From: Pristiophorus japonicus
Lineage: Eukaryota
Assembly: GCF_044704955.1 (NCBI RefSeq)
Contig: NC_091981.1
Coordinates: 5,890,001 to 5,954,000 of the forward strand
Direction of reading: 5' to 3'
DNA length: 64,000 nucleotides
Shown here: positions 1 through 64,000 of the stretch, in pieces
Position numbering within the stretch: position 1 is the stretch's first letter
Layout of the letters: each line of letters opens with the position of its first letter
Position numbers and translations under genes: made by a program
The notes under the pieces: generated by a model
Told to the model about the DNA's origin: nothing
What the model saw: the letters and a program-made list of their open reading frames with translations, nothing else
Databases searched by the model: none

Positions 1-640
1 TGGTGGAAGGGTCGGGAACCAGAGGGAAACGAATTTAAGGCGATTGGCAGAAGAACCAAAGGCGACATGAGGAAAAACAGTTTGACGCAGCGAGTGGTTA
101 GGATCTGGAATGCGCTGCCTGAGAGGGTGGTGGAGGCAGACTCAATCGTGGCTTTCAAAAGGAGTTGGATAAGTACCTGAAGGAAAAAGAATTGCAGGGC
201 TACGGGGAAAGGGCGGGGGAGGGGGACTGGCTGAGGTGCTCTTGCAGAGAGCCGGCACGGGCTCGACGGGCCGAATGGCCTCCTTCTGTGCTGTAACCAT
301 TCTGTGATTCTATCGTCTCAGGATAAGGGGTCAGCCATTCAAAACTGAGATGAGGAGGAATTTCTTCACTCAGGAAAAAAAGAAAGACTTGGATTTATAT
401 AGCGCCTTTCACGATCACCGGACGTCTCAAAGTGCTTCACAGCCAATGAAGTACTTTTGGAGTGTGGTCGAAAGGTTGTGAATCTTTGGAATTCTCTATC
501 CCAGAGGGCTGTGGAAGCTGAATCGTTGAGTATATTCAAGGCTGAGATAGAATGATTTTTGGACTCTCGGGGAATCAATGGATCGGGCGGGAAAGTGGAG
601 TCGAGGCAGAAGATCAGCCGTGATCTTATTGACTGGGTGA
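1..640 (+). mobile_element. CR1 3' fragments with a minus-strand SINE tail inserted at about 376-468
   Basis: FTQRVVRIWNALP-type 3' ORF2 sequence and the gggccgaatggcctccttctgtgctgt terminal motif. Confidence 0.85.
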
Positions 641-721
641 TGTCATCAAAATCCAGTTGCCATTTGGAGCATGGGCAGGAACATCGGCAGAGCCCAGGTA
701 CAGCGGAGGAGCGGGAAGGTC

Positions 722-1450
722 GGGGCGGAGGTGTGGCGAATGTTTGAGGCGGAGAAGCGGCGAGAGATCGTGGCAGAAATGCGGCGAATGTTTGGTGCGG
801 AGGAGCGGTGAGAGATCGTGGCAGAAGTGCGGCAAATGATCGGGGTGGAGGAGCGGTGAGAGATCGTGGCAGAAATGCGGCAAATGATCGGGGTGGAGGA
901 GCGGTGAGAGATCGTGGCAGAGGTGCGGCGAATGTTTGGTGCGGAGAAGCGGTGAGAGATCGCGGCAGAAATGCGGCAAATGATCGGGGTGGAGGAGCGG
1001 TGAGAGATCGTGGCAGAGGTGCGGCAAATGTTTGGTGCGGAGGAGCGGTGAGAGATCGTGGCGGAGGTGCGGCGAATGTTTTGTGGCACAGGAGCAGCAA
1101 GAGATCACGGCGGTGTGGCAAATGAGGGTACAAGGCCCAGAAGAGCCGAGGGCCCAGGGGCAGCACAGACCAGCCCACACTGAGATATGTGTGCACACTA
1201 CGTCCGTGCAGCAGAGCTGGTCTCCAGTCGTCCTGGTTAACCCTTGCCACTGGACCAAGACCTCGCTCTGTCAAGCCCGTGTGGTGGCTGGTGTGCAATG
1301 GCCACCCATGTTAAAAAAATCCACGCACAGACATCTTCCACCCCTGGAGTTCAGGACTGGAATATCGGGTCCTCCACTGAAATATCTGCAAACTCATCCT
1401 TTTTGATGTGGAAGCAAGTCATCCTCGTTTGAAGGACCGCTTGTGATGAT
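722..1450 (+). mobile_element. Non-autonomous bipartite RTE derivative preceded by a 48-bp tandem array (about 8 units, 722-1115)
   Basis: Body shared with three other copies. The 3' end gtggaagcaagtcatcctcg...tgatgat matches the RTE tail at about 20280. Confidence 0.78.
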
Positions 1451-2123
1451 GGGAATGTGGATCAGGCTCGAGGGGCCGAGTGGCAGAGGCCTGCTCCCAA
1501 TTCTTACGTCCTTTATGGGTAATCTGCCAGCAGTGCCCTACTAGCACCTCCTACTGTACGCTCACTGAAGGTCCCGGCACTGTATGTGACTCGGCGCTGC
1601 TCTGACTCTGCCTGGCTGGTTCCAAACACACGCGTGGCGCAATTAGTCACATCATAATCATCGCAGGTAGGTGAACAACTGTCAAAATACGACCTTAAAT
1701 GAAGATCGGAGCTGGTGCACTAATTGGTACTTACTGCAGCGGTGACACAGAATTCCGCTTTTGCAGGATCTGTTCCTCAGAAGGAGCGTTACATTGAAAG
1801 CAGGACTTCCCATTATCATTGCTAATGTTGATATCAATCCTGGGGGGGGTAAATTACTGTGTTCTTCATGCATTCTTTTCCAACCGAATTTAAATAGTGG
1901 TACTACAACATATACTTTCCACGTGCAATTAGCCTTGCAATTTCCCAATGTCTAGCAGCAACATAGATTAGGCTTATTCTAGTGCATCGCAACAATGGTG
2001 TGACTTGTATATGCTCCTCAGAGATTCCTTGCCCCCACCCCCACCCCAAAAGAAGTTGTGAAATAACTTGATTCAACCTGCCAAGCTAGACAATGAATTT
2101 TTCGGGTAGCTATTATTATTACT

Positions 2124-4181
2124 GTGTCAGCCGTGGCTCAGTGGGCAGCACCCTCGCCTCTGAGTCAGAAGGTCGTGGGTTCAAGTCCCACTCCAGCACA
2201 AAAATCCAGGCTGACACTCCAGTGCAGTACTGAGGGAATGCTGCACTGTCGGAGGGGCAGTGCTGAGGGAACGCTGCACTGTCGGAGGGGCAGTGCTGGG
2301 GGAGTGCTGCACTGTCGGAGGGGCAGTACTGAGGGAGCGCTGCACTGTCGGAGGGGCAGTACTGAGGGAACGCTGCACTGTCGGAGGGGCAGTGCTGGGG
2401 GAGTGCTGCACTGTCGGAGGGGCAGTACTGAGGGAGCGCTGCACTGTCGGAGGGGCAGTGCTGGGGGAGCGCTGCACTGTCGGAGGGGCAGTGCTGGGGG
2501 AGCGCTGCACTGTCGGAGGGGCAGTGCTGGGGGAGCGCTGCACTGTCGGAGGTGCTGTCTTTCGGATGTCGTCTTAGACATTAAACCAAGGACCCCATCT
2601 GCCCACTCAAGTGGACGTAAAAGATCCCGTGGCACTATTTCAAAGAAGATCAGTGGAGTTATCCCCGGTGTCCTGGGGCCAATATTCCACCCCCAAATTG
2701 GCCTGGGTTTTTAATCTGCTTTTTGCCTCTCCCAGGAGATCACATGGTTTCAGGTGGTGTGGAGTGTATATAGAAACATAGAAATTTACAGCACCGAAGG
2801 AGGTCATTCCGGCCCACCGTGTCCGCGCCGGCCGACAAAGAGCCGCACGGCCCTTGGTCAGCATCCCTGAAGGTTACATATAAACCGATGAACAATGACG
2901 GAAAGGTAAAGAGCACCCAGCCCAACCAGTCCGTCTCACACAACTGCGACACCCCTTATACTGAAACATTCTACACTCCACCCCAACCGGAGCCATGTGA
3001 TCTCCTGGGAGAGGCAAAAACCAGATAAAAACCCAGACCAATTGGGGGAAAAATCTGGGAAAATCCCTCTCCAACCCATCCAGGCGATCAAAGTTAGTCC
3101 AGGCGATCACCCTGACCGTATTCGATTGCCTGAAGTACTTACCATTGTATCTGTGCCAGCCAACAAGTTATCCAGTCTAATCCCACTTACCAGCTCTAGG
3201 TCCGTAACCCTGCAGGTTACTGCACTTCAAGTGCCCATCCAAGCACCTTTTAAATGTGGTGAGGGTTTCTGCCTCTACCACCCTTCCAGTCAGCGAGTTC
3301 CAGACCCCCACAACCCTCTGCATAAAGAAGCCCCCCCCCTCCTCAAATCCCCTCTAAACCTTCCACCAACCACCTTAAAACTATGCCCCCTTGTAATTGA
3401 CCCCTCCACCAATGGAAGTAGGCCCTTGCTATCCACTATATCCAGGCCCCTCAATATTTTATACACCTCAATGAGGTCCCCTCTCACCTCCTCTGTTCCA
3501 AGGAGAACAAGCCCAGCCTATCTAATTGGTCCTCATAGCTAAGATTCTCCATTCCAGGCAGCATCCTAGTAAATCTCCTCTGCACCATCTCCAGTGCAAT
3601 CATGTCCTTCCTACAATATGGCGACCAGAACTGCATGCAGTATTCCAGCTGAGGCATAACCAGAGTATTATACAATTTAAACATAACCTCCTTGCTCTTG
3701 TATTCTATGCCTTGGCAAGCATTCCGTATGCCTTCTTAAACTACCATGCCTGCTACTTTCAGGGATCTGTGGACAAGCACTCCAAGATCCCTTTGTTCAT
3801 CTACACTTCTAAGTGGCCTACCACTTAATGTGTATACCCTTTCCTTATTAGCCCTCCCCAAATGCATCACCTCACACTTCTCCAAATTAAATTCCATTTG
3901 CCACTGCTCTGCCCACCCGACCAGTAGATTGATATCCTCCTGCAGCCCATGACTTTCCTCTTCATTATCAAGGGGAGTTCTGGGGCCAATATTTATCCCT
4001 CAATCAACATCACTAAAAAACGATTATCTGGTCATTGTCACATTGCTGTTTGTGGGAGTTTGCTGTGTGCAAATTGGCTGCTGTGTTTCCTACATTACAA
4101 CAGTGACTACACTTCAAAAAAAGTACTTCATTGGGTGTAAAGCGATTTGGGATGTCCGGTGGTGGTGAAAGTCTTTCTTTC
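2124..4181 (+). mobile_element. tRNA-derived Deu-domain-type SINE (SacSINE1/AmnSINE1-like) with ten 33-bp repeats, split by a CR1 (2690-3970)
   Basis: A box TGGCTCAGTGG, B box GGTTCAAGTCC, conserved core aaaagatccc..ggcactatttc, and an L2-like tail. Confidence 0.85.
2770..3970 (-). mobile_element. CR1 with long 3' UTR inserted into a SINE
   Basis: ORFs 3290-3487 and 3484-3684. The SINE sequence ctggggccaatatt is duplicated on both sides. Confidence 0.88.
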
Positions 4182-4709
4182 AAACTTAACATGCAAAGCT
4201 GATGGCACTGGATTGTACATAGCTTGGAGTTACGAGATTTCCAGCATCAAGTTGCTTTCACCATCACATGTATCCCATAAACAAGTGTCACAAATCCCCA
4301 AATGGGTAACTAAAACCTGCATCACTGAGCAATTACACTTGTGACTCACAGTGAATTACTGAACATAAGGCTATAATTAATGAGAACATTCAGTAACTGA
4401 AATATTTAATTTCTTATCCAGAAAGGCCATCGCCGAGCCATTTGGCTTCTGTCCAGCGCAGCGAAACAAGGGACTACACAAACAGCACATACAGTGCAGC
4501 TCGGCTGCTGAGCTGAAAAAACGATTACCCCGCCCCCCCTCCCGTGACTAATCAATCAGAGATAATCAACTCTTAATTTCAAATAGGCGCAACTTTTAAC
4601 AAAATAGACTCACTGTACTACCTTACAGTTAAAGGTTGGTCCTCAATCACGGTGATTATGCACGTCTATCTAGATATGATCAAAGAAAAATCCAATGTGT
4701 TCTGTGTCC

Positions 4710-5355
4710 TTGGCCTTTATTGCAAGGGGGATGGAGTATAAAAGCAGGGAAGTCCTGCTACAGCTGTACAGGGTATTGGTGAGGCCACACCTGGAGTACT
4801 GCGTGCAGTTTTGGTCACCTTACTTAAGGAGGGATATACTTGCTTTGGAGGCAGTTCAGAGAAGGTTCACTCGGTTGATTCCGGAGATGAGGGGGTTGTC
4901 TTATGAGGAAAGCTTGAGCAGGTTGGGCCTGTATTCATTGGAGTTTAGAAGAATGAGAGGTGATCTTATTGAAACGTATAAGATTCCGAGGGGGGTCGAC
5001 AAGGGTGATGCAGAGAGGATGTTTTCCCTCATGGGGGAATCTAGAACTGGGGGTGTAGTTTGAGAATAAGGGGTCGCCCATTTAAAACTGAGATGAGTAG
5101 AAATTTCTTCTCTCAGAGGGTTGTAAATCTGTGGAATTCTTTGCCCCAGAGAGCTGTGGAGGCTGGGTCATTGAATATATTTAAGGCGGAGATAGACAGA
5201 TTTTTGAGCGATAAGGGAGTGAAGGGTTATGGGGAGCGGGCGGGGAAGTGGAACTGAGTCCATGATCGGATCAGCCATGATCTTATTAAATGGCGGAGCA
5301 GGCTCGAGGGGCCAAATGGCCGATTCCTGCTCCTATTTCTTATGTTCTTATGTAT
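4710..5355 (+). mobile_element. 5'-truncated CR1
   Basis: ORFs 4695-5063 and 5060-5257. Confidence 0.9.
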
Positions 5356-5449
5356 TCTTAGACCATTTAGGACTGAGATGAGGTAAAATTTCATCACTTT
5401 GGAATTATCTACCCGTGCAGACTGTGGATGCTTAATCATTGAGTATATT

Positions 5450-6600
5450 CAACAACAACTTGTATTTATATAGCGCCTTTAACGTAGTGAAATGCCCCAA
5501 GACGCTGCACAGGAGTGTTATGACACAAAGAATTTGACACCGAGCCACATAATGAGAAATTAGCGCAGCTTGGTCAAAGAGGTCGGTTTTAAGGAGCGTC
5601 TTGAAGGAAGAAAGAGAGGTAGCGAGGTGGAGAGGTTTAGGGAGGGAGTTCCAGAGCTTGGGGCCCAGGCAACAGAAGGCGCGGCCACTGATGGTGGAGC
5701 GATTATAATCAGGGACTCTCAAGAGGGCAGAATTAGAGGAGCGCAGACATCTCGGGGGGTTGTGGGGCTGGAGGAGATTACAGAGATAGGGAAGGGCGAG
5801 GGCCATGGAAGGATTTGAAAGAAAGGATGAGAATTTTGAAATCGAGGCGTTGCTTAACCGGGAGCCAATGTAGGTCAGCGAGCACAGGGGGTGATGGGTG
5901 AGCGGGACTCGGTGCGAGTTAGGACACGGGGCAGTGAGCACAGGGAGTGATGGGTGAGTGGGACTTGGTGCGAGTTAGGACACGGGGCAGTGAGCACAGG
6001 GAGTGATGGGTGAGTGGGACTTGGTGCAAGTTAGGACACGGGGCAGTGAGCACAGGGGGTGATGGGTGAGCGGGACTCGGTGCGAGTTAGGACACGGGGC
6101 AGCGAACACAGCGGGTGATGGGTGAGCGGAACTCGGTGCGAGTTAAGACACGGGGCAACGAGCACAGGGAGTGATGGGTGAGTGGGACTTGGTGCGAGTT
6201 AGGACACGGGGCAGTGAGCACAGGGGGTGATGGGTGAGCGGGACTCAGTGCGAGTTAGGACACGGGGCAGCGAACACAGGGGGTGATGGGTGAGCGGGAC
6301 TTGGTGCGAGTTAGGATATGGTGCAGCCGAGTTTTGGGTCACCCCTAGTTTACATAGGGTACAATGTGGGAGGCCAGCCAGGAGTACATTGGAATAGTCA
6401 GGAGTAGAGATAAGGGTTTCAGCAGCGGATGAGCTGAGACAAGGGCAGAGACGGGCAATGTTACGGAGGTGGAAATCGGCAGTCTTAGTTATGCCATGGA
6501 TGTGTGGTTGAAAGCTCATTTCAGGGTCAAATATGATACCAAGGTTGTGAACAGTCTGGTTCAGCCTCAGACAAGAGTTGGGAAGAGGGATAGAGTCATT
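5450..6600 (-). mobile_element. L2-clade LINE 3' part with an internal 56-bp tandem array (about 8 units, 5878-6325)
   Basis: Motifs LRNIARL, QNSAA and GPKLWNSLP; tail ggcgctatataaatacaagttgttg. Confidence 0.88.
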
Positions 6601-7400
6601 ATTCAAGAGTGAGAGAGATAGATTTTTGGATGCCAAGGGACTCAAAGGATCTGGGGATAGGGCGAGAAAATGTTGAGGGAGAAAATTGCATCTTAAAAAG
6701 TACTTGGATGTGCGCTTGAAGTGCCGTAACCTACAGGGCTATGGACCGAGAGCTGGAAAGGGGGATTAGGCTGGGTAGCTCTTTGTCGGCCGGCACGAAC
6801 ACAATGGGCCGAATGGCCTCCTTCTGTGCTGTAAATTTCTGTAAAATTTCTATGATTACATTCTATGACGATCAGCTCAAGGGGCCAGATGGCCTATTTC
6901 TGCTCCTAATTCTTATGTTCTTATGTTACTACCTGTCCAGAAACTTCACTTCTTTCCATGCATTTAGAGCAACACTTAATAAAAATCCAAAGGTAACCAT
7001 TTTTAATAGGAATCCATTAGAAAACATAAGGGCAAAACCTACCTAAATATGTAAACATTTCACCATCACTGTTTGTTGATAAGCCAAATGATTCATTCAA
7101 AATGTTTAGCAAAAAAAATTTGTCTGCCATTTTTCCTCAGTAACTGAAATTTCTACAGTATAAAATATAGTTTTAAACAAAAATAATTACATATTTACAA
7201 TAACACAATTTTATGTACCCATTATTTTGTGTGTGTGTGTCTATTAATACCAGCCATGGCTCAGTGGGCAGCACCCTCGCCTCTGAGTCAGAAGGTTATG
7301 GATTCAAGTCCCACTCCAGAGACTTGAGCACAAAAATCTAGGCTGACACTCCCAGTGCAGTGCTGAGAGAGTGCTGCGCTGTTGGAGGTGCCATCTTTCG

Positions 7401-7766
7401 GCTGAGCAGGGGAGCGGGCAGGTCGGTAGGCCTCCTGGTGGAACTGCTCCAGGGCATGGCCAAGGTGGCCATTAACCAGTCCAGGCAGCGGGCGGTCGAG
7501 GGGGTTGTTCAGCCCGAGTGCCTGCCTCCCTTCCGCAGTTACACCCAAGCCAGGGTGTCCCTGGAGATGGAGCATGTGGTGTCCCCCGGTACACTTGTGG
7601 CCTTCTGCGAGAGGTGGGCACCGGAGGGACTGGAGTGCATCATCGCCCCCGGCAACCAAATTTTAATTTGATCTGCTAAGTCCCTTAAAGTTTTATTGTT
7701 AATTTGTGGGTTCTAGTGTCCCTTTAATAGGGGGGCACTCGGCTTTATCTGTTAATTTAAAATAGT
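7401..7766 (+). mobile_element. Tx1/L1-type LINE 3' fragment joined to a SINE head
   Basis: ORF2 C-terminus LLQGMAKVAINQSRQR...FCERWAPEGLECIIAPGNQILI-stop followed by a T-rich 3' UTR. Confidence 0.75.
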
Positions 7767-8007
7767 TGTAGAGCTGTTGCATTGTGAGTGGCTCAGCCAG
7801 GTCACATGATGTTCACAAGACTCAATAAAACCCCAGCCAGTTGGGTTCGGGGGGATCCACGATGGGGCAGGTGGTTGTGAGCCCGGTGGATGAACTGGTG
7901 ATGTATAGTGTGATTGTTAAACCTTTGTTAATAAACCAACTAGTTCTTAATAGCAATGTGTTGCTATGAATTCTTAAGCAAAGAACCCTTGAAGCAAATA
8001 CATTATA
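7767..8007 (+). mobile_element. Solo-LTR-like repeat, with a second inverted copy at about 43265-43495
   Basis: Two dispersed copies in the window, each with two AATAAA motifs. Confidence 0.65.
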
Positions 8008-9627
8008 CCTACCGCGATTCTTTTCTTTTCCCCCCACGTGTCATCAATCTGCAGTCAAATTAGGCACCACAATACCCTCAGGAATAGCAGCAACTTCAAA
8101 GCAGAGGTAAACTATAAAGCACATCAGAACTAGAAAAATCTCACTTAAGTGTAGCATCACAGGAGTGTTCCGTAGCCACATGATTAAGTGGCTTGAAGTA
8201 GGTCCTCTGTTTCCATCTTCTAACACACAGATCAGCAGCATCTCAGCATGATGCTCATTTGTCATGATAAATTTTCAATTTATAGACGTTTTAATACCTG
8301 CGCTCCTCTCATTGTGGCCTCTTGTTGTTTCCTGATCTTAATCGCTCCATTGTTGACAGCAGTGCCTGGGCCCTAAGCTCTGGAATTCCCTCCCTAAACC
8401 TCGCTCCCTTTCCCTCCTCCTTTAAGACACTCCTTAAAACCTACCTCTTTGACCAAGCTTATGGTCACCTGCCCTAATATCTCCTTATGTGGCTCGATGT
8501 CAAATTTTGTTTGATAATCGATCCTGTGGTGTGCCTTGGGACGTTTTAAGAACATAAGAAATAGGAGCAGGAGTCGGCCATACAGCCCCTCGAGCCTGCT
8601 CCGCCATTCAATACTATCATGGCTGATCCGATCATGGACTCAGCTCCACTTCCCCGCCCGCTCCCCATAACCCTTTACTCCCTTATCGGTTAAGAAGCTG
8701 TCTATCTCTGTCTTAAATTTATTCAATGGCCCAGCCTCCACAGCTCTCTGGGGCAGCGAATTCCACAGATTTACAACCCTCAGAGAAGAAATTCCTCCTC
8801 ATCTCAGTTTTAAATGGGCGGCCCCTTATTCTAAGATTATGCCCCTTATTCTAAGATTTTTTTTTCAACATCTAAACCATTAACAATTATATTTATATCA
8901 TGCCTTTTAATGTAGAAAAGGTCTCAAGGTTTTTAAGAGAAGCGTAATCAGACAAGGACGTCAAGTCAAAGAGGTGCTATGAGGAGGGGTAATTAAAAAC
9001 AAAATGGCGAGTGAGGTGCAGAGATGGAAGGCCTTAGGGAGAAAATTTCAAAGCACGGGTACCTAGACGGCTGAAGCATTCATCATGTTTAAAAAGTACT
9101 TGGATGTGCACTTGAGGTGCCGTTACCTACAGTGCTGGAAAGTGGGATTAGGCTGGATAGCACTTTGTCGGCCGGCACGGACACGATGGGCCGAAAGGCC
9201 TCCTTCTGTGTTGTAATTTTTCTAAGATTCAACGTGGCAGGGGCTTGGGACCTTCAGAACATAGCAACTCTGTCCTTCATGCACCATTATATTTCAGTAC
9301 AAGCTTCCAGAAGCTTTGAATTCCTGTTGCTATTTGAGACAAGCCCCCGCGACGCTCTGACAGCTTTCCAGGATGAGAGGACTGATGTCAAAGATTACGA
9401 ATTCGTCTTTAAACCAACTCCCGAATTAAAATATCCAGTTCTTGACAAGGCCAATTAAAGCCTTCTGCAATTTCATATTTTGCACGACAGATTCCAAAAA
9501 CCCTGTGTCTCTCTGTGGAGCAATTCCATGATTAATGGCGTGAAATTCGCCCCAGAGTAACTTCAAGCTTTAAATTATTTATAGTAGGCAATTTAAAGAG
9601 CAACTCAAAGTTGATAATTTGATCAAT

Positions 9628-10357
9628 GGGTTCAAAGACTTGAGCACAAAAATCTAGGCTGGCCTTAGAATCCTGAGTTAGTTTTTGTTGTTATAAGGGA
9701 GCCCAGCACTGTCAGAGGGGCAGTGCTGAGGGAGGGCTGCACTGTCGGAGGGGTGGTACTGAGGGAGCGCCGCACTGGCGGAGGGGCAGTACTGAGGGAG
9801 CGCTGCACTGTCGGAGAGGCAGTACTGAGGGAGGGCTGCACTGTCGGAGGGGCAGTACTGAGGGAGGGCTGCACTGTTGGAGGGGCAGTACTGAGGGAGT
9901 GCTGCACTGTTGGAGGGGCAGTACTGAGGGAGTGCCGCACTGTCGGAGGGGCAGTACTGAGGGAGTGCCGCACTGTTGGAGGGGCAGTACTGAGGGAGCG
10001 CTGCACTGTCGGAGGGGCAGTGCTGAGGGAGTGCTGCACTGTCGGAGGGGCAGTACTGAGGGGGTGCCGCACTGTCGGAGGGGCAGTACTGAGGGAGTGC
10101 TGCACTGTTGGAGGGGCAGTACTGAGGGAGTGCTGCACTGTTGGAGGGGCAGTACTGAGGGAGTGCTGCACTGTTGGAGGGGCAGTACTGAGGGAGTGCT
10201 GCACTGTTGGAGGGGCAGTACTGAGGGGGTGCCGCACTGTCGGAGGGGTAGTACTGAGGGAGTGCTGCACTGTTGGAGGGGCAGTACTGAGGGAGTGCTG
10301 CACTGTTGGAGGGGCAGTACTGAGGGAGTGTCAGTACTGCAGCATTCCCTCAGTACT
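9628..10357 (+). repeat. SINE-derived 33-bp minisatellite (about 19 units)
   Basis: Unit GCAGTACTGAGGGAGTGCTGCACTGTYGGAGGG following a SINE head remnant. Confidence 0.92.
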
Positions 10358-10359
10358 CT

Positions 10360-10855
10360 TAGGGCGCTAGGCTGGCTGAGCAACTGAAAATCCCGAGTTA
10401 AACAGCCGGCCTGGGAGCACTCCGAGAGGGGCCTGGGGATAAGGAAAACCCCAAAAAAACCACAAAACTATTCCCAAAATATCGCCCCCGCCTCCACAAC
10501 ACAAATCGCTGAAACAATTCCAAGAACAAACAATCGCACTTACCCTAGGAGTCCATTACTCACCTCCCCGCTGTCGGGATGGTGGAACCGCCCTGATTTC
10601 CCGAGCGGTCGCTGCGGGGCGTGCTGCGGGGCGGACGGGAGACAAAACTCGCGCCGGTGTCATGACCCAGGGGGGCGTTGCACACACCGGGCGCTGCTCT
10701 TCCCCGCGGTGCTGCTCCACACCGCCGCGAAACCCGACCCGAGGATCGCCGCGGGGCGCTGGAGGCTGGCCGCCCGCCCAGAACACCTCACCCCCGCCAT
10801 TGCCGCCGCTCTGGGGTGTAAAACGGAGCGCAGAAGGGGCGGGAAATCCAGTCCT
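10360..10855. mobile_element. CpG-rich non-autonomous DNA transposon-like fragment
   Basis: Isolated CpG-rich block ending gggcgggaaatccagtcc|tg, a TIR-like end; the other end is not visible. Confidence 0.45.
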
Positions 10856-11188
10856 GAATTTGTTACTTTCAATGTAGTTGGGTGCAAGTCCGCGATGTGA
10901 AAAGTCTATAATTTGGCAGTGCAGCACGATTTTTACACAGCGAAAATGTAATCATCGCTACTCAATTCTAAGATGTCACTTGACTGGAATAACACTCACT
11001 CGGGGACGTATGGATGGTGCTATTTGATGGGAAAGCCCAAAACCAACGGTAAGAGTTCAGAAACTGTAAACCATGCAACACCAGCGCCCCCAGGAGGTGT
11101 AATTCACATATTACAGAATAACCTACACGCTCGCCTAAAACACAAGTTACATCGTCCTGGTGACAGAAACATATAAGCAAACACTGTA

Positions 11189-12081
11189 AGAAAGACTTGC
11201 ATTTATATTACGCCTTTCATGACCACCAGACGTCTCAAAGCGCTTTACAGCCAATGAAGTACTTTTTGAAGTGCAGTCACTGTTGTAATGTGGGAAACGC
11301 GGCAGCAAATTTGCGCACAGCAAGCTCCCACACACAGCAATGTGATAATGACCAGATAATCTGTTTTAGTGATGTTGATTTAGGAATAAATATTGACCCC
11401 AGGACACCGGGGAGAACTCCCCTGCTCTTCTTCGAAATAGTGCCATGGGATCTTGTGTCCACCTGAGAGAGCAGACAGGGCCGCGGTTTAACATCTCCTC
11501 CAAAAGATGGGCCCGCTGACAGTGCAGCGCTCCCTCAGTACTGCCCCTCCGACAGTGCAGCACTCCCTCAGTACTGCCCCTCCGACAGTGCAGCACTCCC
11601 TCAGTACTGCCCCTCCGACAGTGCAGCGCTCCCTCAGTACTGCCCCTCCGACAGTGCAGCACTCCCTCAGTACTGCCCCTCCGACAGTGCAGCACTCCCT
11701 CAGTACTGCCCCTCCGACAGTGCAGCACTCCCTCAGTACTGCCCCTCCGACAGTGCAGCACTCCCTCAGTACTGCCCCTCCGACAGTGCAGCACTCCCTC
11801 AGTACTGCCCCTCCGACAGTGCAGCACTCCCTCAGTACTGCCCCTCCGACAGTGCAGCACTCCCTCGGTACTGCCCCTCCGACAGTGCGGCACTCCCTCG
11901 GTACTGTCCCTCCGACAGTGCAGCGTTCCTTCAGTAATGCCCCTCCGACAGTGCAGCACTCCCTCAGCACTGCACTGCAGTGTCAGCCTAGATTTTTGTG
12001 TTCAAGTTACTGGAGTGGGACTCGAACCCACAACCCTCTGACTCAGAGGCGAGGGTGCTGCCCACTGAGCCACGACTGACA
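11189..12081 (-). mobile_element. Full-length Deu-type SINE with fourteen 33-bp repeats
   Basis: Complete head, array, core and tail. Confidence 0.9.
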
Positions 12082-12454
12082 CTAGGAACTGCACAAGCAC
12101 TCGTGGTGATCCACACTGACAGTAGATTGGTTCTCTTCCTTGTAACGAGATTGCCTCTATTACCTGTCTGATTCCATAACTTCATCCTGCCTGTTTATTC
12201 AGAATGAACCCTGTACACAGGGCAACCAAAGTGCGCATACACGCGGAGACACAGTTGCACAGGATTACACAGCCTACACGGCCCAGAAACAGGCCATTGG
12301 GCCCAACCAGTCCATGTCGGCGTTTATGTTCCACTCAAGCCTCCTCCCGTCTTTACTCATCTAAATCTATCAGCATAACCCTCTATTCCCTTCTCCCCCA
12401 TACGCTTGTCCAGCCTCCGCTTGGGATGTAGACCTGCTCGAGAGATTGTAGAGG

Positions 12455-12802
12455 GGGGTGAGTTCGGGGCCCAGAAGAGCAGAGGGCCTAGGGGCAGCAC
12501 GGGCCCAGCCCACACTGTGCGATATGTGCGCGCGCACCAGGTCCGTGCAGCAGAGCAGGTCTCCAGTCGTCCTGGTTAACCCTTGCCCCTGGACCAAGAC
12601 CTCGCTCTGTCAAGCCCGTGTGGTGGCTGGTGTGCAACGGTCACCCCACGTTAAAAAAATCCACGCACAGGCATCTTCCACCCTTCAGGATGTAGTTCGG
12701 GATCTGGAATATTAGGTCCTTCATTGGAACAATTGTGACCTCATCCTTTTTTGGCGTGGAAGCAAGTCATCCTCGATACGAGGGACCGCCTGTGATGATG
12801 AT
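12455..12802 (+). mobile_element. Non-autonomous bipartite RTE derivative
   Basis: Same body; FGIWNIRS remnant; (TGA)n tail. Confidence 0.8.
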
Positions 12803-13067
12803 GAGACCTATTCTACTCAATAGTTTCTGGGACTTTCTTTGTCAAGTGACCCTGATTTATCAAAGCCAACATAAAGCACGTAAATAGGACTTTTTTGCTT
12901 TTAACTCCAATTCCACTTTGCTGCCGACAGCACTTGTATTACACTTTAGCCTCAGGCCGTCCTTATACATTTTTCAATTCAGAGGAGGCCAATTTGTGCT
13001 TCATTTCCTACTTTTCAACACGTTAAAAGTACTTAATTGGCTGCAAAGCGTTTGGGGAGTATTAGAA

Positions 13068-13438
13068 TTAGGCAGTCCCTCGTATCGAGGATGACTTGCT
13101 TCCACACCTAGAAAAGGGATGAGTTCACAGATGTTTCAATGAAGGACCTAATATTCCAGGTCCCGAACTACATCCTGAAGGGTGGAAGATGCCTGTGGGT
13201 GGATTTTTTTAACGTGGGGTGACCGTTGCACACCAGCCACCACACGGGCTTGACAGAGCGAGGTCTTGGTCCAGTGGCAAGGGTTAACCAGGACGACTGG
13301 AGACCTGCTCTGCTGCACGGACCTAGTGCGCTCACATATCGCAGTGTGGGCTGGGCCCGTGCTGCCCCTGGGCCCTCGCCTCCCCTGGGCCCCGATCACG
13401 ATGCCCCTGGGCCCCGATCTCTCACTGCTCCTCCGCCC
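13068..13438 (-). mobile_element. Non-autonomous bipartite RTE derivative
   Basis: Inverted near-identical copy of 12455-12802; FGTWNIRS remnant. Confidence 0.8.
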
Positions 13439-13499
13439 CAATCAAAAATGGAGCAGCCAGAAACAGGACATCAATTAGTCTCCTCTTATCTTGGAGACA

Positions 13500-14068
<569 letters not shown>

Positions 14069-14359
14069 GGGGAGTGCTGCGGTTGTGAAAGGCATTATCT
14101 AAATGCAAGTCTTTCTTTAGTTCTTCACCAAGTACAGTTGAAGATGTACAACTATCGTTCCCGGTGAGCTGCGTGGCCGTACGGCGTTTACCGGTCCCTT
14201 GTAGCCTGGCTCCGGCTTTTTCAATGTTATGGTTCACGATGCGTGAAAGATTGAAGAGACCGTGCAGTCCCTTAAAGGGGCATGCACCCATAATAAAATG
14301 AGGCGGGACATTGCTCACAAACCATGGTGCATCATTGATGCAGCCAGTGACACCTCGCA

Positions 14360-15922
14360 GATCCCTGAAGGTAGCAGGCCAGGTAGATAAGGTGGTTAAG
14401 AAGGCATACGGAATGCTTGCCTTTTATTGGCATAGAATATAAGAGCAGGGAGGTTATGCTCAAATTGTATAATACTTTGGTTAGGCCACAGCTGGAGTAC
14501 TGCATGCAGTTCTGGTCACCGTATTATAGGAAGGATGTGATTGCACTAGAGAGGGTGCAGAGGAGATTTACTAGGATGCTGCCTGGAATGGAGAATCTTA
14601 GCTATGAGAACAGATTGGATAGGCTGGGTTTGTTCTCATTGGAACAGAGGCGTTTGAGAGGAGACCTCATTGAGGTGTACAAAATATTGAGGGGCCTGGA
14701 CATAGTGGATAGTAAGGGTCTATTTCTCTTGGTGGAGGGGTCAATTACGAGGGGGCATAGTTTTAAGGTGGTTGGTGGAAGGTTTGGGGGGGGAGGTTTG
14801 AGGGGGGGTTTTTTTACGCAGAGGGTTGTGGGGATCTGGAACTCGCTGCCTGGAAGAGTGGTGGATGCAGAAACCCTCACCACTTTTAAGAAATGGTTGG
14901 ATGGGCATTTAAAGTGCCATAACCTGCAGGGTTACAGACCTAGAGCTGGTAATTGGGATTAGACTGGATGACCTTTTGTTGGACGGCGCAGATATAATGG
15001 TAAGTACTGCCAGGGTGATCTCCTGGACTAGTTTCGATCACCTGGATGGGTCGGAAAGGAATTTTTCCAGATTTTTTCTCCCTAAACTGGCCTGGGTTTT
15101 TATCCTGTTTTTTGCCGCTCCGCTTGGGATGGAGTGTAGAATATTTCAGTATAAGGAGTGTTGCAGTTGTGTGAGGCGGACTGGTTGGGCTGGGTGCTCT
15201 TTGCCTTTCCGTTATTGTTCATGGGTTTGTATGTAACCTTTAGGGTTACTGGCCAAGGGCCGTGTGGCTCTTTGTCGGCCGGCGCGGACACGATGGGCCG
15301 GAATGGCCTCCTTCTGTGCTGTAAATGTCTATGTTTCTATTCACCGAGGCACAGAATACAAGAGCAGGGAGGTTATGCTTGAACTGTATAAAACACTGGT
15401 TAGGCCACAGCTGGAGTACTGCGTGCAGTTCTGGTCACCACATTACAGGAAGGACGTGATTGCACTGGAGAGGGTACAGAGGAGATTTACAAAAATATTG
15501 CCGGGACTGGAGAATTTTAGCAATGAGGAAAGATTGGATAGGCTATGGGGAGACCTCATTGAGCTGTATAAAATTATGAGGGGCAAAGATAGAGTGGATA
15601 GGAAGGATAAGAGTGGTTAGCAGAGGGATCAACAATCAGGGGGCATAGGTTTAAAGTAATTGGTCGAAGATTTAGAGGGGATTTGAGGGGAAATTTCCTC
15701 ACCCAGAGGGTGGTAGGGGTCTGGAACTCACGGCCTGAAAGGGTGGTAGAGGCAGAAACCCTCACCCCATTTAAAAAGTACTTGGATGTGCGCTTGAAGT
15801 GCTGTAACCTACAGGGCTACGGACCAAGAGCCAGAAAGTGAGATTAGGCTGGGTAGCTCTTGGTCGGCCGGCACAGACACGATGGGCCGAATGGCCTCCT
15901 TCCGTGCTGTAAATTTCTATGT
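14360..15922 (+). mobile_element. Two tandem 5'-truncated CR1 copies, the first with a long 3' UTR
   Basis: ORFs 14417-14962 and 15264-15620. Confidence 0.9.
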
Positions 15923-16082
15923 AATGGCCGCAGAGCAATTACTCCTTCTGACTTGGGAACGTGACAAAATATCTTCCACTTTTCATTCATACCTTGCCCA
16001 GGAAATACAAATTATGCCAAAAAAACTTTTTGCAATAATACAAAAACTTTTTCAAATGGTTTTTACATCATTTTGCAACTGT

Positions 16083-17405
16083 GGTTTTCTCCAGTTGAAT
16101 ATCGGGAAGACCGAAGCCATTGTTTTCGGTCCCCAGCACAAACTCCGTTCCCTAGCGACTGACTCCCTCCCTCTCCCTACCTCCTGTCCGAGGCTGAACC
16201 AGACTGTTCACAACCTTGGTGTCATATTTAACCCTGAAATGAGCTTTCGATCATGTATCCGCAGCATAACTAATACCATCTATATCCACCTCCGTAACAT
16301 CACCCATCTCCGCCCCTGCCTCAGCTCATCCGCTGCTGAAGCCCTCATCCGTGCCTTTGTTACCTCTCGACTTGACTATTCCAACGCATTCCTGGCCGGC
16401 CTCCCACATTCTACCCTACGTAAACTAGAGGTGATCCAAAACTCGGCTGCCCGTGTCCTAACTCGCACCAAGTCCCGCTCACCCATCACCCCCTGTGCTC
16501 GCTGCCCCGTGTCCTAACTCGCACCAAGTCCCACTCACCCATCACCCCCTGTGCTCGCTGCCCCGTGTCCTAACTCGCACCGAGTCCCGCTCACCCATCA
16601 CCCCCTGTGCTCACTGCCCCGTGTCCTAACTCGCACCGAGTCCCGCTCAGCCATCACCCACTGTGCTCGCTGCCCCGTGTCCTAACTCGCACCGAGTCCC
16701 GCTCACCCATCACCCCCTGTGCTCACTGCCCCGTGTCCTAACTCGCACCGAGTCCTGCTCACCCATCACCCCCTGTGCTCACTGCCCCGTGTCCTAACTC
16801 GCACCGAGTCCTGCTCACCCATCACCCCCTGTGCTCGCTGCCCCGTGTCCTAACTCGCACCAAGTCCCGCTCACCCATCACCCCCTGTGCACGCTGCCCC
16901 GTGTCCTAACTCGCACCGAGTCTCGCTCACCCATCACCCCCTGTGCTCGCTGCCCCGTGTCCTAACTCGCACCGAGTCCCACTCACCCATCACCCCCTGT
17001 GCTCGCTGCCCCGTGTCCTAACTCGCACCAAGTCCCGCTCACCCATCACCCCCTGTGCTCGCTGCCCCGTGTCCTAACTCGCACCAAGTCCCGCTCACCC
17101 ATCACCCCCTGTGCTCGCTGACCTACATTGGCTCCCAGTCAATCAACTCCTCGGTTTCAAAATTCTCATCCTTGTTTACAAATCCCTCTATGGCCCTCGC
17201 CCCTCCCTATCTCTGTAATCTCCTCCAGCCCCACAACCCCCCCGAGATGTCTGCGCTCCTCTAATTCTGCCCTCCTGAGCATCCCTGATTATAATCGCTC
17301 CACCATCGGTGGCTGTGCCTTCAGCTGCCTGGGCCCCAAGCTCTGCAACTCCCTCCCTAAACCTCTCCGCCTCTCTAACTCTCTTTCTTCCTTCAAGACG
17401 CCTTA
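16083..17405 (+). mobile_element. L2-clade LINE with an internal 56-bp tandem array (about 12 units, 16448-17120)
   Basis: ORF 15882-16517 contains FLQLNIGKTE, SRLDYSN and QNSAARVL. Confidence 0.9.
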
Positions 17406-17667
17406 AATCACCTTAAATCTGTGTCCCTTTGGTTACCGACCCTTCTGCCAATGGAAACAGCTTCTCCTTATTAACTGCATCAAACTCTGTCACAGAAACT
17501 TGCAGTACAGGAGGAGGTCATTCGTCCCACCGCATCTGTATAAAGGAAAGTCACTCCATCTTTTCAATGGTATCTTTTAAGCCAAGGGAAACATCTCTGC
17601 CCTTGACTACGCAACAAGGAAAGAGAGAGATTGGATCAGTGCACTGAGCTCAAGTCTCTTTTCCCGT

Positions 17668-19066
17668 AGGTAGTGGGTTCAAGCCCCACCCCAGCGACTC
17701 GAGCACAAAAATCTAGGCTGACACTCCCATTGCAGTGCTGAGGGAGTGCCGCACTGTCGGAGGGGTAGTACTGAGGGAGAGCCGCACTGTCGGAGGGGCA
17801 GTACTGAGGGAGTGCCGCACTGTCGGAGGGGCAGTATTGAGGGAGCGCCGCACTGTCGGAGGGGCAGTACTGAGGGAGAGCCGCACTGTCGGAGGGGCAG
17901 TACTGAGGGAGTGCCGCACTGTCGGAGGGGCAGTATTGAGGGAGCGCCGCACTGTCGGAGGGGCAGTACTGAGGGAGTGTCGCACTGTTGGAGGGGCAGT
18001 ACTGAGGGAGAGCCGCACTGTCGGAGGGGCAGTACTGAGGGAGCGCCATACCGAGGGAGTGCCGCACTGTCGGAGGGGCAGTACTGAGGGAGTGCCGCAC
18101 TGTCGGAGGGGCAGTGCTGAGGGAGCGTCGCACTGTCGGAGGGGCAGTACTGAGGGAGCGCCGCACTGTCGGAGGGGCAGTACTGAGGGAGTGCCGCACT
18201 GTTGGAGGGGCAGTACTGAGGGAGAGCCGCACTGTCGGAGGGGCAGTACTGAGGGAGTGCCGCACTATCGGAGGGGCAGTACTGAGGGAGCGTCGCACTG
18301 TTGGAGGGGCAGTACTGAGGGAGAGCTGCACTGTCAGAGGGGCAGTACTGAGGGAGCGCCATACTGAGGGAGTGCCGCACTGTCGGAGGGGCAGTACTGA
18401 GGGAGTGCCGCACTGTCGGAGGGGCAATGCTGAGGGAGCGTCGCACTGTCGGAGGGGCAGTGCTGAGGGAGCGCTGCATTGTCGGAGGGGCAGTACTGAG
18501 GGAGCGCCATAACTGAGGGAGCGCCATACTGAGGGAGTTCTGCACTGTCGGAGGGACAGTACTGAGGGAGTGCTGCACTGTAGGAGGGGCAGTACTGAGG
18601 GAGCACTGCACTGTCAGAGGGGCCGTGCTGAGGGAGCGCTGCACTGTCGGAGGAGCAGTACCGAAGGAGCACTGCACTGTCAGAGGGGCAGTACCGAGGG
18701 AGCGCTGCACTGTCGGAGATGCTGTTTTTCGGATAAGACGTTAAACCGAGACCCCATCTGCTCTCTCAGGTGGATGTTAAAAGATCCCATGGCACTATTA
18801 CGAAGAAGAGTAGAGAAGTTATCCCCGGTGTTCTGGGGAAAATATATGTCCCTCCCTCAACCAACATCACTAAAACTGATTATCTGGGTCATTATCACAT
18901 TGCTGTGTGTAGGAGCTTGCTGTGCGCAAGTTGGTTGCTGCGTTTCCCACATTACAACAGTGACTACACTCCCCCCCCCCCAAAAAAAGTACTTCATTGG
19001 CCGTAAAGCGCTTTGGGACGTCCAGTGGTCATGAAAGGCGCTATATAAATGCAAGTCTTTCTTTTT
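17668..19066 (+). mobile_element. Deu-type SINE with about thirty 33-bp repeats
   Basis: B box, array 17730-18720, core and tail. Confidence 0.9.
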
Positions 19067-20273
19067 GAATGTACAATCAGTTGATATTGGATAACGAAAG
19101 CCTAACTGTGTTTTTGAAGCAAATTAAACCGAGGCAAGTCTCGGGTCAGCGCACATCATACAGCCATTGTGACACGGAAACCAGAAGAAGTGTATTTAGA
19201 CTTTGCTTTCACCTCACTATCAAAATGTCAAGCTATCGCTATTCAATTCCCCGATGCCATTGAGGAAAGAAAATGATAGAGAAAGAATTTCACTTCCCAA
19301 AGCAGCAGGTTTGCTCTGAGACTGTTTTGGAGCCCGAGATAGCTGACATATTCAAATGATTGGTGAAATAAATGCCAGACCAGAGTTTAATTATAAAAAG
19401 GGATGGAATACCAACCGATGTAGCGGTAATGTTTACAACCCTCCCTCCTTGACTTTCACAACACCGTCGCCCCTCTGACAATCACTCCACTGGCCCGATG
19501 GTAAAAAGTCAACGATAAATAACTTCAAGAACAATGTGGCGTTTGGCAAATGTCACCTACTTCATCAAAACAAAGTTAGATCACAAATGCTTGCGAGGAA
19601 CACGCGACAGCAGTATCAGCACAGGAATTAACACATTTACAACCAAAGAATCAGAAACATCCTACTCAAGTTCAAGTCTTGGAAAACATAGAAACATAGA
19701 AAATAGGTGCAGGAGTAGGCCATTCGGCCCTTCGAGCCTGCACCGCCATTCAATGAGTTCATGGCTGAACATGCAACTTCAGTACCCCATTCCTGCTTTC
19801 TTGCCATAACCCTTGATCCCCCTAGTAGTAAGGACTACATCTAACTCCTTTTTGAATATATTTAGTGAATTGGCCTCAACAACTTTCTGTGGTCGAGAAT
19901 TCCACAGGTTCACCACTCTCTGGGTGAAGAAGTTTCTCCTCATCTCGGTCCTAAATGGCTTACCCCTTATCCTTAGACTGTGACCCCTGGTTCTGGACTT
20001 CCCCAACATTAGTAAGAACATAAAGTTTTTATTAAAAAAAACACGTTACAAATTTAGCAACTTTCTATACGCAGTTTTTTTTTAAAAAAGCAAAAATGTT
20101 TTTCGGCGTTCTTTCTCATAAATTCTTCGACAGCATCTCCCAAACCCACGACCTCTACCGCCTGGAAGGACAAGGGCAGCAGGTGCATGGGAACACCACC
20201 ACCTCCACGTTCCCCTCCAAGTCACACACCATCCTGACTTGGGAATATATCGGCCGTTCCTTCTGTGATATAT

Positions 20274-20928
20274 CATCATCATCATAGGCATCGAGGAAGA
20301 CTTGCTTCCACTCCTGAAGTGAGTTCTCAGGTGACTGAACAGTCCAATACAGGAGCCACAGTCCCTGTCACAGGTGGGACAGACAGTGGTTGAGGGAAAG
20401 GGTGGGTGGGACTGGTTTGCCGCACGCTCTTTCTGCTGCCTGCGCTTGATTTCTGCATGCTCTCGGCGGTGAGACTCGAGGTGCTCAGCGCCCTCCCGGA
20501 TGCACTTCCTCCACTTAGGGCGGTCTTTGGCCAGGGACTCCCAGGTGTCAGTGGGGATGTTGCACTTTATCAGGGAGGCTTTGAGGGTGTCGTTGTAGCG
20601 TTTCCGCTGTCCACCTTTGGCTCGTTTTCCATGAAGGAGCACCGAGTAGAGCACTTGCTTTGGGAGTCTCGTGTCTGGCATGTGGACTATGTGGCCTGCC
20701 CAGCGGAGCTGATCGAGTGTGGTCAGTGCTTCAATGCTGGGGATGTTAGCCTGAATGAGGACGCTAATGTTGGTGTGTCTGTCCTCCCAGGGGATTTGTA
20801 GGATCTTGCGGAGACATCGTTGGTGACATTTCTCCAGCAACTCGGTGTCTACTGTACATGGTCCATGTCTCTGAGCCATACAGGAGGGCGGGTATTACTA
20901 CAGCCTTGTGGGCCATGAGCTTGGTGGT
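20274..20928 (-). mobile_element. RTE (BovB-like) LINE 3' part
   Basis: ORF 20082-20879 contains CLRKILQIPW, QLRWAGHI, RLPKQ, GGQRKRY and a terminal CPTC..H; (GAT)n tail. Confidence 0.92.
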
Positions 20929-21014
20929 AGTGATACATACTTATGACATCACCAGCAAAAACACTCTACAAGACGGCTCTCACACAGAAACTGTCATCAT
21001 GTGACTTTGCCACC

Positions 21015-21433
21015 TCATCATCATCATAGCCTGTCCCTGGAACGAGGATGACTTGCTTCCACATGAGTTCACAGATGTTTCAATGAAGGACCCGATGTTC
21101 CAGTCCTGAACTCCAATCGAAAGGGGTGGAAGATGACTGTGGGTGGATTGTTTTAACGTGGGGTGACCGTTGCACACCAGCCACCACACGGGCTTGACAG
21201 AGCTAGGTCTTGGTCCAGTGGCAAGGGTTAACCAGGACGACTGGAGACCTGCTCTGCTGCACGGACCCAGTGCGCTCACATATCGCAGTGTGGGCTGGGC
21301 CCGTGCTGCCCCTGGGCCCTTGCCGCTTCTGGGCCCCGTACCCTCATTCGCCGCACCTTCACCAGGGCCCGGCACTCCAGCTCTATTTATAGCCCCGACC
21401 TGCGGTGGTGTTCTCACACAGGTCGGGGCGGCC
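21015..21433 (-). mobile_element. Non-autonomous bipartite RTE derivative inserted into a solo LTR
   Basis: Same body and (GAT)n tail. Confidence 0.78.
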
Positions 21434-22277
21434 CACAATGTTACCACTTGACCCTGTGTTGTATTTGCATCAGTAGCTGCATTACCACAGTAGTCCACAG
21501 TAGTCGGTGGAGATCTCTGTCACACCTCCATCATCCCCAGGTCACAATCCTGGAACTCCCTCCCTAACAGCACTGTGGGAGCACCTTCACCACACGGACT
21601 GCAGCAGTTCGAGAAGGCGGCTCACCACCACCTTCTCAAGGGGCAATTAGGGATGGGCAATAAATGCCGGCCTTGCCAGAGACGCCCACATCCCAGGAAC
21701 GAATTAAAATAAGTTTTGCCAGTCCTCCGTTAGGGTTAGGGTCAGCTGATTCCTCTCAGCAGGTGGTCAGCAACAAGGCATGCAAAAACTCCACAATTTT
21801 TTTTGTTCTCATCCAGGACAGGCCATGTGATCTCCTGGGACAGGCAAAAAACCAGGTGATAAAACCCTGGCCAACATGGCGGGAGGGGATAAATCTGGAA
21901 AATCCCTCTCCGACCCATCTAGGCGATGGAAACTAATTCAGGAGATCACTCTGGCCCCGAATTCCCTGCAGTACCTACCTCCTGTGAGAGGAGATCTCCG
22001 CCCCAGCCAGAAACAGGTCCACAGAATCAGAGAAGAGAATCAGAGAAATTTACAGCACAGGAGGAAGACATTCGGCCCATCGTGTCTGCGCCGCCCGACA
22101 AAGAGCTATCCAGCCTATTCACACTTTCCAGCTCTTGGTCCGTAGTCCTGTAGGTTACAGGACTCGAAGTGTATATCCAAGTACTTTTTAAATATGGTGA
22201 GGGTTTCTGCCTCTACCACCCTTTCAGGCAGAGTTCCAGACCCCACCACCCTCCGGGTGAAGAAAGCTCCCCTCAAC

Positions 22278-25200
22278 ACGTGTAGCGAGTTGGTCTTACC
22301 GCAGGTGAAGGGTCCACAGCCAGGTAGGGAATGGAAGACCAGCAGGAAGAGCAGTGCAAGGAAGGTAGTGCAGGGGTCCCCTGCGGTCGTCCCCCTGCAA
22401 AACAGATACACCGTTTTGAGTACTGTTGAGGGGGATGACTCATCAGGGGAGGGCAGCAGCAGCCAAGTTCATGGCACCGTGGCTGGCTCTGCTGCACAGG
22501 AGGGCAGGAAAAAGAGTGGGAGAGCGATAGTGATAGGGGATTCGATTGTAAGGGGAATAGATAGGCGTTTCTGCAGCCGCAACCGAGACTCCAGGATGGT
22601 ATGTTGCCTCCCTGGTGCAAGGGTCAAGGATGTCTCGGAGCGGTTACAGGACATTCTGAAAAGGGAGGGTGAACAGCCAGTTGTCGTGGTGCACATTGGT
22701 ACCAACGATATAGGTAAAAAAAAAGGGATGAGCTCCTACGAGACGAATTTAAGGAGCTAGGAGCTAAATTAAAACGTAGGATCTCAAAAGTAGTAATCTC
22801 AGGATTGCTACCAGTGCCGCGTGCTAGTCAGAGTAGGAATCGCAGGATAGCTCAGATGAATACGTGGCTTGAGCAGTGGTGCAGCAGGGAGGGATTCAAA
22901 TTACTGGGGCATTGGAACCGGTTCTGGGGGAGGTGGGACCAATACAAACCGGACGGTCTGCACCTAGGCAGGACCGGAACCAATGTCCGAGGGGGAGTGT
23001 TTGCTAGTGCTGTTGGGAAGGAGTTAAACTAATATGGCAGGGGGATGAGAACCAATGCAGGGAGACAGAGGGAAACAAAAAGGAGACAAAAGCAAAAGAC
23101 AGAAAGGAGATGAGTAAAAGTGGAGGGCAGAGAAACCCAAGGCAAAAAACAAAAAGGGCCACTGAATATAAAGGGGCTGCAGGAGGGGTCAAAACTAAAA
23201 ATCATGATTTAATAACTAATATGAAAACACTCTCCCTAAACGCACGCAGCATTCGAAATAAAGTAAATGAGTTGACGGCACAAATCATTACAAATGGGTA
23301 TGATTTGGTGGCCATTACAGAAACGTGGTTACAGGGTAGCCAAGACTGGGAATTAAACATACAGGGGTATCTGACGATTCGGAAGGATAGACAAGAAGGG
23401 AAAAGAGGTAGGGTAGCTCTGTTAATAAAGGATGATATCAGGGCTGTTGTGAGAGACAATATTGGCTCTAATGAACAAAATGTGGAATCATTGTGGGTGG
23501 AGATTAGAGATAGTAAGGGGAAAAAGTCACTGGTTTATAGGCCCCCATATTAATAACTTCACGATGGGGCGGGCAATAATCAAGGGAATAATGGAGGCAT
23601 GTGAAAAAGGAACGGCAGTAATCATGGGGGATTTTAACTAAATATTGATTGGTCAAATCAAATCGCACGGGGTAGCCTGGAGGAGGAATTCACAGAATGC
23701 ATACGGGATTGTTTCTGAGAACAGTATGTTACAGAACCTACAAGGGAGCAAGCTATCTTAGATCTGGTCCTGTGTAATGAGACAGGAATAATAAACGATC
23801 TCCTAGTAAAAGATCCTCTCGGAATGAGTGATCACAGTATGGTTGAATTTGTAATACAGATTGAGGGTGAGGAAGTAGTGTCTCAAACGAGCGTACTATG
23901 CTTAAACAAAGGGGACTACAGTGGGATGAGGGCAGAGTTGGCTAAAGTAGACTGGAAACACAGACTAAACGGTGGCACAATTGAGGAACAGTGGAGGACT
24001 TTTAAGGAGCTCTTTCATAGTGCTCAACAAAAATATATTCCAGTGAAAAAGAAGGGCAGTAAGAGAAGGGATAACCATCCGTGGATAACCAAGGAAATAA
24101 AGGAGAGTATCAAATTAAAAACCAATGCGTATAAGGTGGCCAAGGTTAGTGGGAAAATAGAAGATTCAGAAAATTTTAAACGACAGCAAAGAATGACTAA
24201 GAAAGCAATAAAGAAAGGAAAGATAGATTATGAAGGTAAACTTGCGCAAAACATAAAAACAGATAGTAAAAGCTTTTACAGATATATAAAACGGAAAAGA
24301 GTGACTAAAGTAAATGTTGGTCCCTTAGAAGATGAGAAGGGGGATTTAATAATGGGAAATGTGGAAATGGCTGAGACCTTAAACAATTATTTTGCTTCGG
24401 TCTTCACAGTGGAAGACACAAAAACCATGCCAAAAATTGCTGGTCACAGGAATGTGGGAAGGGAGGACCTTGAGACAATCACGATCACTAGGGGGGTAGC
24501 GCTGGACAGGCTAATGGGACTCAAGGTAGACAAGTCCCCTGGTCCTGATGAAATGCATCCCAGGGTATTAAAAGAGATGGCGGAAGTTATAGCAGATGCA
24601 TTCGTTATAATCTACCAAAATTCTCTGGACTCTGGGGAGGTACCAGTGGATTGGAAAGCAGCTAATGTAACGTCTCTGTTTAAAAAAGGGGGCAGACAAA
24701 AGGCAGGTAACTATAGGCCGGTTAGTTTAACATCTGTAGTGGGGAAAATGCTTGAAACTATCATTAAGGAAGAAATAGCGGGACATCTAGATAGGAATAG
24801 TGCAATCAAGCAGACGCAGCATGGATTCATGAAAGGGAAATCATGTTTAACTAATTTATTGGAATTCTTTGAGGATATAACGAGCATGGTGGATAGAGGT
24901 GTACCGATGGATGTGGTGTATTTAGATTTCCAAAAGGCATTCGATAAGGTGCCACACAAAAGGTTACTGCAGAAGATAAAGGTACGCGGAGTCAGAGGAA
25001 ATGTATTAGCATGGATAGAGAATTGGCTAGCTAACAGAAAGCAGAGAGTCAGGATAAATGGGTCCTTTTCGGGTTGGAAATCGGTGGTTAGTGGTGTGCC
25101 ACAGGGATCGGTGCTGGGACCACAACTGTTTACAATATACATAGATGACCTGGAAGAGGGGACAGAGTGCAGTGTAACAAAATTTGCAGATGACACAAAG

Positions 25201-26110
25201 ATTAGTGGGAAAGCAGGTTGTGTAGAGGACACAGAGAGGCTGCAAAGAGATTTAGATAGGTTAAGCGAATGGGCTAAGGTTTGGCAGATGGAATACAATG
25301 TCGGAAAGTCATCCACCTTGGGAAAAAAAACAGTAAAAGGGAATATTATTTGAATGGGGAGAAATTACAACATGCTGCAGTGCAGAGGGACCTGGGGGTC
25401 CTTGTGCATGAATCCCAAAAAGTTAGTTTGCAGGTGCAGCAGGTAATCAGGAAGGCGAATGGAATGTTGGCCTTCATTGCGAGAAGGATGGAGTACAAAA
25501 GCAGGGAGGTCCTTCTGCAACTGTATTGGTTATTGGTGAGGCCGCACCTGGAGTACTGCGTGCAGTTTTGGTCACCTTACTTAAGGAAAGATATACTAGC
25601 TTTGGAGGGGGTACAGAGACGATTCACTCGGCTGATTCCGGGGATGAGGGGGTTACCTTATGATGATAGATTGAGTAGACTGGATCTTTACTCGTTGGAG
25701 TTCAGAAGGATGAGGGGGGATCTTATAGAAACATTTAAAATAATGAAAGGGATAGACAAGATAGAGGCAGAGAGGTTGTTTCCACTGGTCAGGGAGACTA
25801 GAACTAGGGGACACAGCCTCAAAATACGGGGGAGCCAATTTAAAACCGAGTTGGGAAGGAATTTCTTCTCCCAGAGGATTGTGAATCTGTGAAATTGTCT
25901 CCCCAAGGAAGCAGTTGAGGCTAGCTCATTGAATGTATTCAAGTCACAGATAGATAGATTTTTAACCAATAAGGGAATTAAGGGTTACGGGGAGTGGGCG
26001 GGTAAGTGGAGCTGAGTCCACGGCCAGATCAGCCATGATCTTGTTGAATGGCGGAGCAGGCTCGAGGGGCTAGATAGCCTACTCCTGTTCCTAATTCTTA
26101 TGTTCTTATG
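22278..26110 (+). mobile_element. Near full-length CR1 LINE (ORF1 SGNH esterase plus ORF2 APE endonuclease/RT), frameshifted
   Basis: ORF1 motifs VIGDS, HIGTND and DGLHL; endonuclease motifs LNARSIRNK, ITETWL and SDH; RT in ORF 23824-25353; (TTCTTATG)n tail. Confidence 0.96.
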
Positions 26111-28505
26111 TTCAAATCCCCTCTAATCCTTCTCCCAATTACTTTAATTCTATGCCCCCTGGTTGCTGACCTCTCTGCTAAGAGAAATAGGTCCTTCCTA
26201 TCCACTCTATCTCAGCCCTTCGTAATGTTATACAACTCAGCAAGATTTCCCCTCAGCCTCCACTGTTCCAAACAAAACAAACCCAGCCTATCCAATTTTT
26301 CCTCATAGCTAAAATTCTCCAGTCCAGGCAACATCTTTGTAAATCTCCTCTGTACCCTTAGTGCAATCATATCTTTGCTGTAATGTGGTGACCAGAACTG
26401 CACGCAGTACTCCAGCTGTGGCCTAACCAGTTCAAGCATAACCTCACTGCTCTTGTATTCTATGCCTCGGCTGATAAAGGCAAGTAGTCTGTATGCCTTC
26501 TTAGCCACCTTATCTGCCTGTCCTGCAATCTTCAGAGATCTGTGGACATGGACTCCAAGGTCCCTCTGATCCTCTACACTTCTCAGTGTCCTACCATTTT
26601 GTCATGTATTTCACACTACTGTACATAATTGTATCTTACCATGCTATACATGACTGTAACCAGAGATGACCTGTAACCACAAGCTTACCTTACCACCAGA
26701 GGTGCACTTGCAGGAGACACTGGATACCTGTCACAGACAGGTATATAAGGACAGGTGTCAGGCAAGTGAGGCATTCGAGAGCTGTGTAATAAAGGTGCAG
26801 GTCCTGATTGACCTTGACTTCAGTATGTGCCTCGTGTGAATCTGTACTATGGGGACAGGACTTTACAGTGGCGACGAGTTACGGGATCACAGAATCCACA
26901 GAATGGCTACCAACGGCTCAGATGAAAAATACAATGCTGGAGATAATTGGGAGGACTTTATAGAAAGGCTCCAGCAAAGCTTTGTAACCAAAGACTGGTC
27001 AGGCGACGATAAGGCAAACAAGAGAAGAGCCCATCTCTTGACCAGCTGTGGCTCGAAAAAATACGCTTTAATGAAGGACCTGCTGGCACCCGAGAAACTA
27101 GCAAGCGAGTCATTTGAAGAGTTGAGCACACTGGTAAGAGACCACCTGAAGCCAGCGAGCAGCCTACACAGGTTCGACAACTACAGACGCTGTGTGGGCC
27201 AGAGCATACCCAACTTCGTGCCGGAACTTCGGTGGTTGGCTAGCTTATGTGAGTTCTCCGATGAACTAAGGAGAGAAGTACTGAGAGACTTTTTTATTGA
27301 AGGAATAGGCCACGCAGGCATATTCTGAAAGCTCATAGAAACCAAGAACTTGACCCTCGAGGCAGCAGCGCTGGTCGCACAGACATTCTTGGCAGAAGAA
27401 GAAGAAACGAGGTTGAGCTACACTGCGGGTACAACAACTAACGAAACATCGGAACAAGGGGTTCACAGCATGAAACAAGCTGCTACCCCCACACAGACAA
27501 AGGTAGGAGAGCAGGCCCTCATCAGCAGGCAGTGGCGCCAGAAGCCATCAAGGGTCACATGAACGGCCGTTCACACCTCATCAACCCACAATGCGAGCAA
27601 TCAACTACAAACTGAGAGAAGCTCAAGAGAGATCAGCCAGACGCAGCTCATTCTTTGGAAAGAATGGAAGCGGTCTGTGCTGGAGATGTGGGGGAAGGCA
27701 CTCATCTAGGGAGTGTCGATTTCAGCATACTGTTTGCAGAAACTACGACAATACAGGGCATCTGGCCCGCAAATGCAGAAAAATGGCAGCTTGGCTGGTA
27801 TACGAATCAGAAGGGTCATAAAGCAGACCAGAAGACGGTGGGGACAGTACCCGGGACACCGATGTACAGCGGGTCAACACGATCAATGGCCACTGCTCTT
27901 ACAACAAGATGCCTCCAATAATGATGAGGGTCCTTCTCAATGGGATACCCGTCAACATGGAGCTGGATACGGGAGCAAGTCAATCTTTCATGAGCGCTCA
28001 ACAATTTGAAAAGCTGTGGTCGCACAAAAGAGACAGACCAAAACTCACAAGGGTCGACACCAATCTAAGGACCTATACCAAAGAAATCGTCCCAGTCCTC
28101 GGCAGCGCCATGCTCTCAGTCACAAACAAAGGGACAGTGAACCGACTTCCCCTGTGGATTGCCCCCGGAGATCTCCCAGCACTGTTGGGGAGAAACTGGC
28201 TGGCAAAACTAAACTGGAAATGGGATGATGTTCACGCCATGTCGTCAGAGGAACGGACCTCCTGCTCAACAGTTCTAAGTCGATTTGAACATCTCTTTCA
28301 GCCAAGTGTGGGCACCTTCAAAGGGGCTAAAGTCAAAATCTACATCACACAGGATGCTAGACCGGTCCATCACAAGGCTAGAGCTGTGCCCTATGTGATG
28401 AGGGAAAAGATTGAACATGAACTGGACAGGCTTCTGCGGGAAGGCATTATCTCAACCGTGGAATTTAGCGACTGGGCAAGTCCCATCGTCCCAGTCATGA
28501 AGCCT

Positions 28506-30420
28506 ACATAAGAACATAAGAATTAGGAACAGGAGTAGGCCATCTAGCCCCTCGAGCCTGCTCCGCCATTCAACAAGATCATGGCTGATCTGGCCGTGGA
28601 CTCAGCTGCACTTACCCGCCCGCTCCCCGTAACCCTTAATTCCCTTATTGGTTAAAAATCTATCTGTGACTTGAATACATTCAATGAGCTAGCCTCAACT
28701 GCTTCCTTGGGCAGAGAATTCCACAGATTCACAACCCTCTGGGAGAAGAAATTCCTTCTCAACTCGGTTTTAAATTGGCTCCCCCGTATTTTGAGGTTGT
28801 GCCCCCTAGTGCTAGTCTCCCCGACCAGTGGAAACAACCTCGCTGCCTCTATCTTGTCTATCCCTTTCATTATTTTAAATATTTCTATAAGATCCACCCT
28901 CATCCTTCTGAACTCCAATGAGTAAAGACCCAGTCTACTCAATCTATCATCATACGATAACCCCCTCATCTCCGGAATCAGCCTCGTGAATTGTCTCTGT
29001 ACCCCCTCCAAAGCTAGTATATCCTTCCTCAAGTAAGGTGACCAAAACTGCACGCAGTACTCCAGGTGCGGCCTCACCAATACCCTGTACAGTTGTAGAA
29101 GGACCTCCCTGCTTTTGTACTCCATCCCTCTCGCAATGAAGGCCAACATTCCATTCGCCTTCCTGATTACCTGCTGCACCTGCAAAATAACTTTTTGGGA
29201 TTCATGCACAAGGATCCACCGGTACGCTCACGGCCATCCGCGAGAGGTGGGCACCGGAGGGACTGGAGTGCGTCATCACGCCCGGCAACCAAATTTTAAT
29301 TTGATTTTATGTTTTTAAGTTAATTTGTTTTAATTGCCGGTGCTTTTAGTGTCCCCCTCCCCTTTTATAGGGGGCACTTGGAGGGAAAAAAAAGGGGGAA
29401 AAAAAGCCTTATAATTGGTTGGTGTTTCCCCCAGATCGGGGGGGGCACGGTTTAATGTTTTTTGTTTACTCCCAAAAAGAGTTTCATGCACAAGGACCCC
29501 CAGTTCCCTCTGCACCGCAGCATGTTGTAATTTCTCCCCATTCAAATAATATTCCCTTTTACTGTTTTTTTCCCCCAAGGTGGATGACCTCACACTTTCC
29601 GACATTGTATTCCATCTGCCAAACCTTAGCCCATTCGCTTAACCTATCCAAATCTCTTTGCAGCCTCTCTGTGTCCTCTACACAACCCGCTTTCCCACTA
29701 ATCTTTGTGTCATCTGCAAATTTTGTTACACTACACTCTGTCCCCTCTTCCAGGTCATCTATGTATATTGTAAACAGTTGTGGTCCCAGCACCGATCCCT
29801 GTGGCACACCACTAACCACCGATTTCCAACCTGAAAAGGACCCATTTATCTCGACTCTCTGCTTTCTGTTCGCCAGCAAATTCTCTATCCATGCTAATAC
29901 ATTTCCTCTGACTCCGCGTACCCTTATCTTCTGCAGTAACCTTTTGTGTGGCACCTTATCGAATGCCTTTTGAAAATCTAAATACACCACATCCATCGGT
30001 ACACCTCGATCTACCATGCTCGTTATATCCTCAAAGAATTCCAGTAAATTAGTTAAACATGATTTCCCCTTCATGAATCCATGCTGTGTCTGCTTGATTG
30101 CACTATTCCTATCTAGATGTCCAGCCATTTCTTCCTTAATGATAGTTTCAAGCATTTTCCCCACTACAGATGTTAAACTAACTGGCCTATAGTTACCTGC
30201 CTTTTGTCTGCCCCCTTTTTTAAACAGAGGCGTTACATTAGCTGTTTTCCAATCCGCTGGTACCTCCCCAGAGTCCAGAGACTTTTGGTAGATTATAACG
30301 AATGCATCTGCTATAACTTCCGCCATCTCTTTTAATACCCTGGGATGCATTTCATCAGGACCAGGGGACTTGTCTACCTTGAGTCCCATTAGCCTGTCCA
30401 GCACTACCCCCCTAGTGATA
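28506..30420 (-). mobile_element. 5'-truncated young CR1 LINE inserted in the Gypsy RT
   Basis: 7-bp TSD GAAGCCT (28499-28505 and 30421-30427). Removing it restores PVMKPDGSVRICGDY. CR1 RT motifs PQGSVLGP and KFADDT. Confidence 0.95.
29215..29482 (+). mobile_element. 5'-truncated Tx1/L1-type LINE 3' end inserted in the CR1
   Basis: 14-bp TSD TTCATGCACAAGGA (29201-29214 and 29483-29496). Ends an ORF with RERWAPEGLECVITPGNQILI-stop, the same family as 7401-7766. Confidence 0.8.
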
Positions 30421-33400
30421 GAAGCCTGATGGATCCGTACGAATCTGTGGGGACTACAAATCTACCATAAACAGAGTCTCCCTACAGTACCAATACCCGC
30501 TGCCCAGAGCGGAGGACTTATTTGCCACATTGGCTGGAGGTAAACTTTTCTCAAAACTAGATCTCACATCTGCGTATATGACGTAAGAATTGGCCAACAA
30601 TCTAAGCTACTCACCACCATCAACACACATCGAGGCCTTTTCATGTACAATCGATGCCCATTCGGCATCAGGTCGGCAGCTGCCATATTCCAACGCAACA
30701 TGGAGAGTCTGCTCAAGTCCATCCCGGGGACGGTTGTATTTCAAGACGACGTACTTATCATGGGCAAGGACACCGACTCCCATCTCCGCAATTTGGAGGA
30801 AGTACTAAAGCGGTTGGATCGGGTAGGCCTAAGAGTTAAGAAATCCAAGTGCCTGTTTCTCGCGCCCAAGGTTGAATTATTGGGCAGAAGGATTGCCGCT
30901 GATGGAATCCGCCCAACAGAGTCCAAAACAGAAGCAATTCGCCTGGCACCCAGGCCCCGGAATGTCTCAGAACTGCGCGCCTTTCTCGGGCTACTCAATT
31001 ACTTTGGGAACTTTATGCAGAACTTAAGCACGTTGCTGGAGCCTCTCCACGTGCTACTCAGAAAGGGGTGCGATTGGTTTTGGGGTAACGCCCAGAAACG
31101 CGCCTTCAATAAGGCATGCAACCTTCTGTGTTCCAACAGTGTTTTGGCTTTCTTTGATCCAGGTAAAAAGCTAGTTCTTACATGTGATGTGTCAGCGTAC
31201 GGGGTCGGGTGCGTTTTACAACATGTTAATAGTGCGGGTAAATTACAACCCATAGCTTATGCCTCCGGGTCACTTTCGCGGGCGGAGCGCGGGTACGGAA
31301 TGGTAGAGAAGGAGGCACTCGCGTGCGTGTACGGTGTCAAAAAGATGCACCAATACATTTTCGGGGCCAAGTTCGCATTAGAAACTGACCACAGGCCCCT
31401 CACGTCCCTACTATCCGAAAGCAAGGCAATAAACGCCAACGCCTCGGCGCGAATTCAACGGTGGGCACTCATGCTGGAGTCCTACGACTATACCATAAGG
31501 CACAGACCAGGCACAGACAACTGTGCCGACACGCTCAGCAGGTTACCCCTGGCGACCACGGAAGGGTCTGACGAACAGGACTGTAAGATAGTCATGGCAA
31601 TCAATGCCTTTGAGTCCACAGGTTCGCCCATGACGGCTCGCCAAATCAGAGCCTGGACGGCCAGCGACCCCACGTTATTCTTGGTAAAAAGATGTGTCCT
31701 AACCGGTGACTGGGCAGAGGCTCGCGATGCCTGCCCCGAGGAGATCAAACCTTTCCATAGGCGCATGCATGGGCTATCACTACAAACAGACTGCCTGATG
31801 TGGGGCAGCCGAGTAGTCATGCCTCTGCGAGGCAGAGAGGAATTTGTCCGGGGGCACCACCGCGAGCACCCGGGGATCATTCTCATGAAGGCCATAGCCA
31901 GATCCCACGTCTGGTGGCCTGGTATTGACGCGGACTTCGAGCTCTGCGGCCGACGGTGCACCATTTGTGCCCAGCTCAGTAATGCCCCCAGGGAGGCCCC
32001 CCTGAGCCCCTGGCCCACCAAACCGTGGTCGCGGGTGCACGTAGACTCTGCGGGCCCATTCATGGGCAAAATGTTCCTCGTAGTTGTAGATGCATTTTCT
32101 AAGTGGATCGAATGCACCATTTTAAACTCGAGCACCACCTCCACCACTGTGGAGAGCCTCGCAACCATGTTCGCAACGCACGGAATCCCTGACATATTGT
32201 TCAGTGACAATGGTCCGTGCTTCACCAGCGCAGAATTCCAAGATTTTTTAAGTGACCACGGCATAAATCACGTTAAGACGGCACCGTTCAAGCTGGCCTC
32301 CAACGGCCAGGAGGAGCGAGTAGTGCAGATCATTAAACAAGGCATGCTTAAAATCCAAGGTCCCATGCTGCAGGACCACCTGTCGCGACAGCTGCTGGCA
32401 TACAGATCTCGTCCTCATTCATTGGCTGGAGTTCCCCCCGCGCAACTATTAATGAAACGGACCTTAAAGACAAGGCTCTCATTAATCCTCCCAGACATGC
32501 ATGAAATCGCTGAGGCAAAGCGCCGTAAGCTAACCGAGTACCATGACCGAAATTCGAGGGGGAGGTGGAATGAGATAGGGGACAAAGTGTTTGTGCTAAA
32601 CTATGGCAGGGGTCCCAAATGGCTTTCAGGGAGAGTGACAGGCAAGGAAGGAAACAGGTTACTGGTGGTACCAATGGTCAATGGCCAAACCTGCCGGAGG
32701 CACGTAGACCAAGTCAAAAGTAGATTTACCAACAACACTGCGGAACCAGAGGCAGACTACAATGTGGAACTCACACCACACCTGGTGGACAGACAGAGGG
32801 AACAACCTGAGGAAAGGGCAATCCCAACAGACAGCCCAGGCAAGACACCAACAATCACACTGAACGAAACAGACAGCCCAGGCGAGATACCAGTAATCAC
32901 CCCGAAAGAACAACAGGCACCAAGGCAAACGACTGAACCACAACTAAGATGCTCCATGCGAGAGCGTAGACCACCTGAGAGACTGAACCTATAAAGACAA
33001 TAAGATCTTTGGGGGGGGGTGATGTCATGTATCTCACACTAATGTACATAACTGTATCTTACCATGCTGTACATGACTGTAACTAGAGATGACCTGTAAC
33101 CACTAGCTTACCTTACCACCAGGGGTACACTTGCAGGAGACACTGGATACCTGTCCCAGACAGGTATATAAGGTTAGGTCTCAGGCAAGTGAGGCATTCG
33201 AGAGCTGTGTAATAAAGATGCAGGTCCTGAGTGATCTTGACTTCAGTATGTGCCTCATGTGAATCTGTACTGCAGGGACAGGTCTTTACACATTTATTGT
33301 GTATTTCCCTTCCTTGTTAGCCCTCCCCAAATGCATTACCTCACACTCCTCCAGATTGAATTCCATTTGCCACTGTTCTGCCCACCTGACCAGTTCATTG

Positions 33401-33869
33401 ATATCTTCCTGCAGTCTACAACTTTCTTCTTCATTATCAACCAGACAGCTGATTTTAGTGTCAGCTGCAAACTTCTTAATCATACCCCCTATATGCAAGT
33501 CTAATTTATTGATATATACCACAAAAAGCAAGAGACCCAGCACTGAGCCCTGCGGAACCCCACTGGAAACATCCTTCCAGTCACAAAGACACCCACCAAC
33601 CATTACCCTCGGCTTCCTGCCTCTGAGCCAATTTTGGATCCAACTTGCCACTTTGCCCTGGATCCCATGGGCTTTTACTTTCGTGACCAGTCTGCCATGT
33701 GGGACTTTATCAAAAGCCTTGCTAAAATCCATATACACTACATCGTACGCACCACCCTCATCGACCCTCCTTGGGTTTTTGTTTTTTTTGACTGAAGTAT
33801 ATTTTGATTCTCACTGAAGCACTTAAGAATCAAATCACAAATGGAGTTTGAACCCATTTCAGCCTATTC

Positions 33870-34185
33870 GAATGAGGCGTTAAACCGAGGCCCCGCCTAC
33901 TCTCAGGTGGACGGAAAAGATCCCACGGCACTATTTCGAAGAAGAGCAGGGGAGTTATCCCCAGTGTCCTGAGGCCAACATTTGTCTCTCAACCAACATC
34001 ACTAAAAACAGATTATCCGGACATTATCACATTGCTGTTTATGGGAGCTTGCTGTGCGCAAATTGGCTGTCGCGTTTCCCACATTATAACAGTGACTCCA
34101 AAAAGTACTTCATTGGTTGTGAAGCACTTTGAGACATCCGGTGGCCGTGAAATGCGCGATAGAAATGCAAGTCTTTCTTTCTTCT
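33870..34185 (+). mobile_element. Deu-type SINE 3' half
   Basis: Core and tail match the other copies. Confidence 0.85.
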
Positions 34186-34551
34186 TTCTATTCCTTCAAA
34201 ACAGAACAGGTTCCAGACATAAACCAACTATTTATCCTGCTCAAGTACGGCATCCATGTGACCCTGCTTTAAAATGAATCCAACGTTACAATAGCAAGAT
34301 TATGGATACCCAGGAATTACTTTGTAGTTAGGATCTGTTGTTCCTGTTGTTTGATTCTCTGTAAGCAATCTTCCACGTTAGTCATGGCTATTTTTTTTAA
34401 TTGCCTTTTCACGAGTGTGAAAAATATCACACACGCACATATATACACAAAAGATCGATAAAGTGGACTTACATAATAGGTATGCAGCAAAGATCACCTT
34501 AAGTGTTCTTATAAAACATTTCAATGAGGATTTTTTCTTGCCATGTTCATA

Positions 34552-35343
34552 ACAAACAGTAAAAGGGAATATTATTTGCATGGGGAGAAATTACAACATG
34601 CTGCGGTGCAGAGGCTCCTGGGGGTCCTTGTGCATGAATCCCAAAAAGTTAGTTTGCAGGTGCAGCAGGTAATCAGGAAGGTGAATGGAATGTTGGCCTT
34701 CATTGCGAGAGGGATGGAGTACAAAAGCAGAGAGGTACTGCTGCAACTGTACAGGGTATTGGTGAGGCCGCATCTGGAGTACTGCGTGCAGTTTTGGTCA
34801 CCTTACTTAAGGAAGGATATACTAGCTTTGGAGGGGGTACAGAGACGATTCACTAGGCTGATTCCAGAGATGAGGGGGTTACCTTATGATGATAGATTGA
34901 GTAGACTGGGTCTTTACTCGTTGGAGTTCAGAAGGATGAAGGGTGACCTTATAGAAACATTTAAAATAATGAAAGGGATAGACAAGATAGAGGCAGAGAG
35001 CTTGTTTCCACTGGTCCGGGAGACTAGAACTAAGGGGCACAGCCTCAAAATAGGGGGGAGCCAATTTAAAACCGAATTGAGAAGGAATTTCTTCTCGCAG
35101 AGGGTTGTGAATCTGTGGAATTCTCTGCCCAAGGAAGCAGTTGAGGCTAGCTCATTGAATGTATTCAAATCACAGATAGATAGATTTTTAACCAATAAGG
35201 GAATTAAGGGATAAGGAGAGCGGGCGGGTAAGTGGAGCTGAGTCCACGGCCAGATCAGCCATGATCTTTTTGAGTGGCGGAGCAGGCTCGAGGGGCTAGA
35301 TGGCCTACTCCTGTTCCTAATTCTTATGTTCTTATGTTCTTAT
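34552..35343 (+). mobile_element. 5'-truncated young CR1
   Basis: ORF 34543-35214 (RPHLEYCVQFWSP) and CR1 tail repeats. Confidence 0.93.
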
Positions 35344-35374
35344 AATTGGTCACCCACTGACCTCTTCCTGGGGC

Positions 35375-35388
35375 GTCTCCATGGCAAC
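35375..35388. promoter_or_regulatory. Candidate RFX X-box in the NEK11 intron
   Basis: GTCTCCATGGCAAC closely matches the canonical GTTGCCATGGCAAC-type motif and lies in a short non-TE island. Confidence 0.35.
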
Positions 35389-35884
35389 ACAGCACTGCTA
35401 ACTCGGTGTAAACTATTACGGAACCGAGCCCATGCCTTGGCACAGAGATGGCAGCCACAAATCACAGACTATTTCCTCGCTGTATGACAAGGCAGAATTC
35501 CAAAAACAGGCACAAAGTGCTTCTGCTGAAAGTGATGAAAATATTAATTTTTCTCAACCATCGGCGGCCGTGCCTTCAGCTGCCCGGGCCCCAAGCTGGA
35601 ATTCCCTCCCTAAACCTCTCCACCTCTCTGCCTCTCTCTCCTCCTTTAAGGTGCTCCTTAAAACCGACCTCTTTGACCATTTTGGTCACCTGCGCTAATA
35701 TCTGGCTCGGTGTGAAATTGTGTTTGATAATGCCCTTGTGAAGCGCCTTGGGACGTTAAAGGCGCTATATAAATGCAAGTTGTTGTTGTCGTTGTCTATT
35801 CATCACAAGCCTAGTCCCATTTACCTAATAAAAGTAAATGATACTGCTACATTACTACAGGACTCGACTTACTGTCGCTAACTG

Positions 35885-36150
35885 TGTAATAGAGCTGCCC
35901 CTAGTGGATGACTGATGTACTGCAACTACTGATGTAAATAATAAAGGGTCATGTGGCAAAGTCACAAGATGACAGGTTTCTGCATTCGAGCCATCTTGTG
36001 TGCAGTGTGCTTCGTAGTGATGTTGTAGGAACGTATCACATTGGCGATGAGGATGGGATAATCGGATTGCCTAGCTGAAATTTTTGTTGGTGAATAATCC
36101 AGCCAACCGACAGAGAAAATTTGAGAGGTTCTTTGTTTTGCAGAACAGCT
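35885..36150 (+). mobile_element. LTR plus tRNA-Ser PBS and a short internal remnant
   Basis: tgtaatagag...tatcaca (to 36040) followed by TGGCGATGAGGATGGGAT. Confidence 0.75.
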
Positions 36151-36559
36151 AAAAATGCGCTAAAACCTAATATTTCGCAAGGGAACTGGAAACATTAAAT
36201 GGTAGAAAGTAGGCTCATTAATGAACGTTTCCCTTATATTATCTTCTGACACAGCCGCACAGCTTGGTCAAGGAATACTGTTCTGAAGCAGAATGAAAAT
36301 GCCAGTTATTAAATACTCTATGAAATGTACTAAATACTATTACATTATGTATCAAAACTGGTCATTTACTCTATATAATTAGCTATTTAAAAAAAATATA
36401 TATAGCAAAACATGAGGCTAAAAGTACAGGTGACCAACAATATTCCCCACTGACTGCTAGGTAGTGAGCAGGAATAGCTCGGAAATATTTATCCCTCAGA
36501 AATCGCTCTCCACCAAGGAAAACTAGCCTCTACTTTGTTGCCCACCGTGTTCTGATTGT

Positions 36560-37290
36560 GTAAGCCGTGGTTCAGCGGGTAGCACACTCACATCTCTGAG
36601 TCAGAGATTGTGGGTTCAAGTCCCACTCCAGAGACTTGAGCACAGCAATCTAGGCTGACACTCCCAGTGCAGTGCTGAGGGAGTGCCGCAATGTCGGAGG
36701 GGCAGTGCTGAGGGAGTGCTGCACTGTCGGAGGGGCAGTGCTGAGGGAGTGACGCAATGTCGGAGGGGCAGTACTGAGGGAGCGCCGCACTGTCGGAGGG
36801 GCAGTACTGAGGGAGCGCCGCACGGTTGGAGGGGTAGTACTGAGGGAGCGCCGCACTGTCGGAGGGGCAGTGCTGAGGGAGTGCCGCAATGTCGGCGGGG
36901 CAGTGCTGAGGGAGCGGCGCTCTGTCGGAGGGGCAGTGCTGAGGGAGTGCCGTACTGTCGGAGTTGCCAACTCTTGGGTGAGACGTTACACCGAGGCCCC
37001 GTCTGCTCTCTCAGGCGGACATAAAAGATCCCACGGCACTATTTCGAAGAAGAGCAGGGGAGTTATCCCCGGTGTCCTGGGGCCAATATTTATCCCTCAA
37101 TCAAAATCACTAAAACAGATTATCTGGTCATTATCACATTGCTGCTTGTGGGAGCTTGCTGTGCACAAATTGACTGCTGCGTTTCCCACATTACAACTGT
37201 GACCACACTCCAAAAAGTACTTAATTGGCTGTAATGCGCTTTGGGACGTCTGGTGGTCGTGAAAGGCGCTATATTAATGCAAGTCTCTTC
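36560..37290 (+). mobile_element. Deu-type SINE with about nine 33-bp repeats
   Basis: Complete head, array, core and tail. Confidence 0.9.
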
Positions 37291-37531
37291 TATTTTTCGG
37301 ATAGCAAGCTCAGCAAAGTGGGCTGAGGAACTGGGGAAAATCAAACAGCCAGAATCTATCGCTGCTCCAATGTGCTGCTTCGCTTTGTCACACTGCCTTA
37401 AAGTAGCCCATCAGAGGAAGAAGTACAGACAGCTCATTTTGGAAACATAGAATCACTAAGGACAGGAATGTCTTTTTGACCTAAGCTATCACTGAGGAGG
37501 ACACCAGAAATTGATAAATGAGACACCGCTG

Positions 37532-37674
37532 TGTGATATGTTCTTTACCACATCACAAGCACACAAGATGGCGGTACAGGAACTTGTCATGTGACCTTGG
37601 CGCATGATCCTTTTATTGTATTTAAATGAGTAGTTGCATTACCACAGTAGCTCACCAGGTGGAACTCTATTACA
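37532..37674 (-). mobile_element. Solo LTR of the same family as 35885
   Basis: The reverse complement reads tgtaatagag...gccatcttgtgtgc...tatcaca. Confidence 0.7.
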
Positions 37675-37736
37675 CTCTGAGGGATACAAGAGGATGCTAC
37701 TCCGGTTCTTAGTTCAAGCAAAGGGAAATCTGGGAT

Positions 37737-37976
37737 TATCATGTATGTACGCACCTTGTTAATGACTCCATGAGGACTGCAGTCCTTTATTTGCAGCTCC
37801 TAGAGTGAGGACACCAAGAGGTGAGCTCCCTTTTATACTGGGTTACCTGCAGTGTGCAGGTGACCCTTAGGTCTCCTGCAGCAGCACCCTCTGGTGTACA
37901 GGTAAGGTATATACAGGTTGAAGGTACATTCAGTGTTACTGACATCATGTAACAATACAAGCATGCATACATAACA
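37737..37976 (-). mobile_element. Solo LTR related to the 26600 Gypsy LTR
   Basis: 5-bp TSD GGGAT on both sides, short terminal inverted repeats, TATA and AATAAA on the minus strand. Confidence 0.8.
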
Positions 37977-38426
37977 GGGATAGTCAAAGCCCATGCAATA
38001 TTAATCTTTTCTATTTAACCGTAGCGATGTCCTTCATTTAGATTTTTCAGTAATACAAAGGTTGATCGCAAGAGGGCTCCAACCTACAAAAAGAGCTCCA
38101 TACTGTCCCCTGGGAAATCACACACCCGCACTCACTCATATCCTCAATCAGAGAAATTTACGGCAGAGAAGGAGGCCCATCGTGTCCACGCCGGCCGAAA
38201 AAGATCCATCCAGCCCAATCTCACTTTCCAGCTTTTGTTCCGTAGCCCTGTAGGTTACGTCACTTACATAGAAACATAGAAAATAGGTGCAGGAGTAGGC
38301 CATTCGGCCCTCCGAGCATGCACCATTCAATATGATCATGCCTGATCATGAAACTTCAGTACCCCATCCCTGTTTTCTCTCCATACCCACTGATCCCGTT
38401 AGCCGTAAGGGCCACATCTAAATCCT

Positions 38427-39655
38427 TCAACAACAACAACTTGTATTTATATAGCGCCTTTAACGTAGTGAAACCTCCCAAGGTGCTTCATAGGAGTATT
38501 ATGAGATTAAGAATTTGACACCGAGCCACATAGGTAGAAATTAGCACAGGTGACCAAAAGCTTGGTCAAAGAGGTAGGTTTTAAGGAGCGTCTGGAAGGA
38601 GGAAAGAGAGGTAGAGACATAGGGAGGGAGTTCCAGAGCTTGGGGCCCAGGCAACAGAAGGCACGGCCACCAATGGTGGAGCGATTACAATCAGGGATGC
38701 TCAAGGGAGCAGAATTAGAGGAACGCAGACATCTCGGGGGGGGGGGGGAGTTGTGGGGCTGGAGGAGATTACAGAGATAGAGAGGGGCAAGGCCATGGAG
38801 AGATTTGAAAATAAGGATGAGAATTTTGAAATTGTGGCGTTGCTTAAACGGGAGCCAATGTAGGTCAGCGAGCACAGGGTGATGGGTGAGCAGGACTGGG
38901 TGCGAGTTAGGACGCGGGGCAGCGAGCACAGGGGTGATGGGCGAGCGGGACTTGGTGCGAGTTAGAACACGGGTCAGCGAACACAGGGGGTGATGGGTGA
39001 GTGGGACTCAGTGCGAGTTAGGACATGGGGCAGCGAGCACAGGGGTGATGGGTGAGCAGGACTTGGTGCGAGTTAGGACACAGGGCAGCGAGCACAGGGG
39101 TGATGGATGAGCGGGACTTGGTGCGAGTTAGGACACGGGGCAGCGAGCACAGGGGGTGATGAGTGAGTGGGACTTGGTGCGAGTTAGGACATGGGGCACA
39201 GGGGCTGATGGGTGAGCGGGACTTGGTGCGAGTTAGGACACGGGGCAGCGAGCACAGGGGGTGATGGGTGAGCGGGATTTGGTGCGAGTTAGGACACGGG
39301 TCAGCGAGCACAGGGGGTGATGAGTGAGTGGGACTTGGTGCGAGTTAGGACACGGGTCAGCAAGCACAGGGGGTGATGGGTGAGCGGGACTTGGTGCGAG
39401 TAAGGACACAGGTCAGCGAGCACAGGGGGTGATGGGTGAGCGGGACTTGGTGCGAGTAAGGACACAGGTCAGCGAGCACAGCGGGTGATGGGTGAACGGG
39501 ACTTGGTGCGAGTTAGGACACGGGTCAGTGAGCACAGGGGGTGATGGGTGAGCGGGACTCGGTGTGAGTTAGGACACGGGGCAGCCGAGTTTTGGATCAC
39601 CTCTAGTTTACGTTGGTTAGAATGTGGGAGGCCGGCCAGGAGCATGTTGGAATAG
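38427..39655 (-). mobile_element. L2-clade LINE with an internal 55/56-bp tandem array (about 13 units, 38868-39583), nested with CR1 pieces
   Basis: ORF 38507-38929 contains LADLHWLP and GPKLWNSLP. Confidence 0.88.
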
Positions 39656-39826
39656 TGCATATCCAAGTACCTTTTAGATGTAGCGAGGGATTCTGCCTCA
39701 ATATTTTCAGTCAGGGACTGACCAGCACCCAGGCACAACAGCTCAGCAATCTCTGCAAGTTCTAGTTGTAACTAGCGATCATCAACTGTGACCACACTAC
39801 TTTTAAATTATGAAACTTCAACTTAC

Positions 39827-39993
39827 TGCTCTTCTCCTTTGCGTGATTTCTGGTCCAACACGAGATAAACCATCCCGAAACTGCCTCTGCCCAGTCTTTC
39901 CTTAACCAGGTACCTTTTTGCGATCAGTGACTCAATGCAGACCATTGCTAAAGGGTCTGTAACACTTTTCGTGGCTTCTCGGAATTTGGGCAT
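39827..39993 (-). CDS. NEK11: NEK11 (NIMA-related kinase 11) first coding exon
   Basis: Manual minus-strand translation from the ATG at 39993 gives MPKFREATKSVTDPLAMVCIESLIAKRYLVKERLGRGSFGMVYLVLDQKSRKGEE, with the kinase Gly-loop GRGSFG. It aligns by eye with the human NEK11 N-terminus (MLKFQEAAK...LIARRYVLQQKLGSGSFGTVYLVSDKKAKRGEE). The exon ends CA|gtaagt (phase 2), and an upstream acceptor ttgtttattgcag puts the exon start at 40082. It is head-to-head with ASTE1, as in human. Confidence 0.93.
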
Positions 39994-40234
39994 GTTTCCC
40001 TTCTCACGGAGCGAGTTCCGACAGCGTGCTTCCAGTACGCTTTATTTTGAATTTCCCAGACACAAAGCCACCCGATCACTCACTGCAATAAACAAGTGCC
40101 AAACGCAGCTGACACAGTTAAAGTACTGTATACTGTAAATAGCCCTGAAAATGAACATAAATCTTACATTAGCACTGCGATAAATACAAAATCTATTGAT
40201 CGAAGAATTATTACAACTTGCAACTAACAATCAT

Positions 40235-40917
40235 GAGCAGTAGGCATGCAGGTACAGCAGGCGGTGAAGAAGGCAAATGGCACTCTGGCCTTCACAGCGA
40301 GAGGATTTGAGTATAGGAGCAGGGAGGTCTTACTGCAGTTGTACAGGGCCTTGGTGAGGCCTCAGCTGGAATATTGTGTACAGTTTTGGTCCCCTAATCT
40401 GAGGAAGGACGTTCTTGCTATTGAGGGAGTGCAGCGAAGGTTCACCAGACTGATTCCCGGGATGGCAGGACTGACATATGAGGAGAGACTGGATCAACTA
40501 GGTTTATATTCATTGGAATTTAGAAGAGGATCTCATAGAAGCTTATAAAATTCTGACGGGATTGGACAGGTTCGATGCAGGAAGAATGTTCCCAATGTTG
40601 GGGGAAGTCCAGAACCAGGGGTCACAGTCTAAGGATAAGGGGTAAGCCATTTAGGACCGAGATGAAGAGAAACTTCTTCACTCAGAGAGTGGTGAACCTG
40701 TGGAATTCTCTACCACAGAAAGTTGTTGAGGCCAGTTCGTTCGATATATTCAAAAGGGAGTTAGATATGGCCCTTATGGCTAAAGGGATCAGGGGGTATG
40801 GAGAGAAAGCAGGGGTGAGGTACTGAGGTGAATGATAGCCATGATCATATTGAATGGTGGTGCAGGCTCGATGGGCCGAATGGCCTACTCCTCCACCTAT
40901 TTTCTATGTTTCTATGT
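40235..40917 (+). mobile_element. 5'-truncated CR1
   Basis: ORFs 40246-40548 and 40575-40826. Confidence 0.9.
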
Positions 40918-40989
40918 ACACCATTTAGTAAACAGAAGTTCAATATACCAATTAAAGAAAGACTTGCATTTGAAAGCGCCAAAATTTCT

Positions 40990-41556
40990 AGAGATGCCCA
41001 AATTGGCCCATTTTTTTTTTTAACCGCGGAGGCGCCGATAATCGTAACATTGTCCTCATTTTTGGGGGGAGGGGCGGTGGCCGTTCCGGCCCGGCAGCAA
41101 CCCCCTTTCCACCCCGCATGGGGAATAGCCCCGCAGGATATGGCCCTACGGGAGTGGATGGGCCGCCGCTCGGTGCCCCCAACAACATCCCCCCGGTTAG
41201 GCGCCCTTAAAGGGGAGGGCGCGATACGGCGGCTGCCATTTTATTTTAATTGTCGGCCTACTCCGAGGTGGGCCCGACAATGGTGGCCACGGGTTCAGCC
41301 GAACCCAGTCCCGGCGTCCCCCCCCGCTTGGGATACCGGGCCCACTGGCCCGGCCGAAGCCCTCGCTGGTGGCCCAGCGTTTGCCAATAACGTGGCTGCA
41401 GAGTTCGCAGCGGCCCCTCCCCTTTAACTGAAGGGGAAGGAATTTGCTACACGTAGCGCGACCCATACCGACGACATGGATTGGGGCGGAGAAAAATCTT
41501 CAAGATTGGTAGGTGCGCCCCCTTTCAGTCCAGGGCAGGAGGGGGGGGCAATTTCG
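40990..41556. mobile_element. CpG-rich non-autonomous DNA transposon-like repeat
   Basis: Ends cccaaattggccc ... ggggcaatttcg resemble the TIRs at 61095. Confidence 0.5.
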
Positions 41557-41574
41557 ATCTGATTGTATTTTAAA

Positions 41575-42561
41575 GAAAGAAAGACTTGAATTTCCATGAC
41601 AATCAGACATCCAAAGCACTATACAACCAATAAAATACTTTTTGAAGTGTAGTCACTGTTGTAATGTGGGAAACACAGCAGTCATTATTGCACACAGCAA
41701 GCTCCCACACACAGCAATGTGATAATGACTGGATAATCTGTTTTAGTGATGTTGGTTGAGGGATAAATATTGGCCCCAGGACACCGGGGAGAACTCCCCT
41801 GCTCTTCTTCAAAATAGTGCTCTGGGATCTTTTACATCCCCCTGAGAGAGCAGACGGGGCCTCGGTTTAATGTCTCATCCGAAATACGGCACCTCCGACA
41901 AAGCGGCACTCCCTCACCACTGCCCCTCCGACAGTGCAGTGCTCCCTCACCACTGCCCCTCCGACAGTGCAGTGCTCCCTCAGTACTGTCCCTCCGACAG
42001 TGCGGCACTCCCTCAGTACTGCCCCTCCGACAGTGCGGTGCTCCCTCAGCACTGCCCCTCCGACAGTGCAGTGCTCCCTCAGTACTGTCCCTCCGACAGT
42101 GCGGCACTCCCTCAGTACTGCCCCTCCGACAGTGCAGCGCTCCCTCAGCACTGCCCCTCCGATAGTGCGGCGCTCCCTCAGCACTGCCCCTCCAACAGTG
42201 TGGTACTCCCTCAGTACTGCCCCTCCGACAGTGCGGCGCTCCCTCAGTACTGCCCCTCCAACAGTGCAGTGCTCCCTCAGTACTGCTCCCCCAACAGTGC
42301 AGCACTCCCTCAGCACTGCCTCTCCGACAGTGCGGCGCTCCCTCAGTATTGCCCCTCCGACAGTGCAGCACTCCCTCAGTACTGCCACTCAGACAGTGCG
42401 GCACTCCCTCAGTACCGCACCTCCGACATTGCGGCGCTCTCTCAGTAATGCACTGGGAGTGTCAGCCTAGATTTTTGTGCTCAAGTTCCTGGAGTGGGAC
42501 TGGAACCCACAACCTTCTGACTCAGAGGCGAAAGTGCTGCCCACTGAGCCACAGCTGACAC
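41575..42561 (-). mobile_element. Deu-type SINE with about seventeen 33-bp repeats
   Basis: Complete head, array, core and tail. Confidence 0.9.
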
Positions 42562-42679
42562 TTAAGGAAGGAAATAACACACAGTTAAGGGACTAACTTA
42601 GTAGTTTAGAAGATGTCCAAATCTACTCTAATAATTTAAATCTTTCACTGAGATTATGACCTGTATATAGAGTTCTCTC

Positions 42680-43235
42680 TAGAAATCGACAGCACGGAAG
42701 GAAGCCATTCAGCCCATCGTGTCTGCGCCGAACGACAAAGAGCTATCCAGACTAATCCCACTTTCCAGCTCTCGGTCCGTAGCCCTGTAGGTTACAGCAC
42801 TTCAGGTGCACATCCAAGTACTTTTTAAATGTGATGAGGGTTTCTGCCTCTACCACCCTTTCAGGCCGTGAGTTCCAGACCACCACCACCCTCTGGGTGA
42901 AATAGGTTCTCCAACTCCCCTCTAATCCTTCTACCAATTACTTTAAATCTAGGCTCCCTGGTTATTGACCTCTCTGCTAAGGGAAAGAGCTGCTTCCTAT
43001 CCACTCTATCTAGGCCCCTCATAATGTTATACACCTCAACTAAGTTTCCCCTCAACTTCCTCTGTTCGAAAAAAACAAACCCAGCCTATCCAACCTTTCC
43101 TCATTGCTGAAATTCTCCAGTTCTGGCAACATCCTCATAACTCTCCTCTGTACCCTCTCTAGTGCAATCACATCTTTCCTGTAATGTGGTGACCAGAACT
43201 GCACGCAGTACTCCAGCTGTGTTTTATACAGATTC
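42680..43235 (-). mobile_element. 5'-truncated CR1
   Basis: ORFs 42752-43261 (LEYCVQFWSPHY). Confidence 0.88.
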
Positions 43236-43625
43236 AACTTTCCACAATCCACTGTTTTCATGGTTGTAATGTATTTGCTTCCTTGCTTAAGAATTCATAG
43301 CAACACATTGCTATTAAGAACAAGCTGGTTTATTAGCAAAGGTTTAACAATCACACTGCACATTACCAGTTCATCCACCAGGCTCACAACCACATGCCTC
43401 ATCGTGGATCCCCACAACACAACTGGCCGGGGTTTTATTGAGTCTTGTGAACATCACGTGACTGGCTAAGCCACTCACAATGCAACAGCTCCTTGAACCT
43501 GTGCACAAACCCAGTTTCACATACCACTGTCACACCTGTACAGGTAACAGATATAGTCGAGTGAGAATAAGACTCACTGTTTAAATCAACAACTGCAGGC
43601 ATTATTTGATTATGTGCGATTATTT

Positions 43626-44447
43626 GTGTCAGCTGTGGCTCAGTGGGCAGCACATTCGCCTCTGAGTCAGAAGGTTGTGGGTTCAAGTCCCACTCCAGGG
43701 ACTTAAGCACAAAAATCTAGGCTGACACTCCCAGTGCAGTACTGAGGGAGTGCCGCACTGTCGGAGGGGCAGTGCTGAGGGAGCGCCACACTGTCGGAGG
43801 GGCAGTACTGAGGGAGCACCGCATTGTCGGAGAGGCAGTGCTGAGGGAGCGCCGCACTGTCGGAGGGGCAGTACTGAGGGAGCACCGCATTGTCGGAGAG
43901 GCAGTGCTGAGGGAGTGCCGCACTGTCGGAGGGGCAGTGCTGAGGGAGCGCCGCACTGTCGGAGGGGCAGTACTGAGGGAGCACTGTACAATTGGAGGTG
44001 CTGCCTTTCGGATGAGATGTTAAACCGAGGCCCCGTCTGCTCTCTCAGGTGGGCGTAACAGATCCTATGGCGCTATTTCGAAGAATAGATTTTTGAATAT
44101 TAAGGGAATCAAGGGATATAGGGATAGTGCAGGGAAGCGGAGCTGAGTTAGAAGATCCGCCAGGATCTTACTGAATGGCAGAGCAGGCTCGAGGAGCCGA
44201 ACGGCCTAATCCTGCTCCGAGTTCTTATGTTCTGAAAACAGGAGGAGTTATCCCCGGTGTCCTGGTCAATATTCATCCCTCAATCAACATCACTAAAACA
44301 GATTATCTGGTCACTATCACACTGCTGTGTGTGGGAGCTTGCTGTGTGTAAATCGGCTGCCGCGTTTCCAACATTACACTTCAAAAAGTACTTCATTGGC
44401 TGTAAATTGCTTTAGGACATCCTGAGGTTGAGAAAGGCGCTATATAA
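43626..44447 (+). mobile_element. Deu-type SINE with eight 33-bp repeats and a CR1 3' end inserted at about 44085-44233
   Basis: Head, array, split core and tail. Confidence 0.88.
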
Positions 44448-44519
44448 AAATATATGCAATGGATTCTATGCAATGCTCCTGTTGTTCGCTCTCTGCTCCT
44501 ACAGCCTTGTTAAATTATG

Positions 44520-47500
44520 AAACATAGAAAATAGGTGCAGGAGCAGGCCATTCGGCCTTTCGAGCCTGCACCACCATTCAATGAGTTCATGGCTGATCAT
44601 TCCTTCAGTACCCCTTTCCTGCTTTCTCTCCATACCCCTTGATCCCTTTAGCTGTAAGGGACATATCTAACTCCCTCTTGAATATATCCAATGAACTGGC
44701 ATCAACAACTCTCTGCTGCAGGGAATTCCACAGGTTAACAACTCTCTGAGTGAAGAAGTTTCTCCTCATCTCAGTCCTAAATGGCCTACCCCTTATCCTA
44801 AGACTGTGTCCCCTGGTTCTGGACTTCCCCAACATCGGGAATATTCTTCCCGCATCTAGCCTGTCCAGTCCAGTCAGAATCTTATATGTTTCTATGAGAT
44901 CCCCTCTCATCCTTCTAAACTCCAGTGAATACAGGCCCAGTTGATCCAGTCTCTCCTCATATGTCAGTCCAGCCATCCCTGGAATCAGTCTAGTGAACCT
45001 GCGCTGCACTCCCTCAATAGCAAGAATGTTCTTCCTCAGATTAGGAGACCAAAACTGAACACAATATTCCAGGTGGGGCCTCACCAAGGCCCTGTACAAC
45101 TGCAGTAAGACCTCCCTGCTCCTGTACTCAAAACTCCTTGCTATGAAGGCCAACATACCATTTGCCTTCTTCACCGCCTGCTGTACCTGCATGCCAACTT
45201 TCAATGACTGATGTACCATGACACCCAGGTCTCGCTGCACCTCCCCTTTTCCTAATCTGCCGCCATTCAGATAATATTCTGCCTTCGTGTTTTTGCCTCC
45301 AAGATAGATAACCTCACATTTATCCACATTATACTGCATCTTCCATGTATTTGCCCACTCGCCTAACCTGTCCAAGTCACCCTGCAGCCTCTTGGTGTCC
45401 TCCTCACAGATCACACCGCCACCAAGTTTAGTGTCATATACAAACTTGGAGATATTACACTCAATTCCATCATCTAAATCATTAATATATATTGTAAAGA
45501 GCTGGGGTCCCAGCACTGAGTCCTGCGGCACTCCACTAGTCACTGCCTGCCATTCTGAAAAGGACCCGTTAATCCCAACTCTCTGCTTCCTGTCTGCCAA
45601 CCAGTTCTCTATCCACATCAGTATATTGCCCCCAATACCATGTGCTTTGATTTTGCACACCAATCTCGTGTGTGGGACCTTGTCAAAAGCCTTTTGAAAG
45701 TCCAAATACACCACATCCACTGGTTCTCCCTTGTCCATTCTACTAGTTAGATCCTCAAAAAATTCCAGAAGATTTGTCAAGCAAGATTTCCCCTTCATAA
45801 ATCCATGCTGACTTGAACCAATCCTATCACTGCTCTCCAAATGCGCTGCTATTTCATCCTTAATGATTGATTCCAACATTTTCTCCACCACTGATGTCAG
45901 GCTAACCGGTCTATAATTACCCGTTTTCTCTCTCCCTCCCTTTTTTTAAAAAGTGGTGTTACATTAGCAACCCTCTAGTCCATAGGAACTGATCCAGAGT
46001 CGATAGACTGTTGGAAAATGATCACCAATGCATCCACTATTTCTAGGGCCACTTCCTTAAGTACTCTGGGATGTAGACTATCAGACCCTGGGCATTTATC
46101 GGCCTTCAATCCCATCAATTTCCCTAACATAATTTCCCGCCCAATAAGGATATCCTTCAGTTCCTCCTTCTCACTCAACCCTCGGTCCCCTAGTACATCG
46201 GGAAGGTTATTTGTGTCTTCCTTTGTGAAGACAGAACCAAAGTACGTGTTCAATTGGTCTGCCATTTCTTTGTTCCCCATTATAAATTCACCCGAATCCA
46301 ACTGCAAGGGACCTACGTTTGTCTTCACTAATCTTTTTCTCTTCACATATCTATAGAAGCTTTTGCAGTCAGTTTTTATGTTTCCAGCAAGCTTCCTCTC
46401 ATACTCTATTTTCCCCCTCTTAATTAAACCCTTTGTTCTCCTCTGCTGAATTCTAAAATTCTCCCAGTCCTCCGGTTTGCTGCTCTTTCTAGCTAATTTG
46501 TATGCCTCTTCCTTGGAATTAATACTATCCTTAATTTCCCTTGTTAGCCACGGTTGAGCCACCTTCCCCATTTTATTGTTATTCCAGGCAGGGATGTACA
46601 ATTGCTGAAGTTCGTCCATGTGATCTTTAAATGTTTGCCATTGCCTATCCACCATCAACCCTTTAAGTATTCTTTGCCGGTCTATTCTAGCCAATTTGCG
46701 CCTCATACCATCAAAGTTACCTTTCCTTAAGTTCAGGACCCTAGTTTCCGAATTAACTTTATCACTCTCCATCTTAATAAGAAATTCTACCATATTATGG
46801 TCACTCTTCCCCAAGGGGCCTCGCACAACAAGATTGCTAATTAGTCCCTTCTCATTACACATCACCCAGTCTAGGATGGCCAGCTCTCTGGTTGGTTCCT
46901 CGACATATTGGTCTAGAAAACCATCCCTTATGCACTCCAGGAAATCCTCCTCCACCGCATTGCTACCAGTTTGGTTAGCCCAATCAATATGTAGATTAAA
47001 GTCGCCCATGATTACTGTTGTACCTTTATTGCACACATCCCTTATTTCTTGTTTGATGCTGTCCCCAACCTCACGAGTACTATTTGGTGGCCTGTACACA
47101 ACTCCCACTAGCGTTTTCTGCCCTTTGGTATTCCGTAGCTGCACCCATACCGATTCCACATCATCCAGGCTAATGTCCTTCCTTACAATTGCAGTAATTT
47201 CCTCTTTAACCAACAACGCCACCCCGCCTCCTTTTCCTTTCTGGTCTGTCCTTCCTAAATGCCGAATACCCCTGGATGTTGAGTTCCCAACCTTGGTCAC
47301 CCTGGAGCCATGTCTCCGTGATGCCAACCACATCGTATCCGTTAACTGCTATCTGCGCAGTTAATTCGTCCACCTTATTCCCAATACCCCTCGCATTGAG
47401 GCACAGGTCGTGCGTGCTGCAGAGTAAATCCACCCGTAGCTCCCGTGTCGTAAGGCGGCCTGTCAGGAGCTGCAGGCGGATGCACTTCCCGCACACGTAG

Positions 47501-47545
47501 TCGTCAGGGGGCCCACCGGGAGCGTCCCTGACTGACTTCCCACAC
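44520..47545 (-). mobile_element. CR1 LINE with nearly complete ORF2 and an internal deletion joining ORF1 to the endonuclease
   Basis: ORFs 45975-47333 and 44605-45891 carry endonuclease and RT motifs. ORF 47206-47496 joins the ORF1 segment CGKCIRLQLL directly to LNARGIGNK. Confidence 0.92.
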
Positions 47546-47652
47546 AGTACCGGACTACAGACAAGTTATTTGATTGCAGATATATACGCAATGGATTTTC
47601 CGCAAGGCTCCCGTTTTGCTCCCTCTGCCCCGCCCAACACTTGTTTGCTTAC

Positions 47653-47750
47653 CTTGGCCGCCGAGCCCCCTGGAGTTTGGCGTCCGGTCGCTTGGCGACG
47701 GCGCGGGGCACGCCGGGAGCTGGCCACCCGCCGTCACCGATCGGCCGCTT
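47653..47750 (-). other. NEK11: Putative non-coding first exon of NEK11 (5' boundary approximate)
   Basis: Strong minus-strand donor CAAG|gtaagc at 47653/47652 at the edge of the CpG island, next to a CRE palindrome and an X-box-like motif. Confidence 0.55.
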
Positions 47751-48615
47751 TCGCAGTGACGTCACCCCCATGGCTGGCGGCCACCCCCTCCCCCTCCCCC
47801 TCCCTCCCCCCAGCCCGGAAACAACTCCTCCCTGTCGCCTCTCCAGCTCTGGGCTCTTGCAATGAAAAGTTTTGGGGGGGGTTTTGAAAGTTTTTGTTGC
47901 ATTTTATTGATGGCAGATTGGATCTGGCGATGAAAGTTAATGCTGAATACCCGCATCAATATTTCTATCAGACCATTCGCACCGGCAATCTTTTCCTTCC
48001 AGCGAAGACTTTTGCAAATTTGAACTTTTATTATATTTGCAGATCAAAGGTCCAAACTTGTCACCAGCTCCACTGCAAACAGCGGGCAGCGGGCAGGGGG
48101 CCGCGGTCAGTCGGATGTGTTGTTCGGAGTGTTTGCAATTGCGGCTCTGACGTTGCCCAGGACAGGAGGGAGCTTGGTCCCTGTGAGGAGCAAGACTCGC
48201 GTGTTCGGTCTGCAGTCGCCATCGGGCAGCTCGACAGCCTGGGTTGGGTGAGCATTAAAATGAAGCAGCGTTCGCACACCCCGACAAGTGGTGTGATTAT
48301 ATACGTGGAGAGGTGCCACGGAGCCACAGCCTGTGCTGCGCTATGCTGCTGCTCCCTCCGTCCTCCTGTTCCCCCCCCCACCCCACCCCCCGGGCCTGCT
48401 GCAGACCCTGCAGCCGGGGGGGGATGTGACCGCAGAGCCCGTGCTCAGCTCCCGGGGGGGGCAAGCCGGGCCAGTGCAGGAGAGAGAGAGAGGGGAGGGA
48501 TTTGTCGGATGGGCGGGGCCTGTTGAAGCGGGCGCGGCTGATCACGAGGCGGCGGTTGACGCGCCCCGGCGCGAGCTCCGATTCAAACGTGTGCTGCGCG
48601 CGCGGAGGGCGAGGC

Positions 48616-48860
48616 GGGGGTGAAGCACTGTGATTGGGTGGGGCGTTGCGTTTCGGGGCGGGGGGGGGGGGGTGAAGCGCTGTGATTGGGTGGGGCGTTG
48701 CGTTGCGGGGGTGAAGCGCTGTGATTGGGTGGGGCGTTGCGTTGCGGGGCGGGGGTGAAGCGCTGTGATTGGGTGGGGCGTTGCGTTTCGGGGGGGGGGG
48801 GGGGTGAAGCGCTGTGATTGGGTGGGGCGTTGCGGGGCGGCCCGAGCGCTGTGATTGGAC
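48616..48860. promoter_or_regulatory. Tandem array of six inverted CCAAT (NF-Y) boxes with GC/GT boxes
   Basis: Five copies of about GGGGGTGAAGCGCTGTGATTGGGTGGGGCGTTGCG plus a sixth GCGCTGTGATTGG (reverse CCAATCACAG), ending about 90 bp upstream of the HSCB ATG. Confidence 0.75.
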
Positions 48861-48947
48861 GGGACCGGGTGACTGGGCGGGGGCGACAGGCGGTTGTCCG
48901 CCCGGCCCCTCACGGAGCGCGCGCGCGCGCTGACGGACGGACGGACG

Positions 48948-49576
48948 ATGTTGCGCGGCCTGGTGTGTCGGGCCTGCCGCCCGGGGCCTCGCCTGCTCGT
49001 CCTCCTTCACCTCAGCCCGGCCGTGACAGGCGGGCGGTTGCTCCCTGCCCGGGCCGCGATAACCCCCTCGACCGGCGGCGGCCTCGGCCTCCTCACTCAG
49101 TTGGCCCCGCGGACTTTCTGCTCCTCCCCGGCCGGCTGCTGGCGCTGCGGGGCGGCCCAGCCTGACCCGGGCCCGGAGCCTCCTGACTTCTTCTGTCCGG
49201 CCTGCCAGGCCTTGCAGCCGCCCGACCGCCGCCTGGATTATTTTCGCTTGCTGGGCGCGCCGCGAACTTTCCGCCTGGAACCGCGGCGGCTGCGGGAGGC
49301 TCACCGGCGGCTCCAGAGGGCACTGCACCCGGACCGGTTCGGCGGCAGCTGCCCGGTCCAGCGCCGGCACTCGGAGCAGCAGTCGGCGCGGCTCAACGAG
49401 GCGCTGGCCGCCCTGCTGCGGCCCGTGTCGCGGGGCCTGTACCTGCTGCGGCTGGAGGGCGAGGGAGAGACCGAGACCGAGGCCGTGGCAGGCGGTGAGG
49501 CCGAGGCCCCGGACCCCGCCTTCCTGGCCGCCGTGCTGGAGCTCAATGAGCGGCTGGCGGACGGCGGCGAGGCCGA
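48948..49576 (+). CDS. HSCB: Mitochondrial iron-sulfur cluster co-chaperone HscB, intronless over the visible part, 3' end lost in the assembly gap
   Basis: Arg/Leu-rich transit-peptide-like N-terminus, tetracysteine motif CWRC...FFCPAC followed by QALQPPD, DYF, J-domain LHPD, LLRPVSRGLYLL and FLAAVLELNERL. The frame is open for about 209 codons up to the N run. Confidence 0.93.
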
Positions 49577-49776
49577 NNNNNNNNNNNNNNNNNNNNNNNN
49601 NNNNNNNNNNNNNNNNNNNNNNNNNNNNNNNNNNNNNNNNNNNNNNNNNNNNNNNNNNNNNNNNNNNNNNNNNNNNNNNNNNNNNNNNNNNNNNNNNNNN
49701 NNNNNNNNNNNNNNNNNNNNNNNNNNNNNNNNNNNNNNNNNNNNNNNNNNNNNNNNNNNNNNNNNNNNNNNNNNNN
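49577..49776. other. Assembly gap (200 N, probably placeholder length)
   Basis: Run of exactly 200 N. Confidence 0.99.
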
Positions 49777-50583
49777 CTCCCCCCTTCCCCTCTTCTACTC
49801 CCCTTCTTCCTGCCCTTCTCCCCCTTCTCCCCCTTCCCCTCTTCTCCTCCCCCCTCCCCCTTCCCCTCTCCCCTCCCCCCTTCCCCTCTCCCCTCCCCCT
49901 CTCCTCCCCTCTCCCCTTCCCCCCCCCCTTCTCCCCTTCCCCCCCCCTTCTCCCCTTCCCCCCCCCCTTCTCCCCTTCCCCCCCCCCTTCTCCCCTTCCC
50001 CCCCCCCTTCTCCCCTTCCCCCCCTTCTCCCCTTCCCCCCCCCTTCTCCCCTTCCCCTCTCCCCCCTTCCCCTCTCCTCCCCTCTCCCCCCTTCCCCTCT
50101 CCTCCCCTCTCCCCCCTTCCCCTCTCCTCCCCTCCCCCTCTCCTCCCCTCCCCCCTTCCCCTCTCCCCCCTCCTCCCCTCCCCCCCTTCCCCTCTCCCCC
50201 CTTCCCCTCTTCTCTTCTCCCCCTCCCCTCTTCTCCCCTCCCCCCTTCTCCCCGGCTCAGTCTGTCTCTCTTCCCCTTTCCCTCCTTCCCCTTTCCTCCC
50301 CTTCCCTTTCCTCCCCTTCCCTTTCCTCCCCTTCCCTTTCCTCCCCTTCCCTTTCCTCCCCTTCCTTTCCTCCCCTCCCCTTTCCCCCCCTTCCCTTTCC
50401 CCCCCTCCCCTTCCCTTTCCTCCCCTTCCCCCCCCCTCCCTTTCCCCCCTTTTCCTCCCCTCCCCCCTTTCCTCCCCCCTCCCCCCCTTTCCTCCCCTCC
50501 CCCTTCCCCCTCCCCCTCCCCCTTCCCCCTCCCCCTCCCCCTCCCCCCTCTCCCTCCCCCCCTCTCCCCCCCCCCTCCCCCCT
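49777..50583. repeat. About 800-bp polypyrimidine/polypurine low-complexity tract
   Basis: Almost only C/T on the plus strand (CCCCTT/CCCCTC-type units). Confidence 0.95.
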
Positions 50584-50671
50584 CGGCAAACGAGCCAAAG
50601 GTGGGCAGAGGAACTCATTTTGAGAGTGGAAGCAAGTCTTCCTCGATTCAGAGGGACTGCCTATGGTGGTG

Positions 50672-51045
50672 ATTACAGCCTTCTGCACTTCAACTCATAA
50701 CCTCTAACCCCATTTCTTCGGATGTTGGCAGTTCGGATGACTGATGATTCGGCCATTCCCATTTACACCTTGTAGACCCATATTTTGTTTCTTTATTATC
50801 TCCTTGCACCATCATAGAACACTTACAGCCTGGAAGGTGAGCCCGTGCCGACTCTCAGAATCTTTTTCATTTAAAATCTCCTGCCTTCTACCCTTTTGTT
50901 CTCCTCCCGGCCTACCCCGCCCTTTTTGCACTTGCTCAAAACCCGTCACATCTCGTTCTGACAAAAGGTCACTGACCTGAAATGTTTCTCTCGCCACAGA
51001 TGCTGCCAGACCTGCTGAGTGTCTCCAGCACTTTGTTTCTATTGT
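50672..51045 (+). mobile_element. Penelope-like element 3'/pLTR remnant with a degenerate hammerhead
   Basis: LQPS-type ORF end, then CTGACAA-A-AGGTCactGACCT-GAAA and an acagatgctgccagacctgctgag motif shared with 61490-61580. Confidence 0.6.
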
Positions 51046-51544
51046 CCTCCAAAAGCCTGTGGCCTTATCTACACCAAATCCCCCTCACCAGTGTCTGGGT
51101 AGCACTGAGTCAGAAAGTTGTGAGTTCAGAGTCAGTTCAGCTAATTGAAAACCCCTCCACGTGATTACAAGTTACAGAATGGTTAGATTTATTAATCCTG
51201 CTGGAAAATGTATTGAAGTGACTGCACTTTAAAACTACTTCATTAGCTGTGAAGCGCTTTGAGACGTCCGGTGGTTGTGAAAGGCGCTATATAAATGCAA
51301 GTCTTTTTTCACCCCTGTGACGGTGTAGCCGGGTCAGAAATTGAAACTGATTTGACAGCTGTTTCACAAGGATGGTGGCTGTAATTTTATGGGAATGTAC
51401 AAATTCTTTCACTTCATCTACACATCCAACTTTTAACACATGGGTATACAGAGGTTCCGCCAGTCAATGAGATCATGGCTGATCTGCGACCTGACTCCAT
51501 ATACCTGCCCTTGGCCCACATCCCTTAACCAAAGGTATTAAAGG

Positions 51545-51937
51545 TCCATCCCAAATGCTTTACAGCCAATGAGGTACTTATGGAGAGTAGTCACTGTTGT
51601 AATGTAGAAAACACAGCAGCCAATTTGCACACAGCAAGCTCCCACACACAGCAATGTGATAATGACCAGAAAATCTGTTTGTGATGTTGATTGAGGGATA
51701 ACTCCCCTGCTCTTCTTCGAAATAGTGCCATGGGATCTTTTATGTTCACCTGAACACAGACGGCCCCTCCGACAGTGCGGCGCTCTCTCAGCGCTGCCCC
51801 TCCGACAGTGCGGCGCTCCCTCAGCGCTGCCCCTGGAGTGTCCGCCTAGATTTTTCTGCTCAAGTCTCTGGAATGGGATTTGAAGCCACAACTTTCTTAC
51901 TCAGGCAAGAGTGCTGCCCACTGAGCCACAGCTGACA
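51545..51937 (-). mobile_element. Deu-type SINE with about two 33-bp units
   Basis: Head, core and tail on the minus strand. Confidence 0.85.
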
Positions 51938-51939
51938 CA

Positions 51940-52325
51940 CAGGTTAGAAGGTTAAGAGGTGATTTGATCAAAGTTTTCACAATATTAAGGGGAACAGATA
52001 GGGTAGATAGAAACTATTTCCGCTGTTTGGGGTGTCTAGGACTAGGGGGCATAGTCTCAACATGAGAGCCAGACCTTTCAGAAGTGAAATTAGGAAACAC
52101 CTCTACAGATAAAGGGTGGTAGAAATTTGGAACTCTCTGCTGCAAACGGTAATTGATGCTGGGTCAATTAATTTTAAATCGGAGATTGATGACTTTCTGT
52201 TAACCAAAGGTATTAAGGGATGTGGGGCAAAGGCGTGTTTTTGGAGTTAGGTCGCAGATCAGCCATGATCTCATTGAATGGCGGAACAGGCTCAAGGAGC
52301 TGAACGGCCTCCTCCTGTTCCTATG
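51940..52325 (+). mobile_element. CR1 3' fragment
   Basis: SRTRGHSL-type 3' ORF2 sequence and CR1 3' UTR. Confidence 0.8.
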
Positions 52326-53399
52326 GGACGTCTGCTGCTCACCAGTTAAGGGCACTCTGCAGCAACAGACGGCCACTTGATGCTGGACAATGTTTAAAGC
52401 CCTCAGCAGGCTGGCCACGGTGAGTGAGGGTGCGAGCATATGCTGGGATGCTGCTGGATGCACCACTCACCACTATCCTGTTCCACTGGCATGTTCTGGG
52501 ACAGCTGCACTGTGGGATTGTACATGTTTGAAGGGCACCCGCAGGTGCTCAGATCACAGGTCGCGGCAGCAGGTGGAGGAATCGGTTCACCCGGCAGGCA
52601 GAATAATTTGCAATAACTGTTTCGGTGTCTTGTTTTATAAAAGGGAGTGGGCTTGAAATTATCTCCGGTCTCAGACCCCCAGGACCCAGTGTAAGAAACA
52701 TTGTCCTAAACAGCAGTAAAATGAAAGACTTGCATTTATATAGCGCCTTTCACAACCACCTAACGTCTCAAAGCGCTCTACAGCCAATGAAGTACTTTTG
52801 GAGTGTAGACACTGTTTACAAATTAACAAATGTAAATAGATGCAACTAAAAGCATAATTTCTAAGATGGGGCTATTGCATCCAAACCCAGTTTGGAACAA
52901 ATATTGATCACTTCAGGCTACAAATTAGTTTAAGCAGTCAAATGTAATTGAAACGAATTGCTCCCGAAGGCTATTCTGGTTTTGCCTGGAATGATCAGCC
53001 AATTAAAATTCGCGTTACCAGAAGTGCACAGCTGTGACTGAGGCCCAATGGAGACTGGTCTCGGGTTTTTGATCACTGTGCCTACGCTAACCCATTAGAA
53101 TGAATGAGCTACCATGGGTGTTCCGGTTGGACTTCCTCGACCCTTGCCTCTTTCAGCCTGTGCCAGAGTAGAGGTGGATTGGAGTTGCTGCCTTCATGGG
53201 GGAGGTGGAGGGGAAATTATGACATTCTCCTGATTTCTGTTGTATAACTTTCAATATATAAAGCTGAGCAAGTGTACACTGATGCAGTGAATCCGGAGTT
53301 GACTTCGGCTATTTTTGTGCTTGATACAATGATCACGTACGACCTAACCACCCAACTCATTGTGTTTGTTACCTAGGTTGAAGCTTTTCATTCTCGAGC

Positions 53400-54722
53400 A
53401 TGGGTATCCACGGATTGATGAGCTACATTGGAGAAAATCGTAACTTTTTTAATAATGTCAAGTTGCAAAATACAAAAATTGTAATCGATGGTAATAACTT
53501 ATTTCATCGACTTTACTTCGACTCTCTTATCGACCTCCAGCATGGAGGTGACTATGATTCTTTTACCGATGTCATCTGCAAATTCTTTGATGCCCTGTCC
53601 CTCTGTAACATTGCACCGTACGTGGTATTTGATGGTGGATGCGACTCTACCGATAAAAAGCTTGAAACGCTCAAACAACGTGCCAGGGACAAAATCCAAC
53701 GGGCGCACCAAATTTCGAGAGGCGGCGGAGGGACACTGTTACCGCTGCTCGGCGCGGAAGTTTTTAAACAAGTTTTAGTGCAGTTGCAAGTTCCTTTTGT
53801 TCAGTGTCATTCTGAAGCAGACCGTGACATTGTGACTCTTGCTAATCAATGGGCCTGCCCCGTCCTAACACTAGACAGTGACTTCTGCATCTTTGATTTA
53901 AAGGCTGGTTATTGTCCGCTCAATTACTTTAAGTGGAAAAACGTAATTACTCTTAAAGGTGGCTCGGAGTCCTACATTTCAGCCCAATGTTTCTCTGTGG
54001 AGAATTTCTGTAAGCACTTTAGCCACATAAACAAAGCTCTTCTCCCTCTCTTTGCGGTGTTAAATGGCAATGATTATGCCAGCCTTCCTTCCTTGGAGAC
54101 CTTCGTCGCCCGAGTGCAACTCAATATAGGGACTTCTGCTTTCACAAGGAGGAAAAACACACGGATTCAAGGGCTCCTGAACTGGCTGTCCAGATTTACC
54201 GAGCCGCAGGAGGCAATCGAAAACATTCTGAAGTACCTGAAACCAAATGAACACGAGGAGGTCCGCCAGCTTCTCTCTTCACAAATGGATGAATACACTC
54301 AGTCAGAAGTGGACCTCGCAAAGTTCTTTCAGAACCGAGAAGCAAAGCCCGACGTTCCCACCGTGATGGCCAACAAAGCCCCCGAATGGATGCTGGTTGC
54401 TCTGATGAAAGGCGAATTGGCCCCCTTTCTCAGCGACTGCCTGATCATGAAGAGGACGTTCCTGAGTACTCAGGTGGAGAACATGGGCAGGCCCAGCAGT
54501 CACCGGTGTTCCCTATATATCCGCCAGGTTATGTACGGACTGCTACTGGGCCCCAGCGAGACTGATCCTGACTCGGCAGCGGATGTGACTGGACAATGCA
54601 GCAAGGTGCATTGTGTGGAGGAATTTGCAAGACATGAGCGAAACCTGAGAAAAACTAGCATTCAGACAGTGCTGAAAAGATTCAGCTCGACTGGAGTCCA
54701 TTCATTGCGAAGCCTGCCAGAG
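53400..54722 (+). CDS. ASTE1: ASTE1 (asteroid homolog 1, XPG/PIN-like nuclease) coding exon 1
   Basis: Motifs MGIHGLMSYI, IVIDGNNL, GGDY, YVVFDGG, EADRDI, DSDFCIF and GNDY. Acceptor tgtttgttacctag puts the exon start at 53377; donor GAG|gtaagt, phase 0. Confidence 0.95.
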
Positions 54723-55522
54723 GTAAGTGCGATCTAGGACCGTATCCTCTCCCTAAGTCACACCCACCTCTGCCTTGATCAACAAACTCATCGCAATATT
54801 TCTAAACTTGGAATTTTTGTGCAAAGTGAGGCCCATCACTGCCGGATATGAAATGTTTTTTCATTTTGCTCTGCAGATCATGTTGTATATTCACATGAGA
54901 TCCCTTGCTGTTCCTTCATTCCAAAATCACAGCACCCAATGTCCCATTTTCATTTTTGAAACCACGTATCCAGTAGTGTTTGAGAAATTGACCTGCCGAA
55001 TAATGGGCAATTTCTTCATGTGGTCCACCACTATTTGAGTTGAGACCGGCCAACCTAATATCATGTAAAACTCATACATTTTATATAGCCGGCATCTAGC
55101 TTTATACTGATGTATTGCCCCGTCAATTATATCAAACAAAACTGCATGGGACTAGGACCAGTCTCTGTTTTGAACTTTGGCGAGGAATGATTGCTTTCAT
55201 TTAACTTTAGCTGGTTGAATTTCATATGAAGTGTGGGCAGAAACCTTCCTTGTCGCCACAAGATAAATATTTATAACTTTCACTTTCTCTGATATTTTTG
55301 GCATTTAGACATGATTTTGTTTTTTTAACACCCTGACTCGCTTGTGTCTCTTAAGCTCTCAGTATTGGGAAACCTGCTGGATTCCAATTTAATTTGTTTT
55401 TTAAACTTTCCTGACCCCTAAATATTCGGTAGTAAACCATTGTATTGATGAATCAAAGCTATATCCTGTACATATGGACTGGTTTGTTGGAGTATGCTGA
55501 TCACACACGTTACCTTTTATAG

Positions 55523-55721
55523 ATTTCTATGTCGGACAGAATCAGCTTTCTATTGGACACTCTGAAAGTGAAACCAACTGTGCAGACTGTACCAGCTCAC
55601 CTGCGGTTAACAGTTGCTGCAACCTGCTACTGGATAGCTCATGCTGAACCCAGAGTGACCCTGCACCATCTTCAGGCTCTGCTGCTTTGCATTGTAACTG
55701 GCGAATTGCATAAACTGTCAG
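55523..55721 (+). CDS. ASTE1: ASTE1 coding exon 2
   Basis: Acceptor ccttttatag|ATT and donor TCAG|gtaaat; encodes ISMSDRISFLLDTLKVK...ATCYW...LHHLQALLL. Phases 0 and 1 fit the neighbouring exons. Confidence 0.9.
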
Positions 55722-56670
55722 GTAAATAGAAGATATAGAAAGAAAGCACGTCAGTGTATTGTGATTCAGTGAGGTACACCACGACACAAGCGCTGCAGCA
55801 TAGGGGTTATAGGATATGAAGGGATTTTGCTTTAGTTACACTGCACTGAGTTCATGATCTGGAAAAGCCAAACCCCTTCTTTCTTCTCCCTTTCTTTATT
55901 GGCCCAGATAAAATAGGGGACAATTAGATCTGTGCTGCAATCATTGTTGCTGTCAAAAGCGTTATTGACAAATGTAGAATGGATTGACATCTTCAGAATG
56001 GTTACCCCCTATTCCTTGATGGTATATCGGAGAGACAACATGCATTTTATATAGCACCATAATATCCTCAAGACATCTTGGGGAGCTATGGCAGATTAAA
56101 TCCTTTAAAATAATGCCAGGTTTTTTAAAATTCCTTCTAAAAGTTGCTGGGGGTGCTGTTCTCTCAGCACTGACCAGGCCTCCTGTAGTTCACTCGAATG
56201 GGCACTTCCCATACGGAGCCTAGACCGTGATGGTCAGCAGGATCCACACACCCGGCCTGACATCAGTCATGTGCTTTCCGGGAGAGGTCACTGGATAGCA
56301 TTTGGAAGCGGGAACCATGATTTGTCTGTCTTGTTCTTCCCATCTCCTCCTCCAAATCCAGAGATGCCAAAAGCAATTCTTGTACCCTGGCCGAGTCGAA
56401 TCTGGGGCCTTTTGCTAGTTCGAAATAATCATTAAATGTCAAATTTACAGAACAGTTTTTGTAACTTGACATAAAGGCCAATATTCTAGAACAAAGGTTA
56501 ACATTAAATTATGGTGTCTGTCTTGATTCTTAAGGGAATCTTTGATGGCAGCCTTGAGAAACAGATACATTTTCAGATACTCCATGACCATTCTGTGAAC
56601 TTCATCTAATGATAAATAATTGCTGAGGGAGCATGACTAATTAATTGCCTATCCAATCAAACCTGCCTAG

Positions 56671-56860
56671 GTAACTGGAGGTGTGAGAAGGGCGTTAGAG
56701 TGGTGCACGAGAGACTGTCCCGCCTCAGATTGAGGAAGCAGATAAGGAATCTGGATATCGATGTGGCTCATGTCTTCTGTCAGTGGCAGAGCTGTCTTTT
56801 AATGGGAATCTATCTCAATCAGGCCCTGTGCTATCCCCTTGCAGTCCCGGATATTACACG
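56671..56860 (+). CDS. ASTE1: ASTE1 coding exon 3 (absent from the ORF track)
   Basis: Acceptor cctgcctag|GT and donor ACACG|gtaagg; encodes GNWRCEKGVRVVHERLSRLRLRKQIRNLDIDVAHVFCQWQSCLLMGIYLNQALCYPLAVPDIT, matching the conserved AHIFCQWQSCL motif. Phases 1 and 2. Confidence 0.92.
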
Positions 56861-57422
56861 GTAAGGAAATATGTACATGTTTTATAGAGAGCGGCTTGAT
56901 CACTGAATGCCAATCATCTCATCTGAAAAACGGATAATGCCTTGTTCCCTTCCGAAACCTAGATTTAAGTAGCAGCAGTACGGTTGGTAGATGTATGTGA
57001 ATATAATTCACATTTAAAATCTTACAAAGGTTATTAGCGGTGAATGTGATCTACATGTTCCTCGCCTGTGGAATGTGAATCTGGCTAAAAGGTACAAGAA
57101 ATGTAAAGCACCAGTTTCTCTCCTGGTTTTCTCATAGTTCACCCTATTCCAATATTATTTTGTCCTGTGTACAACTGGTTACAAATCCCTTCAGCTCTGC
57201 TCCAATTAAAATTACACGAATTATTCAACAGTTTTGACGTGTGTATATAATCTGTACTCCAGAACAGAGGAATATCAATTTGCGCACACACGCACACACA
57301 GAGAGCATGGCTAAATGTGAGGACATAGGGTTGTAAATTGGGCAGAGTGATAAGATGTATTCTGGGAGGAAGTACAAGGCATATGCACTAAATGATAAAA
57401 CTTTACGGTGTGTAGACACCTG

Positions 57423-57787
57423 GGGGCCGGAATTGGTCATCCGCCCATTTCTCGGCGGTATGTCAGCAAAATTAGTGCGGACGGTCTGCTCTGGCGGTGC
57501 AGGGACTCTTTGGGTCTTAAGTCTCCCTTTCTCTCTCTTTCCCCTCCCCCCCGCAGAAGCCAGAGACTGCCAACATCAGGTTGGTGTCTCAAGGCAAGTT
57601 TAGATTTTTAGTTGTTTTATGCAGTGTTTTGGGTATTTTTGTGTTTTTCTGGGGGGGCGGTGGACAACACATAGTAGTTTACATATCAACATAAAATCAC
57701 CGTTTTTCAGATGGTGGTATGCTATCACTTTTGGGCGCTCCATATGCCGCTGATGAATTTCCAGTCAGGCGGTATGGGGGCATTTTA
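57423..57787. mobile_element. MITE in an ASTE1 intron
   Basis: Inverted ends GGGGCCGGAATTGGT ... ACCAATTTTGGGCCC, with CTG on both flanks. Confidence 0.65.
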
Positions 57788-57824
57788 TCCACCAATTTTG
57801 GGCCCCTGGTGTTCAGATAGACAA

Positions 57825-58660
57825 ATAAGAACTTAAGAATTAGGAACAGGAGTAGGCCATCTAGCCCCTCAAGCCTGCCCCGCCATTCAACAAGATCATG
57901 GCTGATCTGGCCGTGGACTCAGCTCCACTTACCCGCCCGCTCCCCATAACCCTTAATTCCCTTATTGGTTAAAAATCTTATCTGTGACTCGAATACATTC
58001 AATGAGCTAGCCTCAACTGCTTCCTTGGGCAGAGAATTCCACAGATTCACAACCCTCTGCGAGAAGAAATTCCTTCTCAACTCGGTTTTAAATTGGTTCC
58101 TTTAAATCTTTAAAGTGACAAGTTGATAAAGTTGTAAACAATGATTTTCAAGTAAGCACAGTGTACAATGGCAAAGAGGTAATGCTGAACACATTGATTG
58201 GGCCACAGTTAGAATATTGTTCCGTTTTGGGTGCCTTACTTTACGAAGAATATCAAGGCTGCGGAAGGTGCAAGAGAGTCTCTATCTGGATCAGAGCTGT
58301 AATTGAGGAAAGACTAGAGAAACTGGAGCTGTTTTCACTGGACCAGAGAAGCGCAGGATTTGCTGGAGGTGTTCAAAGGCCTTTAATGAAATAAATAATA
58401 AAAATCTATTGCCAGTGGTCTGAGAGGACACAGATGGGAGGTTAAGAGAACTTTCTTTACACAGAGTGGGACATGGAGTGGCAAAAGCAGAATATTAAAA
58501 ATTTTCAGGAACGATAGATTTTTATTGGGCAAGGGATCAACGGATCGTAAAAGGAGTTGAGGTACAGACCAGCCATAAACTAATTGAGGGGCGGAATGGA
58601 AAGCTGAGTCCACATAGATTCAGTGGGACAAAGTCTCCTCTTGTCTGTACAACTCTGTAA
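57825..58660. mobile_element. Young CR1 3' end (minus, 57825-58100) plus a decayed CR1 (plus) within an ASTE1 intron
   Basis: Near identity to other young CR1 3' ends in the window; PQLEYCS remnant. Confidence 0.8.
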
Positions 58661-59130
58661 TCTGTGGGACATGGTGAATGTCCTCAAGTGTGCTGATTGA
58701 TAACTGAATTAATATTAGCACAACAGGAATACAGATTTTCTACGGTACAGATATTTCCTTATTTCTGCAGGGACACACAAGTGAACAGCTCTGAAGTGGC
58801 ACCCCACCCACCTACCCATTGGTAGATAGCAGATACTTAACCTACTTTCCTGATGTATATAGTAGTTCTCTTCAGTTTCTGCACTTGGTGAAGCCAAGGA
58901 AATATATTTTCTTTCGGGTTGTAGAAATGCATCCATCTCAGAATAGGTGCCAGGAGAGTTTTGTCAGCGTTACCAGTCAAAGACTTCTGCAGCATTCAGA
59001 GTTTCACTTTTCCAACATGTTTTACACTTTGAGCAATGCTGCCAGTTTTCGAATAACTTGGTTGATTTGCTGAATATACTGAGAGCCCACTAACTTGCGT
59101 CCGTTCTCTCTCTCTCTCGATCTTGGAAAG

Positions 59131-59422
59131 ACTCTATAGTGGGACTCTTGTTCATTGCTTGCACCAGGAGCTGAAATCGGTTGCTGCAGAGGATCTATTG
59201 AATGGATCACTAGTTGCAGCAGAGATGTACTGCCAGCTCCTGCACACAGTGACTGCAACGGTACCCGCAGACTTCTTCCAAGGGAGAAGATCCAAGGGCC
59301 GGGCCAAAGTGAAGGAAAAACAAACGACTCGTTCAACAGTCTCACCGACGAGCCAAGGGCTCCCTACCTGGCATGATGTCAATAACCAATTTGCAGCCTT
59401 GTCGACTGAGGATTTCGAATAA
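59131..59422 (+). CDS. ASTE1: ASTE1 terminal coding exon
   Basis: Pyrimidine tract then gaaag|A CTC TAT; encodes (R)LYSGTLVHCLHQEL...NNQFAALSTEDFE-stop. The spliced CDS is 1323+199+190+292 = 2004 nt, or 667 aa. Confidence 0.92.
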
Positions 59423-60533
59423 AACCGGTTCACTAATCAATCACCAGATGAATCAACAACTCGGAATCCTGAATACAAACTGCATGTGGGACATAACCAC
59501 TCGCAATGCACTGAGGTTTTGTAGATGTTTTTAAAATTGTCCTTTAAAGAGAAAAAGTTAATTTTATGGTGCATTTGTAGCAATTACATAAACATTTACA
59601 CGGTTTGGTTGCTCTACTTGTGAAAGCAGTCCACAAGGTGAGCAACTGCTAATCGCAGACTGAAAATAAATCTGTTTCACTGTAGAGTTTAGTTCAGATC
59701 GGATTCGAGGGTCAATTAAACTCCAATTACCTTTTGTTGCCCACCAAATCTATTTTACAATGTCACTCCCTTTCATTGCTAGCCACTGTAGCCTGTGTTT
59801 GGCTGACGCACCTTTTTTTCAAATCACTGTACAAGGCATATTGGTGATTTGTATACTTCCGCCCCCCTTGAATACCAATTTCTATTCACCACCCCTTCCC
59901 TGAGGGCAGAGTGCGTGGTTTCCCTTTTACACGGTACTCCAGTGGCCATTACTTATGACCCTGGGGAATAAAAGTCGGGCTATTTCGCTAAGCCCAGTCC
60001 TGTTTTCACCGGTGATCCACAACAGGAACCCTTGGAGTTTCTCTCCGTCACTGAGGGATGCTGAATCCAAATGTAGTACCCTTACTGATTCTCTAATTAT
60101 CCAGGTCAGGCGTCGAATCGTGGCAGGACTTTCTGCTGAGTGTGGATGCCTGGTTCATTGAGCAACTGAAGCAGTTTGCAAGTTGCCATGTTGATCCACT
60201 CCACATTACAGTGCTAATTTGGCATCTCTTACTGAGTTTGTTAAACAGTGCAGTGTTCCAACCAGCAACAGAAATACATTAACGGTTTTCATCGACAAGG
60301 TAAATGGACAGTGCAAGTAAACAGAAGGTTTAAAATTGGCTTTTATATGCATCAAACTCTATATGCAGTGGTCACAATTTGTGTGTGTTAATTTCAGGAC
60401 CCGTATCTATCCCAAAGAAGTATATTTTTATTCAAGGTGCTTTCATTTTATATGTGTACTAGATTCTATCCTGCCAGTTCAGCCGTCTGAAATAACAATT
60501 TTTGTAACTGCATCTGATTCTATCTGGAAATGG

Positions 60534-60539
60534 AATAAA
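60534..60539 (+). terminator. Likely ASTE1 polyadenylation signal
   Basis: AATAAA followed by a T/GT-rich tract at about 60554-60568. Alternative AATAAA hexamers lie at 59418 (overlapping the stop codon) and 59665. Confidence 0.5.
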
Positions 60540-61094
60540 ATCTTGATGTAAGATTTGTTTTTTTGTGGCAACTGTATGCATTATCGCAACTCAGTTTATA
60601 AAATATGGCCATTTTTAACTTTAATAAATTTCATACTATGTTGGAGGGGGCAACTAAAACAAAGAGGCTAACAATACTTAAAATACAAGTGTTAACACTG
60701 GTTTATAAGTCAATTAATAGCATTGAAAGATGCAAAATGCACAGTACAGAAAGTAGCTTTTGAACATTCTGTGCAGCCTCCATTTCCAAGTTTCAGAGAA
60801 ATCATTCATCAAAACAGAAAGATAGAATCCAGCCCAGCTCAAACCTCCAGAATTGCCTTAGCTTTGCCTGGGTCAGTTTTCCTTGCTTGAAACTGATGCA
60901 GCTCGAGTCACTGCATTCCAAGCTCTACTGTATGAGCGCATAGTGTCCAACATGTTATATAGTTCTTAACTTGAGAACAAAAGTTTCCTCAGTGGAATCT
61001 AAAACAGCAGCCAACCAGTGCAGGAATTGGTTTGCGCTATGACTTGGTCCAGGGGCTGCAATGGTGGAAGTGGTGTTAGAGGGTAAAACACTTC

Positions 61095-61427
61095 GGGGCC
61101 GAAATTGCCACGTTTTTTTTTAAAGAGCAGTTACGATCGGGACATTGCCCTCGTGATCTTTTGAGGCGGAGAAGGTGTCTGCCCCGCTCCTGTGCCAATG
61201 GCGATAATGACATCATTAGTCAATCGATCCTGGTGGCTCAGTGGGCTCGCAGCAACTCTCCCCTTTAAATCGCGCCCAGCACGGCGCTGAGAACACCTGC
61301 TGCCCCAATGATTTTTTGAAAAACAGGGCAATTTTCCTCTCTTCGCCCCACCTCAACAATTGGGCGGTAATTCACCAGACAATTCGAATTATCCACCCCA
61401 GACGGGGCGGAGGGCAATTTTGGCCCC
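61095..61427. mobile_element. MITE / non-autonomous DNA transposon (Harbinger-like ends)
   Basis: Terminal inverted repeats GGGGCCGAAATTGCC ... GGCAATTTTGGCCCC. Confidence 0.75.
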
Positions 61428-61485
61428 TTGTTCTTTCTACTTTCCCCGCCTCTGTACATGTTAAAACCTGTTACATCTAACTTTT

Positions 61486-61525
61486 CCCAGTTCTGACGAA
61501 GGGTCGACCTGAAATGTTAACTCCA
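61486..61525 (+). ncRNA. Minimal type I hammerhead ribozyme motif in a Penelope-like remnant (61430-61585)
   Basis: CTGACGA (61493-61499), AGGGTCGACCT stem II, GAAA (61511-61514), then TGTTA and ACT pairing with the upstream AGT. Confidence 0.55.
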
Positions 61526-62224
61526 TTTCTCGCTCCACAGATGCTGCCTGACCTGCTGAGATTTCCAGCATTTTCTGTTCTTTCTAAATTCAACCCTTTT
61601 TTTTTCGAAAACTTAACCTAATCATCCAGTCGCTCCCTCTCAGCTTAATACACTTTCTAAAGTTCATAGAACACAAAACAAAAGCTTCAACGGGTGTATA
61701 GGCGGACATAATTTTCCACACACCGCAGACTATTTCATAATAAAACTGTTGAAATTTGCCAGTGTGTTTTTTTAAGTGGAGTAGAAAGTGCTCAAGACGG
61801 AAGTAAAATATTCCATCATGACAAGCGACTGAACAGTATCGACTCATCCTGGGAAATTAAGCACACTGCACAAGCTCAGCTGACACAATTCAAATTGAGG
61901 GGGATTGACAGGGTAGATGCTGAGAGGATGTTTCCCTCTGGCTGGGAAGTTTAGAACCAGGGGTCACAGTCTCAGGATAAGGGGTTAGCCATTTAAGACT
62001 GAGATGAGGAGGAATTTCTTCACTCAGAGGGTTGTAGCTCTTTGGAATTCTCTGCCCCAGAGGGCTGTGGATGCTGAGTCGTTGAGTATATTCAAGGCTG
62101 AGATTTCTGGACTCTAGGGGAATCAAGGGATTTGGAGATCGGGTGGGAAAGTAGAGTTGAGGTCAAAGATCAACCGTGGTCTTATTGAATGGCGGAGCAG
62201 GCTCAAGGGGTCACAGCTCTGGAC

Positions 62225-64000
62225 ATAAGAATTAGGAACAGGAGTAGGCCATCTAGCCCCTCGAGCCTGTTCCACCATTTAACAAGATCATGGCTGATCT
62301 GGCCGTGGACTCAGCTCCACTTACCCGCCCGCTCCCCGTAACCCTTAATTCCATTATTGGTTAAAAATCTATCTATCTGTGACTTGAATACATTCAATGA
62401 GCTAGGCTCAACTGCTTCCTTGGGCAGAGAATTCCACAGATTCACAACCCTCTGGGAGAAGAAATTCCTTCTCAACTCGGTTTTAAATTGGCTCCCCCGT
62501 ATTTTGAGGCTGTGCCCCCTAGTTCTAGTCTCCCCGACCAGTGGAAACAACCTCTCTGCCTCTATCTTGTCTATCCCTTTCATTATTTTAAATGTTTCTA
62601 TAAGGTCACCCCTCATCCTTCTGAACTCCAACGAGTACAGACCCAATCTACTCAATCTATCATCATAAGGTAATCCCCTCATCTCCGGAATCAGGCTAGC
62701 GAATCGTCTCTGTACCCCCTCCAAAGCTAGTATATCCTTCCTTAAGTAAGGTGACCAAAACTGCACGCAGTACTCCAGGTGCGGCCTCACCAATACCCTA
62801 TACAGTTGCAGAAGGACCTCCCTGCTTTTGTACTCCATCCCTCTCGCAATGAAGGCCAACATTCCATTCGCCTTCCTGATTTCCTGCTGCACCTGCAAAC
62901 TAACTTTTTGGGATTCATGCACAAGGACCCCCAGGTCCCTCTGCACTGCAGCGTGTTGTAATTTCTCCCCATTCAGATAATATTCTCTTTGACTTTTTTT
63001 CCCCAAGGTGGATGACTTCACACTTTCCGACATTGTATTCCATCTGCCAAACCTTAGCCCATTTGCTTAGAAAATAGGTGCAGGAGTAGGCCATTCGGCC
63101 CTTCGAGCATGCACCGCCATTCAATGAGTTCATGGCTGAACATGCAACCTCAGTACCCCATTCCTGCTTTCTCGCTATACCCCTTGATCCCCCTAGTAGT
63201 AAGGACTACATCTAGCTCCTTTTTGAATATATCTAAACCTATCTAAATCTCTTTGCAGCCTTACTGTGTCCTCTACACAACCCGCTTTCCCACTAATCTG
63301 CAAATTTTGTTACACTACACTCTGTCCCCTCTTCCAGGTCATCTATGTATATTGTAAACAGTTGTGGTCCCAGTACCCATCCCTGTGGCACACCACTAAC
63401 CACCGATTTCCAACCCAAAAAGGAACCATTTATCCCGACTCTCTGCTTTCTGTTCGGCAGCCAATTCTCTATCCATGCTAATACATTTCCTCTGACTCCG
63501 CGTACCTTTATCTTCTGCAGTAACCTTTTGTGTGGCACCTTATCAAATGCCTTTTGGAAATCTAAATACACCACATCCATCGGTACACCTCTATCCACCA
63601 TGCTCGTTATATCCTCAAAGAATTCCAGTAAATTAGTTAAACATGATTTCCCCTTCATGAATCCATGCTGCGTCTGCTTGATTGCACTATTCCTATCTAG
63701 ATGTCCCGCTATTTCTTCCTTAATGATAGTTTCAAGCATTTTCCCCACTACAGATGTTAAACTAACCGGCCTATAGTTACCTGCCTTTTGTCTGCCCCCT
63801 TTTTTAAACAGAGGCGTTACATTAACTGCTTTCCAATCCGCTGGTACCTCCCCAGAGTCCAGAGAATTTTGGTAGATTATAACGAATGCATCTGCTATAA
63901 CTTCCGCCATCTCTTTTAATACCCTAGGATGCATTTCATCTGGACCAGGGGACTTGGCTACCTCGAGTCCCATTAGCCTGTCCAGCACTACCTTCCCTAG
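62225..64000 (-). mobile_element. Young CR1 LINE running off the window, with a short CR1 3' end inserted at about 63068-63235
   Basis: ORFs 63293-63988 and 62311-63033 are nearly identical to the 22278-26110 copy. Confidence 0.94.

Follow-up and report, generated by a model that had tools for sequence, protein, structure and literature searches.

The start codon of ASTE1 in Pristiophorus japonicus lies in an exon that opens at a splice acceptor (the AG at 53375-53376, the start of the exon at 53377 and the ATG at 53400 are all present), which raises the question of where the upstream part of the ASTE1 message comes from and how HSCB, a frame lying upstream on the same strand, is related to it. 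The window, the whole stretch of 64,000 nucleotides that was analysed (NC_091981.1, positions 5,890,001 to 5,954,000), was read together with sequencing runs from the species itself (X9, X10 and X11, all of one study) and from a relative (X6). Contigs assembled from the short reads of these runs join exons and skip introns, which is why the runs were treated as RNA. Junctions were drawn from contigs aligned to 941 bases, giving three junction records there, which extend only 28-29 letters past the junction; just X10 record 2 reaches the 31-letter bar. The probable answer is that HSCB is a retrogene in intron 1 of ASTE1 whose exon is joined by splicing to the exon holding the ASTE1 start, so that one mRNA likely contains both frames, and that a second first exon bypasses HSCB. 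The features of the locus are:

39826..39993, minus strand: first coding exon of a kinase gene of the NEK family, divergent from ASTE1 (relatives 48-55% identical)
47645..47658, minus strand: candidate end of a non-coding first exon of the NEK gene, with a strong donor (intron from 47652), from sequence only
47865..48247, plus strand: ASTE1 exon 1a, upstream first exon (X10 record 4; 412 nt, depth 11.9)
48248..53376, plus strand: ASTE1 intron 1, HSCB-skipping form, GT..AG (5129 nt including 200 N)
48609..48860, plus strand: tandem array (unit ~44 nt) carrying GC boxes and 6 inverted CCAAT boxes, likely the HSCB promoter
48948..49576, plus strand: visible part of the HSCB coding sequence (209 codons, intronless)
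49577..49776, plus strand: assembly gap holding the rest of HSCB, its stop, 11 nt and the exon 1b donor (X10 record 2, X9 record 9)
49777..50584, plus strand: low-complexity C/T repeat, within the intron of both forms
52973..53041, plus strand: false last exon of the database HSCB model P0001, a gap artefact contradicted by RNA contigs
53377..54722, plus strand: ASTE1 exon 2 (23 nt leader, ATG 53400, XPG_N domain)
55523..55721, plus strand: ASTE1 exon 3 (transcript contigs and sequence)
56671..56860, plus strand: ASTE1 exon 4
59131..60550, plus strand: ASTE1 last exon (stop ends at 59422; AATAAA at 60534; 3′ end approximate)

The acceptor at 53377 is used, given that contigs begin at 53375/53376 or three letters before 53379 in five of six runs. 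The sequence-only reading had proposed donors for it at 48248, at 49495 and in the gap. The first proved real: 30 loose contig letters equal window positions 48217-48246 and are joined to 53377. A gap donor also exists, located 11 nt past the HSCB stop and spliced to 53377 in contigs; 49495, inside HSCB, is absent among the three junction records at the acceptor. There are nine donor-like GT[AG]AG sites between 47000 and 53400, including 48248 and 49495, and by sequence alone these two were therefore no better than the rest. GT sites at 50837, 51120 and 52420 were considered as ASTE1 donors and were unseen at the acceptor in the junction records. Nesting of HSCB in ASTE1 intron 1 (donor 48248 form) and sharing of the ASTE1 mRNA (gap-donor form), posed earlier as alternatives, both occur.

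Exon 1a is spliced from 48247 to 53377 in contigs, so that this host form crosses and skips the nested gene. It is joined to the acceptor in one of the two own-species runs aligned there (X10; depth 12) and assembled at it in one of three over both contig alignments. Its 3′ end is shown by the contig, and its 5′ end at 47865 is estimated from contig size, assuming no further intron. The exon holds four ATGs, and the frame from 47930 is open to the donor; with 119 codons, it would run across the ASTE1 ATG to a stop at 53416-53418. The CpG-rich segment 47501-49500 is the sole GC-/CpG-rich island adjoining ASTE1. The view that the only visible CpG-island promoter is the one containing HSCB holds next to ASTE1; other islands lie farther off in the window. 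Among the pieces listed, the unique parts of 50.6-53.3 kb have a depth of 3.9-7.6 (vs 5-26 in other ASTE1 introns), and these shallow pieces do not argue against a further ASTE1 first exon there.

The HSCB exon is joined to the acceptor in both own-species runs aligned there, at a depth of ~50. Two records end on the ASTE1 exon: X10 record 2, of 826 nt at a depth of 48.7, and X9 record 9, of 56 nt at a depth of 50.1. The order in exon 1b is the HSCB C-terminus, the stop and 11 nt, followed by the ASTE1 exon, which places the ASTE1 ATG 34 nt after the HSCB stop. The loose letters at the junction encode E-R-L-P-P-A-stop, matching the elasmobranch HSCB end, and have no match in the window at 2 mismatches. 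The size of the 826-nt contig fits a start ~15 nt after the HSCB ATG, with the length of HSCB estimated from the 63 residues that follow an anchor motif in 17/17 relatives. A conserved HSCB end (L-P-R-stop) overlapping the donor was rejected for Pristiophorus japonicus, in which the donor lies 11 nt past the stop. An in-frame TGA at 53379-53381 is present, as had been noted; even ahead of it, the HSCB stop before the donor precludes an HSCB-ASTE1 fusion protein.

Two separate full frames are therefore joined in spliced RNA by the junction records; no contig spans both, the 826-nt and 1736-nt contigs overlapping by 30 letters. The ASTE1 contig of X9 and X11 begins at 53375, so AG must close every upstream path assembled there; the HSCB exon ends in this way and exon 1a does not. 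At the acceptor, the HSCB junction stands at 48.7 vs 11.9 for exon 1a in X10, and at 50.1 vs 7.6 for the unspliced path in X9, although contig depth is a poor measure of form abundance and upstream depths do not sum to the exon depth. Counting against the bicistronic reading, the ASTE1 exon is deeper (118 and 179) than its upstream paths added together (58 and 61), and the 56-nt contig of X9 implies a second, unspliced path leaving the HSCB exon. Also against it, in the relative (X6), the ASTE1 contig extends upstream by 289 aligned and 274 further letters, which are intron-like and not HSCB.

Membership of the upstream product in the HSCB/HSC20 co-chaperones is indicated by a four-cysteine motif and a J domain with HPD, both of which align to human HSC20 (PDB 3bvo; E 4e-28); the match to PF18256 (E 8e-4) is below the curated cut-off. 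The C-terminal ISCU-binding domain lies mostly in the gap, where ~169 nt are expected to complete a frame of ~266 codons; the last six residues and the contig size fit, and PF07743 was found in the ray relative P0002. The last 22 residues of the database model P0001 are a gap artefact, and the present analysis corrects this HSCB model of Pristiophorus japonicus. The visible 629 nt have 75% GC (GC3 0.89) and one further ATG only (49546, out of frame). One out-of-frame ATG compares with 1.4 in shuffles, indicating no specific AUG depletion, and the low Met content (0.59% vs 1.86%) accompanies a general GC-driven depletion of F, Y, M, I, N and K. The HSCB start context is adequate (A at -3), and that of ASTE1 is optimal. 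With six inverted CCAAT boxes per 300 nt, the window maximum (mean 0.76), the array at 48609..48860 is, judged by its motifs, likely the promoter of HSCB itself.

HSCB is likely an old retrotransposed copy. Its 209 visible codons are intronless, although the exon skipped in amniote isoforms maps to the unread gap, which may hide introns; amniote HSCB has introns, as its exon-skipping isoforms indicate. Amniote HSCB has six exons, and human introns 1-3 fall within the part visible here. A poly(A) remnant and target-site duplication are not expected to persist so long, and the HSCB 3′ end is in the gap. HSCB and ASTE1 occupy one chromosome in 19/19 elasmobranchs vs 0/18 other vertebrates, judged by a same-length chromosome for both genes; accession numbers are within 55 in 16/19, and their order is uninformative in the other three (Rhincodon, Heterodontus and Heptranchias). 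The place of HSCB is new relative to outgroups, and the host locus retains the NEK-ASTE1 order. Elasmobranch HSCBs form a single group (support 100/100) with one locus per species among the matches listed. No second copy appeared in 36/36 matches or in the best 120 of 210 in protein lists, and no chimaera HSCB was among the matches listed. Full-length relatives of both HSCB and ASTE1 occur in elasmobranchs, and both frames are conserved as proteins. In the Pristis RefSeq HSCB model, the 13 terminal residues correspond to the ASTE1 start exon translated in a frame other than its own (6/13 identical, with the same length to the stop).

In the proposed mechanism, HSCB would have been retroposed before the shark-ray split and the parent then lost, so that the old retrogene took the place of its parent and came to serve ASTE1 as an alternative first exon. 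HSCB would have its own promoter, at the CCAAT/GC array, and would use the ASTE1 poly(A) site, placing both complete frames on one molecule. HSCB would be translated from the first AUG of the exon 1b mRNA and ASTE1 by leaky scanning, likely at a lower rate, with ASTE1 translation clearing the downstream exon junctions and so sparing the HSCB message nonsense-mediated decay. Against this, reinitiation is predicted to fail after upstream frames longer than ~55 codons (PMC4705651). A stronger version, in which the sole HSCB has always been the first cistron of an ASTE1 mRNA throughout shark and ray history as an obligate, translation-coupled vertebrate operon, is a tentative possibility. If true, an essential Fe-S gene would need the exons, poly(A) site and translation of ASTE1 to escape decay, ASTE1 output would be set by ribosomes getting past a 266-codon frame, and the locus would offer a natural experiment on leaky scanning or reinitiation behind a long frame.

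A division of labour, in which exon 1b RNA is an HSCB mRNA with ASTE1 exons as its 3′ UTR and poly(A) site and ASTE1 protein comes from the exon 1a form only, appears rather unlikely. The HSCB-skipping form exists in contigs, most ribosomes should be captured by a first frame that is 266 codons long and has A at -3, and the lack of selected AUG depletion in HSCB points the same way. However, exon 1a is at the acceptor in only one of three own-species runs, and its four ATGs include one opening the 119-codon frame over the ASTE1 start. Exon junctions far behind a stop are a decay signal; untranslated ASTE1 would leave three of them far past the HSCB stop, yet the HSCB junction is the deeper one.

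That HSCB is a nested retrogene of the ordinary type, ending at a poly(A) site of its own, its junction to ASTE1 being a read-through by-product competing with polyadenylation as in Mcts2/H13, is improbable. The promoter-like array ahead of HSCB and the branch at its donor in X9 would suit it, and a signal could hide in the gap or be one of the ATTAAA hexamers at 51537 and 53002. Nevertheless, no AATAAA was found in 49777-53376, the X10 contig runs from HSCB into ASTE1 without a branch at the donor, the HSCB junction is deeper than its alternative in both runs, and the ray gene model has a similar join; competition between HSCB polyadenylation and ASTE1 splicing, suggested beforehand, was accordingly not borne out, and the coupling of Fe-S biogenesis to DNA repair suggested with it is hypothetical. 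Chimeric contigs or mis-assembly over the gap are very improbable. The gap does fall exactly at the HSCB end, and the junction records overlap ASTE1 by only ~30 letters, but both junctions begin exactly at the canonical acceptor, the partner in one of them has a GT donor and lies 1.3 kb to the left of the gap, the same HSCB junction comes from two runs, and the linkage recurs in 19/19 other assemblies.

For the preferred reading, a bicistronic mRNA built on a retrogene, the products themselves are familiar: HSCB resembles human HSCB/HSC20 (PDB 3bvo) in its four-cysteine motif and J domain with HPD, and ASTE1 shares the XPG_N nuclease domain of human ASTE1. The CERS1 first frame is long, and therefore the HSCB frame size alone is not unique. 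Tandem, non-overlapping frames with leaky scanning or reinitiation proposed are described for RPP14-HTD2, SNURF-SNRPN and CERS1-GDF1, which are other genes (RPP14 first frame 124 codons; PMC4705651). Retroposition is a source of vertebrate bicistronic mRNAs, termed 'gene symbiosis', including STREMI-SLC35A4, PYURF-PIGY, MIURF-MIEF1 and ASDURF-ASNSD1 (PMC13303939). As in those mRNAs, two unrelated conserved frames share a spliced RNA, one is intronless and the upstream product is mitochondrial; in the featured case, however, the retroposed frame is downstream and the upstream one is a 103-residue microprotein (PMC13303939). HSCB-ASTE1 differs in that the intronless frame is upstream, has ~266 codons and is apparently all that exists of a housekeeping gene, and in having a bypass first exon. 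Both frames are shown translated in the gene-symbiosis cases (PMC13303939), whereas the evidence for HSCB-ASTE1 is of RNA junctions. Orphan and intron-nested retrogenes (CHMP1B; Mcts2/H13, Nap1l5/Herc3, KTI12/TXNDC12) likewise show an intronless copy in a host intron, an apparently lost parent and a promoter of their own, but they either finish at a poly(A) site of their own or cut the host short (PMC5408686); the HSCB exon instead splices forward to an intact host frame.

A literature search found no published account of the HSCB-ASTE1 arrangement, and bicistronic mRNAs born by retroposition are an already known kind. Known vertebrate two-protein mRNAs are few: 14 passed a strict human screen, and they were found in mammals (PMC13303939). 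The HSCB-ASTE1 case is lineage-specific, and its origin can be located on the tree; it is distinguished by a probably retroposed gene that lies upstream, is long and apparently has no other copy, although it is a housekeeping gene. The case allows translation of a second frame behind a long first frame, and the escape of such RNA from nonsense-mediated decay, to be tested directly.

At the other end of the locus, ASTE1 last-exon contigs reach 60419-60514. The NEK kinase gene lies head-to-head upstream of ASTE1, in the same order as in human, and by that order, as by its sequence, is probably NEK11. Relatives of its exon are Pkinase, with NEK1/7/2 closest in PDB, and the ESM Atlas gave a weak kinase lead only. 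Human ASTE1 is a shieldin-recruited endonuclease (PMC9894118), and human NEK11 and ASTE1 have a common promoter island (PMC6444381).

ASTE1 has two first exons according to the transcript junctions, one of them the HSCB exon. What the sequence-only reading observed at the ASTE1 acceptor is real: the acceptor (53377), the ASTE1 ATG (53400), an in-frame TGA (53379-53381) and donor-like sites at 48248 and 49495 are all present as claimed. The proposed donor at 48248 is used, as record 4 of sequencing run X10 (412 nt, depth 11.9) holds 48217-48246 at the junction, and HSCB does share the ASTE1 mRNA, as X10 record 2 (826 nt, depth 48.7) and X9 record 9 (56 nt, depth 50.1), both terminating on the acceptor, join it to the HSCB end. 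Both upstream junctions are present in one run, X10; exon 1a, the first exon upstream of HSCB (3' end TGG), was assembled only there. It is very probable that the two-frame RNA, in which the HSCB exon is spliced to ASTE1 exon 2, is a main form. With more modest confidence, we favour an old HSCB retrogene in ASTE1 intron 1, joined to the ASTE1 start exon, with both frames read.

Eleven runs were found, three containing 95-98% of words (single study, type unrecorded) and eight from two relatives, and six (X9, X10, X11, X5, X2 and X6) were compared with the window. They are taken as transcripts because depth tracks exons and contigs connect exons. The acceptor-region comparison (X9, X10, X2, X6) gave nine records, three with foreign letters beyond the ASTE1 acceptor; past-junction letters number only 28-29 per record, owing to the 30-letter contig overlap, and none of the nine covers both the HSCB and ASTE1 frames. 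Since the ASTE1 contig starts at 53375 in X9 and X11, all assembled upstream paths in these runs end in AG. Contigs of X2 and X5 begin at the acceptor, with no upstream partner seen. In X6, from a relative, the ASTE1 contig continues into intron-like sequence aligning to 53088-53376, directly before the acceptor and contiguous with the relative's ASTE1 RNA; this extension may reflect pre-mRNA, intron retention or an alternative 5' end. X9 holds an unspliced piece (53009-53404, depth 7.6). Summed upstream depths reach one third to one half of ASTE1 exon depth. The 28+28 shape of the 56-nt X9 contig would fit a 31-letter graph with a second GT path leaving the HSCB exon, implying a donor and some read-through.

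The locus is the usual head-to-head NEK/ASTE1 arrangement with HSCB added.

Features of the locus (window coordinates)
39826-39993, minus strand, initial coding exon of a kinase of the NEK family (as its relatives are)
47652, minus strand, strong donor near the island, from sequence
48609-48860, plus strand, array holding GC boxes plus six CCAAT boxes in inverted orientation (CCAAT density at the window maximum)
49577-49776, plus strand, assembly gap (200 N) interrupting HSCB, from sequence

The 39 kb left of this coding exon yielded no additional kinase exon, which makes the next intron of the kinase gene a long one. We take the kinase to be NEK11, in view of the human NEK11/ASTE1 island. The start sites of human NEK11 and ASTE1 lie within one common island (PMC6444381). 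Protein database searches matched the ASTE1 exon to the Pristiophorus japonicus ASTE1 protein, and the visible HSCB frame (48948-49576) to that species' HscB model in UniRef (P0001), each at 100% identity. Functions of HSC20 (PMC10235907) and ASTE1 (PMC9894118) have been described.

HSCB runs for 209 codons without an intron before the gap. The foreign letters of X10 record 2 and X9 record 9 read E-R-L-P-P-A-stop, then 11 nt (relatives end E-R-L-L-P-R-stop), and are located in the gap, since the window has no match to them. This sets the spacer from the HSCB stop to the start codon of ASTE1 at exactly 34 nt. As 63 residues follow the HSCB anchor motif in 17/17 relatives, sawshark HSCB should have 266 codons; at that length the 826-nt contig would begin about 15 nt past the HSCB ATG. 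The last 22 residues of P0001 are an artefact, encoded by intron (52973-53041) and matching no relative; this false C-terminus stems from the gap.

Linkage was judged indirectly, from database-record fields of HSCB and ASTE1 proteins. The longest-contig field is identical for the two in 19/19 elasmobranch species with both records; accession numbers are 1-55 apart, ASTE1 then HSCB, in 16 of the 19, and not comparable or distant in three. The field is unequal in 18/18 other vertebrates for which both proteins are on record (8 squamates, 2 turtles, 2 marsupials, 4 placentals, 1 salamander, 1 lungfish), at least four having scaffold-level assemblies. In Pristis, the C-terminus of the HSCB model is an out-of-frame reading of the ASTE1 start exon, reached through a join 8 codons ahead of the usual HSCB stop, and a whale-shark ab initio model (P0163) connects the last HSCB codon to ASTE1 exon 3.

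Neither the 36/36 matches nor the 120 of 210 matches listed included a second elasmobranch HSCB. The 20 elasmobranch HSCB rows cluster as a single group (100/100), whose stem is long and whose codons have shifted strongly toward GC-rich ones (GARP/FYMINK 3.78 vs 1.13; ASTE1 control 0.65 vs 0.73), a shift that may inflate the grouping support. HSCB proteins P0002-P0018 are strongly enriched toward Gly/Ala/Arg/Pro (Lys 1.0% vs 6.9%). This shift and the long stem would be expected of an HSCB relocated into a CpG island. Human HSCB has six exons, and amniote isoforms missing one 16-residue block indicate introns there.

A bidirectional promoter upstream would serve the NEK gene and exon 1a, and the CCAAT/GC-box array would drive the HSCB exon. 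No ATG lies between 48510 and 48947. AATAAA is absent between 47000 and 58390, so by this motif HSCB likely takes ASTE1's poly(A) site. Leaky scanning past HSCB could let ribosomes read ASTE1 on the two-frame RNA. The HSCB start has A at -3 and T at +4, and the ASTE1 start context is optimal; the visible HSCB frame contains only one additional ATG, with no sign there of selected AUG avoidance (1 ATG vs 1.4), and the gap probably holds a conserved HSCB Met. Poor reinitiation is expected behind long frames (PMC4705651). Exon 1a makes an imperfect alternative, because it carries four ATGs, one with a frame overlapping the ASTE1 start, provided transcription begins as far upstream as the contig implies. 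In the exon-1a form, an upstream frame of 119 codons (47930-48247 joined to 53377-53418) would run across the ASTE1 start in a different reading frame; the corresponding 13-codon stretch is open in a ray too. A stop far upstream of exon junctions is a signal for mRNA decay. The HSCB stop lies 11 nt from the first junction and far upstream of three others, with which the two-frame RNA would be expected to face decay unless ASTE1 is translated.

Retroposition into active loci has been proposed as the origin of human bicistronic mRNAs, in which 14.3% of the upstream frames and 50% of the downstream ones lack introns (PMC13303939); the main text of that paper leaves HSCB unmentioned. Orphan and nested retrogenes are known categories (PMC5408686). 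Listings from literature searches, with subscription papers and supplements outside their scope, showed no paper on the HSCB-ASTE1 locus.

Database isoforms, together with contigs at 56831-57862 and 58069-59159, point to several alternative last exons of ASTE1 or retention of intron 4 from 56860 on; some tails match repeats. Many copies across the window are presumably CR1-like and SINE elements, and we take 26840-32994 (plus strand) to be broken LTR-retrotransposon-like gag-pol pieces split by CR1-like LINE fragments. An isolated fragment at 13662-14013 (minus strand) carries three C2H2 zinc-finger-like repeats.

Follow-up and report, generated by a model that had tools for sequence, protein, structure and literature searches.

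The only HSCB found in Pristiophorus japonicus, a likely retrocopy nested in ASTE1, is spliced onto its host gene

We analysed a window of 64,000 nucleotides from the genome of Pristiophorus japonicus. HSCB lies there in the first intron of ASTE1 with an intact frame, it is the single copy in the assembly, and its exon is joined to ASTE1 exon 2 in three samples. We are quite confident that this sole HSCB is likely a retrocopy that replaced its parent before sharks and rays split, that it likely has its own promoter, and that it is spliced onto ASTE1 to give a bicistronic mRNA.

Layout of the locus and the HSCB frame

Assembled contigs of several sequencing runs were compared with the window. 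X5, X6 and X7 are three samples of one study, and the kind of run is unrecorded. We read them as RNA because they hold GT..AG joints between ASTE1 exons 2, 3 and 4 that are absent from X1, a DNA run used as the unspliced control. The features are as follows.

39828..40144, minus strand: NEK11 exon 2, the first coding exon, with the start of the kinase N-lobe; the loose end of an X5 contig at 47652 maps here; acceptor; 3' limit approximate
47653..47750, minus strand: NEK11 exon 1, non-coding; X5 contig spliced at 47652; donor AAG/GTAAG; 5' limit approximate
47871..48247, plus strand: ASTE1 exon 1a, non-coding; X5 contig with a reciprocal loose end at 53376; donor TGG/GTGAG; the start is the contig start and not a mapped transcription start site
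48609..48837, plus strand: tandem array of about five units of 39-49 bp, in which one reverse CCAAT box and one GC box recur per unit; putative HSCB promoter
48948..49576, plus strand: visible part of the HSCB coding exon, 209 codons and 2 nt, with presequence, tetracysteine motif, J domain with HPD and the start of the C-domain
49577..49776, plus strand: assembly gap of 200 N over the end of the HSCB exon, with its final 56 codons, its stop codon, 11 nt of 3' sequence and its splice donor
49777..50584, plus strand: C/T-rich low-complexity tract in the intron behind HSCB, from sequence composition
53377..54722, plus strand: ASTE1 exon 2, with the common acceptor of exon 1a and the HSCB exon; spliced contigs and protein match
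55523..55721, plus strand: ASTE1 exon 3; GT..AG joints in X5, X6 and X7, absent from X1; protein match
56671..56860, plus strand: ASTE1 exon 4; GT..AG joints and protein match
59123..59416, plus strand: last coding exon of ASTE1; protein match, limits approximate

One X5 contig on 47871-48249 resumes at 53377, and another goes from 47652 to 40144 on the minus strand. Since exon 1a (end 48247) is joined to exon 2 (53377), HSCB lies inside ASTE1 intron 1, on the same strand. NEK11 and ASTE1 are directly head-to-head, and HSCB is downstream of both. The original prediction had put HSCB between these two genes, as an insertion into their shared divergent promoter. This was wrong in detail: NEK11 exon 1 ends at 47653, ASTE1 exon 1a spans 47871-48247, and HSCB is nested in the intron that follows, with a CCAAT/GC-box array of its own upstream. 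The plus-strand orientation given for ASTE1 was right, as the protein match and the mapped exons agree on it. Overall, the idea of an intact HSCB that replaced its parent stood and the position did not; the splice of the HSCB exon onto ASTE1 exon 2 was absent from that prediction.

ASTE1 is single in the P. japonicus genome, and its AUG at 53400 has a strong context (A-3, G+4). The minus-strand neighbour is a NEK-family kinase, with NEK1 as its best match and further NEK-type exons outside the window. Searches of protein databases gave no specific name for it; we take it to be NEK11 from sequence likeness and from its place beside ASTE1, as in human. Its intron 1 holds a LINE-type element (44608-47348) with endonuclease and reverse-transcriptase frames of 457 and 446 codons on the minus strand, and fragments resembling this element are numerous across the window. 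In human, NEK11 is described as adjoining ASTE1 (PMC6444381). Exon 1a of ASTE1 has four upstream ATGs (47910, 47930, 47940 and 48115), so the monocistronic form may be under upstream-frame control. Contigs of X5, X6 and X7 also continue from exon 4 into the next intron (56831-57300), a retained intron or an alternative 3' end that matches shorter annotated ASTE1 isoforms.

The HSCB frame is stop-free for 209 residues (48948-49574), followed by 2 nt and the gap of 200 N. GC in the visible exon is 0.75 and GC3 0.89. Its top solved-structure match is human HscB (3BVO, E 4e-28), to which the CWxC...FFCxxC tetracysteine motif aligns, and the H-P-D of the J domain is invariant in all 26 aligned HSCB rows. 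The translation and this match bear out the predicted uninterrupted frame of about 209 codons with CWxC/FFCxxC and HPD. PF18256 was matched with E 0.00078 and 19.7 bits, below its curated cut-off of 26.2. The presequence is Arg-rich; mitochondrial import and activity with HSPA9/ISCU are predicted. The length, the frame and the last 6 residues of the C-terminal ISCU-binding domain fit, about 50 residues between lie behind the gap, and the domain is complete in relatives. The database entry under P. japonicus is identical across the visible 209 residues, and matches from 17 other shark and ray species share 46-67% protein identity.

Human HSCB/HSC20 is a J-domain co-chaperone of HSPA9/ISCU (3BVO; PMC10235907), and its loss is reported to cause human disease (PMC10235907). 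The shark protein resembles it in presequence, tetracysteine motif, J domain with HPD and a C-domain of equal length. It differs in a shift to G/A/R/P and an acidic insert after SRGLYL, and its gene has no visible introns.

The gap was bridged with contigs of the spliced runs, so the 178 nt described here come from them and not from DNA. A 550-nt contig of X7 (depth 11.2) sits on 49243-49576 and on 53375-53404 with 178 nt between, and an 826-nt contig of X5 gives the same count between the HSCB frame and the ASTE1 acceptor. The 629 visible and 169 hidden coding nt make 798 nt, or 266 codons in frame, which gives an HSCB of 265 aa. It ends with ERLPPA-stop, nine bases and AG, and the counterpart in relatives is KERLLPR/T-stop. 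The count and the terminal residues from the X5 and X7 contigs thus speak for a frame kept across the gap, against the stops or frameshifts that had been named as grounds for rejecting a functional gene. The spacer from this stop to the ASTE1 AUG is 34 nt, of which 11 nt belong to the HSCB exon and 23 nt to ASTE1 exon 2. We also sought the HSCB 3' end elsewhere in the P. japonicus assembly and did not find it, which fits a location inside the gap. The adjacent C/T-rich tract likely caused the gap. The database protein P0002 for this species carries a wrong C-terminus: its last 22 aa are drawn from 52973-53040, where X5-X7 show no splice, and are likely a gap artefact.

The whole visible exon is covered by contigs of X1, X5 and X6, and by X7 in two pieces. 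Since the X1 DNA contig spans 48800-49576 without a break, the HSCB frame is no assembly misjoin, and the suspected misjoin around the CpG island was not found. Between X1 and the window there are 5 substitutions and one 3-nt insertion, all in the first 125 nt, which encode the presequence, and no difference in 49073-49576. A processed pseudogene or an assembly misjoin is the least credible account of all. The frame does end at a gap beside a low-complexity tract, and the terminal branch is long. However, the frame is whole to a homologous stop, expressed and conserved in 18 species, the X1 contig is unbroken, and the X1 differences are confined to the presequence. The terminal branch of the window's HSCB measures 0.5 against a median of 0.089, which means faster change than in other sharks and rays.

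Splicing onto ASTE1, promoter and translation

The junction from the HSCB exon to 53377 was present in all three spliced runs. The DNA run X1 did not show it: a 4505-nt contig there passes over 53375 and has no loose end. The X5 and X7 contigs go from the HSCB frame through the junction and beyond the ASTE1 AUG with no branch at the donor, and X6 has a bridging contig as well. The bridging contigs carry just 30-31 nt on the ASTE1 side (match threshold 31 nt) and end where the two first exons merge. For ASTE1, the HSCB exon thus serves as an alternative first exon. Its presence in X5, X6 and X7 contigs agrees with the expected expression, the RNA nature of these runs being our reading. The longest evidence is short-read contigs, none of which extends from HSCB to the end of ASTE1; the same molecule presumably continues to the poly(A) site of ASTE1. 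A rare two-gene mRNA is then the likely source of the essential HSCB protein.

An ordinary nested orphan retrogene would make mostly a single-exon mRNA ending at an intronic poly(A) site, with the ASTE1 splice as a minor, degraded read-through. One X6 contig halts 182 nt beyond 49576, at the shared AG-GT where spliced and unspliced forms part. Since X6 branches at the HSCB donor, an unspliced form exists in this sample. Between the gap and exon 2 there are two copies of AATAAA/ATTAAA, the gap sequence itself being hidden, and most elasmobranch HSCB models end with the normal stop. These points speak for the single-exon account, but the donor is unbranched in X5 and X7, intronic contigs of X6 occur in other ASTE1 introns too, as pre-mRNA would give, and a ray model (sawfish, see below) uses the same acceptor. 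We therefore consider a mainly single-exon HSCB mRNA unlikely and prefer the spliced HSCB-ASTE1 mRNA.

HSCB contigs in X5-X7 start at 48960, 48943 and 48947, without loose letters; short-read contigs of this kind cannot map a transcription start site. None of the X5-X7 contigs joins ASTE1 exon 1a to HSCB. Upstream of HSCB are six reverse CCAAT boxes (ATTGG) at 48633, 48685, 48724, 48768, 48817 and 48854, and the array at 48609-48837 is, judging from its motifs, a candidate for HSCB's own promoter. X1 holds a form without 184 nt of this CCAAT/GC-box array (48615-48800), that is, copy-number variation in the predicted promoter.

HSCB is predicted to be made by ordinary scanning from the first AUG (A at -3), and most ASTE1 protein would come from the separate monocistronic mRNA with exon 1a. 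By the 50-55 nt rule, a stop well upstream of exon junctions marks an mRNA for nonsense-mediated decay. The HSCB stop lies >1.3 kb upstream of the junctions at 54722 and 55721, so the HSCB-ASTE1 mRNA should be a target. Either this decay would be tolerated, or leaky scanning or reinitiation would bring some ribosomes to ASTE1, and these would clear the junctions. Since the ASTE1 AUG in its strong context is just 34 nt downstream, leaky scanning or reinitiation is possible. Depletion of AUG in the HSCB frame was not significant (1 observed, 1.4 or 3.3 expected, P 0.57 and 0.15), so it gives no positive sequence sign of selection for leaky scanning.

Intron loss, copy number and distribution in sharks and rays

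We compared the frame with HSCB entries of relatives. In an alignment with a full-length bird protein, 3 of 23 amniote entries lacked a 30-residue block that starts just behind HPD..RPP and reaches RGIYL, and 11 lacked a 16-residue block near the C-terminus. The blocks are missing whole and represent skipped exons. Lungfish HSCB isoforms have a one-residue difference at the first of these boundaries, and teleost isoforms have one at the last. The block and one-residue variants together indicate introns in both the lobe-finned and the ray-finned lineages. At both ends of the 30-residue block the coding sequence runs on without interruption in the window and in the X1 DNA run. Of the three human intron positions given in the original prediction, the two near HPD..Q and SRGLYL are thus supported by the amniote block. 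The absence of introns covers 629 of the 798 nt, and the gap takes in the boundaries of the 16-residue exon. Two stingray HSCB isoforms (P0005/P0270) differ by a 13-residue block in the presequence, possibly a new small intron made from coding sequence, or a model artefact.

Three protein queries (the species' own, gecko and caecilian) found one HSCB locus in the genome, the next best match having E 0.9-1.4, and a genome search with the HSCB C-domain family gave no match elsewhere. A weak match on C8 at 219.5 Mb (E 6.3) aligned one CWSC motif and nothing else, and we rejected it as chance. The single-copy result is subject to assembly gaps (4318 contigs). The human HSCB gene presumably has six exons and CHEK2 as its head-to-head partner, and we take CHEK2 and CCDC117 to be its flanking genes. 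In P. japonicus, CCDC117 is at 181.38 Mb and CHEK2 at 227.20-227.23 Mb of C8, and HSCB is with ASTE1 on contig C5. No HSCB remnant was found in 200 kb around either gene, both free of N runs (best E 0.026 with 13 queries in one search, and repeat matches only in another), so the multi-exon copy to be looked for beside CHEK2 was not found there. Here 46 Mb separate CCDC117 from CHEK2, and the two genes still point away from each other; a rearrangement may have broken the chromosome at the old HSCB site. For human, one source describes HSCB as head-to-head with a cell-cycle gene (PMC4176359).

The single locus, the frame whole across the gap, the expression and the lack of a remnant at CHEK2 or CCDC117 support a retroposed, intact copy that replaced its parent. 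We infer retroposition as the route and loss of the parent. The other outcome first considered, a retained paralog, found no support. Its intron-bearing parent would have to survive in an unassembled part of the genome. The assembly does have gaps, the genome searches score just the best candidates, and conventional fish HSCBs are likewise absent from the best 120 of 171 matches. But the three queries and the C-domain family found nothing else, like searches did detect single exons of CCDC117 and CHEK2, and each of 18 elasmobranchs has one HSCB cluster among the matches listed. A surviving parent is thus very improbable.

HSCB could also have moved as DNA, without a retrocopy, and lost its introns separately, or kept one in the hidden 3' part. 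No poly(A) remnant or target-site duplication is visible, the 3' flank being within the gap and the event old. This would suit a DNA move, as would the rearranged old site (CHEK2 and CCDC117, the human neighbours, being so far apart) and the gap bases, which were not seen as DNA. However, such a history requires a move and the precise loss of at least two introns, presumably five if the parent was like human HSCB, and a new location together with intron loss is the usual mark of retroposition. We hold a DNA move to be quite improbable and keep to the retrocopy.

The distribution of the arrangement was followed with a proxy for the DNA of other species: HSCB and ASTE1 were scored on the same chromosome when the longest sequence recorded for each had equal length. 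They were together in all 14 elasmobranch species (11 sharks and 3 rays) and in none of 18 bony vertebrates among the matches listed, although 3 of these 18 control pairs are weak (two small scaffolds and one split giant chromosome). We excluded from the 14 Scyliorhinus torazame, whose HSCB and ASTE1 come from different assemblies, two Mobula species, Hypanus and Hemitrygon (no ASTE1 row), one skate-like entry and the window's own entries. In 7 of 10 species the RefSeq numbers of HSCB and ASTE1 were at most 60 apart, and in two of these, Scyliorhinus canicula and Carcharodon, they were consecutive; the three species with distant numbers were Heptranchias, Heterodontus and Rhincodon. RefSeq number order is assumed to be genome order, and a shared chromosome with near numbers is no exon structure.

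Gene models add to this. The sawfish HSCB model ends in DR followed by NEADRTVTWVSMD. In the window, the -1 frame of ASTE1 exon 2 gives VEAFHSRAWVSTD-stop, which agrees with this sawfish tail in its length, its phase and its stop, so the ray model uses the same acceptor. The donor of this model is inside the HSCB frame and its stop is just past the AUG of ASTE1. A whale shark ab initio model has HSCB fused to ASTE1 exon 3. In the tree, 20 elasmobranch HSCBs form one clade (support 100/100), and the window's row, incomplete and long-branched, groups with the rays. The GARP/FYMINK ratio after HPD is 2.4-4.2 in 18 of 18 elasmobranchs versus 0.4-1.0 in 13 of 14 bony vertebrates, one snake having 2.05. 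This raised ratio is expected if the whole HSCB frame lies in a CpG island.

As judged from sequence comparisons, the HSCB-ASTE1 arrangement is probably common to sharks and rays. The lineage-specific relocation first proposed is therefore upheld for all sharks and rays examined and not at any narrower level, and HSCB and ASTE1, whose shared order was to be checked, were by the length proxy on one chromosome in each of the 14 species. Chimaera HSCB was not found among the matches listed; six further representatives were caecilian, sturgeon, lamprey, newt, lancelet and gar. In chimaera, a single ASTE1 protein (P0065 cluster) is listed under four RefSeq accessions, implying that its untranslated exons vary between transcripts. 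ASTE1 may already have had an alternative first exon, into which the HSCB copy then inserted.

We propose that, before sharks and rays split, retroposition of an HSCB mRNA placed a copy in the CpG island at the 5' end of ASTE1, and that the intron-bearing parent was lost. The copy would have gained or found a promoter and a splice donor. It may have survived because it landed in a CpG island with the downstream exons of ASTE1 as a ready-made 3' end.

Known systems and significance

Orphan retrogenes are known, with 25 human candidates in one survey (Ciomborowska 2013, PMC3548309) and 10 mammalian families in another (Carelli 2016, PMC4772013). HSCB of sharks and rays shares with those described there the lack of introns, the new place, the lack of a parent, a CpG-island promoter and a housekeeping role. 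Unlike them, as far as these sources describe them, it is joined to the downstream coding exons of its host. The main text of PMC3548309 has 0 occurrences of HSCB. Mouse Taf9 in Ak6 (PMC4772013) is also a retrocopy in a host intron that is spliced with host exons. Taf9 takes the upstream exons and promoter of its host, whereas HSCB is a first exon that donates into host coding exons. We found no published description of the HSCB-ASTE1 locus in the literature searched. Neither HSCB nor ASTE1 is mentioned in the main text of PMC13320880 or of 10.64898/2026.06.26.734816; retrocopy tables in their supplements may list HSCB.

The closest messages are those of CERS1-GDF1, SNURF-SNRPN and RPP14-HTD2, in which a single spliced mRNA likewise carries two conserved frames that do not overlap and encode unrelated proteins (PMC4705651). 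For these, leaky scanning or reinitiation was proposed and both proteins were reported; the limit quoted there for reinitiation is 55 codons (PMC4705651). In HSCB-ASTE1, translation of the second frame is a prediction, and the first frame has 265 codons, far above this limit. It also differs in its 34-nt spacer, in the separate monocistronic first exon of ASTE1 and in the upstream frame, which was apparently retroposed.

The arrangement likely marks sharks and rays as a shared derived character. Few bicistronic mRNAs that encode two full proteins are known in vertebrates, and for most of them no origin is known. HSCB-ASTE1 shows a route of origin, from a retrocopy to an alternative first exon of the host. 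On this natural message two questions can also be tested: by what means an mRNA escapes nonsense-mediated decay when its first frame is long and several junctions follow, and whether a long frame can be followed by reinitiation. A bolder reading, which we offer tentatively and think rather doubtful, is that all sharks and rays make HSCB only from this ancestral, retrogene-born bicistronic mRNA, which would escape decay and also yield ASTE1. To our knowledge, passage beyond such a long first frame is nearly confined to viruses. If the bolder reading is true, ribosomes in the cells of sharks and rays would naturally pass a 265-codon frame with so short a spacer, by reinitiation or leaky scanning, and the origin of this case could be dated.
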